From assembly GCA_040220235.1 (NCBI GenBank), contig JAVJTO010000017.1: a stretch of DNA of 64,000 nt. One strand, written 5' to 3'. Positions 1 through 64,000 of this stretch are shown here, in pieces. Source of the DNA: Coleofasciculus sp. B1-GNL1-01. Lineage in GTDB: Bacteria; Cyanobacteriota; Cyanobacteriia; Cyanobacteriales; Coleofasciculaceae. Each line of letters opens with the position of its first letter. Position 1 is the first letter of the stretch. A program made the position numbers and the translations under genes. The notes below the pieces were generated by a model that saw only the letters and a program-made list of their open reading frames with translations, searched no databases and was not told where the DNA came from.

Positions 1-830
1 AATATTATCAACAAGCTTTAGCCATTGCCCAAGATATTGGTGACTCTTCAGGAGAAGGTAAAACGCTCAACAATATTGGGTTAGTTTACTCCAACTTGGG
101 ACAATACCCAAAGGCGTTGGAGTCTTATCAACAAGCCTTAGCCATTGCCACGGAAATTGGTAACCGGGCATTGGAAGGGACAACGCTCAATAATATTGGG
201 GGAGTTTATCGCAATCTGGGACAGTACCCAAAAGCGTTGGAGAATTATCAACAAGCCTTAGCCATTCACACGGAAATTGGTGATAAGAGAAGAGAAGGTT
301 CGACGCTCAACAGTATTGGGTTAGTTTACTCCAACTTGGGACAATACCCACAAGCGTTGGAGTACTATCAACAAGCTTTAGCCATTGCCCAAGATATTGG
401 TGACTCTTCAGGAGAAGGTAAAACGCTCAACAATATTGGGGCAGTTTACGGCTACCTGGGAGAGTACCCACAAGCGTTGGAATATTATCAACAAGCCTTA
501 GCCATTCACAAGGAAATTGGTAACAAGGGAGGAGAAGGGACAACGCTCAACAATATTGGGGAAGTTTATCGCAATCTGGGACAGTACCCACAAGCGTTGG
601 AATCTTATCAAAAAGCCTTAGCCATTGCCACGGAAATTGGTAACAAGGGAGGAGAAGGGACAACGCTCAATAATATTGGGGGAGTTTACGCCGACCTAGG
701 ACAGTACCGACAAGCGTTGGAATCTCATCAAAAAGCCTTAGCCATTGCCACGGAAATTGGTAACCGGGCAGTAGAAGGTACAACGCTCAACAATATTGGG
801 TTGATTTACAATATACAAGGTAAGTATTCC
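1..830 (+). repeat. 120-bp intragenic tandem repeats encoding TPR units
   Basis: acgctcaa.aatattggg recurs every 120 bp (about 63, 183, 303, 423, 543, 663, 783). Confidence 0.9.
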
Positions 831-2204
831 CAAGCCGAAATCACCTTATTCGCAGCTATTGAGGTTTGGGAGTCACTGCGACAACGAAACTTAAAAGATG
901 ACCAGAAAATCTCCATTTTTGAACGGCAAGCGACTACCTACCTTTGGCTGCAATATGCCTTAGTCGCACAGAATAAAATTGACAAAGCCTTAGAAATTGC
1001 CGAACGCAGTCGCGGACGTGCCTTGGTGGAGTTATTAGACTCAAAACTCTCACAAAACCCCAGCAATCAACTCAATATCAAACCCCCAACCCTTCAAGAA
1101 ATTAAGCAAATTGCCTCTGAACAAAACGCCACACTGGTTCAGTATTCCACAATAGGGTATGAAGCTATCTACATCTGGGTTATCAAACCCACCGGAGAAA
1201 TTGCCTTTAAACAAGTAGACCTCAAATCCCTGAACACATCCCTACAAGAACTTGTTACCACCAGCCGTGATAATATTGGTGTCAGAGGTCGCAGTCTCTT
1301 CGATGTAACCGTCGTCAATCCCCAACCCGAAAACTCAACCGAAAAATTACGGCAACTCCATAAACTACTCATCGCCCCCATTGCCGACTTGCTACCCAAA
1401 GACCCCAACGAGCGAGTCATCTTCATCCCGCAAGCCTCCCTCTTTCTCGTCCCCTTCCCCGCCCTGCAAGACGAGCAAGGCAACTATTTAGTCGAAAAAC
1501 ATACCATCCTCACCGCACCCGCCATCCAAGTTCTCGACTTAACCCGCAAGCAGAAGCCAAACACTCAAAACTCAACCGGAGATGTGCTAGTCGTCGGCAA
1601 TCCTACCATGCCCAAAATCCAATTTGGGGAATTAGTTGCCAACTTAACTCCTCTCCCTGGTGCAGAACGAGAAGCCAATCAAATTGCCGACTTCTTCAAC
1701 ACCGAAGCCCTGATAGGTAGCCAAGCCACCAAAGCAGCAGTGATGGAGAAAATGCAGCAGGCACGCATCATTCATCTAGCCACCCACGGCTTACTCCATG
1801 ATTTTAAAGGCTTTGGCGTACCAGGAGCGATCGCCCTTGCCCCTTCCGGTAAACCTGATGATGTAGTTGATGGTTTACTCACCGCCGGGGAAATCTTCGA
1901 CATGAAACTCTCTGCTGATTTAGTCGTCCTCAGCGCTTGCGACACCGGGCGCGGCGACATAAAAGGAGATGGTGTCATTGGCTTATCTCGCTCGTTAATA
2001 TCTGCCGGAGTTCCCAGCATTTTAGTCTCCCTCTGGGCAGTTAACGATGATTCTACCGCCTTTTTAATGACAGAATTTTACCGCAATTTACAACAAAATC
2101 CTGACAAAGCCGTTGCCCTACGTCAGGCAATGCTGACAACAATGAAACAATATCCTAATCCTAAACAATGGGCAGCATTTACCCTCATCGGTGAGGCTGA
2201 GTAA
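1..2204 (+). CDS. TPR-repeat / CHAT (caspase-HetF-like) domain protein, 5' truncated by the window edge
   Basis: The frame is open from position 3. It has 40-aa TPR repeats (YQQALAI...EGTTLNNIG) followed by CHAT motifs IIHLATHG and LVVLSACDTG and the C-terminal WAAFTLIG. Confidence 0.95.
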   Translation, partial: YYQQALAIAQDIGDSSGEGKTLNNIGLVYSNLGQYPKALESYQQALAIATEIGNRALEGTTLNNIGGVYRNLGQYPKALENYQQALAIHTEIGDKRREGSTLNSIGLVYSNLGQYPQALEYYQQALAIAQDIGDSSGEGKTLNNIGAVYGYLGEYPQALEYYQQALAIHKEIGNKGGEGTTLNNIGEVYRNLGQYPQALESYQKALAIATEIGNKGGEGTTLNNIGGVYADLGQYRQALESHQKALAIATEIGNRAVEGTTLNNIGLIYNIQGKYSQAEITLFAAIEVWESLRQRNLKDDQKISIFERQATTYLWLQYALVAQNKIDKALEIAERSRGRALVELLDSKLSQNPSNQLNIKPPTLQEIKQIASEQNATLVQYSTIGYEAIYIWVIKPTGEIAFKQVDLKSLNTSLQELVTTSRDNIGVRGRSLFDVTVVNPQPENSTEKLRQLHKLLIAPIADLLPKDPNERVIFIPQASLFLVPFPALQDEQGNYLVEKHTILTAPAIQVLDLTRKQKPNTQNSTGDVLVVGNPTMPKIQFGELVANLTPLPGAEREANQIADFFNTEALIGSQATKAAVMEKMQQARIIHLATHGLLHDFKGFGVPGAIALAPSGKPDDVVDGLLTAGEIFDMKLSADLVVLSACDTGRGDIKGDGVIGLSRSLISAGVPSILVSLWAVNDDSTAFLMTEFYRNLQQNPDKAVALRQAMLTTMKQYPNPKQWAAFTLIGEAE

Positions 2205-2254
2205 TCAGCACAGAAGCGAACCCTTGGAACGAAACTCAACCCCATCGTTAGCCT

Positions 2255-2318
2255 GTTGGGTAACGCTTACGCTCTACCCAACCTACAAGAGCATTTTGGT
2301 AAAACTGACATGCTCCCG
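2255..2318. repeat. REP-like palindrome plus MITE end remnant
   Basis: gttgggtaacgcttacgctctacccaacctac is an imperfect hairpin ending in CTAC, followed by aaactgacatgctccc. Confidence 0.55.
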
Positions 2319-2374
2319 ATAGACAGTGCGATCGCGTGTGGATTAGAACTTGGAAAAGAAAACCTGTTTTCTTA

Positions 2375-2383
2375 TGTTATAAT
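2375..2383 (+). promoter_or_regulatory. Extended -10 promoter (TGnTATAAT)
   Basis: tgttataat is a perfect match, about 6 nt upstream of the structured element. Confidence 0.6.
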
Positions 2384-2389
2384 TTTATT

Positions 2390-2714
2390 CGGTCGTTGTA
2401 CCCACCTAGCTGACTAAGAGGCCACCCTTTGGGTATAAAGTATGTACTCGGCAGAGACTAGGGAATCAGAAAAGCCGCTGGATCTAAAGATGTCCATGCT
2501 GCTCTGCCCGTAAAATCGGAAAACCTTACAAGCTATCTAAGAATTTCTGCCTTGGGAATCAGGGCAGCTGCGTGGGTTCTCCCATTGAGGAGATAAAGGT
2601 TAGGTGACTAACCAGAAACGCTGAGTAAGACCAATATACTTTCGGGTATGGCGGCATCGGCGAATGAGACACGAAGCTTACATCATAATCTTCGATTTGA
2701 TGTAGGTAGTTCAC
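2390..2714 (+). ncRNA. Candidate structured ncRNA; IS200/IS605 TnpB omega-RNA-like element with no tnpB ORF
   Basis: Multiple stems, including GNRA and UUCG loops. The 3' end gaagc-ttacatca..tgatgtag-gtagttcac resembles cyanobacterial IS605/IS1341 right ends. No ORF of 60 aa or more. Confidence 0.6.
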
Positions 2715-2762
2715 ACTGTAATAGTAGAGCGATCGCTACTCTAGCCCTGAAACTATCTCCCC

Positions 2763-3485
2763 ATGACTTCCACCGTTCCCTCACCCAACTCCACTCTCCC
2801 CAACCATACCCAACTCCCCGAATCTGATGGTTCTTTTGTGAAGAATTTCCAAGAACATCCCCAAAGTATCCTATTAACGGATTCTATAGAACCTATTCTC
2901 CAAGAACGTCATCCTAACGGGCGTTATTGTATTGGTCAAGATTGCGGGATTTATTGGCGGATGACAGAACCCCCCGAACGCGGTGCAGAAGCACCCGATT
3001 GGTTCTATGTCCCGAATGTTTCGCCAACCCTCAATGGTCAAGTACGGCGTTCCTACGTCCTTTGGCAAGAGTTAATTCCTCCATTTATTGTCTTAGAATT
3101 TGCATCAGGGAACGGCGCAGAGGAAAGAGATAGAACCCCTTTATTTCCAGAAGAAGGCGGAATGCAAAAGCCAGGTAAATTCTGGATTTACGAACAAGTG
3201 ATTCGTCCAGCATTTTACGGCATTTATGAAGTCAGCCGTGCCAGTATTGAAGTCTATCACTTGATCGAAGGTCAGTATCAGGTCATTCCAGCCAACGAAC
3301 GAGGTCATTACGCGATCGCACCTTTAGGACTAGAATTGGGAATTTGGCAGGGACAGTATCAGAATATCGAATTACCGTGGCTGCGCTGGTGGGATGACCA
3401 AGGCAATCTTCTGTTAACAGGTCGTGAACGATCAGAACGGTTAGCTGCACAGTTACGAGCTGCGGGGATTGAACCTGAAGTTTAG
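2763..3485 (+). CDS. Uma2 family (DUF820) PD-(D/E)xK endonuclease-like protein
   Basis: LPESDG..VKNFQEHPQS, APDWFYVP, VLEFASG and WLRWWD..GNLL motifs. Confidence 0.9.
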   Translation: MTSTVPSPNSTLPNHTQLPESDGSFVKNFQEHPQSILLTDSIEPILQERHPNGRYCIGQDCGIYWRMTEPPERGAEAPDWFYVPNVSPTLNGQVRRSYVLWQELIPPFIVLEFASGNGAEERDRTPLFPEEGGMQKPGKFWIYEQVIRPAFYGIYEVSRASIEVYHLIEGQYQVIPANERGHYAIAPLGLELGIWQGQYQNIELPWLRWWDDQGNLLLTGRERSERLAAQLRAAGIEPEV

Positions 3486-3531
3486 GAAATCGCCCAGACT
3501 CCAAGATATGCGATCGCACAGAGAAAAGAGT

Positions 3532-3891
3532 TCAAAAATTTCCATAGAAGTTTTGGATAAAAGACTCCAACAATTCTTTCACCTCAACCACACCACTGAC
3601 CAAACGATCATAGTCCGTAGCACTCAGCAATTCCAACTCATAACACAGCAGCAGATAATACTCCACCTCAATCGCCGAATCCCTCGCCAGCCGCAGGAAG
3701 CTGAGTCTGTCTTCCGCCTCCTCGCGATCGCACCCCTGAGCAATTTTAATCGGAATCGCTGCACAAGCCAGACGAATCTGTTGAGTTAACCCCAGTAATT
3801 CCTCTTCCGGAAACCCTCTAGTCACCTGATAAACCTCAACGGTTAACTCGTGGGCTTTATTCCATTCTTTCAACTTACGAAAATCCGTCAT
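3532..3891 (-). CDS. Four-helix bundle protein (23S rRNA IVS / S23-like family)
   Basis: DFRKLKEW.KAH.L..EVY.VT.GFPEEE..GLT.QIR pattern. Confidence 0.85.
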   Translation of the reverse strand: MTDFRKLKEWNKAHELTVEVYQVTRGFPEEELLGLTQQIRLACAAIPIKIAQGCDREEAEDRLSFLRLARDSAIEVEYYLLLCYELELLSATDYDRLVSGVVEVKELLESFIQNFYGNF

Positions 3892-3978
3892 CCTTCAAAT
3901 TCTCCTTTGCTCATCAATTGGCTAAATTGTTCATCATTCATAGCGAAAAAAACCATGAACAATGAACAATCAACCCGT

Positions 3979-6225
3979 TTACGGCACTTGTAACCCCACC
4001 AATTTATCCTCTGGGATATAACTGCGGAACATGCCATTATCCGCAGAAACCATTACCAACTGCAGCAGATAATCCGGTTCCACCTGCAAATCTGCCCAGG
4101 GAACAGCCACTTCTAAACACTGCTTCAGCGCAACTTGGGCGCGACTTTTGCGGGGATGCCAGTGATAGTATTCTCCGGCTTCTTCTAACCACGTCGAACC
4201 CGTTAACAAATTAATCCCTAAATGGTGGTGAAATAAATAGTTTACCGGGGCAGTATCAGGAACCTCAGCTAAAGGGGCTGGACTATTGTGAACCGTGCGA
4301 TTCGGATAAAACCATAATAAATGCAATTCCGGGGGAATATCCTGACCAATTTGAATCCCGGCTTGAAAATCCAATCGCAGGTAAAAATTCAGGTGATCCA
4401 AACCATACCATAACCGCTGAATCACACTACTGCGGTGCATCGTTCCCCGTGCGCCACCTACTTCGATCCGACCCGCTTTATCCCAATCTTGCTCATCGCC
4501 AAAGCCATCAATCACTGGATGAATAAAACTCAGAGGTCGGTGATCGCCTTTCGATTCGTAGGTGTCTAGAGGTTGCTTGAGACTGGCAGGAATTGGTTCA
4601 TTTAATGCCTGATAAATCCCAGTCAAATGTTCCCGGAATAACTGGTCAAAAATAGCATCTTGGTTGGATGAATGACCCTCACCAAACCACCAAAACCAAT
4701 CTGAACCTTCCGCCGCATATAAGGCTTCCCAGACTTCCGGATTGTTGTCTGGTGTGGCTTCAGGATGATTGGCTAAGGTTTGCCGCGCTTGGGTGAGTAA
4801 ATCCCATGCCCGATTCTTCACGGGGTCACCAATCCAAGTGCTAAAACTACCATCCACCCATGATCCACTATGCAGTCGATCGGCTGGAAGTGTAGCATTA
4901 GGAGGAAACTGATCCAGAAATTCCGACACCGTAACCAATTTTATCTGCGGATGCGCCGAGAGTTTTTCATACAGTGAGGTAAGGAAAGGAATCCCGTCTT
5001 TTTGGTAAAATTCCCAGCAATTCTCTCCATCCAAGGCAATGGTTACTAGCCACGGTTGATCTAATCCAGTCCCTCCCTCTTGCTGTAGGCGTTTAATCGA
5101 ACGGGAAATCGCTTCTAAGTGGCTGACAAAATCCGTTGACGCCTGCTTGGGTTCCATTGATCCGTAGGAAAAGCCAATTAAATCCGATAAGCGGTGATCC
5201 CGAAACACAATTGCCAAATTCCCCTGGGGTGTCTCTAAGCGATAGGGGCGATAGAGTAACGTGGGTTCCATCAGGGTTCCGGTTTCATCCCGGTGGAAAA
5301 AGTGCTGCACTGTCCACCCCAATACCGCCTCATCGGAACAAATCCACTTAAATCCTGCCTCGGCGATATAGGGTAGAATGGCTGGACTCACCGACTGTTC
5401 TGAGGGCCACAAGCCGCGTGGTGTGCGTCCAAATCGTTCTTCATACATCTGCCACGCTTTTTGCAGGTGACGGGGAATATCTTCTTCCCACCGAAAACGC
5501 TGTAGGGGTAAAGTCATATCCGGAATCGCCACCCGTCCGGAATCGGTATTTGCCAGTAAGGGTAAAATCGGGTGAGTATAGGGCGTTGTTGTCACCTCCA
5601 ACTGACCCGCCTCTTGCATCTGGCGATGTTGAGGGATGATGCGCTTAAGGATATCTCGTTGTTTAGAATAAATCCGCTGGCGATCGCTTAATGTAAAGTT
5701 TCGTCCTTTTTCCAACCAAGCGGCAATTTCTGGGTCATCCCAAAATATTGGGTCAATCCACGCCAAGTTATGCCATGCCAGTAAATCGCTGAAATCCTGA
5801 TGCGTCCAATGATCTGCACACCAAGTTTTCCCTTTTTCTTGCCGCATCTCGTATAGTTCGGCATATCGAGGATGGGGGTCAATCAGGGTGCGGTGATTGG
5901 CATCAAAAAAATGCTCAACGATAAACTGTCGTTGATCCAGCTTGAGTTGGTCGGTTGGCGTCAGGGTCAACTCCAGATAGGGGTCAAAGGCTGTCCCCGC
6001 CATGTAATCTTCCAACTGCAAAATCAGCGACGGCACCAAGTTGACCGTTTGGTGTAACTTAGGATAGCGCTCTAACAATAGCACTAAATCCAAATAATCT
6101 TTCGTCCCATGCAGCCGCGCCCAAGGGAGGCGATACCGTCCATTTGAGCCGGACACGCTGTTGCGACTTTTATAGAGAGGTTGATGCTGATGCCAGATAA
6201 AGGCGACGTATAACGGATGACTCAT
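3979..6225 (-). CDS. Glycoside hydrolase family 57 (amylopullulanase/branching-type)
   Basis: WHQHQP, HPILPL, GLWPSEQ, LDGENCWE and AEGSDWFWW motifs. Confidence 0.95.
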   Translation of the reverse strand: MSHPLYVAFIWHQHQPLYKSRNSVSGSNGRYRLPWARLHGTKDYLDLVLLLERYPKLHQTVNLVPSLILQLEDYMAGTAFDPYLELTLTPTDQLKLDQRQFIVEHFFDANHRTLIDPHPRYAELYEMRQEKGKTWCADHWTHQDFSDLLAWHNLAWIDPIFWDDPEIAAWLEKGRNFTLSDRQRIYSKQRDILKRIIPQHRQMQEAGQLEVTTTPYTHPILPLLANTDSGRVAIPDMTLPLQRFRWEEDIPRHLQKAWQMYEERFGRTPRGLWPSEQSVSPAILPYIAEAGFKWICSDEAVLGWTVQHFFHRDETGTLMEPTLLYRPYRLETPQGNLAIVFRDHRLSDLIGFSYGSMEPKQASTDFVSHLEAISRSIKRLQQEGGTGLDQPWLVTIALDGENCWEFYQKDGIPFLTSLYEKLSAHPQIKLVTVSEFLDQFPPNATLPADRLHSGSWVDGSFSTWIGDPVKNRAWDLLTQARQTLANHPEATPDNNPEVWEALYAAEGSDWFWWFGEGHSSNQDAIFDQLFREHLTGIYQALNEPIPASLKQPLDTYESKGDHRPLSFIHPVIDGFGDEQDWDKAGRIEVGGARGTMHRSSVIQRLWYGLDHLNFYLRLDFQAGIQIGQDIPPELHLLWFYPNRTVHNSPAPLAEVPDTAPVNYLFHHHLGINLLTGSTWLEEAGEYYHWHPRKSRAQVALKQCLEVAVPWADLQVEPDYLLQLVMVSADNGMFRSYIPEDKLVGLQVP

Positions 6226-6327
6226 CGTTAATAGTAAACGTTAAGGGTCTAGAGTTTAGGTGTGAAGAGGGGGTTCTCTCACTTTATAACTCTTAACCCT
6301 TAACGCCAAACTAAAAACGCAGAATAA

Positions 6328-6582
6328 TTACATGACTTGTTCAACTTCCACGATTTCCGGGATAAATTCCCGTAAGCGGCGTTCAATACCCATTTTCAGG
6401 GTCATGGCAGAACTGGGACAAGACCCACAAGCACCTTGTAGCCGCAGTTTTACAATCGGACCGTCGATTTCAACTAAATCAACGTTACCGCCATCAGCCA
6501 TCAGGTAAGGACGCAATTCATCGAGGACAGCTTCGACATTTTCCGAGGTTAATGCTAAGGGGGGAGATAGTGTTTGAGCCAT
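6328..6582 (-). CDS. nfuA: NifU-like (Nfu) Fe-S cluster scaffold
   Basis: [12 protein letters not shown] and [11 protein letters not shown] (CxxC). Confidence 0.9.
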
Positions 6583-6821
6583 AATTCACCGAGTTTGACA
6601 GCACAACTACGTCAATCCTAGCGTTCTTTGAGCATTTTGAATGGTTGTCATCCTATAGCCCAAGGCAGAAGGCAAAAGAGTCCTTACTGGTACCTTCTCG
6701 TTTCAGCCGTCAAGAACGTTCTCACCTGTATGGCGACAGGTATACCTTGAACTTGAATAAAATTTGGTGTATGAACCAATAGTTTGTTGGACTTATCGGG
6801 ATTGTCAGGATTATCGGGGTT

Positions 6822-7114
6822 GTAGGGGCGAGTCGCTGCATATCGTAGGTGGTGTGAGAATTAATCTATCTCGACTCGCCCTTTTCTAAAGGTACGCGGT
6901 GTCCGATAATTCCTGATCAGCCGTCATGCATTTAAATTGGGTATTAGTAGCGAGCAAGATGCAAAGCCTGCGGCATGGCTTCGCTAAACGCACTACAAGG
7001 ATTTCGTCATTATTGACATTAAGGTTTAAATGCCGAACAGTTTACCTGATGCAGGGCGACCCGATAAAATTAAGGGTTGGGCGATATTAATTGTATGCGG
7101 CGGGTCGCCCCTAC
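6822..7114. mobile_element. Composite REP-doublet element (inverted copy at 55555-55811) with a nested MITE
   Basis: gtaggggcgagtcg...cgactcgccc and gggcgacccg...cgggtcgcccctac match the reverse complement of 55555-55811. Confidence 0.8.
6917..7044 (+). mobile_element. MITE family A copy carrying a 27-bp insert
   Basis: gtcatgcatttaaattggg...tttaaatgccgaacag, shared with the copies at 12685, 38756, 45886 and 60814. Confidence 0.85.
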
Positions 7115-7214
7115 AATATATCCTGTAACTACCTCTGACCCAAAAAACAGCAAAATCTAACACTTCCTGTCGGCGTTCCTCAGACAAGCGATTCACGATC
7201 GCTTTCCATTTCAT
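7115..7214 (-). pseudogene. Probable truncated DUF2281-like small protein
   Basis: LSEERRQEVLDFAVF resembles the DUF2281 N-terminus, and the frame then runs into repeat DNA. Confidence 0.45.
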
Positions 7215-8239
7215 CTCACACTCAGGGACGAGTTAGGTACTTTCGCCAAGGCTTCCCGCATTACTTCAGAACCTACACCCGGAATACAAGATTTTTCGGT
7301 TAAATGTCGCTTCCAAGCACGACTTCCAGGTTGTCCAGAAAATAATTGCAGGATATGGCGGGTAATTTTATTCAACTTCAATCCTTTTGCCACCCAATGA
7401 TCAATATAATCCAACATCCCTTCCACAACCTGATGGCGAGTTGGCGCTATACCTTCCTGACCAAATATCTGACAATCAGCTTGAGCAAATAGATAAGGAT
7501 TATCGTAGGCGGCGCGTCCAATCATTACCGCATCGACAAATTTTAACTGTTCCTGTACCTGTTCTAAACTCGTAAATCCGCCGTTAATCTCAATAAATAA
7601 CTGGGGAAATTCTTGTTTTAGGCGATGCACATCACTATACCGTAAAGGCGGAACTGTGCGATTTTCCTTGGGACTTAATCCCTGTAACCACGCCTTCCGC
7701 GCATGGACACTAAAGTGTTGACATCCGGCTTCTGAGACAATACGGACAAAGTTTGCCATGTCCTCATAGCGATCGCACTCATCTATGCCAATCCGATGCT
7801 TGACGGTAACTGGTATTGTAACCGCCTGAATCATCGCTTCCACCCCCCGCGCCACCCGTTCCGGTTGCGCCATCAGACAAGCACCAAAGTTCCCATTTTG
7901 CACGCGATCGCTCGGACATCCTACGTTAAGATTAATCTGGTCATACCCCATCCCTTCAGCAATTCGGGCGCATTCGGCAAGTTCTAGGGGATTATCTCCC
8001 CCCACTTGCAGCACTAAGGGTTTCTCTTCGGGGGAAAAACCCAACAGGCGATCGCGATCGCCATGTATAATTGCTGCACTGGTTACCATCTCGGTATAGA
8101 GGAGAGTGCAGCGGGTAATCTGGCGCATAAAATACCGAAAATGGCGATCCGTGCGATCCATCATCGGTGCAATACTTAACGGATAAGTTACCGGGATGGT
8201 GTGAGGTTGAGGTAGAACGACGGTATTGGAACTGACCAT
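7211..8239 (-). CDS. dusA: tRNA-dihydrouridine(20/20a) synthase
   Basis: SIAPMMDRTDRHFR, NLNVGCPSDRVQNG.FGACLM and HARKAWLQGLSPKENR. Confidence 0.95.
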   Translation of the reverse strand: MVSSNTVVLPQPHTIPVTYPLSIAPMMDRTDRHFRYFMRQITRCTLLYTEMVTSAAIIHGDRDRLLGFSPEEKPLVLQVGGDNPLELAECARIAEGMGYDQINLNVGCPSDRVQNGNFGACLMAQPERVARGVEAMIQAVTIPVTVKHRIGIDECDRYEDMANFVRIVSEAGCQHFSVHARKAWLQGLSPKENRTVPPLRYSDVHRLKQEFPQLFIEINGGFTSLEQVQEQLKFVDAVMIGRAAYDNPYLFAQADCQIFGQEGIAPTRHQVVEGMLDYIDHWVAKGLKLNKITRHILQLFSGQPGSRAWKRHLTEKSCIPGVGSEVMREALAKVPNSSLSVR

Positions 8240-8354
8240 TGGGTTGTAGAATTTGTCTGGATGCGATCGCGGTTTGTATCAGATCCAGACTAACAACTCA
8301 GGGACTTCCCAAACATATAGCAGACAAGCTACTTAAGTGAACGACAACACCTGA

Positions 8355-8588
8355 TCACGATCGATCTTCAATCCCAATCGTTAAATCTTCTAACGCTTGT
8401 TCGACTTCACCCAATTCCTGTTCCGTGGATGGATCAAGTTCCTCTGTCGCCTCTGAGTCAGTATCGGCTTCATAGCTTTCCATCACCTCATTAACAGCAT
8501 CTTTGTTCAATGTGGGATCGTGGGTAACGCGGGTAGCATCCTGATTTTGGCGGATTGACTGTTCCTTTGTCATGGGTAATTGATTCAT
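8355..8588 (-). CDS. Small acidic hypothetical protein
   Basis: 77-aa ATG-started ORF preceded by aagga; acidic composition. Confidence 0.6.
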   Translation of the reverse strand: MNQLPMTKEQSIRQNQDATRVTHDPTLNKDAVNEVMESYEADTDSEATEELDPSTEQELGEVEQALEDLTIGIEDRS

Positions 8589-8953
8589 CTGTTCGCTTTT
8601 CCTTTATCAGGATGACTCCAATCCATGCCATAATCATCTATCTTCAGCTTGAGAGCGATCCTTCCCCCTAACGCTGGACAACTGTGGACACAGCCATTCG
8701 GTGTGACAGATTCGGTGTGACAGATATAGCAGTTCGCTCTGGTGTATTTACAACTCCCTTACCTGAAGCTGAGTCCAGATGAGATGTTCGTACAAACAAA
8801 GTGTAACTAGACCAGCGCGAAGCGCTATAGCCAGTCTGAGCTAATGTTATGTTAATGCAGCATGGCAGAAATAACTGACCCGCTAAAATCTCCCCTGTTT
8901 CCCCTGCTTCCATAGAGATGCTCAGAAACGTTTGCCTTCATGCACCATCCTCA

Positions 8954-10030
8954 TCAGTAGTCTTGATCATCCCCAGGCTCAGCATTAGCCGCCTGGAGTA
9001 GTTGAAATTGCCGCCGAATCAACCGCTGCACGGCAATGATTGCGGGATTGACTTCCACATAGCGACGCTGGGGATTTGCCAGATAGGTTCGCTGCTCACT
9101 TTCCATCATTTCAATATCTTGATTGAGAAATCGCATAAATACAAACCGTTCCAGTATGGTAGACAAGAGGGGGTCGAATAGCTTACGGAACCATGGGGGT
9201 AGGGGAACCTTGAAAAAGAATAGAGCAAAGGAGCGACTTTCCGTTAATCCGATGGGGAGGCGCATCAGGTAGAGGTTAGAGACGCCTTCTAGAGAACTGT
9301 AATAATGGGGATAGCGATACTGTACCGATATCGTGCGCCGAGTCACTTGATCCGCGCGATCGCTTAACCCTAACCATTGAGCCATACGCCCTTTATAGGA
9401 GACATCGTACTCCGCACAGACGGTATTTTCCGTTTCCTGCAACCGCTTGAGAACTGGATCAAACCATCCTTGCAGGTTTTGGTGCAAAAATCCATGAAAA
9501 ACATCCATGGAATTTTCATTACAGATAGAAAAATGAGACTTCATCCTGGCACTCACGGGAACCATAAACCAGTCCGGATGGTCAAATTCTGGCATATCTG
9601 GCGGTTGACAGGTTTTGGCTAAGGTAGGATCTCCAGGAAAGATCCAAATCAGCTTGTATTTTTCCTGAATCGGATAAGTACGGACTTGAGCGCAGGGTAG
9701 TTTCTGTTCTGGGGGAAAGTAGGGAATGCCTACACACTTTCCTGCACCATCAAACTGCCAGCCATGATAAGGACAGGCTAAATACTCATCTTGAACAATG
9801 CCTTTATGCAGTTCTACACCTTTGTGAGGACAAGCATTTTCTAACGCATGGAGTTGACCGATGGGAGTCCGGTAAACGGCGAGCGATTGTTGCCAAATCT
9901 TGACAGGTAAGATTTTACCCGGTTGGATTTGATTTGCCCAAGCCACGGGATACCAGTAGTTAGGGTTAATCCCTACTTCTCTAATCACGTTTTGCACGTT
10001 TTGGCTAGTTAGCGTTGTCGCCAGTTCCAT
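8954..10030 (-). CDS. Rieske [2Fe-2S] non-heme iron oxygenase, alpha subunit-like
   Basis: CPHKG...CPYHGW Rieske motif and ENSMDVFHGFLH mononuclear Fe motif. Confidence 0.92.
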   Translation of the reverse strand: MELATTLTSQNVQNVIREVGINPNYWYPVAWANQIQPGKILPVKIWQQSLAVYRTPIGQLHALENACPHKGVELHKGIVQDEYLACPYHGWQFDGAGKCVGIPYFPPEQKLPCAQVRTYPIQEKYKLIWIFPGDPTLAKTCQPPDMPEFDHPDWFMVPVSARMKSHFSICNENSMDVFHGFLHQNLQGWFDPVLKRLQETENTVCAEYDVSYKGRMAQWLGLSDRADQVTRRTISVQYRYPHYYSSLEGVSNLYLMRLPIGLTESRSFALFFFKVPLPPWFRKLFDPLLSTILERFVFMRFLNQDIEMMESEQRTYLANPQRRYVEVNPAIIAVQRLIRRQFQLLQAANAEPGDDQDY

Positions 10031-10184
10031 ATCGGAGCCTCTGTTGTCGATTGACCATATTTATCTTGTAATTTTTTAGGAGTCAATGCATTGGATCGTC
10101 ATTCGTCTTATGTCATTCGTCTTATGTCTCCCCTGGCTTGGAGCCTTCTGCTATAGTTGTCAAAATATTTAGGTATTTTAAGTT

Positions 10185-11333
10185 ATGTTACGTGATCCTC
10201 GGCTGTTAGTGCTGCTAGTCGCTGGCTCTCTCACCACCATGGCGGGGGGAGTGGTGGCACCAATTTTGCCAGAGATGATCCAGCAACTTAACCTTGATCC
10301 GGCATTAGCAGGAAATTTGGTCAGCCTGCATTGCCTAACCATTGCCCTATTTAGTCCACCGTTAGGAATCGTGGCAGATCGGATAGGGCATCTGCGGGTG
10401 CTGATCCCGTCATTAGTTCTCTACGCCTTATTTGGCGTAGCTGGTGCCTTCATGCACTCACTGATACCGTTGTTAGTTGTGCGGGGGTTATTGGGTGCTG
10501 CGAGTGGCGGAATTGCGGCGGCGGGTTTGGGCATCTTGGGGAACATGTATGAAGGCGAAGCGCGATCGCAGGCGTTGGGATACGCAACCAGTACCCTAAC
10601 TATTATGGGCATTGCTTTTCCCCTACTTGGGGGTTGGGTGGGTTCATTTCACTGGCAATGGGCATTTGGTCTGTATGGGATAGGACTACCTCTAGCAATC
10701 TTAGCCGCACAGTTCTTACCGGAAAAATCCTCCCCAAAAACCAAGGCAGACACTAAAGATGCTGGAAGTAAACTGCGCCAGGTTTTAGGACGCCCCTACA
10801 CCCTACGCCTCTTATCCACACTCTGTTTAGTATCCATTGCCATGTACGCGGTGGTCATTTATGCCCCGCAATATCTCAAACAAACCATTGACGCCACAAG
10901 CGTGGTGAATGGAATTGTTTTAGCATCACGGGCAATAGGCGCAGCCATTATATCAGCATTTGGCGCGAAAAAGCTTGCCCAGCGCTGGGGACGACCTACA
11001 ACTGTTGCGATCGGGTTAGGTCTGATGGCGTTAACTTTAAGTACGATTCCCATCCTGCACCAACTGGGTTGGATTTTGGTGACGGCTGTATTCTTTGGTA
11101 TGGGATTTGGTTTGGTACTTCCCACCCTTTACGGCACTCTGGCGAATCTAGCTCCTCCAGACCTGAAATCCAGTGTACTAGCGGCTGGGACAGGTGCGGG
11201 GTTTTTGGGACAGTTTATATCTCCTATCCTGTTAGGACCCGTGTTAGCGTCCTGCGGTTTAGAGTGGGTGTTCTATGCGGCGGCAGTTGTGGCACTATTG
11301 GCAGGATTGTTGCTATTTGCTCATAAGCCATAA
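10185..11333 (+). CDS. MFS transporter
   Basis: About 12 hydrophobic segments and the GIVADRIG motif A. Confidence 0.92.
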   Translation: MLRDPRLLVLLVAGSLTTMAGGVVAPILPEMIQQLNLDPALAGNLVSLHCLTIALFSPPLGIVADRIGHLRVLIPSLVLYALFGVAGAFMHSLIPLLVVRGLLGAASGGIAAAGLGILGNMYEGEARSQALGYATSTLTIMGIAFPLLGGWVGSFHWQWAFGLYGIGLPLAILAAQFLPEKSSPKTKADTKDAGSKLRQVLGRPYTLRLLSTLCLVSIAMYAVVIYAPQYLKQTIDATSVVNGIVLASRAIGAAIISAFGAKKLAQRWGRPTTVAIGLGLMALTLSTIPILHQLGWILVTAVFFGMGFGLVLPTLYGTLANLAPPDLKSSVLAAGTGAGFLGQFISPILLGPVLASCGLEWVFYAAAVVALLAGLLLFAHKP

Positions 11334-11763
11334 ATCATTGATCCGGGAATAGGGAACACCTCGGCTTCGCTCGGTGTGTAACAGGGAACAGGGAACAGGG
11401 CATTTCACTATTATCGTTTTGTTCTCACCCTGATCTAACTAAACCAGCCCCAACGCTAAGTTGCTGCTTTACTTCCCCTTTAAACTATCTACCAATTCTT
11501 AAAGATTTGAGTAATCTAGACGTGAACATCTATCTTCCTGGTTAAAAATTGGATACGATTACATAAACACAGGAATCATAAACATTTAAGGGACAAAAAT
11601 CATCTGAGTTTAATCTCGTTAGAGTTAATTATTCCTTAGATTTTGTCCACCTAAGTATCTGCCTTATCTTTATCCAATTCCGACCAGGACTTGCCCTTAG
11701 AGGTGTATCGTGCATCAATCCCCAATTTATTTCTCAGACACCTAAACTGTTCCTTTCAATGGA

Positions 11764-12663
11764 TTGCAAGATATACCTAAAATGATGTTCATTGATGTTG
11801 TTTCTAATCCTACCGCAGGTATTGAGTTTAACTCCTTTCAAAAAGGTAATAATTACTTAAACCGTATTTGTCGTTTTATTCTTGCCAAGAAAATTGGCAA
11901 GATGAAGATAAGTGATATTCAGGCTCAATCTCAAATTTCAATTTTCCAGGATATTGATTTTACCGAGACTATTCACTCACTGAAACACAACGGAATTTAT
12001 CAAAACCTTAACCTCCCTGCACCGATTATCCAAGAAATCCGAGACTTGGCACTGACAAATACTTGCCATGACCCCAATAATCCCCAATTCAGTTTTTCAG
12101 TCTCGGAAAAAGAAGAAGTGATGAGGCAGACTGGAAAACCATTAGTTAGGGGAATTTACAACAAAAGTCTAGTGTCATGTCCAGCCATCAAAAAATTAGA
12201 AACTGATTCAACATTATTAGCAATTGCTGCTACATACCTCAACGCCGAACCCATTCACCAAGACACTCAGCTTTGGTGGAGTTTTGCCGTAGAGTCAACT
12301 CTGTATGAACGACGCCAAGAGGCTCAGCGGTTTTATCGAGCCGCGAATAACCCGCGTAGTTTGACCTTTTACTTTTATCTAACCGATGTAGATTTGTGCA
12401 GTAATCCTCATGTTTGCGTGCTGGAGAGTCACCGAAAGAAAACTCTTGCCTCTCGGTTTTTGCGTAAAGACCATTCACTCCGAGAAATTAGCCAGTATTA
12501 TGGTTATCCCAATATAACCTCTATTTGTGGTAAAGCAGGTTTTGGATTTGTAGAAGATGCCCGTTGCTTTCGCAAAAAAAGCTCTCCCAGCAGTAACGAT
12601 CGCTTAACCTTGGAACTCAAATTTACCGCTCAACCGCGACCTAAACGCAAAACATTACCTTAA
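11764..12663 (+). CDS. PhyH/2OG-Fe(II) dioxygenase-like protein, apparently lacking metal ligands (start uncertain)
   Basis: LWWSF, FYFYLTDVD...PHVCV.ESH, ICGKAGFGFVED and DRL.LEL resemble a cyanobacterial PhyH-like family. Confidence 0.6.
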   Translation: MQDIPKMMFIDVVSNPTAGIEFNSFQKGNNYLNRICRFILAKKIGKMKISDIQAQSQISIFQDIDFTETIHSLKHNGIYQNLNLPAPIIQEIRDLALTNTCHDPNNPQFSFSVSEKEEVMRQTGKPLVRGIYNKSLVSCPAIKKLETDSTLLAIAATYLNAEPIHQDTQLWWSFAVESTLYERRQEAQRFYRAANNPRSLTFYFYLTDVDLCSNPHVCVLESHRKKTLASRFLRKDHSLREISQYYGYPNITSICGKAGFGFVEDARCFRKKSSPSSNDRLTLELKFTAQPRPKRKTLP

Positions 12664-12684
12664 CAGAAGATTAAAACTATTGCC

Positions 12685-12787
12685 TAAGCTGTCATGCATT
12701 TAAATTGGGAATGGGTAGCGAGCAAGATGCTCGCACTACAAGGATTTCGCCATTATTGATATTAAGGTTTAAATGCCGAACAGCTTA
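12685..12787 (+). mobile_element. MITE family A (TIR taagctgt...acagctta, internal REP hairpin)
   Basis: Terminal inverted repeats and internal gtagcgagcaagatgctcgcactac; six related copies in the window. Confidence 0.88.
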
Positions 12788-12835
12788 TTACCTATTCCCT
12801 CTCCCCACCACCAGACTTATTCAGCAAGCTCTACT

Positions 12836-13052
12836 TAGGGCTTGCTGCATGAGCGTGGAAGCTAGACCAGATAAGGGTTTTAAGCCATTTTTCTACCCAA
12901 CAAGTGCAAGGTTTTTACACTATAACCGTCAAAACCCTGGAATTTGTGCCTCCGCCAACGCCAAATTTTCCCTCGACAGAGGCTTGAAACCATTGCCCAT
13001 TGCCTATTCCCTATTGCCTCTCCCCACCACAAGACTTATTCAGCAACCCCTA
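12836..13052. mobile_element. MITE family C (TIR tagggcttgctg...cagcaaccccta) with a duplicated right end at 12790-12833
   Basis: Terminal inverted repeat; ctccccacca..agacttattcagcaa..ctacttag is present twice. Confidence 0.7.
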
Positions 13053-14411
13053 CTTAGACATGGACTCTCGAAACTGAGACAAAACCCGATCCAAACCCAC
13101 AGAACGTGAGGCTTTGAACAGTAAGCGATCGCCAGGTTGAACAAATTCCTGTAAATACTGCACCAAGGCGTCATCCTGGGCAAAACCTTTGCTGGGTAAC
13201 GTTGAGAGTCCCCTAGTAATGGCTTCGGCTTCCTGATCCTTAAGAGTAATCAAGACTGTATCTAAGTTGAGTTGCTGGGCTTTCTGTCCAACTTGTTGGT
13301 GCAGTCGTTCCGAATGGTTTCCTAATTCCTTCATCGAGCCCAAAATAGCAATGTGTCGCTTACCCGGCGTCTGGGCAAGGAGTTGTAACGCCGCGATCAT
13401 GGCTTCAAATCCAGCATTATAGGTTTCATCAAGAATCACGATATCATTAGGCAACTCATAGCGTTGCGATCGCCCCCCAGACATCTGAACCGATAATCCT
13501 TGACTCAAGGGTGTCCAATCAATCTGGAGATGTTTCGCCACGGCTAGGGCGGCTAAATAGTTGAGGGCATTATGTTCCCCCGGTAAGGGTAAGGGAAATG
13601 TGATACCATCCACCATTAGCCTAAACAAGTCAATGAGTTTCCCCTGAACATCACCCCCGTTTAAGCCAAACGTCAATGTTTCCCCTTGCCAAACCGTAGC
13701 CGCCGTATCCATTAAGCGTTGATTATCATGATTGAGAATCGCCAAGCTTGTATCTGGCATCTGCGCCAATAACTCACACTTTGCCTGTGCGATCGCATCC
13801 TCCGATCCTAAAAGTCCAATATGCGCCGTCCCCACATTCGTAATCACGCCGATCATCGGACGGGCAATTTGGGTCAATAGGGCAATTTGCCCAGAACCCC
13901 GCATCGCCATTTCAATCACAGCATAATCATGGTTGGAGTCTAATTCCAGCAATGTTTTTGGCACACCAATCTCATTATTGTAATTCGCCTGGGTTTTCAG
14001 GACATTACCCTGAGTAGACAAAACCGCCGCGATTAATTCCTTCGTCGTCGTTTTTCCCGCAGAACCCGTAACCGCAATTACAGGAATATCAAACTGATCG
14101 CGCCACCATCGAGCCAGTTGCTGATATGCCTGTAGAGTATCATCGACTTGAAGCTGGGGTATGCCTTGAAGATGATACCCTTGGTCACGGTTGGCAATCA
14201 CCGCGATCGCCCCTTTCTCAATCGCTACCTCAGCGTAATCATGTCCATCAAAGGTTTCTCCCCGCAGCGCTAGAAAGATTTGACCCGGTTCTAGGCTACG
14301 GGTATCGGTTGTAATACCAAAGACCTCCTGACTAGACATTGGTACTGACAGATTAACCGGAGTAGCCGCGAGAACTTCGATGAATTGGGTTAAAGAAATC
14401 TGACAAGGCAT
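13050..14411 (-). CDS. murF: UDP-MurNAc-tripeptide D-Ala-D-Ala ligase
   Basis: DTRSL, GETFDGH, TGSAGKTTTKE, NYNNEIGVP, DETYNA and KASR. Confidence 0.96.
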   Translation of the reverse strand: MPCQISLTQFIEVLAATPVNLSVPMSSQEVFGITTDTRSLEPGQIFLALRGETFDGHDYAEVAIEKGAIAVIANRDQGYHLQGIPQLQVDDTLQAYQQLARWWRDQFDIPVIAVTGSAGKTTTKELIAAVLSTQGNVLKTQANYNNEIGVPKTLLELDSNHDYAVIEMAMRGSGQIALLTQIARPMIGVITNVGTAHIGLLGSEDAIAQAKCELLAQMPDTSLAILNHDNQRLMDTAATVWQGETLTFGLNGGDVQGKLIDLFRLMVDGITFPLPLPGEHNALNYLAALAVAKHLQIDWTPLSQGLSVQMSGGRSQRYELPNDIVILDETYNAGFEAMIAALQLLAQTPGKRHIAILGSMKELGNHSERLHQQVGQKAQQLNLDTVLITLKDQEAEAITRGLSTLPSKGFAQDDALVQYLQEFVQPGDRLLFKASRSVGLDRVLSQFRESMSK

Positions 14412-14808
14412 AATTCCAGGGTGGTGAATAGGTTGTGGCTAGTTGTGGTGATGGGAGTGAGCGAGCCACACTCATCCCCTACCCAATTTCTGACTGATTC
14501 AAAAACTCAAGGATCTTTATAATCTATATAAATGAGTGTTTTATGCCATATTCACTGAATCTTTACAATTTTGCTGCATAATTTTACAGTATGATCCATA
14601 CTTAGTTTAGTATGCTTGTATATAGAGATAATATAGTTTATTAGATTTAAGCAACTCTTGACCAAGCTCGTTTAGGCGGGGTAATTCATAAAATGCATCA
14701 GGGTTTTCGGTTGTTGAGATACAGGGCAAGTCAAATTTGAGCTTAGATCTGCCAAATTTCATTCAAATCAACCAGCCCACGGCGTTTGCGCGTAGGGGGT
14801 AAACTGAA

Positions 14809-16083
14809 GTGAATACTAGTACTTGGACAGACTCTGACATCAGACAAACTAGCTCACAAGAGCAGCAACTGTACGACCATCTCCTGTATTGCGTACAGGT
14901 AGAATCTCCGACGCAGACGCTTGAACGCTTCAAACAGCTATTCATGGACGGCTCTCGATATGCAGAGCCGGAAATCTGGATGGTCTTGGAAAAGCTGGCA
15001 ATGGATAAGCAGGCTGAGCAAGATTTCAAGTTTATCCTAAATCGTTGCTGTCACATTCTGATTAACCGCTGGCAAATACAACCGCAACACCAAAGTGCCA
15101 TCCCTGAATTGGTCGCATTACTGGATAATATTCCACCCGCAACCGGGGTTTATTCTCGCGGTTCTAGGCGTCTGCGACATCTGCTACAGCTTTTTAAAGA
15201 AACCGACCAATATCTTACCCTACATCGCTTATCTCAGGTAGTCGGTGAAACATCCACCAGTTCTAAAGAAGTCGGACCTCTAATTCAGCGATACCCCTAT
15301 TTGTACGAACACTGTTTGCTGAGTGAAGACAGCAGTTATGAACATCAACAAACCGTCCGGCAAATTCAATCCCGGCTTCAGCAGCGCTTCGAGCTAGATT
15401 TGTCAAAGTACGTGACTTATCAGGTGCGATGCGCCAAAATGAAGCGACAGGACTCGAAAGACGCTTCGACTAAAATTATCCAACCTGTCAAAAATCCCAC
15501 CCTTCTAACGGATCATGAACTGGGGACTGCCCTAAAACAGTTTGTCGGCAAAGTTCAAGGCTCTCATACGTGCCGGGATCTGGCTCAAAGTTTCCTCACC
15601 CATAGCAGCCAGACTCCTTGCTACAAAGACTTTAAGGACGATTTGTATGAGTATCTGACAGCTTCCATTGATTCAGCCTATGGCAAACGCCAATTTAATA
15701 GTCGGTTGTATGAGCATCTGAACAATACCTTACCTCAAAGCGATAATCAGAAGCCCAGCGAATTTCTGATTTTGCGAACCTGTAGCCAGTTATTAAATTT
15801 TCTGGTTGTTGAGAGTTCTCAGCGACCGAAGCATTTTGTTTTTGTTGATCTGATCACGAATTTAGGCGCAACAGTTACTACCGTGTTGTTACTTAAGATT
15901 GTGCTGCTGTGTCGTAAAGTTAAGCCCTATTTAGAGAAGCGATTTTCTATTTTGTTTAACCATTACGAGTCTTCTACGAGAGACGGTGTACCCTGGTTAA
16001 TTAAGTCTCTGGAAAATTTAAATGTTGCGTTTAGTATTCATTTTGGTAGAGCTGACGTGTCCTGCCTGAATCAAATTATGTAA
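14809..16083 (+). CDS. Hypothetical protein (cyanobacterial type, function unknown)
   Basis: 424-aa ORF with natural composition; FILNRCCHILINRW and RYPYLYEH blocks look conserved. Confidence 0.8.
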   Translation: MNTSTWTDSDIRQTSSQEQQLYDHLLYCVQVESPTQTLERFKQLFMDGSRYAEPEIWMVLEKLAMDKQAEQDFKFILNRCCHILINRWQIQPQHQSAIPELVALLDNIPPATGVYSRGSRRLRHLLQLFKETDQYLTLHRLSQVVGETSTSSKEVGPLIQRYPYLYEHCLLSEDSSYEHQQTVRQIQSRLQQRFELDLSKYVTYQVRCAKMKRQDSKDASTKIIQPVKNPTLLTDHELGTALKQFVGKVQGSHTCRDLAQSFLTHSSQTPCYKDFKDDLYEYLTASIDSAYGKRQFNSRLYEHLNNTLPQSDNQKPSEFLILRTCSQLLNFLVVESSQRPKHFVFVDLITNLGATVTTVLLLKIVLLCRKVKPYLEKRFSILFNHYESSTRDGVPWLIKSLENLNVAFSIHFGRADVSCLNQIM

Positions 16084-16084
16084 A

Positions 16085-16227
16085 TTGGTCATTGGTCATT
16101 GGTCATTTGTCATTTGTCATTTGTCATTCGTTAATTCAAAACCAGGTTCCCTTGAGCGAAGTCAAGTCGGACGGGTTTAGTCACATCTGGGTGTAAAGGA
16201 AACGATAGTAGTGAAACCCGCCCCTAC
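16085..16227. repeat. STRR heptamers (TCATTGG/TCATTTG) plus a gggcgggttt/aaacccgcccctac REP element
   Basis: Visible tandem 7-mers and the REP arm aaacccgcccctac. Confidence 0.8.
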
Positions 16228-16238
16228 ACACTCAACAC

Positions 16239-17687
16239 TCAATTCCGATGCCAACGAGTGACACCACCGGATTGATCAATCAGCGTAATTCCTTGGGCTT
16301 TCAGTTCATCCCGAATGCGATCGCTCATCTCAAAATCCTTCCGTTTCCGCGCCTCGGTACGTTGCTGAATCAGTGCTTCAATTTCTGCATCACTTAATCC
16401 ACTCGTCGATTCCTGACTAATGTCCTCCCCTTGCGCCTCAAGTCCAAACACCCGCGCCAGTTCTACTAAAGTATGCCATTGTGCCTCTAACTCCTGGGGC
16501 GATGTTCGGGTTTTCCCTTCATGCACCAAAATATTCCCCTCACGCCCCAATTCTTTTGCCAATTCAAATAATACAGCTAACCCTTCGGCGAAATTGAAAT
16601 CATCATCAACAGCAGTTTGAAACCGTTCTACCGCCGTCGTTTGCCGTTTATCTGAGTCTTGCCACCCCAGTTGTTCACCATACTGAACGCCAAACAGCAA
16701 TCCCTCCTTCAGCGTATGCCACCCATTCGTCGCCGCCGCCAACGCCTCATCGGTAAAATCTAAGGGCTTGCGATACTGTGCCTGGAGGACAAACAACCGT
16801 ACCGCCATCGGATCAGTGGGGCGATCGAGTAAATCCCGAATGGTGATAAAATTCCCCAAGGATTTGGACATCTTCTCCCCATTCACAATCACCATCCCTG
16901 TATGTAACCAGTAACGCGCCAAGGGTTGACCCGTCACCGCTTCTGATTGGGCAATTTCATTCTCGTGGTGGGGAAAAATTAAATCCGATCCCCCCGCATG
17001 AATATCCACCGTGTCCCCCAAATTGTCCCGAATCATCGCCGAACACTCAATATGCCAGCCCGGACGTCCCGCCCCCCACGGCGATTCCCAGGCAGGTTCT
17101 CCGGGCTTAGAACCCTTCCACAGGGCAAAATCAAAAGCGTCCTTTTTCTTAGCCGCCTCTGTATCCGCTACCTCAACTCGCCCACTCGCCCCCGCTTGCA
17201 ACTCCTCTAACTTTCGTCCCGACAACTTGCCATACTCCCCAAAACGACGCACAGCATAGTAAACATCTCCAGCGGCGGGGTAAGCGTAATTTTTCTGTTC
17301 TAAATCATAAATGAGTCGCTTAATCCCATCCAGGCAATGCGTCGCCCGAGGATAGGCATCAGCATCCTTCACATTCAGCCGCGCCATATCCTCAAAATAC
17401 GCCTGAATGAAGCGTTCCGAGACAGCCTCCATCGAGGTTCCCTCTTGTCGCGCCCGATTCAGGATTTTATCGTCAATATCGGTAAAATTCTGTACGTAGT
17501 TCACATCATAGCCACGCCATTGTAAATAACGACGGGCAGTATCCCAGATAATGCAGGTTCTAGCATGACCCAAATGGCAATAGTCATAAGCGGTGATGCC
17601 GCAGCAATACATCCGCACCTTACCCGTCTCTACAGGGGAAAACGGTTCTTTACGACGGGTGAGTGTGTTGTACAGGGTTAGGGTCAT
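16239..17687 (-). CDS. cysS: Cysteine--tRNA ligase
   Basis: HLGH, GRPGWHIECSAM and KMSKS. Confidence 0.98.
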   Translation of the reverse strand: MTLTLYNTLTRRKEPFSPVETGKVRMYCCGITAYDYCHLGHARTCIIWDTARRYLQWRGYDVNYVQNFTDIDDKILNRARQEGTSMEAVSERFIQAYFEDMARLNVKDADAYPRATHCLDGIKRLIYDLEQKNYAYPAAGDVYYAVRRFGEYGKLSGRKLEELQAGASGRVEVADTEAAKKKDAFDFALWKGSKPGEPAWESPWGAGRPGWHIECSAMIRDNLGDTVDIHAGGSDLIFPHHENEIAQSEAVTGQPLARYWLHTGMVIVNGEKMSKSLGNFITIRDLLDRPTDPMAVRLFVLQAQYRKPLDFTDEALAAATNGWHTLKEGLLFGVQYGEQLGWQDSDKRQTTAVERFQTAVDDDFNFAEGLAVLFELAKELGREGNILVHEGKTRTSPQELEAQWHTLVELARVFGLEAQGEDISQESTSGLSDAEIEALIQQRTEARKRKDFEMSDRIRDELKAQGITLIDQSGGVTRWHRN

Positions 17688-17838
17688 GGCACAAGAACAG
17701 TAAACTCAGTTGGGAACAGATACGCAATAATGGGAAAGGATTGGCAGATCCAGCGTACAGGTTGATGCTTGGTTTAACCACATCTGTACGTTATCTTCCT
17801 ATATTCTGACGTTTAAATACAGTTCAACATAGCGCCTT

Positions 17839-18945
17839 ATGCAATCAGTCACAACTCAGTCTGCATCCGACCCAACCATGGACGCAGCGATACATGGCTT
17901 ACCTGTCACGATTATTACAGGATTTCTCGGCAGTGGCAAAACGACGCTGCTTAATCATATCTTGAGCAACCAAGACGGTGTCAAGACTGCCGTTTTAGTC
18001 AATGAGTTTGGCGAAATTGGCATTGATAATGAACTCATTGTCACCACCGGGGATGACATGGTGGAACTGAGTAATGGTTGTATTTGCTGCACCATTAATG
18101 AAGATTTAGTCAATGCTATTTACAAGGTACTGGAACGGGAGGATAAGGTGGATTACCTGGTGGTGGAAACCACAGGATTAGCTGATCCCCTACCCGTCGC
18201 CCTCACGTTTCTAGGAACCGAACTGCGAGACATGACGCGCCTCGATTCCATCGTTACTGTGGTAGACTGCGAGAATTTCAGTTTGGATCTATTCAATAGC
18301 GAAGCGGCATATAGTCAAATTGCTTACGGCGATATCATTCTGCTGAATAAAATCGACTTAGTTGATGAGGCAGATGTAGACGCCTTGGAGGTGAGAATTC
18401 GCGAAATTAAAGAAGGAGCGAGGATTATTCGCACCACTCAATCCCAAGTGCCATTACCATTGATTTTAAGTGTAGGATTGTTTGAGTCAGATCGGTATTT
18501 TGAGGAATCATCGGCTCATGACCATGATCATCACCATGATCATGATCATCACCATGACCACGATTGCGATCATGACCATCACGATCATGAACATCATCAC
18601 GATCATGATCACTCCCATCACTTAGAAAATGATGGATTTACCTCGATTTCCTTCCAGAGTGATAAACCCTTCAACATCCGGAAGTTTCAATATTTCTTAG
18701 ACAATCAACTGACAACGAATATTTTCCGGGCTAAGGGAATTCTCTGGTTTGATGAGAGTCCAAACCGCCACATTTTCCACCTCAGTGGTAAGCGGTTTAA
18801 TATCGAAGATGATCAGTGGAAAGGGGACAAGAGAAATCAATTGGTGCTAATTGGTCAAGATTTAGACCATGATAAGTTGTACAAGCAACTTGAGAGTTGT
18901 CTTTGTTTACCCTCGGAAAATCGAGGTAAAGGATTTGGGACTTAA
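17839..18945 (+). CDS. CobW/COG0523 family metallochaperone GTPase with a His/Asp-rich insert
   Basis: GFLGSGKTT, NEFGE, GCICC, ETTGLA and NKxD; HD-rich run at about 18518-18620. Confidence 0.93.
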   Translation: MQSVTTQSASDPTMDAAIHGLPVTIITGFLGSGKTTLLNHILSNQDGVKTAVLVNEFGEIGIDNELIVTTGDDMVELSNGCICCTINEDLVNAIYKVLEREDKVDYLVVETTGLADPLPVALTFLGTELRDMTRLDSIVTVVDCENFSLDLFNSEAAYSQIAYGDIILLNKIDLVDEADVDALEVRIREIKEGARIIRTTQSQVPLPLILSVGLFESDRYFEESSAHDHDHHHDHDHHHDHDCDHDHHDHEHHHDHDHSHHLENDGFTSISFQSDKPFNIRKFQYFLDNQLTTNIFRAKGILWFDESPNRHIFHLSGKRFNIEDDQWKGDKRNQLVLIGQDLDHDKLYKQLESCLCLPSENRGKGFGT

Positions 18946-18956
18946 ACGAACTATTG

Positions 18957-18983
18957 TAGAGACGCCCCATGGCGCGTCTCTAC
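18957..18983. repeat. REP palindrome gtagagacg...cgtctctac (also about 42567, 52526, 53197, 54765, 58029)
   Basis: Inverted repeat with GTAG/CTAC ends, multiple copies. Confidence 0.85.
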
Positions 18984-19023
18984 GGTTCCCTGTTCCCTGT
19001 TCCCTCCCCTCACCGACTCTATA

Positions 19024-21246
19024 TTAAGGACATTCCGGATGCCGTCCCCCATGATTACAGATATATTGCAACTGATTGGTATCTAAATTTTTAGCCCGGG
19101 CAAAATTCACGCCCTCTACTCGTGCCCCCGACGCGGCGGCTGGAGGTTGGGTGATAAACTGATCTGACTGAACAGGCACGGCTGTGGCAAACATAGCGCC
19201 CAAGAAATCCGTTCCGGTTACATTTGCCCCGCGTAAATCTACCGCACTCAAATTCGTATTCTGTAGCTTGGCATTTTGTAATTGAGCCTGACTCAAATTC
19301 GCCTTAACCAATTTTGTCGAACTCAAATCCGCATCCTGTAACTTCGCCTGAGTAAAATTGGCTCCCGATAAATCAGCCCCTTGCCAATTGGATTGGGTCA
19401 AATCCGCAAAGCTGAAATCTCCGCCAACGGCACTCACTTGACTGAGACTTCCCCCATGTAAATTCACCAGAGATGCCTTTACTTCGCCTAAATTCGCCCC
19501 GGTCAAGCTAGCATTTTCTAATACGGCTCGGCTTAAATCAGCCCCAATCAGTTGAGCGCTGCTGAAGTTCGCGCCAATGAGATAGCTATCCGCTAAATTT
19601 GCCCGATTGAGAATTGCCCGGATCAAATTTGTGCGAGCCATCAAAACATTGTTTAAATTTGCCCCAGTTAAATCCGCTTCCTTGAGTTCAGCCCCGCTTA
19701 AATCTGCAATCCAATCATCAAATGTACCCCAGCGTTGATCCGCACCCGCCCCATAAAAACGGCTGTTTTGGAAACTGCCCCCCGTTAAGATGGCGGAACG
19801 GAAATTAAGTCCGGCTAGATCGAGGTTATCCAAAACTAAGGTAAATTGAACTGAACGGGTGTCCATTTGACTCAAGTCAGTGCGACTCAAATCCGCCTCG
19901 TGCAGTTCACTGCTGTAGATGGTGAGAATTTTCGCGATCGCCCGATTGGTTGCCCGTTGCCGTAATGCCACCAACTGCTGCTCTCCTGGCGTTCCCCGAC
20001 GGGCTAATGTGTCTCGGTCATTTTGCAGCGCCTGATTTAACCGTTGCAGGGGAGGTAGGGCTTCGGCACCTTTACTCACCAACGCTTGCTGCAGGGTATC
20101 AATCAGACTTGGCGTGTTTTCCTGTCCCAATAAATCCACCAGAAACGGCACAGCACGGGGATCATCCAGCCTTGCCAGCGCCAGAATTGCCGCCTGTCGT
20201 TCTTCTAGGGCGGTGGCGGAGGTAGAACTTAACTGCTTGACCAGCGCTAGAAAGACTTCGTTATTCTGTTGATTAACTTCTCGCCAATTTGCCTGACGTT
20301 GAATATACACCTGAGTCCCGACAAAAGTCCCCAAAACCGATGCCATTCCCGCAAACGAGAGAATTAGCAAGGTTGCGCCAGGATGACGGCGCATCCACCC
20401 CCACAGATGAGGGACTTGTCGAGATGAGGATTGGGAAGTGAGGACGATGGTGGTGACGGAGGGATGATGAGACTGATCATGGGTTGATGTTTCGCTCTGT
20501 TGACGCCAGCCGTTGTCAAATTCTAGGGTAACGGAGTGATCCCGATCGGTCTGCCAGCCGTTGAATGAGCCGGATGCCAATCCCTGAGACGCATTCACCA
20601 CATAAGTACCTGCCATGCGATCGTGGAAGGTGCGGCGTCGTGAGTGAATCCAGCCACTGCCATGTTCGATGAGTAGCATGACTCCCGCCAGTCCTAATAA
20701 GATGCCAAAGTCGGGAAATGCGCCCGTATACCGCCACAGCAAATAGGCTGTACCCAGAGGTAATCCCCAGCGCCCGACTGCCTCACGCCAAACTGCCCGG
20801 ATTAATCCCGGTGGTGTTCCCATTGGTGTCACCACCCGCAGCTTTAACCATTGTTTGGGCGTGGTTTGCCCTGTTTTCCCCAATTGATAAAGCTGCCAAC
20901 TGACCACCACAACAGGCATAACAATTGCCCCACACCAGAACAAATTAGTCAGGGGGGCAACCTGGCGATTTAATCGCGCTCGTGGATATGCCAGGGTTTT
21001 TGCGATCGCCTCTTCCGTTGCTGCGACGACAGGGTTGATAGGAACGGGTTCAGCGGGGGAATGGTCTTTGGCATACTCGCCGATACTGTAAGGAATGACC
21101 GCACTTGCCGTCACTAACGACACTTCCAGAACCACGGCTGCCAACCGCCGGGTCATTATCGGTAATGCCCGGTTTAGTCGCAGTGAAAATGATCGACTAA
21201 CCGTTTGATTATGGACTTGTTTTATGGTAGGGCTAGTCATGTTCAA
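19024..21246 (-). CDS. RDD + HEAT-like + pentapeptide repeat membrane protein (HglK-like)
   Basis: GQTTPK..LKLRVV and FHDRMAGTYVV (RDD), followed by many A(D/N)Lxx pentapeptides. Confidence 0.85.
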   Translation of the reverse strand: MNMTSPTIKQVHNQTVSRSFSLRLNRALPIMTRRLAAVVLEVSLVTASAVIPYSIGEYAKDHSPAEPVPINPVVAATEEAIAKTLAYPRARLNRQVAPLTNLFWCGAIVMPVVVVSWQLYQLGKTGQTTPKQWLKLRVVTPMGTPPGLIRAVWREAVGRWGLPLGTAYLLWRYTGAFPDFGILLGLAGVMLLIEHGSGWIHSRRRTFHDRMAGTYVVNASQGLASGSFNGWQTDRDHSVTLEFDNGWRQQSETSTHDQSHHPSVTTIVLTSQSSSRQVPHLWGWMRRHPGATLLILSFAGMASVLGTFVGTQVYIQRQANWREVNQQNNEVFLALVKQLSSTSATALEERQAAILALARLDDPRAVPFLVDLLGQENTPSLIDTLQQALVSKGAEALPPLQRLNQALQNDRDTLARRGTPGEQQLVALRQRATNRAIAKILTIYSSELHEADLSRTDLSQMDTRSVQFTLVLDNLDLAGLNFRSAILTGGSFQNSRFYGAGADQRWGTFDDWIADLSGAELKEADLTGANLNNVLMARTNLIRAILNRANLADSYLIGANFSSAQLIGADLSRAVLENASLTGANLGEVKASLVNLHGGSLSQVSAVGGDFSFADLTQSNWQGADLSGANFTQAKLQDADLSSTKLVKANLSQAQLQNAKLQNTNLSAVDLRGANVTGTDFLGAMFATAVPVQSDQFITQPPAAASGARVEGVNFARAKNLDTNQLQYICNHGGRHPECP

Positions 21247-21277
21247 TTCTCACGCGACGCGGATAAAGGGTGGGCAA

Positions 21278-21565
21278 CTATTGGGGAGACTTAGGAGTAA
21301 TGAAAAATTTATACACTACATAGAGGATTATTCCCAATAGGGCAAGGCTAATTAACGAGGTAATCAGTTGGAAAACAGTCTTCAAGAGGGATAGACCCAA
21401 GCTGCCGCCAACAATCACCACAATAACTTTACCAACGGTAGGCAGGCTGTTAAACCAAGCACTGATTTGATTGAACCGTTGCTTCATCGGATAGGTGTTA
21501 TAGAAGGGCGGTTGAAAGGGATTGCCCACGGGCGTGGATTGGTCGTCGTCTCGATTCGGTTCCAT
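21278..21565 (-). CDS. Small hypothetical membrane protein
   Basis: 95 aa with two hydrophobic helices, co-oriented with its neighbour. Confidence 0.75.
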   Translation of the reverse strand: MEPNRDDDQSTPVGNPFQPPFYNTYPMKQRFNQISAWFNSLPTVGKVIVVIVGGSLGLSLLKTVFQLITSLISLALLGIILYVVYKFFITPKSPQ

Positions 21566-21902
21566 CTGCCAAGAGAATTAAGTTGTAGAAATCAGGTTAT
21601 ATGTTTTGATTTTATCGGTTTGAGCAAGGTTTCGGGCAATTCTTATAGGTTAAGTGCTGAGGGAGTGACAAGGGACTTGAGGGTACTACTGGGTGTCGGA
21701 TGTCGGGTTTCGGGTGTGGGAAGCTGGGGGAGCAGGGGAAGCTGGGGGAGATTAGGGAGTTCACTCAAAACTCGACCTTACTCTGTTCCCTGTTCCCTGT
21801 TCCCTATTCCCTGACAAATGACAAATGACAAATGACGAATGACGAGTGACAAATAACAAACAGGAACAGAGTCAGTTTCGGCGGGTCTATTAATGTACGA
21901 CG

Positions 21903-22370
21903 ATGAGTTTTAGAAAGACTCAAACAATAGTGGAGCCTCAGAGAATGAAACGACTGAAACAGTGGATGATTGTGCCAACCACCTTAGCGATGCTGCTAGC
22001 GAACACAGGTTTGCTCCATAGTCAGACCGTGCAAAGGTTAGCGCCAGGATTTAATGCCCTAGAACTCCAAGGCACTTCCGCTCAAGGGAACAATTGCCAA
22101 GTGGGTAATATCCAACCGCAGTATACGATCACCTTGGAACAAGACTTCGGTTCGTTGAACTTCAGCCTCCAAAGCGCTGGTCAATCGGCTTTGATCATTG
22201 AACCCTTGAATTCAGCAGGCGAACCCGTGGCAAGTGGTAGACAATGTGTGTTAGCCACTGCGCCAGGGCAAACCGTTGAAGCACCGGGATATTGGGAAGA
22301 AGGCACTTACAAGATCTATATTGTCGATAGCGCTGGAGGGCAACGTTATACCCTCTCCATTAGTCAGTAG
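21903..22370 (+). CDS. Hypothetical secreted protein (start may be the later ATG of MKRLKQW)
   Basis: Signal-peptide-like segment; GYWEEGTYKIYI near the C-terminus. Confidence 0.7.
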   Translation: MSFRKTQTIVEPQRMKRLKQWMIVPTTLAMLLANTGLLHSQTVQRLAPGFNALELQGTSAQGNNCQVGNIQPQYTITLEQDFGSLNFSLQSAGQSALIIEPLNSAGEPVASGRQCVLATAPGQTVEAPGYWEEGTYKIYIVDSAGGQRYTLSISQ

Positions 22371-22504
22371 GTGGGACAAATGAAAGTTAACGGCTCTGAT
22401 CGTTATACTCGCTTCCCGAAAAGAAGCAAGCTACGTCTTATGTGAGGGTTTGAGGGACTTTACAGAAACTAATATCGTTGAGTGTATTTCCACTAACCTA
22501 CTGA
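22364..22504 (+). mobile_element. MITE family B (TIR tcagtaggt...acctactga)
   Basis: Homologous to 40914-41090 (gggacaa.t.aaagttaacgg...tatgt.agggtttga...gttgagt.tattt.cac.aacctact). Confidence 0.8.
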
Positions 22505-22549
22505 GTCGCCATGGCTTGAACCCGCTAAGCCTTATATCTGACAATGGAC

Positions 22550-22930
22550 TTAATCTTCAAGCTGCTTTACTGAAACCTCTACGGCGTCTACATCAATCGT
22601 ACCCGGTGGCGTCAAGCGGTTAAACTGACCCTGTTCGACTTTCAACAATTCGCCACAGTTAGGACAGCGGCATTCGGTACGATTAAACCCAGTAAACTCG
22701 TAGGTACAGACGGGACATTTATCCTCAACCAGGTTACGCTGTAACCACCAGCGAAAGCCAATCCAGCCAATAACTGGTGCGAGGATGACTAACCCAATCA
22801 GAATTAAGAATCCGTTGACCAGCCAGCCCAAGCCAACTGTTCCCAATAAGAGAAAGGTGGCTAATAGGGTGAGCCAACAGCCCACGCCTGATAGGTTAAA
22901 CTGAGCAAGTTTAGGATCGTACTGGTTCAC
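22550..22930 (-). CDS. Membrane protein with a CxxC...CxxC zinc ribbon
   Basis: Two TM helices, then CPVC...CPNCGE and PGTIDV. Confidence 0.85.
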   Translation of the reverse strand: MNQYDPKLAQFNLSGVGCWLTLLATFLLLGTVGLGWLVNGFLILIGLVILAPVIGWIGFRWWLQRNLVEDKCPVCTYEFTGFNRTECRCPNCGELLKVEQGQFNRLTPPGTIDVDAVEVSVKQLED

Positions 22931-23017
22931 GGTAGTTGTTGGAAACTGACTATCTCCATCCTAGTTCACATCCGGTCTCACCTGAGAGGGGAAAAGCTAC
23001 ACCCTACCAACAACGGT

Positions 23018-23677
23018 TTAACTGCTGATCATTTCCGCTGATGCAGATTGTCCTAAACGGGGTTCAGTTCCAGCGAATAGGCGCTGAATATTGGCTCGAT
23101 GGCGTAATATAACGTATAGCCCCGCCACAACCCCAAATAGCTGATAGGGCAATGGTTGAGCTAAGACTATCATCAAAACAGCCACCGCGATCGCCGCTGC
23201 AATCGAACCCAGAGAAACAATCCGCGAGAAACTGACGACCCCAATAAAGATTATCAATACACTCAATGCGACGAACCAAGACATAGCGAATAAGACACCT
23301 AACCCTGTAGCGGCTGATTTTCCTCCCGTAAAGTTAATCCAAATTGATTTACTGTGACCCAACATAGCCGCCAACGCGACAACAGCCACCAACCAAGGTT
23401 TCCAGGTATCCGGCATCACGGATGATCCCGTTAGGGCAAAGAAGCCATGCACTAAAGCAACAGCACCTACTCCTTTCGCCGCATCAATCAGTAAAACGAC
23501 TAAAGCTGGACCTTTTCCCAGGTTTCTCAAAACATTGGTCGCCCCCGTTGATCCCGAACCGATTTCCCGAATATCAATTCCTTTAACTAGACGTCCTGCC
23601 AAATATCCAGTTGGAATTGAGCCAAGTAAGTAAGCACTGATCAGCAGTAGCCCAATCCAACTCAACTCACGCATCAT
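23018..23677 (-). CDS. plsY: Glycerol-3-phosphate acyltransferase
   Basis: YLLGSIP, DIREIGSGSTGATNVLR, GGKSAAT and RHRANIQRL. Confidence 0.96.
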   Translation of the reverse strand: MMRELSWIGLLLISAYLLGSIPTGYLAGRLVKGIDIREIGSGSTGATNVLRNLGKGPALVVLLIDAAKGVGAVALVHGFFALTGSSVMPDTWKPWLVAVVALAAMLGHSKSIWINFTGGKSAATGLGVLFAMSWFVALSVLIIFIGVVSFSRIVSLGSIAAAIAVAVLMIVLAQPLPYQLFGVVAGLYVILRHRANIQRLFAGTEPRLGQSASAEMISS

Positions 23678-23797
23678 TGTTTTAAACTCTCCACAATTAA
23701 CAAGCTAGGGGAGATAATTAGACCTTTATTGGTACATCTCCCCAAGCCGATTTTATATGGGAGCGTGTGACACAGGTAAGGGTATGGCAGGAAAATC

Positions 23798-23811
23798 GTA
23801 ACATTTGTTAC
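23798..23811. promoter_or_regulatory. NtcA-box-like palindrome GTAACATTTGTTAC
   Basis: GTA-N8-TAC with GTAAC/GTTAC arms, about 120 bp upstream of plsY. Confidence 0.45.
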
Positions 23812-23907
23812 CTATATCTCCCCAGCTTCCCCTGTTCCCTGTTCTCTGTTCCCTGTTTCCTATTCCCCCATCCCAACCCTCAACTTTAATGTTGTCCGAC
23901 TACGTTA

Positions 23908-25110
23908 TTAGTAATTACTCATTTGCTGAGGATCGGGAGCAAAGGCTAACCAGAGAGGAAATTGCAGGATTGAAAGACTAATCTGGTCTTCTGTTTCATC
24001 AACAATGATTAAAGGAAGTTGCTTCTGAGTCATTAAGCGATCGGCTTTTTGCACCAGGGCGGATGCTTCCTCAAATAAAACGACCCCCCGTTCTGGACCA
24101 AAATCACTGCGGGCAATACCCAGACAATCCTGCAATCCTCTGCGCCACTCTCCCAGACGTTCAGGGGTATTAGCAAGAACCAAGGTTCGTAGTCTATCAC
24201 CGTAAAGCGTCCGCATAACAGACATCACGGCGGAGGCGACCAAAATATTTTGCAAGCGGCTACCGATAGTGCGAATCGCCCCACGCCCCCCTTGAGTAAA
24301 AAACCAATTAGACACTCGCTCGGCATGAATTGGCTCAAACGTGCGACGTAATTGCCAAGGAGGACCATAATAGTCTGGCATTTTGCGGTATTGGTCAATG
24401 ATGTCGCGAATTTGTCGGATCTGATCTTGAAACGCTTGTTCAGCAAATTTGGGTGTAGGCGAAGAGGCTGGCGGTTGGGGTTCATTCATCCTCGGTTGGG
24501 GCGATTCTGCCATCGGTTCGGCTAATTCCAACTGCTCCGCCGCCACAACCAAGTCTTGTAAACTGCCCACCAAATAGTCTTTAAAACCCTGCACCCGAAT
24601 TGCCAATTCTTGAGACACCCCAGCAAATGTGGTTCGCATTTCCGTGCGAATGCGTTCTCGGCGGCGTTCGAGTTGCTCCACAGAAATTAAAAGGGCTTGC
24701 TTGCGCTGCTCTAATTCGCTTAACCCCTCTTGGAGCATTTGTTGGATAGTGCCTTGGGTTTTGGTGAGCTGGTCAGATAAAATCTGATTTTGGCTGGCTT
24801 GTAGCTGGGCAATTTTTTGCCTCAACTGTTGTTCTTGGCGTTCAAGGTCAGCGATCGTTTGAGTTAAATTCGCTACGGTTTCCTGTTGATCTCTTGATGG
24901 CGTCATCTGATTATCATCTGGCGCAGGTAAGTCTACAGCATTTGAAGCGTCAGCTTGGGGTTGTATCACGTCAGATTGGTCAGATAAATCGGTTAACGGC
25001 TCAGAGCGTTCTGTTTCGGGTTTTGGCTCTAGAGAGTTTTCCTCAAATCCCTCCAGGATTGGTTGTTGTTCTAAATTGGATTCTTGGGTTTGTGGTTCGT
25101 CTGAATTCAT
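23908..25110 (-). CDS. DUF3086 domain coiled-coil protein
   Basis: PDYYGPPWQLRRTFE and FTQGGRGA; sits in the usual mlaE-DUF3119-DUF3086-plsY order. ATG at 25110 preferred. Confidence 0.85.
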   Translation of the reverse strand: MNSDEPQTQESNLEQQPILEGFEENSLEPKPETERSEPLTDLSDQSDVIQPQADASNAVDLPAPDDNQMTPSRDQQETVANLTQTIADLERQEQQLRQKIAQLQASQNQILSDQLTKTQGTIQQMLQEGLSELEQRKQALLISVEQLERRRERIRTEMRTTFAGVSQELAIRVQGFKDYLVGSLQDLVVAAEQLELAEPMAESPQPRMNEPQPPASSPTPKFAEQAFQDQIRQIRDIIDQYRKMPDYYGPPWQLRRTFEPIHAERVSNWFFTQGGRGAIRTIGSRLQNILVASAVMSVMRTLYGDRLRTLVLANTPERLGEWRRGLQDCLGIARSDFGPERGVVLFEEASALVQKADRLMTQKQLPLIIVDETEDQISLSILQFPLWLAFAPDPQQMSNY

Positions 25111-25261
25111 TGAATAATTAATATCTGATAATGATTTACATTCCCAACCTCTAAACGGGGGGACTATTCTCAAGGGCGAGTTACCGGGCAAGAGAGCCTT
25201 TAGTACAAGGTGTTCTCAAGCCTAAACGTTAAATTTCAGCAAGGCATATCGGAAAGTAGTT

Positions 25262-25651
25262 TCAACTCTGGGGACAGCGCTCCTCTAAGCAAAGTTTAAG
25301 CTGTTTGGGATCAAATAAAATTGGCAAAAAGTGGATGCTATTAACTTCCTTAAAATAGAAAAGGATTGGAAACGATGACCAGAAAATTCGCCAATTTGAC
25401 CAGTCTTTATAAGGAAAACGGCGAATTAAAGTCTGGGAGCGATAGACATCCAATGCGGTTTCGGTAAATTGTAGACGGATAGTTACCGCTTGAATCATTA
25501 AAAATAACCCGAAAAGAGCGAGGAGTAAACCGACCCAAATTTGGAGTAGCACAATCGGTATACTCGCCAGAACCAATACCAAAGGAATGACGTAGCTAGG
25601 GGCAAGTTCGATGGTTTGGGTTGATGAAGATGAAGAAGTAGCAGAGGTCAC
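25262..25651 (-). CDS. DUF3119 family protein
   Basis: IRRFPY..W.NWRIFW and YFKEVNSIHFLPILFD. Confidence 0.88.
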   Translation of the reverse strand: MTSATSSSSSTQTIELAPSYVIPLVLVLASIPIVLLQIWVGLLLALFGLFLMIQAVTIRLQFTETALDVYRSQTLIRRFPYKDWSNWRIFWSSFPILFYFKEVNSIHFLPILFDPKQLKLCLEERCPQS

Positions 25652-25707
25652 TAGACTAAATTCCTGTTGTTTATCGACACAAATGATCTATTTTAATATA
25701 CCTCTGA

Positions 25708-26493
25708 CTACAGAACTGCACTGCCTGTGCCTTGGAACATCAGCCACGACATAAAAAAGTTAGTGATAAAAATGGCAAGTAAAGCCGTGACGACTGCCGT
25801 TGTCGTGGATTGACCGACTCCTTTGGCACCACCTGTTGTGGTTAATCCCCAGCTACAGCCAATGACGGCTATCAGCATCCCAAACACAGCGGCTTTAATC
25901 ATCGCCGTAAACAAATCCCAGATTCCCAGGAAATTCCGGGCGGAATCCAGAAAGACAGATTGAGGAATATTGTACAGATTAACAGCAATCAATACACCGC
26001 CCGTCATGCCGAGAATAATTGAGAGAATTGTCAATAACGGCAGCATTAGACAGCAGGCAATGACACGAGGGATGACCAAATAATCAATGGGATCGGTTTT
26101 AAGCATATAAAGTGCATCAATTTGTTCGGTCACGCGCATTGTGCCAATCTCAGCCGCAAATGCTGAACCCACTCGTCCGGCAATCACCACAGCCGTTAAT
26201 ACAGGCGCAAGTTCCCGGCTCAATGCCAGTGCCAAAACCCCTCCAATGGCTGTAGTTGCCCCAAAGTTAATAAATTCTCGCGTTACCTGAATGGTAAACA
26301 CGGCACCGATAAAAGTAGCCGTGATCATGGCAATGGTCAGTGAATCCGGACCAACAACTGCCATTTGCTCCAGGGTATTGCGTCGGTAGATTTTGCCTCC
26401 CAGAAGATGAACGATGACTTGACCGCCTAATAAAACGGCAGCTAGCAAGCGCTGGAGCCACAATCCTAAGCTAGAGGAGGAGGTTTCATTCAT
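25708..26493 (-). CDS. mlaE: MlaE/Ycf63 family lipid ABC transporter permease
   Basis: RELAPVLTA, AGRVGSAFAAEIGTMRVTEQIDAL and GGAKGVG. Confidence 0.93.
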   Translation of the reverse strand: MNETSSSSLGLWLQRLLAAVLLGGQVIVHLLGGKIYRRNTLEQMAVVGPDSLTIAMITATFIGAVFTIQVTREFINFGATTAIGGVLALALSRELAPVLTAVVIAGRVGSAFAAEIGTMRVTEQIDALYMLKTDPIDYLVIPRVIACCLMLPLLTILSIILGMTGGVLIAVNLYNIPQSVFLDSARNFLGIWDLFTAMIKAAVFGMLIAVIGCSWGLTTTGGAKGVGQSTTTAVVTALLAIFITNFFMSWLMFQGTGSAVL

Positions 26494-26668
26494 TCGTCAT
26501 TTTTGTCATTTGTCATTTGTCATTTGTCATTCGTCATTTGTCATTCGTCATTTGTCATTCGTCCTTGTTCACTGTTCACTGTTCACTGTCCACTGTTCAC
26601 TGTTCACTGTTCACTGTTCACTGTCCACTGTTCACTGTCCACTGTTCACTGTTCACTGTTCACTGTCC
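26493..26668. repeat. Long STRR tract: (TCATTTG/TCATTCG)n then (TGTTCAC/TGTCCAC)n
   Basis: More than 20 tandem heptamers are directly visible. Confidence 0.95.
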
Positions 26669-26673
26669 AAGGA

Positions 26674-29600
26674 CTATCTGCTCTCATTTGATTCCACACG
26701 GAAACGTTCTACAGAATTGAGTAGATCTCGTGCTACACCAACTAAGTTTTGTAAGGCACTGGATACCCGTTGTGCTTCCTGAGAGGTTTCTTGGGCAGTT
26801 AGTTCAACCGATTGCATGACTTGGGCAACAGCACGGGATGTTTCGGTTTGCTCCACTGTATCCGCTTTAATTGCCCGCACCAGCGCATCAATCCGATTGG
26901 ACACTTGAATAATATCTTCCAATGCTTGTTTGGCTTGCTCTGCCCGTTTGGTTCCATCAATAACCTGCTGGGTACCTTCTTCCATCGCCGTCATCACCGA
27001 CCCAGTTTCACTTTGAATCTGCATGACGATTTGCTCAATTTCTTTGAGTGCCTTGGCTGAACGGTCTGCCAGTTGCCGTACTTCATCGGCAACGACGGCA
27101 AACCCTCGACCCGCCTCTCCCGCTCGAGCTGCCTCGATACTGGCATTGAGCGCTAACAGGTTGGTTCGGGATGCAATTGTGGAAATTACGGCAACAATTT
27201 TGGAAATTTCCTGGGAAGACTCAGCCAATCGCTTGACTTTTCGCGTAGTTTCTGCTACGGTTTCCCGAATTTGCAAGATGCCTGCCACCGTATGTTCTAC
27301 CGCGTGACCACCTCTGTGGGCGACATCCGCAGCGGTGTGGGCAACTTCCTCGGCTTCCCGTGCGGCTTCAGCGACTCGCTGAATGGAGTCGGTCATCACC
27401 TGAACGGAGTTGAGGGTAACGGCTAGTTCCTCAGCTTGGCGCAAGGCGTCATTGGATAAACTTCCGGCAAATGCCGCGCTTTCAGTCGAACCCTTGGTCA
27501 CTTTACGGGCGGCATCTTTTACTTGTTGAACGATTTCCCGTAGATTTTGAATGGTTAGGTTAAAGGAGTCAGCCACTGCCCCCAAAACGTCGGCTGTTAC
27601 TTCAGCTTGTACCGTTAAGTCCCCGCGTGCAGCTCCTTCAACATCATCTAGCAATCGAATTACCTGGCGTTGCAGGTCTTCTTTGGCTTGTTCTTGTTCT
27701 TCGGCTTTGCGGGTGGCTTCGCTGGTGGTGGTGAGGATCACTCGCGCCATCTGGTTGAACCCTGAAGCCAGTTGACCCAGTTCTCCCTCGGAGTAGATCG
27801 GGACACTGACATTAAGATTTCCCTGAGCAACGGCATCAAACTGGGTTTGTAAATCCACTGTGACTTGTTGAATCTGGCGAGTGGTGATCCGACCCAGAAA
27901 CAGTGTAATGCCAAAACTAGCCGCAAATGCTGCACCACTGGCTAAAGCATGGGCAAATTTGAGATTCGCGATCGCGGGTTGAGCTTGCCCTTCTGGTACT
28001 GAACTTCGCGCAGCAATACTTTGTGCCGAAAAACTGACTAAGGCAACGACAAAAGCGGAGGCAATCCCAGCCGCAAACGCCATAATCCACTGTTTATGAT
28101 GGAGAGAAGCATTTTCAAAGGGAGCCAGCCACCCTTGATCAACATTAACGATAGGTTCATGTCCCCCCTCTTTGGCTTGACTAAAAACTGGGAGTTGTTC
28201 AGTTGAGCTACCAATACTGAAAATTTCTTCATCACTATCAACTGAGCGATACTCTTGAGCCGATTGCTGGTGAGCCGCTACACTATCTCGATCTCGGACG
28301 GCATCGCCGTTTTCGCTAACTCCCTCACTTTCGCCACCTGCTGGTATGACTCCACTGTTACTTAAAACATCAAAATCTGATTCACTCGCGCCCGACTCAG
28401 CTAATTCATCCTGATCGTCTATGGCAAAATCGGGAAGAGAGCCTAAATCATCTTCAAATACATCGAAAGCGTCTAAAAAGTCTTTGTCCGTTTCAAGTTC
28501 TGAGAAGTTCTCAGCATCAGCCTCAGCAACTTCATCCATAGTGAATGAGTCATTGCCAAAAGCATCGTCAAAGCTCTCAAAGTCAAAGTGATCATCGGGA
28601 GCGTTAAATCCATTTTTATCGAAGTCTGATTCATCCTGAGTGTAGTCCTGGCTTTCAAATGCTTCAATCGCCTCATCCGTCTCCTCAGCCGAATAGTCAA
28701 ACTCATCGGTATCTGTTGGTAAACTTTCCCCCAACTCCCCTGAATCCATTAGTAGGGTTTCGTCTTCGTAAACGGGATGGTCTGGATATGACTCATCAAT
28801 CGATTCATCATGCCAATCCTCCATTTCCTGATCAACGTCCGATAAGTCTTCATCGAAATGGGATTCTGACTCATAAGAGGGTAAACTCTGCTCCTGAGCA
28901 TCTTCAAATTCAGGGGCGCTACCGGGAGGCATGACAAATGTTGCCGCCGTATCATCCTCAGACTCCGCTGAAAAGTCCTCAAAATTTTCCTGGTAATCTG
29001 CCTCACTAAAGGAGGTGTCATTTAAATCAAAATCACTCGCTGTTTCCTCAAAATTTTCCTGATAATCTGTCTCACTAAAGGGAGTATCATTTAAATCGAA
29101 ATCACTGGCTGTTTCCTCAAAATTCTCCTGGTAATCTGCTTCACTAAAGGGAGTGTCATTTAGATCGAAATTATTCCCTGTTTCCTCAACGTTTTCCTGG
29201 TAATCTGCCTCGCTAAAGGGGGTGTCATTTAGATCAAAATCACTCGATGACTCATAATCTTCATAGTCTACCTCAGCAAAGGGGTTGTCATTTAGATCAA
29301 AATCACTCGATGACTCATAAAGATTGTCAACATCACCATTCTCTTCGTCCAAACCGGACAAGGCAAATGGATTGGATTCATCTACAGAACTTGGCTCGTC
29401 CGTCGTCTCTGATTCAAGAGCTGAACTATCCAGGGGTTCGGCAAAGGGCGAAGATGAGGTTGATTCAAAATCATCTCCTATTCCCGCTTCATCGAAATCT
29501 AAAGCCCCTAAATCGAAATCCTCAGACTCATCAATAGACTCATCAATCGCTTCCGAGTCTTGCCAGGTTTCTAATGTAGGTATCTCATTTAAATCGTCGG

Positions 29601-29949
29601 TTTCATCAATATCGTGGAAATTGTTATCGAAGTCCTCTGTGGATGGGGGTGAATCGGCAGAATCGAATTCACTGGACAATTGATTAGCATCTTCTAGACC
29701 TTTATGGGCATATTCGATAAAATCAGGTTCAGACGTTAAATTAAGAACTTGCTCATAGTGTTCCCGTGCTTGATCGTACTGCTGTAGACCATAGCAACAG
29801 ATATGACCCTTAAGTAACAAAGCACTTGGATCATCGGGATACTCTTCAATCAACCGACTAATAAGATCGGCGGCTTCTTGGTATTTACCTTGTGCGTAAG
29901 CCGTTTGTGCTTGTGTATATTCCTGAACGTAATCTGTACTTGATGCCAT
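26674..29949 (-). CDS. hmpD: Methyl-accepting chemotaxis protein PilJ/HmpD (N-terminal TPR, acidic linker, HAMP, MA domain)
   Basis: [34 protein letters not shown] at 29949 follows ggaggag. Confidence 0.9.
28975..29315 (-). repeat. About five intragenic repeats (mostly 69 bp) encoding [23 protein letters not shown]
   Basis: Repeated tcatttagatcaaaatcactc-like units. Confidence 0.9.
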
Positions 29950-30026
29950 TGACCTCCTCCCTTTGCTCACCAGGAAAAAGTAACAAACAAAAGGTTGCTC
30001 TCTTTTTCCTTTCTTTTACTATTCAT

Positions 30027-30557
30027 TCATGCTGCCCACCGTGCTGCTCGTAGAATTGCCACCTGATCGAGAAGTCGTAAAAATTGATTAGATTCTGGAT
30101 CTAATAACCATTCTCCTTTTAAAAAAGGTGCCATCGTATCAGGAACATTCATTGCCATTTGTAATTGCTCCACATCTAACCAATCCATGTCCACAATTCG
30201 CTCCACTGCTAAACCGAGCATTGTATCTTGATCTTCGATGGCAATGACGGGAATTTCTGATCGGTCTGTATTGACAGGGATCGCATCTCCCAGAAATTGA
30301 CCCAGATCACCAACCCATATAACCCGACCTCGCATATTGATTGTCCCCAATAATAAGGGGGAAGCATTAGGGATGGGGGTGATCTGGTTGGGAGATGGCT
30401 CAAGCACTTCTTTGATCCCAGTCGCTGGTAAAGCAAATTCAATACCAGAAGGGACGTAAAATCGCAAGTGTAATTCACCCTCAGGACTTTCTAGTTCTTG
30501 CAATTCTGGGGCTTGATCTTGACCAGTATCTGTTAAAAAATCCGGATTTCCAACCAT
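30027..30557 (-). CDS. hmpC: CheW-like protein (PilI/HmpC)
   Basis: ITPIPNA..LLGTINMRGRVIWVGDL; operon position. Confidence 0.9.
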   Translation of the reverse strand: MVGNPDFLTDTGQDQAPELQELESPEGELHLRFYVPSGIEFALPATGIKEVLEPSPNQITPIPNASPLLLGTINMRGRVIWVGDLGQFLGDAIPVNTDRSEIPVIAIEDQDTMLGLAVERIVDMDWLDVEQLQMAMNVPDTMAPFLKGEWLLDPESNQFLRLLDQVAILRAARWAA

Positions 30558-30582
30558 TCGCAGCTAGAGTCTTAACTATAAT

Positions 30583-30948
30583 TTATGACCTGAGTAGCTG
30601 TTTGACTGTGCCAATCAACTCGGTGGGCTGAAAGGGCTTAGCGATGTAAGCATCTGCCCCTTGCTTCATTCCCCAATATCGATCAAATTCTTCGCCTTTT
30701 GAAGAACACATGACCACGGGTACATTTTGGGTTTTGGGATCAGCCTTTAAACGACGACAGACCTCGTACCCATTCATACGAGGCATAACAATATCCAATA
30801 CCACTACATCAGGACGAGACTGCAGAATATGTTCTAAGGCTTCCACTCCATCGCTTGCCACAGAGACCGTCAACCCACTGCCTTTGAGGAGGTCTGAGAT
30901 CATCTGTCGCTGTGCCAAACTGTCTTCTACAACCAAAACTGTACTCAT
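30583..30948 (-). CDS. hmpB: CheY-like response regulator (PilH/HmpB)
   Basis: VVEDS, LDIVMPRMNGY and YIAKPF. Confidence 0.9.
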   Translation of the reverse strand: MSTVLVVEDSLAQRQMISDLLKGSGLTVSVASDGVEALEHILQSRPDVVVLDIVMPRMNGYEVCRRLKADPKTQNVPVVMCSSKGEEFDRYWGMKQGADAYIAKPFQPTELIGTVKQLLRS

Positions 30949-31202
30949 AACCCCCTACCTGACTTGCCAATAAGCGCACGAATTTTGAACGTGAACTGAG
31001 CTGTATCGTTGAGCTATACCTTTAAACATAGATAGAGTAATGATTAATGTATCCTTTATGGTAGCTTCATCCTGAACTGATCCCTTTCTCTATTGTGACA
31101 GGCTTAACTGCGAAATAGAGCAGGGCGTATCGCTGTATGAGTCTATGAGGTGATTGTAGCGGAAGAATTACCTTCCTGGGTGTTACATGATGATCGCTGT
31201 GG

Positions 31203-32501
31203 TTAAGCCGATGCTGATTTAGTAATATCGGTTGCCTTGACTTCCTCCTCTAGGACTTGGCGGGAACTATCGAAACTCATTTTTTCCGGATCTCCCGGAC
31301 CTACGTATTTCTCCAATAACATTAACAGCTCACTGGCTCCAAACGGTTTAGTCAAATAGTCCGTTGAGCCTACCATGCGAGCTCTCACACGGTCAATAAA
31401 GCCATCTTTGCCCGTCAGCATAATGATTGGAGTTTGTCGAAATGTCGTCGATTGTCGCAACATGCCACACAGTTCATATCCATCGAGTTGGGGCATGACT
31501 AAATCACAGAGAATTAGAGCCGGTTTAATTTGGAAGAGTAAGCTGAGAGCTTTGAGGGGATTTTGAATTGCCGTTACTTCATATCCTTGGGCTTGCAGCA
31601 TATACTCGACGGTTTTGCCAACTGCCTTGTCATCATCAATACAGACTACAGAGGGTGCATGATCTGCCCGGGTGGATTCCCAAGGTTGTCGAACAGCGAG
31701 GGTTTGTTGAGGTACTGACGTCAGCAATTGAATCCAACCCCGCTGGATATAGGGGTAAATGGCTCGGGTGACAGTCAGGATGTCACGATTGAGATAGCGA
31801 GCCATCTGTCGCAGAGAATTCTTGCCATTTGCCCACCGTTGGAGGGTTCTAAATGCATTCTCCGGTAATGCTGACTTTAATTTAGTTTCATCCGTAATCA
31901 GTGGGCATTGATTGGGGGATTGGATATGGGGATGAAACTGCTTCCACTCCTGGACTTGCTTCATAATCTTGGTCACTAGGGGGGCAATTTCTAAGGTGGT
32001 GAGTTGGGGCGCTAAGGCTGGACCCACCTCGAAGACAAAGTATCCATTGTGGAGGCTCAATAGGTCAAATAGGGTTTCATGCACCATACTGTGGAGAATG
32101 CTGCGCCCTTGAGCTGGCGTGATAATATGCTTTTCTAGCAACGCCCAAAGATAGCCATATTCGGGAGCATTGGTCGAAGCAATCGACGGTTCTTCGATGT
32201 CATCCAAAGCGGCTTCAGCTCGATAGCGACGCAGGTAATCGCGCAGTCGTGACAAACTGTGATCACTGTTTGCCGCATAAGCAATTTGTCCGTTGAGAAA
32301 AAAAACAAACCAAAATGGTCCAGGGCAACGGGGTGGGGTCGCCAGGTGAGAGCGTCCCTGGATAAATTTATGAGTCACATCACTACCAGGGTTATTGGTG
32401 TGGGAGCTTTGCGCCTCAACTAAAAGTTCTCCTGTGCGCTGACCCAGTTCGATCAGTTGCAGGATACTGCGGATATCAATTTCATTTAACGTTCCCTGCA
32501 T
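31203..32501 (-). CDS. hmpA: PatA-type response regulator (PilG/HmpA)
   Basis: MQGTLNEIDIRSILQLIELGQRTGEL (PATAN/DUF4388) plus a C-terminal receiver domain. Confidence 0.85.
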   Translation of the reverse strand: MQGTLNEIDIRSILQLIELGQRTGELLVEAQSSHTNNPGSDVTHKFIQGRSHLATPPRCPGPFWFVFFLNGQIAYAANSDHSLSRLRDYLRRYRAEAALDDIEEPSIASTNAPEYGYLWALLEKHIITPAQGRSILHSMVHETLFDLLSLHNGYFVFEVGPALAPQLTTLEIAPLVTKIMKQVQEWKQFHPHIQSPNQCPLITDETKLKSALPENAFRTLQRWANGKNSLRQMARYLNRDILTVTRAIYPYIQRGWIQLLTSVPQQTLAVRQPWESTRADHAPSVVCIDDDKAVGKTVEYMLQAQGYEVTAIQNPLKALSLLFQIKPALILCDLVMPQLDGYELCGMLRQSTTFRQTPIIMLTGKDGFIDRVRARMVGSTDYLTKPFGASELLMLLEKYVGPGDPEKMSFDSSRQVLEEEVKATDITKSASA

Positions 32502-33284
32502 TTTAAGGAAAATGTACTCCTAAAACCTTGCGTTCAATGCTGAGGCGCGAATGGTCTGTTGGGTTACCAAGTTGCCTGCCATCTTAACCTCAACCCCAAC
32601 TTGATGCTTTACCACCACCGCTGACTGACCATGTTAAGATAACATCCAATTAGGTGGGAATGGATCGTTTAACAGATGTGTTTCAACAGAGCAATTTAAA
32701 CTTTAAATTTAACTTTGCTCAATAGAGCCATTGAAATTTATAGAAGAAGAGTCCATCAAAACCTCCATGTACTCAGTATAATTGAGGATTCGACTTGCTG
32801 TAACACCTCCTGATCAGGCGGGTTGGACGGCGGTGAGCGATCGCTGGCGTTAATTACCAATTAGCAGGGTTGGCTAGGATACAGGGACAAGGCAATGGCT
32901 TCGTTAAATAAACTTCAACTACCCCGCGCTACTGACATAGAGCGCGAAGATGTTGAGGAACAGGGGTTCAATCAGCCAAGGCGACTCTGTTCCTGGCTTA
33001 CCTAAACTTGCCCTTTAAGGAGGGTTAAGTTGGAGATATGTAGCATTTTCTCGATCCGTCAGGACTATCCGGTGGTAGCTTAGATTCAGGACAATAATCC
33101 AAGACACGGCTACCTCTGTCACTTCCTAAAAGCTAGCATTGTAGACAAAGCTGCTCGGTCTATAAATCAGGGTTAGCTCTGAGAACATCAGGAGCAGTGC
33201 GACCAGCAACCCAATCAACTAAGATTTAGTTCAGGTTGGCTTAGTCAAGAATTGGGCACAAGACAAGTAAAGAGGACGATCAGT

Positions 33285-35045
33285 GTGCTGTATCTAGCAG
33301 AAGTCAAAAAGCAGAAAACTGGCCCTTTTGGCGGCAGTAAGACCGAACTCAAACTGCTGGCTTGTCAGCGGAATGATCAGAGTTGGAGCGCTGTCCCAGG
33401 TGATGAAATCATCCCAGGAGACGAAGCCGGTGGCATGAGCGATGGGGCTTTGGCAATTGTCAATGTCAGTAACAATCGGATTCAAGGCGAAGTTGAGCCA
33501 GCCGGGACGAGACTGGCGAGCATCTTACAAAATTTTTCTCGTCTGTTGGACAAGGCGAAAAGTCAAGAAGAAGAAATTGAACAGTGGAAGCAGTCCTTGA
33601 CGTATCAAAGTCAAGAACTCAACCGTCGCGAGATGGAAATGGAAGCGCGGTTGGAACAGATGCAAGCCATGGAGGAAGAGGCTGAACAAATTGATCAGCA
33701 GCGTCAAGACCTGGAAAGTACGAAAGAGGAAACTGAACGCCTCAGAGAGGAGTTTGATCGCAAACAACAGGAACTTGAAGGCGCTTGGGAACATCTGCGC
33801 GGTGAACAGCGGCGTTGGGATGAGCAAAAAGAACAGCTGCAACAAACTTCGGGTTTAAGTGAGGACGATGTTGCGGCGATGCAGGAGTTGCTCGATCGCC
33901 TATCGACGGCTGTCGCTCCTACGGATACTGTGCGGGAACAGTTGAATCAAGCGTTTGACATCATTGATCAACAGCAGTCAGAACTAGATAGTGATTGGCA
34001 AAAACTAGACAATCAGCGCCAACAAGCAGAGCAACGCCAAACCGAAATTGACGAGCAAGCTGAGGACATTCACCAGCGTCAGCAAGAGTTAGAGCAGGTT
34101 CAAACCTCTTATGAAGAGGCACAAGCGGAATTGAAGGTGCAGCGGAATGCTTTGGAGATGAAGCAGGAATCTGTACATCTACTCAGCCTGCAACTTCAAA
34201 CTCAGCAAGAGTTACATCAAGAACTTGCTCGTTTAGCGACCAGTTCAGCCGATGTCAAAATTAGTCAAGAGGTTGACATTCAATCGCTGGAAAATATGCC
34301 CCTAGGTGAACTCCAGGAAATCGTGCAAAATTTACAGCAAGATTTGGAGAGAGTGGTACGCTTTGTCAACGACCAGGAAGAGGAACTCACATTCCAACGC
34401 CAAGCGGTTGAAGAACTCCAAGATAAAATTAATAATGCGAGTGAGTACGATCGCATTAGTTTGGAAAGTGAGCTAGCCGACGAGCAAGACCGCTACCAAA
34501 TGTTGGATGAAACCCTCGTCGGTCAACGCCGCAACCTGCGGGAGAGGGAAGAGATTTTCAATCAGCATAATCGAGTCTTACGCCGTCGCCAGGGTATTAG
34601 TGAAGGGAGTAGCGCCGATACCCATAAAATCGACCTCGGTCCGGTCTTAAACCAGCTCGAGGAACAGCGACAACAGCAAGAAGGCGAACTGGAAAAACTG
34701 GAAAACCAAGTTGAGCAAATGCGCCAAAGCATTAGCCAAGCCGAGGAAATGCTGACTCAGCAAGAAAGTGATCAAGAAGCCAAACGCTCTGAGTTACAAG
34801 GTTTGGAAGAAAACTGGCACTCGATGAAACAGGAAGTCGCTGAACTGTGGAGTCAAGTGAATTTGTATCAAGAACTCTTACCGCCCAAGCAAGAGGCTCT
34901 GAATCAAATTCGCCAGATCCTCGACGCGATCGCCCAAGCCCTGAATCAAATTCAGGAAGTTGGCGATTATCAACTCCAAGCAATTTCCGAAATGCGGCAA
35001 ACGGTTGATAGCATGGTGGAATCGCCGGAACTGGCGGCTTCCTAG
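33285..35045 (+). CDS. hmpF: Pilus motility/taxis coiled-coil protein HmpF
   Basis: GTG start giving MLYLAEVKKQ after agagga; EEEIEQWKQSLTYQSQELNRRE; divergent from hmpA-D. Confidence 0.88.
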   Translation: MLYLAEVKKQKTGPFGGSKTELKLLACQRNDQSWSAVPGDEIIPGDEAGGMSDGALAIVNVSNNRIQGEVEPAGTRLASILQNFSRLLDKAKSQEEEIEQWKQSLTYQSQELNRREMEMEARLEQMQAMEEEAEQIDQQRQDLESTKEETERLREEFDRKQQELEGAWEHLRGEQRRWDEQKEQLQQTSGLSEDDVAAMQELLDRLSTAVAPTDTVREQLNQAFDIIDQQQSELDSDWQKLDNQRQQAEQRQTEIDEQAEDIHQRQQELEQVQTSYEEAQAELKVQRNALEMKQESVHLLSLQLQTQQELHQELARLATSSADVKISQEVDIQSLENMPLGELQEIVQNLQQDLERVVRFVNDQEEELTFQRQAVEELQDKINNASEYDRISLESELADEQDRYQMLDETLVGQRRNLREREEIFNQHNRVLRRRQGISEGSSADTHKIDLGPVLNQLEEQRQQQEGELEKLENQVEQMRQSISQAEEMLTQQESDQEAKRSELQGLEENWHSMKQEVAELWSQVNLYQELLPPKQEALNQIRQILDAIAQALNQIQEVGDYQLQAISEMRQTVDSMVESPELAAS

Positions 35046-35057
35046 AGCTGAGGGGGC

Positions 35058-35120
35058 GGGGTGTAGGGTGTGGGGTGTCGGATGTCGGGTGTCGGGTGTC
35101 GGATGTCGGGTGTCGGGTGT
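35058..35120. repeat. STRR heptamers (GGGTGTC/GGATGTC)
   Basis: Tandem 7-mers between convergent genes. Confidence 0.85.
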
Positions 35121-35137
35121 AGAGAAAGCGTGACAGC

Positions 35138-36148
35138 TTAGTCCCCTTGACTATTTCGCCAAATAATCCAATCCCCTTCGACTTGAGCGCTTGCCCCTCC
35201 GGGAAAGGATGAGGTGCGAGAGCGATTGGGTGCGTTAATTAAAGCGGTAATTGCTTCAATTTGCTCAAAATTGGCAGCCGTCGGTTGGACAATCGTCAGA
35301 AACTGCCGAATCGCACGACGTTGTAGGGCGAGATCAGCTTGTCGCAAGACTACGCGATTGAGTTTAAGCGTCGTAGTGGGTTCATGCTCACTCGTAGAAC
35401 CCATAGCTTGTTCTCGTAGCGATCGCGCCGCTGTCTCTAAATACTCAACATCAGCCCGTAACAGTTCCGCTGTATGACCCAGAGCAGTTTCCACCCTCGG
35501 ATTAAAATGAGTTTTGAGATAAGGCAGTACCTCTTGGCGAATGCGATTACGAGCATAGCGGAGGTCTTGATTATAGGCATCCAACCAAACCGGGAGGTGC
35601 TGTTGCTCCACAAACTCCCCCGTTTCCCCACGGGTAACGTTCAGTAATGGGCGTACAAGCTGTACCCCGGCTACTAGAGGACGTTGCCAGGTCAGGGATT
35701 GGAGACCATCAACCCCCGTCCCTCGAATCAGATTATACAAAACCGTTTCCGCGCGATCGCTCTGAGTGTGAGCCGTGACTACATATTGAAATTGATAGGT
35801 TTGGGCAATCTTACCGAGTGCCTGATAACGCCATTGTCGAGCCGTTCCCTCACTTTTAGTCACTTGATCCGCAACTTCCAGATAAAAAGGAATCGCCCAA
35901 CTCTGAGCCACCTGTTCAATGTGAGCCGCCAACCCTTGATCAGCAAGCCAACGGTGATCACAATGGGCGATCGCTAATTGCCATTTCCACTTCGGCTGCA
36001 AATCTAAAAGCAGTTTCATTAAACAGAGGGAATCTTGTCCCCCCGATACCGCCACCAAAACAGGACGACTTGGCGCTAATAGCTGCCTTTGCCGTAGCGT
36101 TTGATGAAGACGGGCGTGAAGTAGCGTCCAATCTGAACGTTGAGACAT
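35138..36148 (-). CDS. tilS: tRNA(Ile)-lysidine synthetase
   Basis: AVSGGQDS, AHTQSDRAET, RPLL and RNRIR. Confidence 0.95.
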   Translation of the reverse strand: MSQRSDWTLLHARLHQTLRQRQLLAPSRPVLVAVSGGQDSLCLMKLLLDLQPKWKWQLAIAHCDHRWLADQGLAAHIEQVAQSWAIPFYLEVADQVTKSEGTARQWRYQALGKIAQTYQFQYVVTAHTQSDRAETVLYNLIRGTGVDGLQSLTWQRPLVAGVQLVRPLLNVTRGETGEFVEQQHLPVWLDAYNQDLRYARNRIRQEVLPYLKTHFNPRVETALGHTAELLRADVEYLETAARSLREQAMGSTSEHEPTTTLKLNRVVLRQADLALQRRAIRQFLTIVQPTAANFEQIEAITALINAPNRSRTSSFPGGASAQVEGDWIIWRNSQGD

Positions 36149-36313
36149 TCGTCATTTGTCATTTGTCATTCGTGAGCGAATAGAGAAAAGGGTGGTGTAG
36201 AGTTTTGAGCTAAAATCATAACGGCTCCATCGTCCCCCGCTTCCCCCGCTTTCCCCGCTTCCCCAGCTTCCCAAACTCCCCCTGCTCCCTCATTTCCACC
36301 AACCTACTGAACG

Positions 36314-37408
36314 TTACTGATTACTTTGCCAACCTTCTTGACTCATTTCTTGCCAAACATCATCGAGAAGGGAGTCTGTCTCATTATCCTCCTCTTCCTC
36401 TTCCTCTAAGGAGGAAAAATCACCTAAATCAAACTCATCGTCATCACTAGCAGAGGTTTCATCAAAATCGAGTTCTTCGTCACTTTCTGTGGCAATCGAT
36501 CCCAAATCTAGCAACTCCTCGTCGTTGCTGGTGCTTTCCTCTTCCATCTCCAACTCTTCTTCGATGCTGCTGGAGAGTTCATCAAATTCATCATCAAAGC
36601 TAGCTGATTTATCTTCCTCCTCCTCGACAGAGAGTTCATCGAAGTCACTCTCAAAGCTGACGGGTGACTCTTCCTCCTCCTCGACAGAGAGTTCATCGAA
36701 GTCATCACCAAAGCTGACGGGTGACTCTTCCTCCTCACCGGGAGGCATTTCATCTAAATCACTCTCAAAGCTGACAAGTGGCTCTTCCTGCTCACCGGGA
36801 GACATTTCCTCAAAGTCGCTCTCAAAGCTGACGGATGGCTCTTCCTCCTCCTCAGTAGAGAGTTCATCGAAGTCGCTTTCAAAGCTAACAGGTGGCTCCT
36901 CTTCTTCTAGCCCCTCCATAGAAAAGCTTGGCGCCTCATCCATGAAGTCACCGAGGCTGTCTTGCTGTTGATCCTCAGCAGATAATTCATACTCATGATC
37001 CGCCTCATCCAGACTCATCGACGGCTGTTCTACATCAAAGTCCTCATCCATGCTGATTGAGGACTCTTCCTCAGCCAACTCATCCTCAGTCTCAGTGTCT
37101 CCACTGATAGGTTCTAATGGTGTCTCCTCCTCAGCCACCTGAGGACAAAATTCCAGATTGATTCTCACCTTGCCTTTTTGCCAGCCACCGGAACTAAATC
37201 GCAAGACTTCACAGGAGATACCCTCGTCACTAAACCAGGCATTTTTGTCTTGAGTCCATTCACTCAACCCATGCTCAAGCTGCGTTTTGATCGCGTCCGC
37301 CAATTCGCTTACTCGAAAGGTACGATGCCCAATTAAGATTTGCGCTGATTCGTCAACGGATAAGACTTCACCACTAGCGAGTGGCTCAAACTGATTATCT
37401 ACGCCCAT
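36314..37408 (-). CDS. KGK domain protein with a very long acidic repeat tail
   Basis: WFSDEGISCEVLRF..GGWQKGKVRINLEFCP, followed by about 270 aa of D/E-rich sequence. Confidence 0.85.
   Translation of the reverse strand: MGVDNQFEPLASGEVLSVDESAQILIGHRTFRVSELADAIKTQLEHGLSEWTQDKNAWFSDEGISCEVLRFSSGGWQKGKVRINLEFCPQVAEEETPLEPISGDTETEDELAEEESSISMDEDFDVEQPSMSLDEADHEYELSAEDQQQDSLGDFMDEAPSFSMEGLEEEEPPVSFESDFDELSTEEEEEPSVSFESDFEEMSPGEQEEPLVSFESDLDEMPPGEEEESPVSFGDDFDELSVEEEEESPVSFESDFDELSVEEEEDKSASFDDEFDELSSSIEEELEMEEESTSNDEELLDLGSIATESDEELDFDETSASDDDEFDLGDFSSLEEEEEEDNETDSLLDDVWQEMSQEGWQSNQ
36570..36905 (-). repeat. Six 57-bp intragenic repeats (VSFESDFDELSxEEEEExx)
   Basis: caaagct recurs at a 57-bp period (about 36595 to 36880). 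Confidence 0.9.
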
Positions 37409-37530
37409 TTTCCCCGATTAACGTTCTACTTTTGTGCTTAATCATGATGTACAAATTGGGTCATTCCCTGGATCACCTGGATCACTAGGAGTAAGCGATT
37501 TGGTCGTCGCCTTGATCAGTCCTGGAAGTC

Positions 37531-38592
37531 CTAGAAGAACCAGCCGTAGGAATGCAATCCTTTACCCAATAGATTCACCCCAAGATAACAAATCCAGACT
37601 ACAACAAATCCTGTTGCCGCTAAAATTGCTGGTCGGCGTCCTTGCCACCCTCGGGTAATGCGAGCATGAAGGTACGCGGCAAAGACTAGCCAGGTAATTA
37701 ATGCCCAGGTTTCTTTTGGGTCCCAACTCCAATAGGAACCCCATGCCTCATTTGCCCAAACTGCACCAGCAATAATGCCAATTGTCAGCAATGGAAATCC
37801 TAGCCCGATAATCCGATAGCTAATATTATCTAACGTATCTGCTAAGTTGAGGCGTTGGGGAGAAAGGGTGGGAAGGCTAGCCAATTCAGGTGTGGAGGTA
37901 ACAGCATCTAGAACGGCTGTACTTGTCGAACCTGAGGTGTCTTGCCAACTCATTGCCATTGCTCCATTATCGCCACCCTGGGGCTGGAGGTTATCCTGAT
38001 TCCGTTTAAGCTGATAGGAAGCCGTCCCTGTGGAGTCTTGTTTACGGCGAAAGCCACCTGTACCCACGGAACTCCCTCGCAGTTCAACATTTTGACCCCG
38101 AGTCACCACTAAAAAGGCGATCGCTAACAGTGATCCCACCATTAATGTGGCGTAACTGAGCATCATCACGCTGACGTGCATCATCAACCAGTTGGATTTC
38201 AGCGCCGGAACTAACGGTTCCGCCTGTTGCATATCAGATGGTAGTGACAGGGCGGCAAAGGCGGTAATCCCCATGGCAACTGGAGATGTAACCACGCCCA
38301 CCCAACGACTCGCGCTCATTTTCTCGGCTACCAGATGCATCGCGGTGATGCCCCAGGCTAAGAAAAATAGGGATTCATAGAGATTACTTAATGGGAAATA
38401 TCCAGCACTTAGCCAACGGGCACCGAGTAAGGCTGCAATACACAGGTTGGCGATGATCATACCCGTTCCGCCTAAGGTGGGCAGATAGGGGATGTTCTTG
38501 AAGGCTGCACCAACCCAATACAGGAGCATGGTGACTAGGAGAACTGCAAATGAAATATTATCTAAGCTGTTTTGGAGTGAAACTAAATCCAT
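37531..38592 (-). CDS. ccsA: Cytochrome c biogenesis protein CcsA (CcsB-type heme delivery)
   Basis: [14 protein letters not shown] and [19 protein letters not shown]. Confidence 0.96.
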
Positions 38593-38755
38593 AAATGCGC
38601 TTCTCGACTTGATCGTTTCGACATGAATTGCCGCGTTTCTATTATCCTATCGGGATTGATGCCCTCGACGAGAGGCGAAAAAGATAATGATAACGATTTT
38701 TTGGATTATTAGTCATTTGTCATTTGTCAGGGAATGGGGAATGGGGAATGGGGAA

Positions 38756-38869
38756 TAGGCTGTCATGCATTTAAATTGGGAATGGGTAGCGAGCAAGATG
38801 CTCGCACTACCTCGCACTACAAGGATGAGAGCCATTATTGACATTAAGGTTTAAATGCCGAACAGCTTA
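38756..38869 (+). mobile_element. MITE family A copy with an internal ctcgcactac duplication
   Basis: Near-identical to 12685-12787. Confidence 0.88.
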
Positions 38870-38934
38870 GGCAATAGGGAACAGGTAAGGTAGAGTTTTG
38901 AGTTAACTTCCTCATCTCCCCCATCTCCCCCGAA

Positions 38935-40671
38935 TCAAGGGGAGGGTATCGGAGAAGAAGGAACCGGAACTGGATTGGACGGTAGTATCGTTTTTAGCTT
39001 GACAAATAAGTCAAAGCGTGTATTTCGCTGATCTTCGACGGCTGTCGTCAAACCGATCGCGCGGATTGCCTGCATCATCTCATCAAGTTGAGAGGGAAGT
39101 TGAGGCAAATTTAAATTATCTCGATTTAAGAGACGCTCAACCTCAATGAAAACTTGACCATTGTGGGGACTGGGTTTGGTGGGTACGATTTGCTGAAACA
39201 GTGGTGTTTGAGTCAAGGGGGCTTGGGGTTGAGGAACAATGGCATCAGCAATGGGTGCGCCGAAGGTGAGAAATGCGATATTTCCTTCTAACCAGCCGTG
39301 GGTAGCGGTAATGCCTCCTAGGGGAGATGTCCACCGTACCACTGGTTGATTATTAAGTTGGGTGTTTTCCACCGTCAACTGATAGCGAGTTTCCATCACT
39401 TGATCAAGCTGCTGGAATGCTTTTTCTGTAGCCGCGCGATCGCTCGATAGAATCATTACGGTGATACCTGCGCCTAGCATGGGTGGCGGCTGGTTTTCTG
39501 GGGGGGTGAGCAAATCCTCAGTCGCGGGAATCAGGGCGATTACCCATTCCCCTGCCATCCAGGGTAATAAATCCTCTGGTACATCTACGCCCAGAGTTGT
39601 CTGTATTCCGGCACTCAGATTCGTGGGAGGAATGGGGATCAGGGGATTAGAGGGGGCGTTTTGGGCGTAACTCTTCCACAATTGGGCGAAATTACTACCA
39701 CTCAGCATTAATCGGGTATTGGCAGGGAGGCGTCTGGGTAAACGACTACTGGTATTTTCGATGGGATAGGCGTTTTGGCTATTCGGTTTCAGCCAAGACA
39801 TGCCGCGAAACCGTATCCCATCTGACTCCAAGGAAATACTCGTCACCAGCCCTTGCTGGGGTTGCCTTTGAGCCAACTGTTCCGGCGGGAGCGATCGCGC
39901 GGAGTTGGCGGCGGCGGTGGCGGTAAATGTGGGTAGGTTTAAGTACACTTGAGCAAACGCCTGGGTGGTGTCAATTGTTGCTAAAGCCTCGATATATCCC
40001 GGCGTAGATGCCACAGATTTCACCCCTTTATAGGTGTCAATCACTTGTTCCATGGTTTGGGGATTTGACGTAACCACGACAAACCGTTCCAAAACAGTAA
40101 CCGAATAGTTTTGGCTATTAGGCTTTTGGGTTTCGCGAATCTCAACCCCGCGATAGGTTCTCTCGCCAAACTGAGTCACTTTCTGAGACGTGGTTTTAGC
40201 CACAATTTCTTTAGCTTGGGCGGGGTTATTAATGGGTAAGATGATTAAGTCGGGGAGTTTGATAAACGGTAGCGTGACAGGGGACATTTGCTCTGATTCC
40301 GTTTCTGGTGCAGATGTACTATCCCCCTGATAGGCAATCATCACCGTTTCATCCAACCACGGCTGGATATCATCCTCGTAGTCGTAGCCATTTTCCGTTA
40401 GCAGGCTTTCCTCGAGTTGGGCAAGTTGTCTGACGAACGCCGCTAGAGTGTTGGGTGTACCATATCGCTCCAATTGCCGCCATTTACCGCTATCTGTAGA
40501 CACTAAGGCTGTGATCAGGGTATCTTGAGGAACGAGTTTTGCCCCCACTGGTGCTTTTGCCAGCCAGAGATTGTGTTGTACGAACAGAGAATAGGCGATG
40601 ACACTCCCACTCATCAGGATAACAATTAGGGCTAATGTTACCCGTAGAACCAGTTTATTTTTTCTCAGCAT
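38935..40671 (-). CDS. DUF3352 domain protein
   Basis: N-terminal TM, GAKLVPQD, YEDDIQPWL, WMAGEW and THGWLE. Confidence 0.8.
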   Translation of the reverse strand: MLRKNKLVLRVTLALIVILMSGSVIAYSLFVQHNLWLAKAPVGAKLVPQDTLITALVSTDSGKWRQLERYGTPNTLAAFVRQLAQLEESLLTENGYDYEDDIQPWLDETVMIAYQGDSTSAPETESEQMSPVTLPFIKLPDLIILPINNPAQAKEIVAKTTSQKVTQFGERTYRGVEIRETQKPNSQNYSVTVLERFVVVTSNPQTMEQVIDTYKGVKSVASTPGYIEALATIDTTQAFAQVYLNLPTFTATAAANSARSLPPEQLAQRQPQQGLVTSISLESDGIRFRGMSWLKPNSQNAYPIENTSSRLPRRLPANTRLMLSGSNFAQLWKSYAQNAPSNPLIPIPPTNLSAGIQTTLGVDVPEDLLPWMAGEWVIALIPATEDLLTPPENQPPPMLGAGITVMILSSDRAATEKAFQQLDQVMETRYQLTVENTQLNNQPVVRWTSPLGGITATHGWLEGNIAFLTFGAPIADAIVPQPQAPLTQTPLFQQIVPTKPSPHNGQVFIEVERLLNRDNLNLPQLPSQLDEMMQAIRAIGLTTAVEDQRNTRFDLFVKLKTILPSNPVPVPSSPIPSP

Positions 40672-40766
40672 GAATATTCGTTATTTGTCATTCGTCAAGA
40701 GTTGAGGAGTAGTAGCACAACTATAAAGGCTGGGATTTTATGCAGCAAGCCCTTAATAAATTAATC

Positions 40767-40870
40767 GTATTAGTTGTGAGCAAGATGCAAAGCCTGCGGC
40801 ATGGCTTCGCTTAACGCACTACAATAATTTTGCTGGGATTGACAATAACCTTTAAATGACGAACAACTTA
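40767..40870 (+). mobile_element. Degenerate MITE family A copy with the 27-bp insert
   Basis: gagcaagatgc[insert]gcactacaa...tttaaatgacgaacaactta. Confidence 0.7.
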
Positions 40871-40913
40871 ACTTTGGGAAAATACCAATAATTCGACTAA
40901 ACTCATTCTGTCT

Positions 40914-41090
40914 TAAGTAGGTAGGGACAATTAAAGTTAACGGTGGGGAACTCGCTTTCGCGAGAAGCAAGCTACGTCATTCGTCATACTCGCTTTCGCG
41001 AGAAGCAAGCTACGTCATTCGTTTATGTAAGGGTTTGATGCTTGTTAACATAACTTCATAAGGTTGAGTTTATTTTCACCAACCTACTTA
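40914..41090 (+). mobile_element. MITE family B (TIR taagtaggt...acctactta) with two small inserts
   Basis: Perfect 9-bp TIR; homologous to 22364-22504. Confidence 0.82.
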
Positions 41091-41243
41091 GAAAATTCAG
41101 GCTTTTCCGACTATTTTATTTCACCCAATCCCCTATCCCCCATGTTTCCCCAGCTCCCCCAGCTCCCCCATCTCCCCCAGCTCCCCCAGCTCCCCCATCT
41201 CCCCCATCTCCCCTTACCTTTCAGCTTAAGTTGACACTAATGT

Positions 41244-42416
41244 TTAATACTCCGGTACTGATGGGTCAATTTCCCGACTCCAAGCGGTAATGCCTCCTTT
41301 GACATTGATTCCTTCGATTCCGGATTCTTTGAGAATACCCAAGGCTTTAGCCGAACGTCCTCCCATCTTACAATGGGCAATTAAGCGGTGACCATTCAGG
41401 AGTTGCTTAACTTTTTCGACACCTGAACCCTGTTCAATATCCGGTAATGGGACTAAAACAGCACCGGGAATGTTAGCAATCTCGTATTCATTGGGATTGC
41501 GGACATCAACGAGGACAAAATCCTTGGTTCCACTATCCAACAATTGCTTGAGTTCTTGAACGGTCATTTCTTGAATTGCCATTAACCGTTGCGCCTCCTG
41601 TTCTTTTGCTTGGGGAATGCCACAGAATTGTTCGTAGTCTACTAATTTTTCGATAACTGGGCGTACTGGATTGGGTCGCAGTTTCAGTTCCCGGAATTTC
41701 ATATCCAGGGCATTGTACAGTAACAACCGTCCGCTGAGGGTTGTTCCCTTACCCAGGATAATTTTAACGGCTTCCGTGGCTTGGATGAGTCCAATAATTC
41801 CGGGCAAAATGCCTAAAACGCCACCTTCAGCACAGGAAGGAACCATTCCAGGAGGTGGGGGTTCGGGGAACAAGTCGCGGTAATTGGGTCCATCTTCGTA
41901 GTTAAAGACGCTGGCTTGTCCTTCAAACCGCAAGATGGAACCGTAGACATTAGGTTTACCCAGGATTACACAGGCGTCATTGACGAGGTAACGGGTGGGA
42001 AAGTTATCGGTTCCATCGACAACAACATCATAAGGTTTCACGATATCCAGCGCATTCTCGGATGTCAGACGGGTTTCGTAGAGATCAACTTGACAATAGG
42101 GGTTAATCTCTAGAATCCGGGTTTTTGCCGATTGAATTTTCGGTTTCCCTACCCAGGATGTCCCGTGAATTACCTGACGTTGTAAGTTGGAACTATCAAC
42201 GATATCAAAATCTACGATTCCGATACGTCCGATACCTGCGGCGGCTAAGTACAGTAAGAGGGGTGAACCGAGTCCTCCGGTACCGATACAGAGAACACTC
42301 GCCGCTTTGAGGCGTTTTTGTCCCTCTAGTCCAACTTCCGGCAAGATTAGGTGTCGAGAATATCGTTCGTATTCTTCTTTGGTTAGCTGGATTTCTTCCA
42401 GATTGGGATTTAACAT
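41244..42416 (-). CDS. moeB: MoeB/MoeZ-like adenylyltransferase with a C-terminal rhodanese domain
   Basis: RYSRH, GTGGLG, SNLQRQ, DGTDNF, SCAEGGVLG and HCKMGGRS. Confidence 0.95.
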   Translation of the reverse strand: MLNPNLEEIQLTKEEYERYSRHLILPEVGLEGQKRLKAASVLCIGTGGLGSPLLLYLAAAGIGRIGIVDFDIVDSSNLQRQVIHGTSWVGKPKIQSAKTRILEINPYCQVDLYETRLTSENALDIVKPYDVVVDGTDNFPTRYLVNDACVILGKPNVYGSILRFEGQASVFNYEDGPNYRDLFPEPPPPGMVPSCAEGGVLGILPGIIGLIQATEAVKIILGKGTTLSGRLLLYNALDMKFRELKLRPNPVRPVIEKLVDYEQFCGIPQAKEQEAQRLMAIQEMTVQELKQLLDSGTKDFVLVDVRNPNEYEIANIPGAVLVPLPDIEQGSGVEKVKQLLNGHRLIAHCKMGGRSAKALGILKESGIEGINVKGGITAWSREIDPSVPEY

Positions 42417-42586
42417 GGCAATTTGGTATGATTAGCGATTCGCGATTGGGGAAGTTTTGACCCTTCACTGTATTCGAGGGCATGGCGCGTGACCCTTAGC
42501 TTCGTTCAAGGGCATGGCATGGTGCGTGAGTTAACCTCCCCAGCTTACTCAGCTTCCCCAGCTCCCAGACGCGCCATGGCACGTCT

Positions 42587-43120
42587 CTACATTGCTCCCT
42601 CAGCTCCCCCTTTCCCCGGTTCCTTTACCGTGATAATTTCTTCAGGCTGAAACTGGTGATGGGGATCAAGAGTCCAGCTTCTGAGGTCAGAAGCTATACC
42701 CTGTTGAACGGAAATTATAATATACGAATAACGCTGCCATGCGATCGCCCGATCAAATTCTGAGGGAATGGCTGGATGGTCAGGATGAGAGTGATAGATC
42801 CCAATGATATCTAATTCGCGATCGCGTGCCTGCTTCTGAACCTTCAACATCACCTCTGGGGCAATGCTAAACTGATTCCGTTTCGTCCCTGACTGACGCG
42901 CTGAACCGTTTACCCCTTGAAAGGCTTCAGCCGCCTGAGTATCCCAAGCGTTTTTTGTGGGGATGACTTCCACTAGGGTTTTTACGTCTCCCTTAATATG
43001 ACCGACTAATAATCCACAACATTCTTCTGGGTAGGTGTTTTCGGCGTGAGTTTGCATCGCCTGAATCTGAGCAGGGTTAAGGTTGACGATATGGGTTGGG
43101 GAATGATCTGAGTTTGACAT
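42587..43120 (-). CDS. M67/JAB (Mov34/MPN, Mec-like) metallopeptidase
   Basis: YPEECCGLL and GIYHSHPDHPAIPSEFD (JAMM motif). Confidence 0.93.
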   Translation of the reverse strand: MSNSDHSPTHIVNLNPAQIQAMQTHAENTYPEECCGLLVGHIKGDVKTLVEVIPTKNAWDTQAAEAFQGVNGSARQSGTKRNQFSIAPEVMLKVQKQARDRELDIIGIYHSHPDHPAIPSEFDRAIAWQRYSYIIISVQQGIASDLRSWTLDPHHQFQPEEIITVKEPGKGGAEGAM

Positions 43121-43232
43121 TAATCTCAGGGGAGAGGGAATGGGGAATGGGGAATAGGGAACAAGTATAATCTACTGGTTCTTAAAAAGGGGGAAGCCAA
43201 AGGATGCTTCGCTTTTTTTGGACGGGAGAGGG

Positions 43233-43317
43233 GAGCAAGAGAGTCCGGTTCCCCTTCTCCCCACGGTGGGAGAAGGGGTTAGGGGATGAGGGGATTCACC
43301 TTAAGTTGACACCAATG
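43233..43317. repeat. Dispersed hairpin repeat (ccccttctcccc..gggagaagggg ttaggggatgagg) with a MITE-like end taagttgacaccaatg
   Basis: Inverted repeat; the end motif also occurs at about 41227. Confidence 0.65.
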
Positions 43318-43446
43318 ACCCTAATCCATTGTGATGGAGGACGCTTAGAGCGTCGTGGCACAGATTCCCCACACCCCACACCCCTTAATCGGTGACTCGT
43401 CTCAACTATAATCAGGATTCAGGCGATCGCTATTTTCTCAACTCTG

Positions 43447-44514
43447 ATGACTCAATCTGATTATCCCCGCGCCAATACCCTGAAATCTGCGTTTAAAGCC
43501 TGTGATTTAGCGCCCCTGGAACCCGCAGAAATGGAGCGCTATTATGTCGATTTATCCCCGGTGCGGAAATCCTCTGCTGTTGATAGCGTTAGCACTATCC
43601 TAGACTTCCAAGAACCTGGAGACAATACCACGATTCTGTTCACTGGACATCGTGGCTGTGGCAAAAGTACGGAATTGAAACGGATTCAACAGCGCTGGCG
43701 GGATGATTATTATGTTATCTATCTGGAAGTTAATGAGGAAACCGATATTAATGATGTTCGCTACACGGATTTATATTTAATTGTGATTAAGCAAGTCGAA
43801 TTTGAACTCCGCAAACACGGCTTGTCTTTTGATGCTCAACTTTACATTGAATTTAGCGATCGCTTCTCTCAAGCTCGCACCTATCACGGGTTAGGAAATG
43901 TTGCTCTACAGTTAAGGGAGTATGAGCAGGCAAAGCAATACTATCACCAGGCTCTGGATATTTTTATTAAATTTAGCGAGCACTACAATCAAGCCAAAAC
44001 CTATCACCAGTTAGGAAGGGTTGCCGAAGAGTTAGGGGAGTATGAGCAGGCAAAGCAATACTATCACCAGGTTCTAGATATTAAAATTGAATTTAGCGAT
44101 CGCTATTCTCAAGCTGGCACCTATCACCAGTTAGGAATGGTTGCCAAAGAGTTACGGGAGTATGAGCAGGCAAAGCAATACTATCACCAGGCTCTGGATA
44201 TTTGTATTGAATTTGGTGATCGCTACGAACAAGCTGACACCTATCACGAGTTAGGAATGGTTGCCGAAGAGTTACGGGAGTATGAGCAGGCAAAGCAATA
44301 CTATCACCAGGCTCTCGATATTTATATTGAATTTGGCGATCGCTATTCTCAAGCTCGCACTTATGGACAATTAGGATTACTAGCAGAAGCCCAGGAAAAC
44401 TACACCGAAGCGAGGGTGAATTTACAGACAGCCTTAGACATATTTATAGAGTATCAGGATGACTATTGGGCTGATGTGACGCGAGAAAACTTAGAACGAA
44501 TATCACAGAATTAA
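43447..44514 (+). CDS. Chimeric protein: P-loop ATPase N-terminal fragment fused to TPR repeats
   Basis: FTGHRGCGKSTEL (Walker A), then an abrupt switch at about aa 131 to 40-aa TPRs with a 120-bp period. Confidence 0.8.
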   Translation: MTQSDYPRANTLKSAFKACDLAPLEPAEMERYYVDLSPVRKSSAVDSVSTILDFQEPGDNTTILFTGHRGCGKSTELKRIQQRWRDDYYVIYLEVNEETDINDVRYTDLYLIVIKQVEFELRKHGLSFDAQLYIEFSDRFSQARTYHGLGNVALQLREYEQAKQYYHQALDIFIKFSEHYNQAKTYHQLGRVAEELGEYEQAKQYYHQVLDIKIEFSDRYSQAGTYHQLGMVAKELREYEQAKQYYHQALDICIEFGDRYEQADTYHELGMVAEELREYEQAKQYYHQALDIYIEFGDRYSQARTYGQLGLLAEAQENYTEARVNLQTALDIFIEYQDDYWADVTRENLERISQN

Positions 44515-44556
44515 GGCTGGTGGGTTTCGACTTCGCTCAACCCACGATGGCGGACT

Positions 44557-44674
44557 GACACAGCTAAAATAGGACTTTGCTTGTAGTAAGCACTTTAGTG
44601 CTTTAACGCATAGCTAGAGAGGGCTAAAGTTCCCCTACTACGAACCCAATCTATCCCACAATTTGAGCTGTGCC
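44557..44674. mobile_element. MITE-like element (gacacagctaaaat...atttgagctgtgcc) with an internal REP
   Basis: Imperfect terminal inverted repeat; internal gtagtaagcactttagtgct...ctactac. Confidence 0.55.
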
Positions 44675-44742
44675 GAGCCACTACGCTAAACTCAATCTTG
44701 AGCAACACGAATCATAACACCATTGTTGACGGCTCTTGCATC

Positions 44743-45885
44743 ATGACCAAACCTTTCTCCCCAAACAACCCCGCCCATACCACTTTTCTGGAAGAGTTTA
44801 CCAGCCACACCGCTGATGCCTTACACCATCAAAACCAGGCAGTTAGTGAATCATTGAACCGCAGGCAGATTCCGTCAAGCCAAGTCCGTCCTCTAGAGGA
44901 AGCCTATCACGTTTCCTTAAAACTCGGTGATAACTTACCACTTAATCCCATCAAAAAACAAATCTTACAGCAACTTGATGCCGTTGTCTATTTTCTCCGA
45001 GATTTTCACATCGGGGTACTCGGTCAGCATACCAGTATTTTTCATCTTTATGACGTTGAGATTCAAGTCGAATCTAATCTACGCTATCAAGTCACCTTTG
45101 AATCAGGCAAACTGTTGATCCAAATTCCCTACTGGCAGATGGCAGTTTTGGATCGCTATCTACCTTACCAGACGTTAAAATACTACTGGCGTCGGGGCAA
45201 ACATTTACCCCGATTTTCGCCCATTCGCAAAGTGTGGTGGTTAGTTGATCCGATTGGCGAATTACGCTCTAACCTTCGTTCCACGCTATTGGTGGCGATT
45301 CAAAAGCAAATCTTAGGAATTGATCAACTGTTTGTTAAATTTAACTTACTGGATAACAGCCAACAAACCCACCGAGATGCTCAAGGGAATAATCCGGATA
45401 AAACGGGACTCAAAAATAACGCGATCGCCTTCCTGAAGGGAACGGTAAAAGAAGAAAAATTGGGCGTGAATCTCGAACTCATCCTTAAAAATCAGGACGA
45501 TGGCACAATTGCCCAGTTATTGGCAGTCTATAAGAAAAACTTGGCAGATCTAGATCAACTGGAAGAATTGGTGGAAACAGGGGCATTTATATTACAAGAA
45601 AAACTAAATGAAGAAGAATCACAAGTCGATGTCAAGATGTTTGGCTTTGTCAATGTCGGGAATTATCATCGGATTGATGTAACAGTCAATGTCAGTAAAG
45701 GTTATCTAAAAAAATATGTAGATGTGATTCCGCGCAAGAGTAAGATTAAAGCGAGACAATTTGGCTTTGTCAATGTTTATACGATAGATGACATTACCGT
45801 AAAACCCAATTTTCATGGGGCGCTGACGCTCAACTTTGAAACAGCCGCGTTAGAAAAGGCATTAAAGGAGTTAGACTTAGTATAG
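44743..45885 (+). CDS. Hypothetical protein
   Basis: Long ORF with no recognised family; FGFVNV occurs twice. ATG at 44743 preferred over TTG at 44698. Confidence 0.75.
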   Translation: MTKPFSPNNPAHTTFLEEFTSHTADALHHQNQAVSESLNRRQIPSSQVRPLEEAYHVSLKLGDNLPLNPIKKQILQQLDAVVYFLRDFHIGVLGQHTSIFHLYDVEIQVESNLRYQVTFESGKLLIQIPYWQMAVLDRYLPYQTLKYYWRRGKHLPRFSPIRKVWWLVDPIGELRSNLRSTLLVAIQKQILGIDQLFVKFNLLDNSQQTHRDAQGNNPDKTGLKNNAIAFLKGTVKEEKLGVNLELILKNQDDGTIAQLLAVYKKNLADLDQLEELVETGAFILQEKLNEEESQVDVKMFGFVNVGNYHRIDVTVNVSKGYLKKYVDVIPRKSKIKARQFGFVNVYTIDDITVKPNFHGALTLNFETAALEKALKELDLV

Positions 45886-45991
45886 TAAGCTGCTCGGCAT
45901 ATAAACTTTAATGTCAATAATGGCGCAATCCTTGTCGTATTGCAAGCATATTGCTAGCTACTAATACCCAATTTAAATGCATAACAGCTTA
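45886..45991 (-). mobile_element. MITE family A copy (inverted, diverged)
   Basis: taagctgctcggcat...cccaatttaaatgcataacagctta. Confidence 0.82.
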
Positions 45992-46102
45992 GTGGATAAT
46001 GTAGGGGCGGGTTTCACTATTATCATCTATGACTTCATCCAAATGCGACTAAAACTGCCCCGATTAAGTGACAGAGTTTGTAAAATATAGAACAAAAATA
46101 AA

Positions 46103-46504
46103 ATGGAACGTGGTTTACTTTGGTTACCCTTACTCGCTGTCTTTATTTGGTTAGCCTGGTCAGGTTGGAATGAATATCAAAAAGTTGAGGCGTATCGTGT
46201 ATGGGCAGAACAATTTGAACGAGCAAAATATGATATTTATGCCGTACTGGGACAAAAGGAAAAAAATCTGACCTGGGGAAAACCGACTCGTTCGGGTCCG
46301 GTGGATTTAGAAACCTTTTCTCTAAATGATGTCCAAAGCATTAAACTGGTCGTTGATGGGCAAGATGTTGGCTTAGAGAATCCACCCAAAAAAGGACGCG
46401 CGATCGCACTAGAGTTTCTCCTCCCAGAATCCACAGTTCAGGTTCCGTTTACCGAAATTCCTCTGGCGGTGGAGTGGGGCAATTTTCTCCGTAATTATAA
46501 ATGA
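46103..46504 (+). CDS. Conserved cyanobacterial hypothetical membrane-anchored protein
   Basis: MERGLLWLPLL..FIWLAW.GWNEYQKVEAY and AKYDIYAVLG. Confidence 0.85.
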   Translation: MERGLLWLPLLAVFIWLAWSGWNEYQKVEAYRVWAEQFERAKYDIYAVLGQKEKNLTWGKPTRSGPVDLETFSLNDVQSIKLVVDGQDVGLENPPKKGRAIALEFLLPESTVQVPFTEIPLAVEWGNFLRNYK

Positions 46505-46732
46505 AATGGCTTTTATCGGGGCAAATTGAACCAAGTAGCGATTAAGACTAAGTAGGGTAAAGGTGCGTTACGCTTCGCTAACGCACCCTACAAATAGGTT
46601 GCCCATTTCCTGTCTCGTGACGTAGTTTGATTGAAACTTCGCGAGGAAGACAAATGACCAATGACCAATGACAAAAAGGAACGTTAATCCCTAAAATTCG
46701 TCTTAAGGAATAATAGTTCTGGTATTTTTTCT

Positions 46733-48325
46733 ATGAAACCTATCTTACCTATTTTTGCGATTATCGGATTACTCCAGAGTTGCACCGCCCCGGTGAACAT
46801 TTCCTCTCAAGCCATCAGGAATCCCGCTAATTGCCCTAGCCAAACTGAACCCGTACCGATCGCGTCGGCTAATGATCAGGGACTGTATCGGCAATTTGAC
46901 TATCACATTCGCGATATTATTACAGATGCTGATACGATTACCTTCCAGACGCAGCAGTATGATATTGTCTTTTGCCGATTTGATCGCACTTGGACAGTAG
47001 AACCGGGAACGTTAGCCGATGAAGTCCAGACAGCTAATAATCCTGAACAATACTCAGAAAATCTCCAGAACCCCCCCTATCAAACTATTAAACTTAACGG
47101 AAAACCTTATCAATATCGCGTCATTCTCGAACCGAATCCCTTTGGCAATGAAGCCCAAGGAATTGAACCCGAAACAGTTGTCTTTGAACTGATTACTCCC
47201 AATAGCGAACAACCCCAACGTCACTCCCTCTATACCTTAGACCAGGTAAGGCAGGCTGAAGTCGGATTTTCCTTGGGAGTTCCGCGAATTACCTCCGCCC
47301 TCAGTTATGCCGATCGCCTATTTTGGTCAGTCGCATCGGAACAAGGGGAAGGATTTAGTGGTATTGCCACGATGGTGGGTTACAATCCCGACATGAATAA
47401 GTTGGTGGTGATTCAACCTGAAGAAATTCAAGGGCAACAAATTACTGATTTTGTCATCGCCGGAGATCCTAGCAATCCAGTCTTTTGGCTGGGAACTCAA
47501 ATCAGTGGTGAAGGGAATCCCTATTTATCTGGAATGGGATTAGTCGCCTATCGTCCTTCTCCCCCTAGTCTCAAATCCGGAACCATTACCTCCTACACCG
47601 TCCGCAATAGTCCAATTATTGGGGCAATTCCTGATCAACTACACTTAGAAGGCGATCGCCTCTGGGTGGGAACCGGAAACGGGGTTTGCCAGGTTCGTTG
47701 GCAAAGGGCAGATAATCGTGGAAATTGGTCGTGTTGGCGATTTGCAGCAAAGGCGAAACTGCCGAGTCAGGGATTGCCGATTTACCCCCGTTTGTTAGCA
47801 GAAACTCCAGCCGTTACTCTGGAGGCGGATCAGGTGGGAGACACGGTAGAGGTGTTATGGTGGTCTCCGTTGGACTACCAAACCCAAAAAGGGCGGTATG
47901 AAGTTCGGTATGAGGATGGCTTTACCGTCACCTTAGACGAGGGGACGAGTTCTTGGTCTGAGAAATATGGGTCATCATGGCAACCTCGTCCCTGGCAACC
48001 GCCTCTATACTGGGCGGGACACGAATGGCATTGGAATGGCGATCGCTTTGTGCGCGGTTTTGATCAAGTCGCCCTAAATTTCTTTGGTGGTGGACCTCTG
48101 GGAATTGTATCCGATCAGGATCAATGGACAGGGGAAAAGCCTGCCAATATGAACGCCTTGCGGGGTGATCTGGAAGTATTGGAATTAACAGAGACGACCA
48201 CTAAGCTGAATTACCATTCAGGTTGGGTGGAGGAAGAGTTCCTCAATCCTTATTTCACCGTAGTACCCCAAAATCGTCCCTTCAATCCTCGTCCCAATCC
48301 TTTGGATGAGATGGCACGTTTGTAG
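46733..48325 (+). CDS. Hypothetical lipoprotein
   Basis: Lipobox-like LLQSC at aa 13-17; 530-aa ORF. Confidence 0.8.
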   Translation: MKPILPIFAIIGLLQSCTAPVNISSQAIRNPANCPSQTEPVPIASANDQGLYRQFDYHIRDIITDADTITFQTQQYDIVFCRFDRTWTVEPGTLADEVQTANNPEQYSENLQNPPYQTIKLNGKPYQYRVILEPNPFGNEAQGIEPETVVFELITPNSEQPQRHSLYTLDQVRQAEVGFSLGVPRITSALSYADRLFWSVASEQGEGFSGIATMVGYNPDMNKLVVIQPEEIQGQQITDFVIAGDPSNPVFWLGTQISGEGNPYLSGMGLVAYRPSPPSLKSGTITSYTVRNSPIIGAIPDQLHLEGDRLWVGTGNGVCQVRWQRADNRGNWSCWRFAAKAKLPSQGLPIYPRLLAETPAVTLEADQVGDTVEVLWWSPLDYQTQKGRYEVRYEDGFTVTLDEGTSSWSEKYGSSWQPRPWQPPLYWAGHEWHWNGDRFVRGFDQVALNFFGGGPLGIVSDQDQWTGEKPANMNALRGDLEVLELTETTTKLNYHSGWVEEEFLNPYFTVVPQNRPFNPRPNPLDEMARL

Positions 48326-48388
48326 AAACGTTACCCCACCGAGTAGGGGTTTGGTTTCCAAACCCCTTTGGTTCCCACACCCCTACAT

Positions 48389-49174
48389 CTAATCATCCCC
48401 AAAATTCGCAATAACTGGGAAATGATCAGAGGGAAAAATTCCTTGCCATTTCCTATTATCAACCGTCACAGTTTCTCGTCTCAGGCGACTATCGTAATAA
48501 ATCGTATCAACAGCCGCAAACGCTTCACCTGTAAACCCATGAATACTCTGCTGTTTTTCCAATTCAACACCCGCCAAGGCATCATGGAGAGTCATAGAAT
48601 TCGCTGATGACTGAGATAAGATTTCCCGTGGCAAGCTATCGGGTTCAGCGTTAAAATCACCTGTAAGGAAGAGATAGGTTGTGTCAGGATTGCAGTGAAT
48701 CATGCGATCGCGGATCAGCCTTGCCCCCAGTTCCCGTGCTTTGGCACTGGTATAATCCAGATGGGTATTAAAACAGGTAATCGTTTTAGACACCTGCGCT
48801 ACGCTAAAGACTGCCCAAGTTGCCATTCGCGGTGCAGGATTTCCCCACTCAGGACTGATACTCCCAGCACTATCAGGCGTATCGCTTAAGTAAAAATCGC
48901 CATTATCCAGGCATTTAAGACGGTCTTGGTTATAGAAAATCGCACAATGTTCTCCTGTCCCTGTCCCCGTGCGATCGCCCCCAATACTTTGATAATTAGG
49001 GAGACGGCGATGTAAGTCAAGTAGCTGGTGGGCTTTTCCTTCTTGGGTGCCAATAATATCCGGATGATACTCCTGAATCAGCGCCGCGATCGCATCACGC
49101 CGAATTCTCCAATCTTGGTTATCTGGATCAGGCTTATCGTAACGGATATTAAACGTTATGATTCTAATGTTCAT
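48389..49174 (-). CDS. Endonuclease/exonuclease/phosphatase (EEP) family protein
   Basis: TFNIRY, PDIIGTQE, NTHLD, TGDFNA and SDHFPV. Confidence 0.93.
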   Translation of the reverse strand: MNIRIITFNIRYDKPDPDNQDWRIRRDAIAALIQEYHPDIIGTQEGKAHQLLDLHRRLPNYQSIGGDRTGTGTGEHCAIFYNQDRLKCLDNGDFYLSDTPDSAGSISPEWGNPAPRMATWAVFSVAQVSKTITCFNTHLDYTSAKARELGARLIRDRMIHCNPDTTYLFLTGDFNAEPDSLPREILSQSSANSMTLHDALAGVELEKQQSIHGFTGEAFAAVDTIYYDSRLRRETVTVDNRKWQGIFPSDHFPVIANFGDD

Positions 49175-49338
49175 AGGTGATTCGTCTTTTGTCATTTGTC
49201 ATACTCAAGGAAGCGAGAAGCAAGCGACATAATTTGTTCCCCGGTCTCTATTCCCTATTGCCTATTCCCTATTGCCTATTCCCTATTTCCTTTCCTCATC
49301 CCTATGTTCATAACTCAAATCGAAACATTATATAACAT

Positions 49339-49380
49339 TTAGTTAACTTATAGTTAAGGCAAGGTTAAGTATTTGTTAAT
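49339..49380 (-). promoter_or_regulatory. Pho-box-like (SphR) array of four 11-bp-period repeats
   Basis: Minus strand reads ATTAACAA, CTTAACCT, CTTAACTA, GTTAACTA; a TATAAT lies on the minus strand at 49327-49332. Confidence 0.65.
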
Positions 49381-49419
49381 ATAATGGAAAGTAAGAGATT
49401 ATGAGACAGGAGGTAAGAT

Positions 49420-49695
49420 ATGGCACAGTCCACATCATCCGATTCCGCACAGGTCAGTAAACAAAACTTTCTTTACCCTAGATGCCGCTATTACGGCAAG
49501 TTTACCCCAGAGGATCTAGCCTTTAATGCCAACTTGCAAGAGTTTGCCCAGAAGGTGTCCTATATTTCTGCCCTAGAAACTGGCGGCAAGATTTCCTCTG
49601 AACGAGCCTATCAGCAAGTACAGTCACTCTGGAAGCAGTTGAAACATAGTAAGGAATCTTTGGGTATTGGTCAAGCTAAACCCCCCAAAACCTAA
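49420..49695 (+). CDS. Small conserved cyanobacterial hypothetical protein
   Basis: FLYPR.RYYG.FTPE.LAFNANLQEFAQKV.YI.ALETGGK; strong SD aggagg. Confidence 0.88.
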   Translation: MAQSTSSDSAQVSKQNFLYPRCRYYGKFTPEDLAFNANLQEFAQKVSYISALETGGKISSERAYQQVQSLWKQLKHSKESLGIGQAKPPKT

Positions 49696-49718
49696 TAGAT
49701 TTTGTATAAGACGGTCGT

Positions 49719-50111
49719 TTGAGAAAAACTGTGACACACGATGCTGCAATTTTAGTCATTGAAGATGAAGAAATTTTGCGGGACATTATCCTTAATGTCT
49801 TACAGGAAAAAGGGTATCAGGCAATTGGTACGGGGGATTCTGGCAGGGGCTTACTCTTAGCCAAAGAGTTAGTCCCTGATTTGATTTTGTGCGATATTCG
49901 GATGCCAAAGTTAGATGGCTATGAAGTTCTCAAAGCTTTACGTCAATATTCAAGGACTAGAACTATACCCTTTATCTTTATTTCAGCAGAAAAAAGCCAA
50001 ACTGTTAGAAACCGAGGGCAGCAGTTTGGGGCAAATGGTTATCTCGCAAAACCTTTTACAACTGATGAACTTTTAAAGGTAATCGCTAATCATATTAACT
50101 TTTATCAGTAA
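49719..50111 (+). CDS. Single-domain response regulator (start may be GTG at 49731)
   Basis: ILVIEDE, PDLILCDIRMP.LDGY and YLAKPF. Confidence 0.9.
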   Translation: MRKTVTHDAAILVIEDEEILRDIILNVLQEKGYQAIGTGDSGRGLLLAKELVPDLILCDIRMPKLDGYEVLKALRQYSRTRTIPFIFISAEKSQTVRNRGQQFGANGYLAKPFTTDELLKVIANHINFYQ

Positions 50112-50185
50112 ACGATGTTTTTTTTATATCTATATTTATTGCCGATAACAGCAATTTATAAGTATGAATAAAGGTAGGTTATGTT

Positions 50186-50524
50186 GCTTATTTATTGGCG
50201 AATAGGGGGAATTTTGTTGTTTATTTATTGGTGAAGAGGGTGGGTTCTGTTGTCCATTTATTGGTGAGGAGGGCGGGTTCTGTTGTCCATTTATTGGTGA
50301 GGAGGGCGGGTTTTGTTGTTCATTTATCGGTGGGGAGGGCGGGTTTTGTTGTTCATTTATCGGTGGGGAGGGCGGGTTTTGTTGTTCCGTTATTTCAACA
50401 ATAGCTGACCTTAGTCCCTAAACCCGCCCCTACAGTCCCTAAACCCGCCCCTACAGTCCCTAAACCCGCGACAGTCCCTAAACCTAAACCCGCCCCTACG
50501 ATTGTGGCTAAACCCGTCCCTACA
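50186..50524. repeat. REP element with both arms tandemly amplified (33-bp and 21-bp units)
   Basis: gggtt.tgttgt at 50242, 50275, 50308, 50341 and 50374; agtccctaaacccgc at 50413, 50434 and 50455. Confidence 0.9.
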
Positions 50525-50577
50525 ATGGATCAGGATCTACACTGCGTAGTAGTGCTGGAAAATGTCTACCAGAAACA

Positions 50578-52419
50578 ATGAACCGACGCAAGAAACGCTA
50601 CTCGCTGAGATTTCTAATCCGAAATATTCGTCAATCGCTTTCAGTATTCCGTTATAGTGGACGCGCCTTGAAGTTAGTGTGGACAACCAGTCACAGACTA
50701 ACCCTGGTGCTAGCGATTTTAACTGTTATTGCGGGATTATTACCTGCTGCGATCGCATATTTGGGCAAATTGATTGTCGATACCGTGGTATTGGCGTCTC
50801 AGTCAGGGGTAGCCGCCCATCGGTGGCTGGCGTTAGGCTATGTCGGATTAGAAGCGATCGCAGTAATGCTACTAGCAGGAAGTCAGCGCGGTCAAACGGT
50901 TTGCCAGTCGCTATTGCGGGTATTATTAGCCCAACGGGTCAATGTGTTAATTCTAGAAAAAGCCTTAACCTTAGACTTACCCCACTTCGAGGACTCCGAA
51001 TTTTACGACAAAATGACTCAGGCGCGGCGAGAAGCTTCTAGTCGTCCTCTGGCGCTAGTGACGCGAACCTTTGGACTGGTTCGGGATAGTTTGTCGCTAC
51101 TCACCTTTGGCGGACTACTGCTGCAATTCTCAACCTGGGCGGTGGCAATATTAATTATTGCTGCAATTCCGCCCTTTATCGCCGAAACTCGCTTTGCTGG
51201 CGTCGCCTTTCGCTTATTCCGGTGGCGTTCCCCAGAAACCCGCCAGCAGCATTACTTAGAAACCTTAATTGCCAGAGAAGATTACGCCAAGGAAATTCAG
51301 CTATACCAGCTTGGCGCAACCATGCTACAACGCTACCGCAATACTTTCAGACGCCTTTACCGAGAAGATAGAGATTTGACCATTCGGCGGGGATTTTGGG
51401 GTTATTTGTTAGGCTTGCTGAGTACGCTGACATTTTATGGGGCGTATGCGTGGATTGTCATCGAAACCATCTTTGGTCGAATTTCCTTGGGCGACATGAC
51501 CATGTATTTGACCGTATTTCGCCAAGGACAATCTACCTTTTCCGCCATACTCACCTCAATTGGCGGGATGTATGAAGATAACCTCTATATTTCCAACCTC
51601 TACGAATTTCTGGAACAAGAGGTTCCCCAATCTCAGGGGACAGCCACTCAGGGGATAAAACCGGGAGATGGGATTCGGTTTGAGACTGTATTTTTTACCT
51701 ATCCCGGAAGTCAAACCCCGGCACTAAAAGGGGTTGACCTGCACCTGAAACCAGGAGAAAAGTTAGCCATTGTCGGCGAAAATGGGTCAGGAAAGACAAC
51801 ATTAATTAAACTCTTAACTCGTCTCTATACACCCGATTCCGGGCGCATTCTCTTAGATGGGTTAGATTTACAGGACTGGAAACTTGATACCCTACGCCGC
51901 CGGATTGGGGTAATATTCCAGAACTTTGTCCGCTATCAATTTACCGTAGGCGAGAATGTTGGCGTCGGGGATGTAGACTATTTGCAAGACGAAAATCGCT
52001 GGGAAAATGCCGCAGAGAAAGGCATGGCGAAACCCTTTATTGAATTAATGCCAGACGGATTTAGCACCCAGTTAGGACGATGGTTTAAAGGGGGACAGGA
52101 ACTCTCTGGGGGTCAATGGCAGAAAATCGCCCTATCTCGCGCTTTTATGCGAACTGGTGCAGATATTTTAGTCTTAGATGAACCCACAGCCGCCATGGAT
52201 GCAGAGGCGGAGGTGCGAGTCTTTGACCATTTCCGCACGATTACCCAGAATCAAATGGTGGTGTTGATTTCTCATCGCTTCTCCACAGTACGCATGGCAG
52301 ATAAGATTGTGGTGATGGCGGGGGGAGAAATCATTGAACAGGGAACTCATGAGGAATTGGTGCAGCTTGGCGGACGTTATGCGCGGTTATTTGCGCTACA
52401 GGCGGCGGGATATCAATAA
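50578..52419 (+). CDS. ABC exporter, fused permease/ATP-binding protein
   Basis: TM domain, GENGSGKTT, LSGGQWQK and LVLDEPT. Confidence 0.95.
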   Translation: MNRRKKRYSLRFLIRNIRQSLSVFRYSGRALKLVWTTSHRLTLVLAILTVIAGLLPAAIAYLGKLIVDTVVLASQSGVAAHRWLALGYVGLEAIAVMLLAGSQRGQTVCQSLLRVLLAQRVNVLILEKALTLDLPHFEDSEFYDKMTQARREASSRPLALVTRTFGLVRDSLSLLTFGGLLLQFSTWAVAILIIAAIPPFIAETRFAGVAFRLFRWRSPETRQQHYLETLIAREDYAKEIQLYQLGATMLQRYRNTFRRLYREDRDLTIRRGFWGYLLGLLSTLTFYGAYAWIVIETIFGRISLGDMTMYLTVFRQGQSTFSAILTSIGGMYEDNLYISNLYEFLEQEVPQSQGTATQGIKPGDGIRFETVFFTYPGSQTPALKGVDLHLKPGEKLAIVGENGSGKTTLIKLLTRLYTPDSGRILLDGLDLQDWKLDTLRRRIGVIFQNFVRYQFTVGENVGVGDVDYLQDENRWENAAEKGMAKPFIELMPDGFSTQLGRWFKGGQELSGGQWQKIALSRAFMRTGADILVLDEPTAAMDAEAEVRVFDHFRTITQNQMVVLISHRFSTVRMADKIVVMAGGEIIEQGTHEELVQLGGRYARLFALQAAGYQ

Positions 52420-52509
52420 TTTGTCATTCGTTATTTGTTCTTTGTTGCTTTGTTGCAACGTACATTTCGCACTTTTGCTGAATTTTTACAACAGACGCAT
52501 CAGTGAGAT

Positions 52510-52589
52510 ATAGCAGCACCATTGTCGAGACGTGCTATGGCGCGTCTCTACATAAATGTTGTGTCCTAACCGCTATGGCGGTTGCTATA
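52510..52589. mobile_element. Small MITE (tatagca...tgctata) with an internal REP
   Basis: TA-flanked terminal inverted repeat around gagacgtgctatggcgcgtctctac. Confidence 0.55.
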
Positions 52590-52626
52590 CTTCATCAACC
52601 ATCAATATGCTGTAAGCGATGGGGAC

Positions 52627-53043
52627 TCACGACTTTTTCATGTCACGAGCCATTTTGCGGAACATATCCATGCTGGAATCGCTAGAATCAGCGCGGCGGC
52701 GCTCAAAACTGTTTGGCTGTGACTCACTCACTGGCGGGTTTTGAGGAGTTGGTAGCGGTTCAGGAGTGGCGCTGATTTGCTTGTTGGAACGGATAACTTG
52801 CCCAAAAGCCGAGGTTTCGACCTCCTGCTGTAAGCCCTCCCCTAGGTTGTCTTTTTTCTTCGCAAACCGCTTCTTCACAGATTTGGGCGATCGCATATAG
52901 TTAATATCACCGAAGGTCTTGGCGTCGTCTGGCTCCAAGAAGTAGGCTCGCCGCTTTTGGGCTTCTGCTGCTTGTTCGGCTTCGTCTGTCTCCTCATCGA
53001 CGTACTTGCTCTTTAACCCAAATAAATCACTCAGAAATCCCAT
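52627..53043 (-). CDS. Conserved hypothetical protein
   Basis: AYFLEPDDAKTFGDINYMR and MDMFRKMARDM. Confidence 0.82.
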   Translation of the reverse strand: MGFLSDLFGLKSKYVDEETDEAEQAAEAQKRRAYFLEPDDAKTFGDINYMRSPKSVKKRFAKKKDNLGEGLQQEVETSAFGQVIRSNKQISATPEPLPTPQNPPVSESQPNSFERRRADSSDSSMDMFRKMARDMKKS

Positions 53044-53260
53044 CGCGAACTAATCCTGCCCTTAATTGATTATCTTTGTTACTTTATGTTAACAATGATG
53101 AATAATTATGTAAATGTTGTTCTAAAACTAGCTGAGTGAGGTAGGAAACTGTGTAGTTCTTCTGCACTACATTGGTCAGCGATAGCCTGTCAACCTGTAG
53201 AGACGTTGCCTGCAACGTCTCTACAGGATCTATGTTATGTAGGTTTAAGCCGCAGAAAAG

Positions 53261-53788
53261 TTAGCTCGATGGCACTAGCCGCTTGCGGAGGGATTCAGCT
53301 CGCCGCTTCGCCGTATCATTCTTCGGTTCATGCTTGAGCGCTGTTTCATACGCCTCCAACGCTTGAGCAGTTAACTGCTTGCGCTCGTAAACGTGACCTA
53401 AGTTATTGAAAGCTGTCACATAATCTGGCTCTAGTTTTAAGGCTTCCTTATACTGGCGAATGGCAATATCGTACTGATCCTGGGCAAAGTAGGCAAAACC
53501 GAGAGCATTATGAACCGGAGCTAGGTTAGTTTCATCAGCATCTGGAGCTTTCAGCGCTTTTTGGAACAGAATAACGGCTTGAGCAAAGAGTTTTTTGTCC
53601 AGATAGATACTACCCAACTCGTAGTAGTCTTGGACTGACCCTCGCTCTTTTTGCAGCTTTTGCTCCAGCTTGGAGAGGGTGCTTTCGATTTTACGGGTTT
53701 TGAATACTTGGCGAATTACTGCCAAAGCTGCAACGCCAAGCAGGACTAACAATATGATTAGATAAATTTGTGGCAGGGTTTCATCCAT
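53261..53788 (-). CDS. ycf37: Ycf37-like TPR protein (PSI assembly)
   Basis: N-terminal TM and three TPRs (YYELGSIYLDKK, NALGFAYF, NNLGHVYE); lies downstream of rplT. ATG at 53788. Confidence 0.8.
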   Translation of the reverse strand: MDETLPQIYLIILLVLLGVAALAVIRQVFKTRKIESTLSKLEQKLQKERGSVQDYYELGSIYLDKKLFAQAVILFQKALKAPDADETNLAPVHNALGFAYFAQDQYDIAIRQYKEALKLEPDYVTAFNNLGHVYERKQLTAQALEAYETALKHEPKNDTAKRRAESLRKRLVPSS

Positions 53789-53828
53789 AATCCTGTGCAA
53801 CTTATACGGGACGGGTTTCAATCTTTTA

Positions 53829-54611
53829 TCATGGTAAACCCCAAGCGGCAGCACGTTCAGCTAACCACCCTTCGGCGTGCCAACGTTCGATCGCCTGATT
53901 GACTTGTTGTCGTAGTTCAGTATACTGCAATCCTTTAGGCATTACCACTGCCAAAGCTGCACCAGATAAGCGATAGGGGAGCAATCGATATTCTGGGTAT
54001 TGCTGCACCCATCCAGTCAGAACCGTCTGATCAGCAGCAAAGGCGTTGGCTTCTCCCGCCTCTAGCAAAGATAGCGCTTCTTGGTAGGAATCAACCCCAA
54101 CCAATTGGGCATCGGGTAAAGCATACTTGATTACTGGGATTGTACTCGAACCCTTGAGAACCGCGATGGTTTGGTTATCTAAATCACTCAATAGATTAAT
54201 TGAGGCATCGTTCGTGATAATCCCTGCACCATCCAAATAATAGGGGATACTGAAATCAACCAAGCGGGCGCGGGAGTCGGTTATCGTTACTCTAGCGATC
54301 GCAATATCAACCCGATCCTCAACTACCACACTCAAGCGATCGCGATTCGTCACTGGCTGCAAAACCACAGCCTCTGGACTTCCCAGCAATTCGGTAGCCA
54401 ATCGTCGGGCAATATCAATTTCTAGTCCTTGTAGCCTTCCCGTCGCATCACGAAAGCCCAAGGGACGCACATTATCTTTTACCGCAACGATTAATTGACC
54501 CCGTTGCTCAATTTCTGCTAATTCAGCCGGATAAGCGGATGGGGGTTGAAAAACAGCCACCCCCATCAATCCAAGTGCCACACTGACATTAAACAATCTT
54601 TGGGCGATCAT
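53829..54611 (-). CDS. Amino-acid ABC transporter substrate-binding protein (family 3)
   Basis: RGQLIVAVKDNVRPLGF, GLEIDIAR and VDFSIPYY. Confidence 0.9.
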   Translation of the reverse strand: MIAQRLFNVSVALGLMGVAVFQPPSAYPAELAEIEQRGQLIVAVKDNVRPLGFRDATGRLQGLEIDIARRLATELLGSPEAVVLQPVTNRDRLSVVVEDRVDIAIARVTITDSRARLVDFSIPYYLDGAGIITNDASINLLSDLDNQTIAVLKGSSTIPVIKYALPDAQLVGVDSYQEALSLLEAGEANAFAADQTVLTGWVQQYPEYRLLPYRLSGAALAVVMPKGLQYTELRQQVNQAIERWHAEGWLAERAAAWGLP

Positions 54612-54827
54612 CTATCTGGGATTAGGGATTGGTGATGGGTGATTGGGGAAACCTTCGCAACACTCGAGATAACCTGGTTTGTAGGGGCGGGTTTAGGAAC
54701 TTTCGTTTCACTATTATTGATGATAACGTTGGTTCAAAACCCGCCCTCATCTCCCCCTGCTCCCAGACGTGCCATGGCACGTCCCTACATTGCCCCCCCT
54801 GCGATCTCAATCAGACACACTCTGAAC

Positions 54828-55184
54828 TTACTTTGCGCCTTGGCTAGCAAGTTCTACAACCTTTTGAAAGCTGGCGGGATCTAACACAGCTAATTGTGCC
54901 AACATCTTGCGATTGATCTGAATATTCGCCTTTTTCATCTGACCCATAAGCTGACTGTAGCTTATGCCATTCTGACGAGCGGCGGCATTAATCCGAGTAA
55001 TCCAGAGGCGGCGAAAATCCCGCTTACGCTTGCGGCGATCGCGATAAGCGTTCCGCAGTGCTTTCATCACCTGTTGATTTGCTGTACGGAAGAGTTTGGA
55101 GTGAGAACCCCGATATCCTTTCGCCAGCTTGAGAACTTTCTTGCGTCGTTTACGGGCGACGTTACCGCGTTTTACTCTTGCCAT
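54828..55184 (-). CDS. rplT: 50S ribosomal protein L20
   Basis: MARVKRG and [16 protein letters not shown]. Confidence 0.99.
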
Positions 55185-55229
55185 TGTTCCTAATTGATAT
55201 GAGCTAGATGGTGATTTGTCTAAAGCAGT

Positions 55230-55427
55230 CTAAAAATAGGGAAGCATCAGACGCACATTCTCGGCATCCCGTTCATTGACCAAGTTCAGTTTCGACAGAC
55301 GCCGCTTCCGTCCTGAGTTTTTGCGCTCCAGTAAGTGGCTCTTAAACGCCTTGCGTCGTCTAATTTTACCGCTTCCTGTGGGTCGAAAACGTTTGGCGGC
55401 TGCTTTACGGCTTTTCAGTTTCGGCAT
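55230..55427 (-). CDS. rpmI: 50S ribosomal protein L35
   Basis: [24 protein letters not shown] at 55427. Confidence 0.98.
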
Positions 55428-55554
55428 AAACAACTTTGAATAAGGACACAATCTACAATTGTACTACTGTTTTGGTCTGTATTGTAAAGATTTAATCTAC
55501 ACCGGGCTATGTCAGGGTGAAAGGCAATACGGTTGGGTTAAGGGAAGCAGGACT

Positions 55555-55811
55555 GTAGGGGCGACCCGCCGTACTCAATTGGCATCACCCAACCCTTAAT
55601 TGTATCGGGTCGCCCTGGACAAAAACCGCGATATTTTAATCATAAATGGCAACAATCTCGACAATTCCAGGTCAACACCGCCCGGTGTTTTTAATTGTCG
55701 GATAAGACCGTAGGGTATCAATAATTATCTGACACCGCATACATTAGATGAGGGCGAGTCGAGATACCTTAATTCTCACGCCGCCTACGATATGCAGCGA
55801 CTCGCCCCTAC
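55555..55811. mobile_element. Composite REP-doublet element (inverted homologue of 6822-7114)
   Basis: Two REP pairs with outward GTAG/CTAC ends. Confidence 0.8.
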
Positions 55812-55866
55812 AACCATTGATTATAGTTTCTATCCAAAATAATAAAAACCTTTAAAAGGATCACAC

Positions 55867-57759
55867 TTAGTTTGGCGAGGGAGTCACTCTAGACAGTTGA
55901 GACTGCGCCGCTTCATAACAATCCAGTTTACCTAGATCACGGCAAAGTTGAGCCGCTTGCTGTAAATCGTTGATCGCGGCTAACCGATTTCCCGATTGGG
56001 CTTGGGCTAACCCTCTTTCGTAGTAAGCTAAAGCATAATCAGGATTTCGTTCAATCGCTTGGGTGTAATCCGCGATCGCACCTAGAGTATCTTCAATTTC
56101 CTGACGGGCTACTCCTCGGTTATAGTAAGATTCTGCCGCCTCTGGATTCAATTGAATCGCTACTGTATAATCCGTTATCGCCCCGCGACTATCTCCTCGA
56201 CGCTGACGGGCTAAACCACGGTTTTGATAAGCTAGGGCATTATTGGGTCGTAAATTAATCGCGGTGGTACAGTCGTCAATCGCACCCTTTTGATTACCTA
56301 AATTAGAACGAGAACGACAGCGTTTCCAGTAAGCCGTGACCAGATTGGGTTTAAGTTGAATGGCTTGGGTATAATCGTCAATGGCAGCTTGTTCATCTCC
56401 TAAGTCGGCGTGGATTTGACCTCGATTCACCCAGGCTGGGGTAAAATTCGGGTCACGTTGCAAAACTTGAGTATAATCAGCTTTAGCCCCTTGGCGATCG
56501 CCTAATTCAAAGCGCAGATTTCCTCGTTGATAATAGGCGTCAGCATGTTGGGGATTGAGTTGAATCGCCTGAGTCAAATCAGCCAAGGCGGACTGAGTTT
56601 TTCCCTGATTCGCGTAAATCTTTCCCCGATAATAGTAAGCTGTCGCATTTTGCGGCTGATAGGTAATCGCTTGAGTATAGTAGTCAATCGCCGCCTCAGA
56701 TTGCTGGGCTTGTGCTTGGATTTTTCCTTGATGGAGAAAGTATTGCGCCATTAGGCGTTGCGGGAGGCGCAGGGTATACGCCAGAACTAACGCCGTGATT
56801 CCCACCAATCCGATCGCCGTGAGGATAACCCAGGGTTTAAACTGACGACTGGGATAGGTAATTGTCGCGATCGCAGGATTGATATCCGGTAACGAGGGTA
56901 GAGAAAATTGAGTAACAGTGTTCCTCTCCGGGATACGACTGAGATCCGCTAGCACTGTTTTAGCGTGGTGATAACGATACTGGCGATCAGAATGCACCAT
57001 TTTCTCCAGAATCGCGGCTAACTCTGGGCTAACTTGGGTGTAAGCTTGCCAAGGGATGGTTGCACGTTGACCATTGTTCACTTGTTTGAGTTCTGCTAAC
57101 TCGCTGACGGATAATCCAGTCATCGCTTGAATGGCGATGATTCCCAAGGCGTACAAGTCACGATTAACGTGGAGGGGTTCGGGAAATGGTTGGGGGAATC
57201 GATTAACAGAAGTCGGATGACGCGGATTGGGGGCGGATTGGTGGAATGATTGGGCGATTTGGGGACTCAGTTGGTGGATAATTCCCCAGGTTGTTAGCAC
57301 TAATTTGTCATCTCCTTGGCGGCGGATAATTGTGGAAGGTTTGAGGTTTCCCAAAACTGCGCCCTGTTTATGGACAAACACTAAGAGGTTGAGGAGTTCG
57401 TTTAACAGGCTAATTACATGATTTTCGGTCAGCGGATCACCGGGTATGAGTTCGTCAGTTAAAGGATGACCGCGAATAAACTCTTGAACGAGATAAAACT
57501 GATTTATTTGGGCAAACGAGGTGATCAATCGGGGAATTTGGTCATGTTGACCCAGCTTTTTCAGCAATTCTGAGGTTTTTTCCAGACGGCTGAGAATAGA
57601 TGACCGAGTTGGAGAGGAGTTCGGCGGAAGTCGAATTTGCTTGACCACGCATTTAGGATGCTGGGGAGAGTGAATATCTACCACTAAATAAGTGCGACCC
57701 AATTCATCGGTATCCAGGACTTTAATGAGTTGGTAACGTCTTGCTAAGAGTTTGCCCAT
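55867..57759 (-). CDS. Ser/Thr kinase-like (pseudokinase) - TM - TPR protein
   Basis: RYQLIKVL, CVVKQ, HDQIPRL, YLVQEFI.G and DLYALG, followed by about 8 TPRs. Catalytic motifs are degenerate. Confidence 0.88.
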   Translation of the reverse strand: MGKLLARRYQLIKVLDTDELGRTYLVVDIHSPQHPKCVVKQIRLPPNSSPTRSSILSRLEKTSELLKKLGQHDQIPRLITSFAQINQFYLVQEFIRGHPLTDELIPGDPLTENHVISLLNELLNLLVFVHKQGAVLGNLKPSTIIRRQGDDKLVLTTWGIIHQLSPQIAQSFHQSAPNPRHPTSVNRFPQPFPEPLHVNRDLYALGIIAIQAMTGLSVSELAELKQVNNGQRATIPWQAYTQVSPELAAILEKMVHSDRQYRYHHAKTVLADLSRIPERNTVTQFSLPSLPDINPAIATITYPSRQFKPWVILTAIGLVGITALVLAYTLRLPQRLMAQYFLHQGKIQAQAQQSEAAIDYYTQAITYQPQNATAYYYRGKIYANQGKTQSALADLTQAIQLNPQHADAYYQRGNLRFELGDRQGAKADYTQVLQRDPNFTPAWVNRGQIHADLGDEQAAIDDYTQAIQLKPNLVTAYWKRCRSRSNLGNQKGAIDDCTTAINLRPNNALAYQNRGLARQRRGDSRGAITDYTVAIQLNPEAAESYYNRGVARQEIEDTLGAIADYTQAIERNPDYALAYYERGLAQAQSGNRLAAINDLQQAAQLCRDLGKLDCYEAAQSQLSRVTPSPN

Positions 57760-57848
57760 ATTGATGCACGCTGACGCTCTGTGCAAAAATTATGACACGA
57801 AAGGCAAAATCCCCATTTTTGAAAAAAATCTGTTATGATAGCACGACA

Positions 57849-57926
57849 GAAAAAGCTCCAGAGGCTATCTGGAGCTGTTTTGAACCCGTGAATGTAGATG
57901 AACCCGTGAATTAAGATTCAGTCGAA
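57849..57926 (-). ncRNA. Candidate small RNA with a duplicated 13-mer and intrinsic terminator
   Basis: Minus strand has TACAAT at 57933-57938, AUUCACGGGUUCA twice, then AGCUCCAGA-uagcc-UCUGGAGCU-UUUU. Confidence 0.5.
57850..57881 (-). terminator. Rho-independent terminator-like hairpin
   Basis: agctccaga/tctggagct 9-bp stem with a U-tract on the minus strand. Confidence 0.65.
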
Positions 57927-58217
57927 AGAGAAATTGTAATACATGTTGGACGAGATTGGCTACACATAAGCAGCCAATCTTTTACTTTTTTGGAAGCATT
58001 TTGGGTTGAGGGCGGCTGGGGAAGCAATGTAGAGACGTGCCATGGCACGTCTGGAAGCTGGGGAAGATGGGGGAGATGGGGAAGGGATTTCCTAATCAAC
58101 AAAGGACGAATGACAAATGACAAATGACGAACATTTCTGTTAATTTTTCGTAACCTATTAGTGACCCCAAATATTTTATAAAGCTACACTTAAATTATAC
58201 GGTTAAGAAAAAAAGTT

Positions 58218-60653
58218 ATGTTAGCCTCAACCCCTCAGACATCTACTCCAGTCCCTAAAGATCAATCATTGATCCTCTGGTTTGATCAAATCCGACTGGA
58301 TGACCTACCCTTTGTCGGGGGCAAAAATTCCTCTCTGGGTGAAATGATTGGACAACTCACTCCCCAGGGAATCAATGTACCTACTGGGTTTGCGATTACG
58401 GCGTATGCTTATCGTTACTTTATCGAAAGCGCCGATTTAGAAGTCAAACTGCGCCACCTGTTTGCAGATTTGAATGTAGATGATGTGAGTAATCTGCAAC
58501 AGCATGGGAAAAAAGCGCGACAGTTAATCCTCAGCATGGAGTTTCCCCTAGAACTGACCCAAGCCATTCGGGCAGCCTATCAGGAATTGTGCGATCGCTA
58601 TGGAGAGGGAACGGATGTGGCGGTTCGTTCCTCGGCGACGGCGGAAGACTTGCCAGATGCGAGTTTTGCAGGTCAACAGGAAACCTACTTAAATGTAAAT
58701 AGTTTCAAAGGCGTGCTGGAATTTACTCATAAATGCTTCGCCTCCCTGTTCACTAACCGCGCCATTGCTTATCGGGAACATAACGGATTTGACCACTTTG
58801 ATGTGGCGCTTTCGGTGGGAATTCAGAAAATGGTGCGATCTGATTTAGCCTGTTCCGGGGTGATGTTTTCCATTGACCCCGAAACCGGGTTCAAAAATAC
58901 CGCCTTAATTACCGCTGCTTATGGCTTGGGCGAAACGGTGGTTCAAGGTGCGGTTAATCCCGATGAATACGTGGTCTTTAAACCGACATTAAAACAGGGA
59001 TGTCGCCCGATTCTGGAGAAACGCCTGGGAACCAAAGAAATTGAAATGATCTATGACGAAGGGGGTTCCAGACTGACGCGCAACGTGCGAGTCGCCCCCT
59101 GTGATCAAAAGAAATTCTGTCTTAAAGACGAAGAAGTCTTACAATTAGCGCGTTGGGCGGTACAAATTGAAGACCATTATTCTCAACTGCGGGGACTCTA
59201 TACTCCCATGGATATTGAATGGGCAAAAGATGGCATAACCGGGGATTTATTTATTGTCCAGGCGCGTCCGGAAACCGTACAATCCCAGAAATCAGCACAA
59301 GTTCTCAAAACCTATCAGTTGAATCAACGCAGCGAAGTATTAGTTACGGGACGTAGTGTGGGTGCAGCGATTGGTCAAGGAATCACCCATATTATTATGG
59401 ATGCGTCTCACATTCATCTGTTTGAGCCGGGAGAAGTATTAGTAACTAACCGCACTGATCCCGACTGGGAACCGATTATGAAAAAAGCCAGCGCCATTGT
59501 CACCAACCAAGGGGGACGTACTTGCCATGCGGCAATTATTGCGCGAGAAATGGGAATTCCGGCAATTGTCGGCTGTGGGAATGCAACCGAGGTATTAACC
59601 ACGGGTCAAGGGGTGACAATTTCCTGTGCAGAGGGGGATGAAGGACGAGTTTATGATGGATTATTGCCTTTTGAAGTGCAAGAAACTCCTTTAAATAATT
59701 TACCCCGCACCCGAACCCAAATTTTAATGAATGTAGGTAATCCAGATCAGGCTTTTGGTTTAGCCGCAATTCCCTGTGATGGTGTGGGTTTAGCACGGTT
59801 GGAGTTTATTATTGCCAATCATATTGAAGTTCATCCTCTGGCGTTGATTCATTATCATCAATTGCGGGATGAATCAGTGAAAGCGAAAATTACCCAGAAA
59901 ACGAAGAATTATGCCGATAAACCCCAGTTCTTTGTCGATAAATTGGCGCGTGGAGTGGGGATTATTGCAGCGGCGTTTTATCCCAAGCCTGTAATTGTGC
60001 GGATGTCGGATTTTAAGAGTAATGAATACGCGAACCTTTTAGGCGGTCAGAGTTTTGAACCCAAAGAAGATAATCCCATGTTGGGGTGGCGAGGGGCGTC
60101 GCGGTATTGTGATCCGAAGTATCGGGAAGCCTTCGCGTTGGAATGTCAGGCGATACAGCGGGTAAGGGATGAGATGGGATTAACTAATGTAATTCCGATG
60201 ATTCCCTTCTGTCGCACGCCAGATGAGGGGCGTCAGGTGGTAGCAGAGATGGCGAAAAATGGTTTACCCCGTGGGGTAAATGGGTTGCAGGTGTATGTGA
60301 TGTGTGAGTTACCGAGTAATGTGATGGAGGCGGATGAGTTTGCTGAAGTGTTTGATGGGTTTTCCATTGGGTCAAATGATTTGACCCAATTGACGTTAGG
60401 ATTAGACCGAGATTCAGCGTTAGTGGCGCATATTTTTGACGAACGAAATCGCGGTGTGAAACGGATGGTGAAGTTGGCGATACAAACGGCGAAAGAGTGT
60501 GGGCGTAAGATTGGTATTTGCGGTCAAGCGCCTAGCGATTATCCAGAGTTTGCCCAGTTTTTAGTGGAGGAGGGGATTGATTCGATCAGTTTGAATCCCG
60601 ATTCAGTGTTAAAAACGCTGTTGATGGTGGCTGAAGTGGAAAGTCATTTGTAG
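58218..60653 (+). CDS. ppsA: Phosphoenolpyruvate synthase
   Basis: VAVRSSATAEDLPDASFAGQQET, GGRTCHAAIIARE and FSIGSNDLTQL. Confidence 0.98.
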   Translation: MLASTPQTSTPVPKDQSLILWFDQIRLDDLPFVGGKNSSLGEMIGQLTPQGINVPTGFAITAYAYRYFIESADLEVKLRHLFADLNVDDVSNLQQHGKKARQLILSMEFPLELTQAIRAAYQELCDRYGEGTDVAVRSSATAEDLPDASFAGQQETYLNVNSFKGVLEFTHKCFASLFTNRAIAYREHNGFDHFDVALSVGIQKMVRSDLACSGVMFSIDPETGFKNTALITAAYGLGETVVQGAVNPDEYVVFKPTLKQGCRPILEKRLGTKEIEMIYDEGGSRLTRNVRVAPCDQKKFCLKDEEVLQLARWAVQIEDHYSQLRGLYTPMDIEWAKDGITGDLFIVQARPETVQSQKSAQVLKTYQLNQRSEVLVTGRSVGAAIGQGITHIIMDASHIHLFEPGEVLVTNRTDPDWEPIMKKASAIVTNQGGRTCHAAIIAREMGIPAIVGCGNATEVLTTGQGVTISCAEGDEGRVYDGLLPFEVQETPLNNLPRTRTQILMNVGNPDQAFGLAAIPCDGVGLARLEFIIANHIEVHPLALIHYHQLRDESVKAKITQKTKNYADKPQFFVDKLARGVGIIAAAFYPKPVIVRMSDFKSNEYANLLGGQSFEPKEDNPMLGWRGASRYCDPKYREAFALECQAIQRVRDEMGLTNVIPMIPFCRTPDEGRQVVAEMAKNGLPRGVNGLQVYVMCELPSNVMEADEFAEVFDGFSIGSNDLTQLTLGLDRDSALVAHIFDERNRGVKRMVKLAIQTAKECGRKIGICGQAPSDYPEFAQFLVEEGIDSISLNPDSVLKTLLMVAEVESHL

Positions 60654-60662
60654 GGTGAATTT

Positions 60663-60767
60663 GTAGGGTGCGTTAGCGCAGCGTAACGCACCGACTTACA
60701 GCAGTTTGCTCTGCTATGCGGTACATTGTCGATCCCCTAAATCCCCCTTAAAAAGGGGGACTTTGAT
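60663..60767. repeat. REP palindrome (gtagggtgcgttagcgcagcgtaacgcacc; inverted copy at about 46562-46591) and a ccccctt/aaggggg hairpin repeat
   Basis: Inverted repeats visible; the second copy lies in the window. Confidence 0.75.
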
Positions 60768-60813
60768 TGTAGACGATCTTCGCTCTTCCTAGACATGATA
60801 GAACGCAACTTGG

Positions 60814-60919
60814 TAAGCTGTTCGGCATTTAAACCATAATGTCAAGAATTGCGAGATCCTTGCCGTAGTGCGAGCATCTTGCTCGCTACTAATACCCAAT
60901 TTAAATGCATTACAGCTTA
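60814..60919 (-). mobile_element. MITE family A copy (inverted)
   Basis: taagctgttcggcatttaaa...gtagtgcgagcatcttgctcgctac...tttaaatgcattacagctta. Confidence 0.88.
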
Positions 60920-61278
60920 TGAGTATCCATGATAGCGCGATCGCACTTTAAATTAAACTTTTTTAGTTCAAGTGTACTATATCAAGCGTCAAGCCCCCCT
61001 CAGTAGTGGATAAAGATAAATTGTAGAAGGGAATTGAAAAAAGTCTCATTAGCAAGCTAATAAGGTTAGCGATAATTAATTCAATTGTTGGTAAGTGTAA
61101 ATTAAACAATAAGTAGTGTAATTTTATACAGTTTTCAAATAAAAATGGTTAATATTTGTATAGTCTTGTAAGAGTACGCTTAATAGTTAAGAGACTTGGC
61201 GACACATACAACTATTGAAACAAATTTAGGAGTATAATTTCTAACCAGCTAATCGCTTAACCCGACTAAGGGAAAAAG

Positions 61279-63990
61279 GTGGGAAATATGGCACAAAAAA
61301 CTCATCCGTTGCTGGTACAGGCATCGGAAAGTGAGGAAGCTGGAGAGGTAGAGTCCAGGGGAATACGGGAGATGTTGGGCAGATTGAGCCGCAAAAGTTG
61401 TTCAAAGCTGGCAGGATACACCAGAGTAGGCAGTGTAGCGCTCACCAGTTGTGTCTGGCTGGCTTGGGGTAGCAGCACTGTTGCCCAGATTATCCCCGAT
61501 GAAGCCTGGGGAGACGAACAATCGGTTCGTACCCCTAATGCTCCACTCCTTGACGGAACTCTAGCTGATTTTCTGATTGAGGCGGGAGCGACTCGTGGCG
61601 CGAACCGATTCCACAGTTTTGAACAATTTGATATTGGGGAAGGACAAAGTGTCTATTTTGATTCTCCCCAAGGCATTGAAAACATTTTTAGTCGGGTAAG
61701 GGGAAATGACGCTTCGGATATTCTGGGGACATTGGGTGTCAATGGTGGGGCAAATCTGTTTTTGATTAATCCCAATGGGATTATTTTTGGCGAGAGTGCC
61801 AAGCTAGATGTTAACGGTTCGTTTGTCGCAACGACAGCCAATGGTATTCAGTTTGGGGAACAGGGGTTTTTTAGTACCACACAGTTAGAGGCTCCTTCGC
61901 CATTACTGACAGTGAATCCTTCGGCGTTTCTGTTTAATCAAATCACACTAGGGAGAATTGAATCGCGCTCAGTTGCATTTGCCGGATTTACCCCATTATT
62001 CCCTCTATTGGGATTGAAAGTCCCTGATGGTCAGAGTCTGCTGCTAGTGGGTGGAGATATCCTCATTGATGGACAATTTAACTTTGGAGGATTGGCTGCA
62101 ATAGAAGGTCGATTGGAATTAGCCGCCGTTGCGGGTTCAGGAACAGTAGGACTGACTGTTGATGGCGATAGCCTCTCGTTGAATTTTCCCTCAGAAATAC
62201 CGCGAGGGGATATAGCCTTGACCAATGGCGCTTTTGTCACTACGGCGGGTGAAGGTGGGGGTGATATTCAAGTCTGGGGTAAGGAAATTACCCTAACTAA
62301 CTTTTCTCGACTTTTTTCTGGTTCTTTTGGTACAGGTAAGGGCGGAAATATTGTGGTGAATGCCTCCGAAAGAGTGCAAGCTAGTGGTTTGGAAAGTGGC
62401 TTTTTTGCAAACAACTATGCAACCGGAGACGGAGGAGATGTGATAGTTACAACACCTGTGCTACAGCTAAGGGATGGATCTCAGATTGTCACTGCTACTT
62501 TTGCTCAAGGCAATGCGGGCAATATAGTAGTGAATGCCTCGGAGTCGGTAAAAGTCAGTGGCAGCGTTACAGTTGATGGTACTCCAATTTCCAGTGGTCT
62601 GAGAACGGATGCTCGATTGGATGAGGGGAATGGAGGAGATATAACGATTAACACCCCTGTACTTGAGATGAAAGACGGCGCTGTAATTGCTAGTAGCAGT
62701 TCCCGTGACAGCACAGGTGATGGAGGGGATATAAAAGTATTTGCCTCAGAGTCGGTGCAACTGATGGGCGAGAGCCGTTTAACATCCCAAACAGCAGGGG
62801 AAGGCGATGCGGGTAATCTGAGGATTGATACGCCCTTACTGATGGTGCAAAATCAGGCAGAAATTACAGCAGATACCATTAGGAGGGGAAAGGCGGGAAT
62901 TATAGAAATTAACGCCGCTCAAGTGCAACTCGATGGTGGCGGAATTATTGCAAGTGGTACGTTTGGCGAGGGGGATGCTGGAGACATTTTATTGCAGGTG
63001 GAAGACAGTTTAACCATCTCTGGAGATGGCAGTGGAGTGCTGGCTGAGACAGGAGAAAACTCCAGTGGCAATGGCGGCAGTATCATGATTGATTCGAGAA
63101 CAGTAGTGGTTCGGGATAGAGGGCAAATCACTGTTGAAAGTGAAGGTATTGGAACAGGAGGAAATATTAGCCTTGAAGCCGATTCTCTTATCCTGGATAC
63201 TAATGCTGGTCTTTTGGCAGACACTGATGCTAACACAGGTGGTAATATTGTGCTTACTCTTGATGACCTGTTATTGTTGCGACGTGACAGTCGCATCTCG
63301 ACAAATGCTGGTAAGGATGAAGAAAGGGGAAATGGCGGCAACATTATAATTGAAGCTGTTTTCATCGTTGCTGTTCCTAATGAAAACAGCGATATTACTG
63401 CCAACGCTTTTGAAGGACAGGGGGGTAACGTTACTATCACGACTCAAGGTTTGTTTAATCTAGTCATTCGCAGCCGCGAAGAGCTAGAAGCTTTACTGGG
63501 TACGAAGGAGCCTAGTGAATTAGATCCCATGAACTTGCAATCTAATGATGTTACTGCCATTTCACAAACGTCTCCTGAACTGAGTCGTATTCCTATCCTA
63601 ATTTTGTTAGAACTAGACCCGTCTCAGGGACTGGTAGAGTTACCCGCAGAACTTGTAGACGTGACGCGGCTGGTTGAACAAAATCTTTGTGCTGCTGCAC
63701 AGGGAAGTGAATTTATCGTAACTGGACGTGGCGGTTTGCCTACGCCTCCGAATCAGATACTTAATGCTGATGCGGCTTGGGAAGATTGGCGGATAAGTAC
63801 TGTGGAGGAATCAACGGAGATGCAGCAATCTAACCGGAACAGTCGCCAAGACGTTACAGGAAATAAGCCAAATAAATTTGTCGAAGCTCAAGGTTGGTTT
63901 AAAGATGCCAATGGTACAATTATTCTTACGACAGAACCAACAGTTGTGACCCCTCACGCAACGGGTTCGCCATCGTTCCCCTGTCAATAG
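61279..63990 (+). CDS. Filamentous haemagglutinin N-terminal domain exoprotein (TpsA-like; start uncertain)
   Basis: AQIIPD, FHSFEQF, NLFLINPNGIIFG, repeated GNGGNI motifs, and C-terminal FIVTGRGGLP / VEAQGW. Confidence 0.92.
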   Translation: MGNMAQKTHPLLVQASESEEAGEVESRGIREMLGRLSRKSCSKLAGYTRVGSVALTSCVWLAWGSSTVAQIIPDEAWGDEQSVRTPNAPLLDGTLADFLIEAGATRGANRFHSFEQFDIGEGQSVYFDSPQGIENIFSRVRGNDASDILGTLGVNGGANLFLINPNGIIFGESAKLDVNGSFVATTANGIQFGEQGFFSTTQLEAPSPLLTVNPSAFLFNQITLGRIESRSVAFAGFTPLFPLLGLKVPDGQSLLLVGGDILIDGQFNFGGLAAIEGRLELAAVAGSGTVGLTVDGDSLSLNFPSEIPRGDIALTNGAFVTTAGEGGGDIQVWGKEITLTNFSRLFSGSFGTGKGGNIVVNASERVQASGLESGFFANNYATGDGGDVIVTTPVLQLRDGSQIVTATFAQGNAGNIVVNASESVKVSGSVTVDGTPISSGLRTDARLDEGNGGDITINTPVLEMKDGAVIASSSSRDSTGDGGDIKVFASESVQLMGESRLTSQTAGEGDAGNLRIDTPLLMVQNQAEITADTIRRGKAGIIEINAAQVQLDGGGIIASGTFGEGDAGDILLQVEDSLTISGDGSGVLAETGENSSGNGGSIMIDSRTVVVRDRGQITVESEGIGTGGNISLEADSLILDTNAGLLADTDANTGGNIVLTLDDLLLLRRDSRISTNAGKDEERGNGGNIIIEAVFIVAVPNENSDITANAFEGQGGNVTITTQGLFNLVIRSREELEALLGTKEPSELDPMNLQSNDVTAISQTSPELSRIPILILLELDPSQGLVELPAELVDVTRLVEQNLCAAAQGSEFIVTGRGGLPTPPNQILNADAAWEDWRISTVEESTEMQQSNRNSRQDVTGNKPNKFVEAQGWFKDANGTIILTTEPTVVTPHATGSPSFPCQ

Positions 63991-64000
63991 TTAAATGGTT

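Follow-up and report, generated by a model that had tools for sequence, protein, structure and literature searches.

Positions 2391 to 2714 of the window, the 64,000-nucleotide stretch of Coleofasciculus sp. B1-GNL1-01 DNA analyzed here, are one member of a cyanobacterial IS200/IS605 family whose elements carry no genes. Our preferred reading, which we hold to be likely, is that this copy is a left-truncated element, inserted 3' of a TTAA, that makes a TnpB guide RNA of ~340 nt targeting its own empty site. The family is mobile and scarless and has IS200/IS605 ends, no tnpB was found in cis in the loci examined, and its omegaRNA fold covaries. Its neighbors are a TPR-CHAT gene, whose end is at 2204, and a Uma2-family gene, which starts at 2763; the ORFs touching the region are all short (51 to 59 aa), with no transposase or nuclease ORF among them. 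Folding of 2389-2735 gave a stability z score of -2.5 (2 of 100 shuffles were equally stable), and Rfam scans returned no match at E ≤ 1 in window positions 1 to 8000 and nothing relevant in 20 family loci. A first-pass annotation, made from the sequence alone, had proposed an orphan TnpB-type omegaRNA gene with its own promoter and a structured 5' extension. All of its coordinates were correct, and every inverted repeat it listed is present where stated; of its interpretation, the omegaRNA scaffold, the boundary, the promoter-like site, the extension, and the non-autonomy held up, but domestication or a TldR-like role did not. Read directly, TGTTATAAT occupies 2375-2383 and GTAGTTCAC terminates at 2714, while 2537-2572 translates as LRISALGIRAAA; this peptide, which the annotation had likened to cyanobacterial TnpB C-terminal tails, resembles a genuine local TnpB tail, IRILSVLGTRTAA. 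Outside the element, at 2226-2290, lies a REP-like palindromic repeat that recurs in partial form dozens of times across the genome.

Table 1. Features of the element copy and its flanks, in window coordinates
Feature	Position	Strand	Basis
Leader remnant; deletion of the left-end hairpin plus 334 bp of host sequence (last bases TTAA)	2362..2374	+	sister-genome comparison
Extended -10 promoter-like site, TGnTATAAT	2375..2383	+	sequence, positional conservation in 55 homologues; predicted
5' domain D1	2391..2466	+	terminal mini-hairpin 2391-2402, covarying helix 2405-2409/2460-2464, inner helices
5' domain D2	2467..2543	+	exchangeable module, several family variants
OmegaRNA stem 1, loop GGAAU, GCUGC strand	2547..2571 (stem 2547-2567)	+	core alignment, ISDra2 comparison
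Pseudoknot	2556-2559 with 2709-2712 (positions -6 to -3)	+	covariation, same pairing as ISDra2
Stem 2	2571-2574 with 2670-2673	+	93.5% paired, changes on both sides
Optional two-hairpin insertion	2578..2613 (2578-2593, 2598-2613)	+	alignment of 31 copies
Stems 3a (2619-2626 with 2654-2662) and 3b (2636-2649)	2619..2662	+	core alignment
Right-end hairpin (stem 4, 2676-2707) and terminal TCAC; element end 2714	2676..2714	+	
Host flank and predicted guide	2715..2734	+	19/20 identical to G003:C38 after TTAA

All elements of the ISDra2 omegaRNA are retained in the 3' 170 nt, including the covarying pseudoknot (Table 1); this TnpB-type scaffold, stems 1 to 4 and a pseudoknot ahead of the guide, is maintained under covariation. 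Across 31 sequences of this 3' core, 97% of the structure was paired, 21 of 37 pairs changed on both sides, and 0 of 500 shuffles reached the same, in a test that is inflated by related sequences and that used a hand-set structure partly taken from the same alignment; none of the slid controls came close. Stem 2 was fully paired in 79 of 83 distinct copies. The pseudoknot strands in the window are GGAAU and GUUC, and the outer pair among 29 sequences was G-C in 18, C-G in 9, and U-G in 2; an unbiased column scan flagged the same contact of the stem-1 loop with position -6 as a long-range pair. The GCUGC strand after stem 1 we infer, by analogy to ISDra2, to be the triple-helix strand. The two-hairpin insertion is missing from tnpB-linked omegaRNAs and from 8 of the 31 aligned copies. 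G-U pairs favor the plus strand as the RNA; together with the lack of an RF02033 match in the region, which lies outside the 19 RF02033 places of the genome, this led us to reject a HEARO/IscB omegaRNA. An IStron was also rejected, as no Intron_gpI match lies within any element and the single match found is downstream of one. At the 3' end of the scaffold, the expected TCAC boundary with variable flanks was seen as a sharp 3' edge followed by 102 distinct 16-mers in 108.

BLAST searches gave hits in 43 of 151 related genomes, many of these hits restricted to the terminal hairpin; the nearest full-length relative found was 78% identical, and no donor copy was seen. A profile search of the genome itself gave 14 places, three of them at contig ends, none with tnpB overlapping or directly upstream. 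A pattern scan of GTDB genomes gave 118 of about 160 loci, 116 of which are titled cyanobacteria; none of these outside loci has tnpB in cis, 38 of the 118 having only ~300 nt of flank. ORFs matching a TnpB profile occur near six of them, all either at least 670 nt downstream or 1.9 kb upstream. A model of the core, R2, had matches in 93 of 150 genomes from the order, true tnpB ends included: 21 readable top loci were gene-less, and 10 of 20 shorter, weaker ones were tnpB 3' ends. One genome held three equally scoring copies. A plasmid collection gave no match for two copies, and viral contigs gave no match to the pattern. It had been suggested that tnpA and tnpB were lost here and the RNA kept. 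There is indeed no tnpB in cis, but the window copy is not the remnant of a tnpB gene that decayed locally, because the whole family is gene-less; the alternative suggestion of a non-autonomous element describes it better, as a member of a gene-less, mobile family with IS200/IS605 ends. Individual loci showed further rearrangements: one member (L031:2555-2982, in G032:C68) is split by a ~430-bp remnant of another IS200/IS605 element, L314 (G440:C162) has a second partial core directly after the element, L293 has an inverted duplication at the right end, possibly an assembly artifact, and the gene-less copy at G000:C59:53500-53940 has an internal deletion. The sequence directly ahead of this last copy is presumably ssrA-like.

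The history of the insertion can be read from a sister genome, G003, whose contig C38 is 98% identical to window positions 1700-2361 and 2715-3300 and lacks the element. Between the two matches, this contig carries 334 bases of unrelated host sequence, the last four being TTAA, and then at once the post-2714 sequence, which is identical to the window at 19 of 20 and at 57 of 60 positions. The left part of another genome, G002, is as in G003, matching the window to 2361 and then differing, and in contigs from four public runs the match breaks off at 2356 and picks up again at 2715, one of them with the G003-type continuation. Because the sister genome holds a TTAA-flanked empty site, we read the window copy, from these sequence comparisons, as a young insertion 3' of TTAA from which a later deletion removed the left end and 334 bp of host DNA. 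An A/T leader similar to the remnant at 2362 follows the left-end hairpin in L003, L007, L041, and L042. Other copies in the genome have contiguous empty alleles with TTAA on the left: the 503-bp copy on C16 in three of five genomes and the 518-bp copy on C69 in one of five. TTAA is thus present at three empty sites, two of which are scarless with no target duplication. A left-end-like motif was found in 35 of 72 loci with enough flank, 31 of these 35 after TTAA, compared with 3 of 70 background windows; a loose left-end regular expression run on the genome itself gave 99 hits, mostly noise. The left-end palindrome is missing from the window copy, which is a truncated member of a family that qualifies as PATE. 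The left-end hairpin of the gene-less copies and of the C6/C96 tnpB elements recurs in IscB-type elements at G000:C6:59698, C170:154-225, and C87:153-224, whose ORF points towards this shared left end. The distal part of the guide (2727-2734) contains a GCGATCGC palindrome, which we take to be HIP1, and the deleted host stretch (L170, G003:C38) begins 2 nt before another; given the frequency of GCGATCGC, its occurrence at both guide and left breakpoint is probably chance.

The predicted guide, the 20 nt after the element end, would aim at the TTAA-flanked empty site of the element itself, and TTAA is the predicted TAM. The TAM-adjacent match to 2715-2734 that the first-pass annotation called for was found at the empty site of the sister genome, after TTAA, but not in the genome itself, where the best match to the guide is 12 nt and not TTAA adjacent. 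The guides of 12 copies in the genome had longest exact prefixes of 11 to 15 nt elsewhere in it, with no common adjacent motif. An empty allele as guide target is what the TnpB homing model predicts, as far as that model is set out in the available part of the preprint (Meers et al., bioRxiv 10.1101/2023.03.14.532601).

Candidate partner proteins are encoded elsewhere in the genome, which contains 51 TnpB-domain places as well as Y1 transposases. The TnpBs at G000 C6:38596-39810 and C96:64141-65391 are intact, and their elements end in GTAGTTCAC; the right-end palindrome plus GTAGTTCAC is common to the window copy and C6-clade tnpB ends, and the left end of the C6 and C96 elements is common to four gene-less copies. 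Both TnpBs have D183, E270, and D352 and are close to ISDra2 TnpB, which is matched at E 2e-84. For the covariance-model search that had been recommended, model R1 was built only from 22 tnpB-overlapping omegaRNAs of the C6/C96 clade. Searched against the 64-kb window, R1 matched 2591-2714 at 41.9 bits (E 9e-8), the next match being at 11.3 bits; owing to the 40-nt insertion in the window copy, which no tnpB-linked RNA shows, the first stem of R1 was aligned to the inserted hairpin. R1 scored 20 gene-less copies at 17 to 62 bits and four tnpB ends of other clades at 11 to 20 bits. Plain sequence profiles matched the C6/C96 omegaRNA weakly (E 0.08 and 0.4). Close, stop-free homologues of the C6-clade TnpB were present in all 10 of 10 element-bearing genomes checked, a co-occurrence that proves little because the clade is common in the order. 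The C6 and C96 TnpBs are likely partners of the family RNA, which they would bind; with its own left end gone, the window copy would be linked to them by its scaffold, the TTAA, and its sister copies.

TldR guide RNAs consist of a TnpB-derived scaffold with a 3' guide, and the first-pass annotation had suggested that the window RNA might serve a TldR-like protein or be domesticated. On such a reading it would be a guide for a nuclease-dead TnpB that regulates host genes. The promoter-like site of the copy, its lost mobility, and the retention of some left-end-less copies at one site in both of two related genomes (L043/L044, L045/L046, C51/L004) are in keeping with such a role, but the insertion is young, being absent from the 98%-identical sister flanks, and the guides are unconserved flanking sequence whose best match elsewhere in the genome, for the window copy, is the 12-nt one lacking TTAA. 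Unlike the TldR case, no dead TnpB lies alongside, no guide is conserved, and the family is still mobile: both clade TnpBs have the three catalytic residues, and no nuclease-dead member of the matching clade occurs among 40 long TnpB frames. Nor does any protein recur as a neighbor in the 118 loci, except a small divergent ribbon-helix-helix (RHH)-like gene. Domestication is therefore largely refuted, and we consider it very improbable.

The claim that the RNA has its own promoter-like site was borne out: the extended -10 is present and lies at a constant distance in 55 distinct homologues, with T at 85%, A at 93%, A at 93%, and T at 91% in the -10 box and the preceding TG at 67% and 65%. From the end of the TAnnAT box to the RNA start, GGTYG..ACC, is 7 nt in 55 distinct upstream sequences and 8 nt in the window, and this start was found in 67 of 118 loci. 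A simple consensus promoter scan found no site in the window region because a -35 is absent. The RNA is predicted to start at ~2389-2391. Nine public runs are labeled as RNA, each with a small share; the four examined have contigs of up to 78 kb, which suggests that they are DNA and not informative on transcription. The empty allele and other family copies are present in these four runs, and no contig covers 2370-2604.

Two truncated copies in G009 (L009:1659 onward, on C321, and L037, on C90) keep the promoter and 5' domain and run into host genes, for which they may supply a promoter; one of the host ORFs behind them is presumably ribosomal L36-like, and the other is sugar dehydratase-like. 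In 12 of 67 long elements, the small divergent RHH-like gene starts 14 to 43 nt upstream of the RNA start. One type of it is found in L051, L053, L058, L080, L081, L084, L090, L102, L118, and L123 and another in L078 and L127; matches are to DUF6364 and, weakly, CopG/RHH_5, and in some loci a palindrome lies between the gene and the RNA start. Its product may repress transcription of the guide RNA.

It is quite possible, although we would not favor it, that the family is functional and the window copy has been inert since losing its left end, except for possible read-through into the downstream Uma2 gene. The deleted left end fits this, as does the lack of a TTAA-plus-guide target in the genome and of the copy itself in relatives and public runs. 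Against it, the promoter-like site and all scaffold helices are intact, and in so young an insertion decay is uninformative.

Ahead of the core, the ~150 nt of extra 5' structure that had been proposed is real, measuring 153 nt and covarying, but its stems differ from those drawn. The stems gtaccca/tgggtat and ggcagag/ctctgcc are present in the sequence, yet in 15 homologues they were 72% paired, and 256 of 500 shuffles did equally well. An alternative structure was 91.5% paired, and 0 of 500 shuffles were as good; in it, the helix 2405-2409/2460-2464 changes on both sides, and a mini-hairpin lies at the extreme 5' end. The same outer D1 helices occur in a second subfamily of 22, and D1 and D2 combine differently across family members. 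A D1 model, R3, found 29 places in 11 of 150 genomes, and a D1 pattern found 15 further metagenome loci. In none of 36 of the 44 D1 loci was D1 followed by tnpB, six loci ending at a contig edge and one being truncated; the locus-by-locus reading covered loci other than L252-L259 and L300-L307. D1 was also absent from 46 tnpB-bearing loci, and it was not seen as a leader of intact tnpB genes. The 5' extension was thus seen only in gene-less elements among those examined, and D1 is an uncatalogued structured RNA without an Rfam match. Resemblances to a group I intron, hammerhead, twister, and tetraloop receptor were dropped, as the look-alike letters were unconserved or fell in a covarying helix. 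Six loci (L273, L274, L277, L278, L279, and L247) represent further gene-less lineages whose cores are nearer to those linked to tnpB and whose 5' extensions differ, a GAAAACCAAG-like loop being present in several; these lineages suggest repeated independent origins.

What the extension does is a separate question. We are evenly divided on the reading that fits it best, namely that it replaces the body of the tnpB mRNA, would protect the free RNA by its folded 5' end, and would be trimmed on loading. In the published ISDra2 work, as far as its text is available, the 5' 115 nt is trimmed and dispensable (Nakagawa et al. 2023, PMC10097598). A mere protective cap, however, would not need as many specific nucleotides as D1 conserves across families. 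The extension might instead be a dedicated active module of guide-only parasites, making the RNA a two-part device that captures TnpB in trans, competes with its mRNA, processes itself, or binds a host protein; this would be compatible with the rest of our main explanation, and we consider it possible at best. In its favor, D1 starts at the predicted +1 and covaries and keeps apart from tnpB in the loci counted above; a G(U)AAA..CCA(A/U)G motif lies ahead of the core in 30 of 83 copies, compared with 25 of 1,721 background windows; and the 12-mer GUAAAUCCAAGG also occurs 3' of a gene-less IscB-type element in the same genome, a weak hint of a link between gene-less omegaRNA and IscB-type elements. 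Against it, other mobile copies have only ~55 nt or an unrelated ~200-nt 5' extension, so that no single 5' domain is required, the window variant of D2 lacks the CCAAG half of the motif, GUAAAUCCAAGG has four other places in the genome (at least two within coding sequence), and the profile match is weak (E 0.08). A GTAAATCCAAGG-type pattern searched in 52 genomes gave 20 places; of 12 inspected, two were family members and the others chance or coding matches. A bolder version, that these are old, order-wide RNA-only TnpB parasites whose D1 and D2, found nowhere else, actively let a free guide capture nuclease that would otherwise load its own mRNA, or process the 5' end of the guide as an undescribed ribozyme, and whose modules are swapped with gene-less IscB-type elements, seems to us doubtful.

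We think it unlikely that the extension descends from the coding region or leader of a tnpB gene and survives as a structured RNA fossil. In length it is near the ~170 nt of coding sequence that run from where the zinc finger begins to stem 1, and one D2 variant reads I[AV]VNP, like a TnpB zinc-finger start, but neither DNA nor translated searches gave a significant match to the 51 tnpB regions of the genome or to the 46 tnpB loci, the best position-consistent match having an E of 1.2.

In our preferred reading, then, transcription from about 2390 would give a ~340-nt RNA that loads an intact ISDra2-like TnpB from C6 or C96 in trans, with TnpA also supplied in trans. The 5' extension would stand in for the tnpB mRNA body as a folded, protected 5' end that is trimmed on loading, and the loaded TnpB would be directed to the element's own empty site. 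According to the available part of the Geobacillus study, TnpA excises elements scarlessly, after which TnpB cuts the empty joint and recombination restores the element (Meers et al., bioRxiv 10.1101/2023.03.14.532601). Because its left end is missing, the window copy should no longer excise and would at most cut incoming or sister empty alleles. Taken alone, this copy has small biological weight, being a young, immobilized insertion. The family, by comparison, offers a complete set of material for tests: gene-less copies whose ends are exactly defined, their empty alleles, TTAA as predicted TAM, two intact candidate nucleases in the same genome, and naturally occurring variants that have or lack the 5' domains and the inserted hairpins. 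For guide engineering it is also useful in revealing at which points an omegaRNA tolerates large insertions.

A literature search covering articles without their supplements found no published description of the family or its 5' domains. Standalone omegaRNAs have been described, and the original in-trans test of these reportedly concerned IscB. Like the elements studied here, they are mobilized without an effector or transposase in genomes that hold effector loci; they were reported to work in trans, their role was called unknown, and the portion of the article available gives no structure for them, unlike here (Altae-Tran et al. 2023, PMC10691335). Use of standalone omegaRNAs in trans by TnpB was argued but not demonstrated in the available portion of a study of Geobacillus stearothermophilus, whose PATE-like omegaRNA elements are likewise gene-less, share ends with other elements, and would need TnpB in trans (Meers et al., bioRxiv 10.1101/2023.03.14.532601). 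The present family differs in its own promoter-like site, its 153-nt structured extension, and its two-hairpin module, none of which is described in that portion, and the window copy differs further in having lost its left end. The ISDra2 omegaRNA has the same stems 1, 2, 3a, 3b, and 4, pseudoknot, and 3' guide, and in its pseudoknot the stem-1 loop is the partner of positions -5 to -3, while -6G pairs with a U; it overlaps tnpB and has a 231-nt scaffold and a TTGAT TAM, according to the accessible text (Nakagawa et al. 2023, PMC10097598), whereas the window RNA overlaps no gene, its scaffold measures 324 nt, its predicted TAM is TTAA, and it has extra domains. The family falls within the PATE definition drawn up for Haloquadratum walsbyi, whose PATEs also lack terminal inverted repeats, target duplication, and a transposase and have near-terminal palindromes; those are DNA elements, often bare fused ends, with no RNA gene described in the accessible part of the article (Dyall-Smith et al. 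2011, PMC3119063). Elements that lack genes and encode an omegaRNA have already been published, and the new part is the uncatalogued folded RNA domain that precedes the scaffold.
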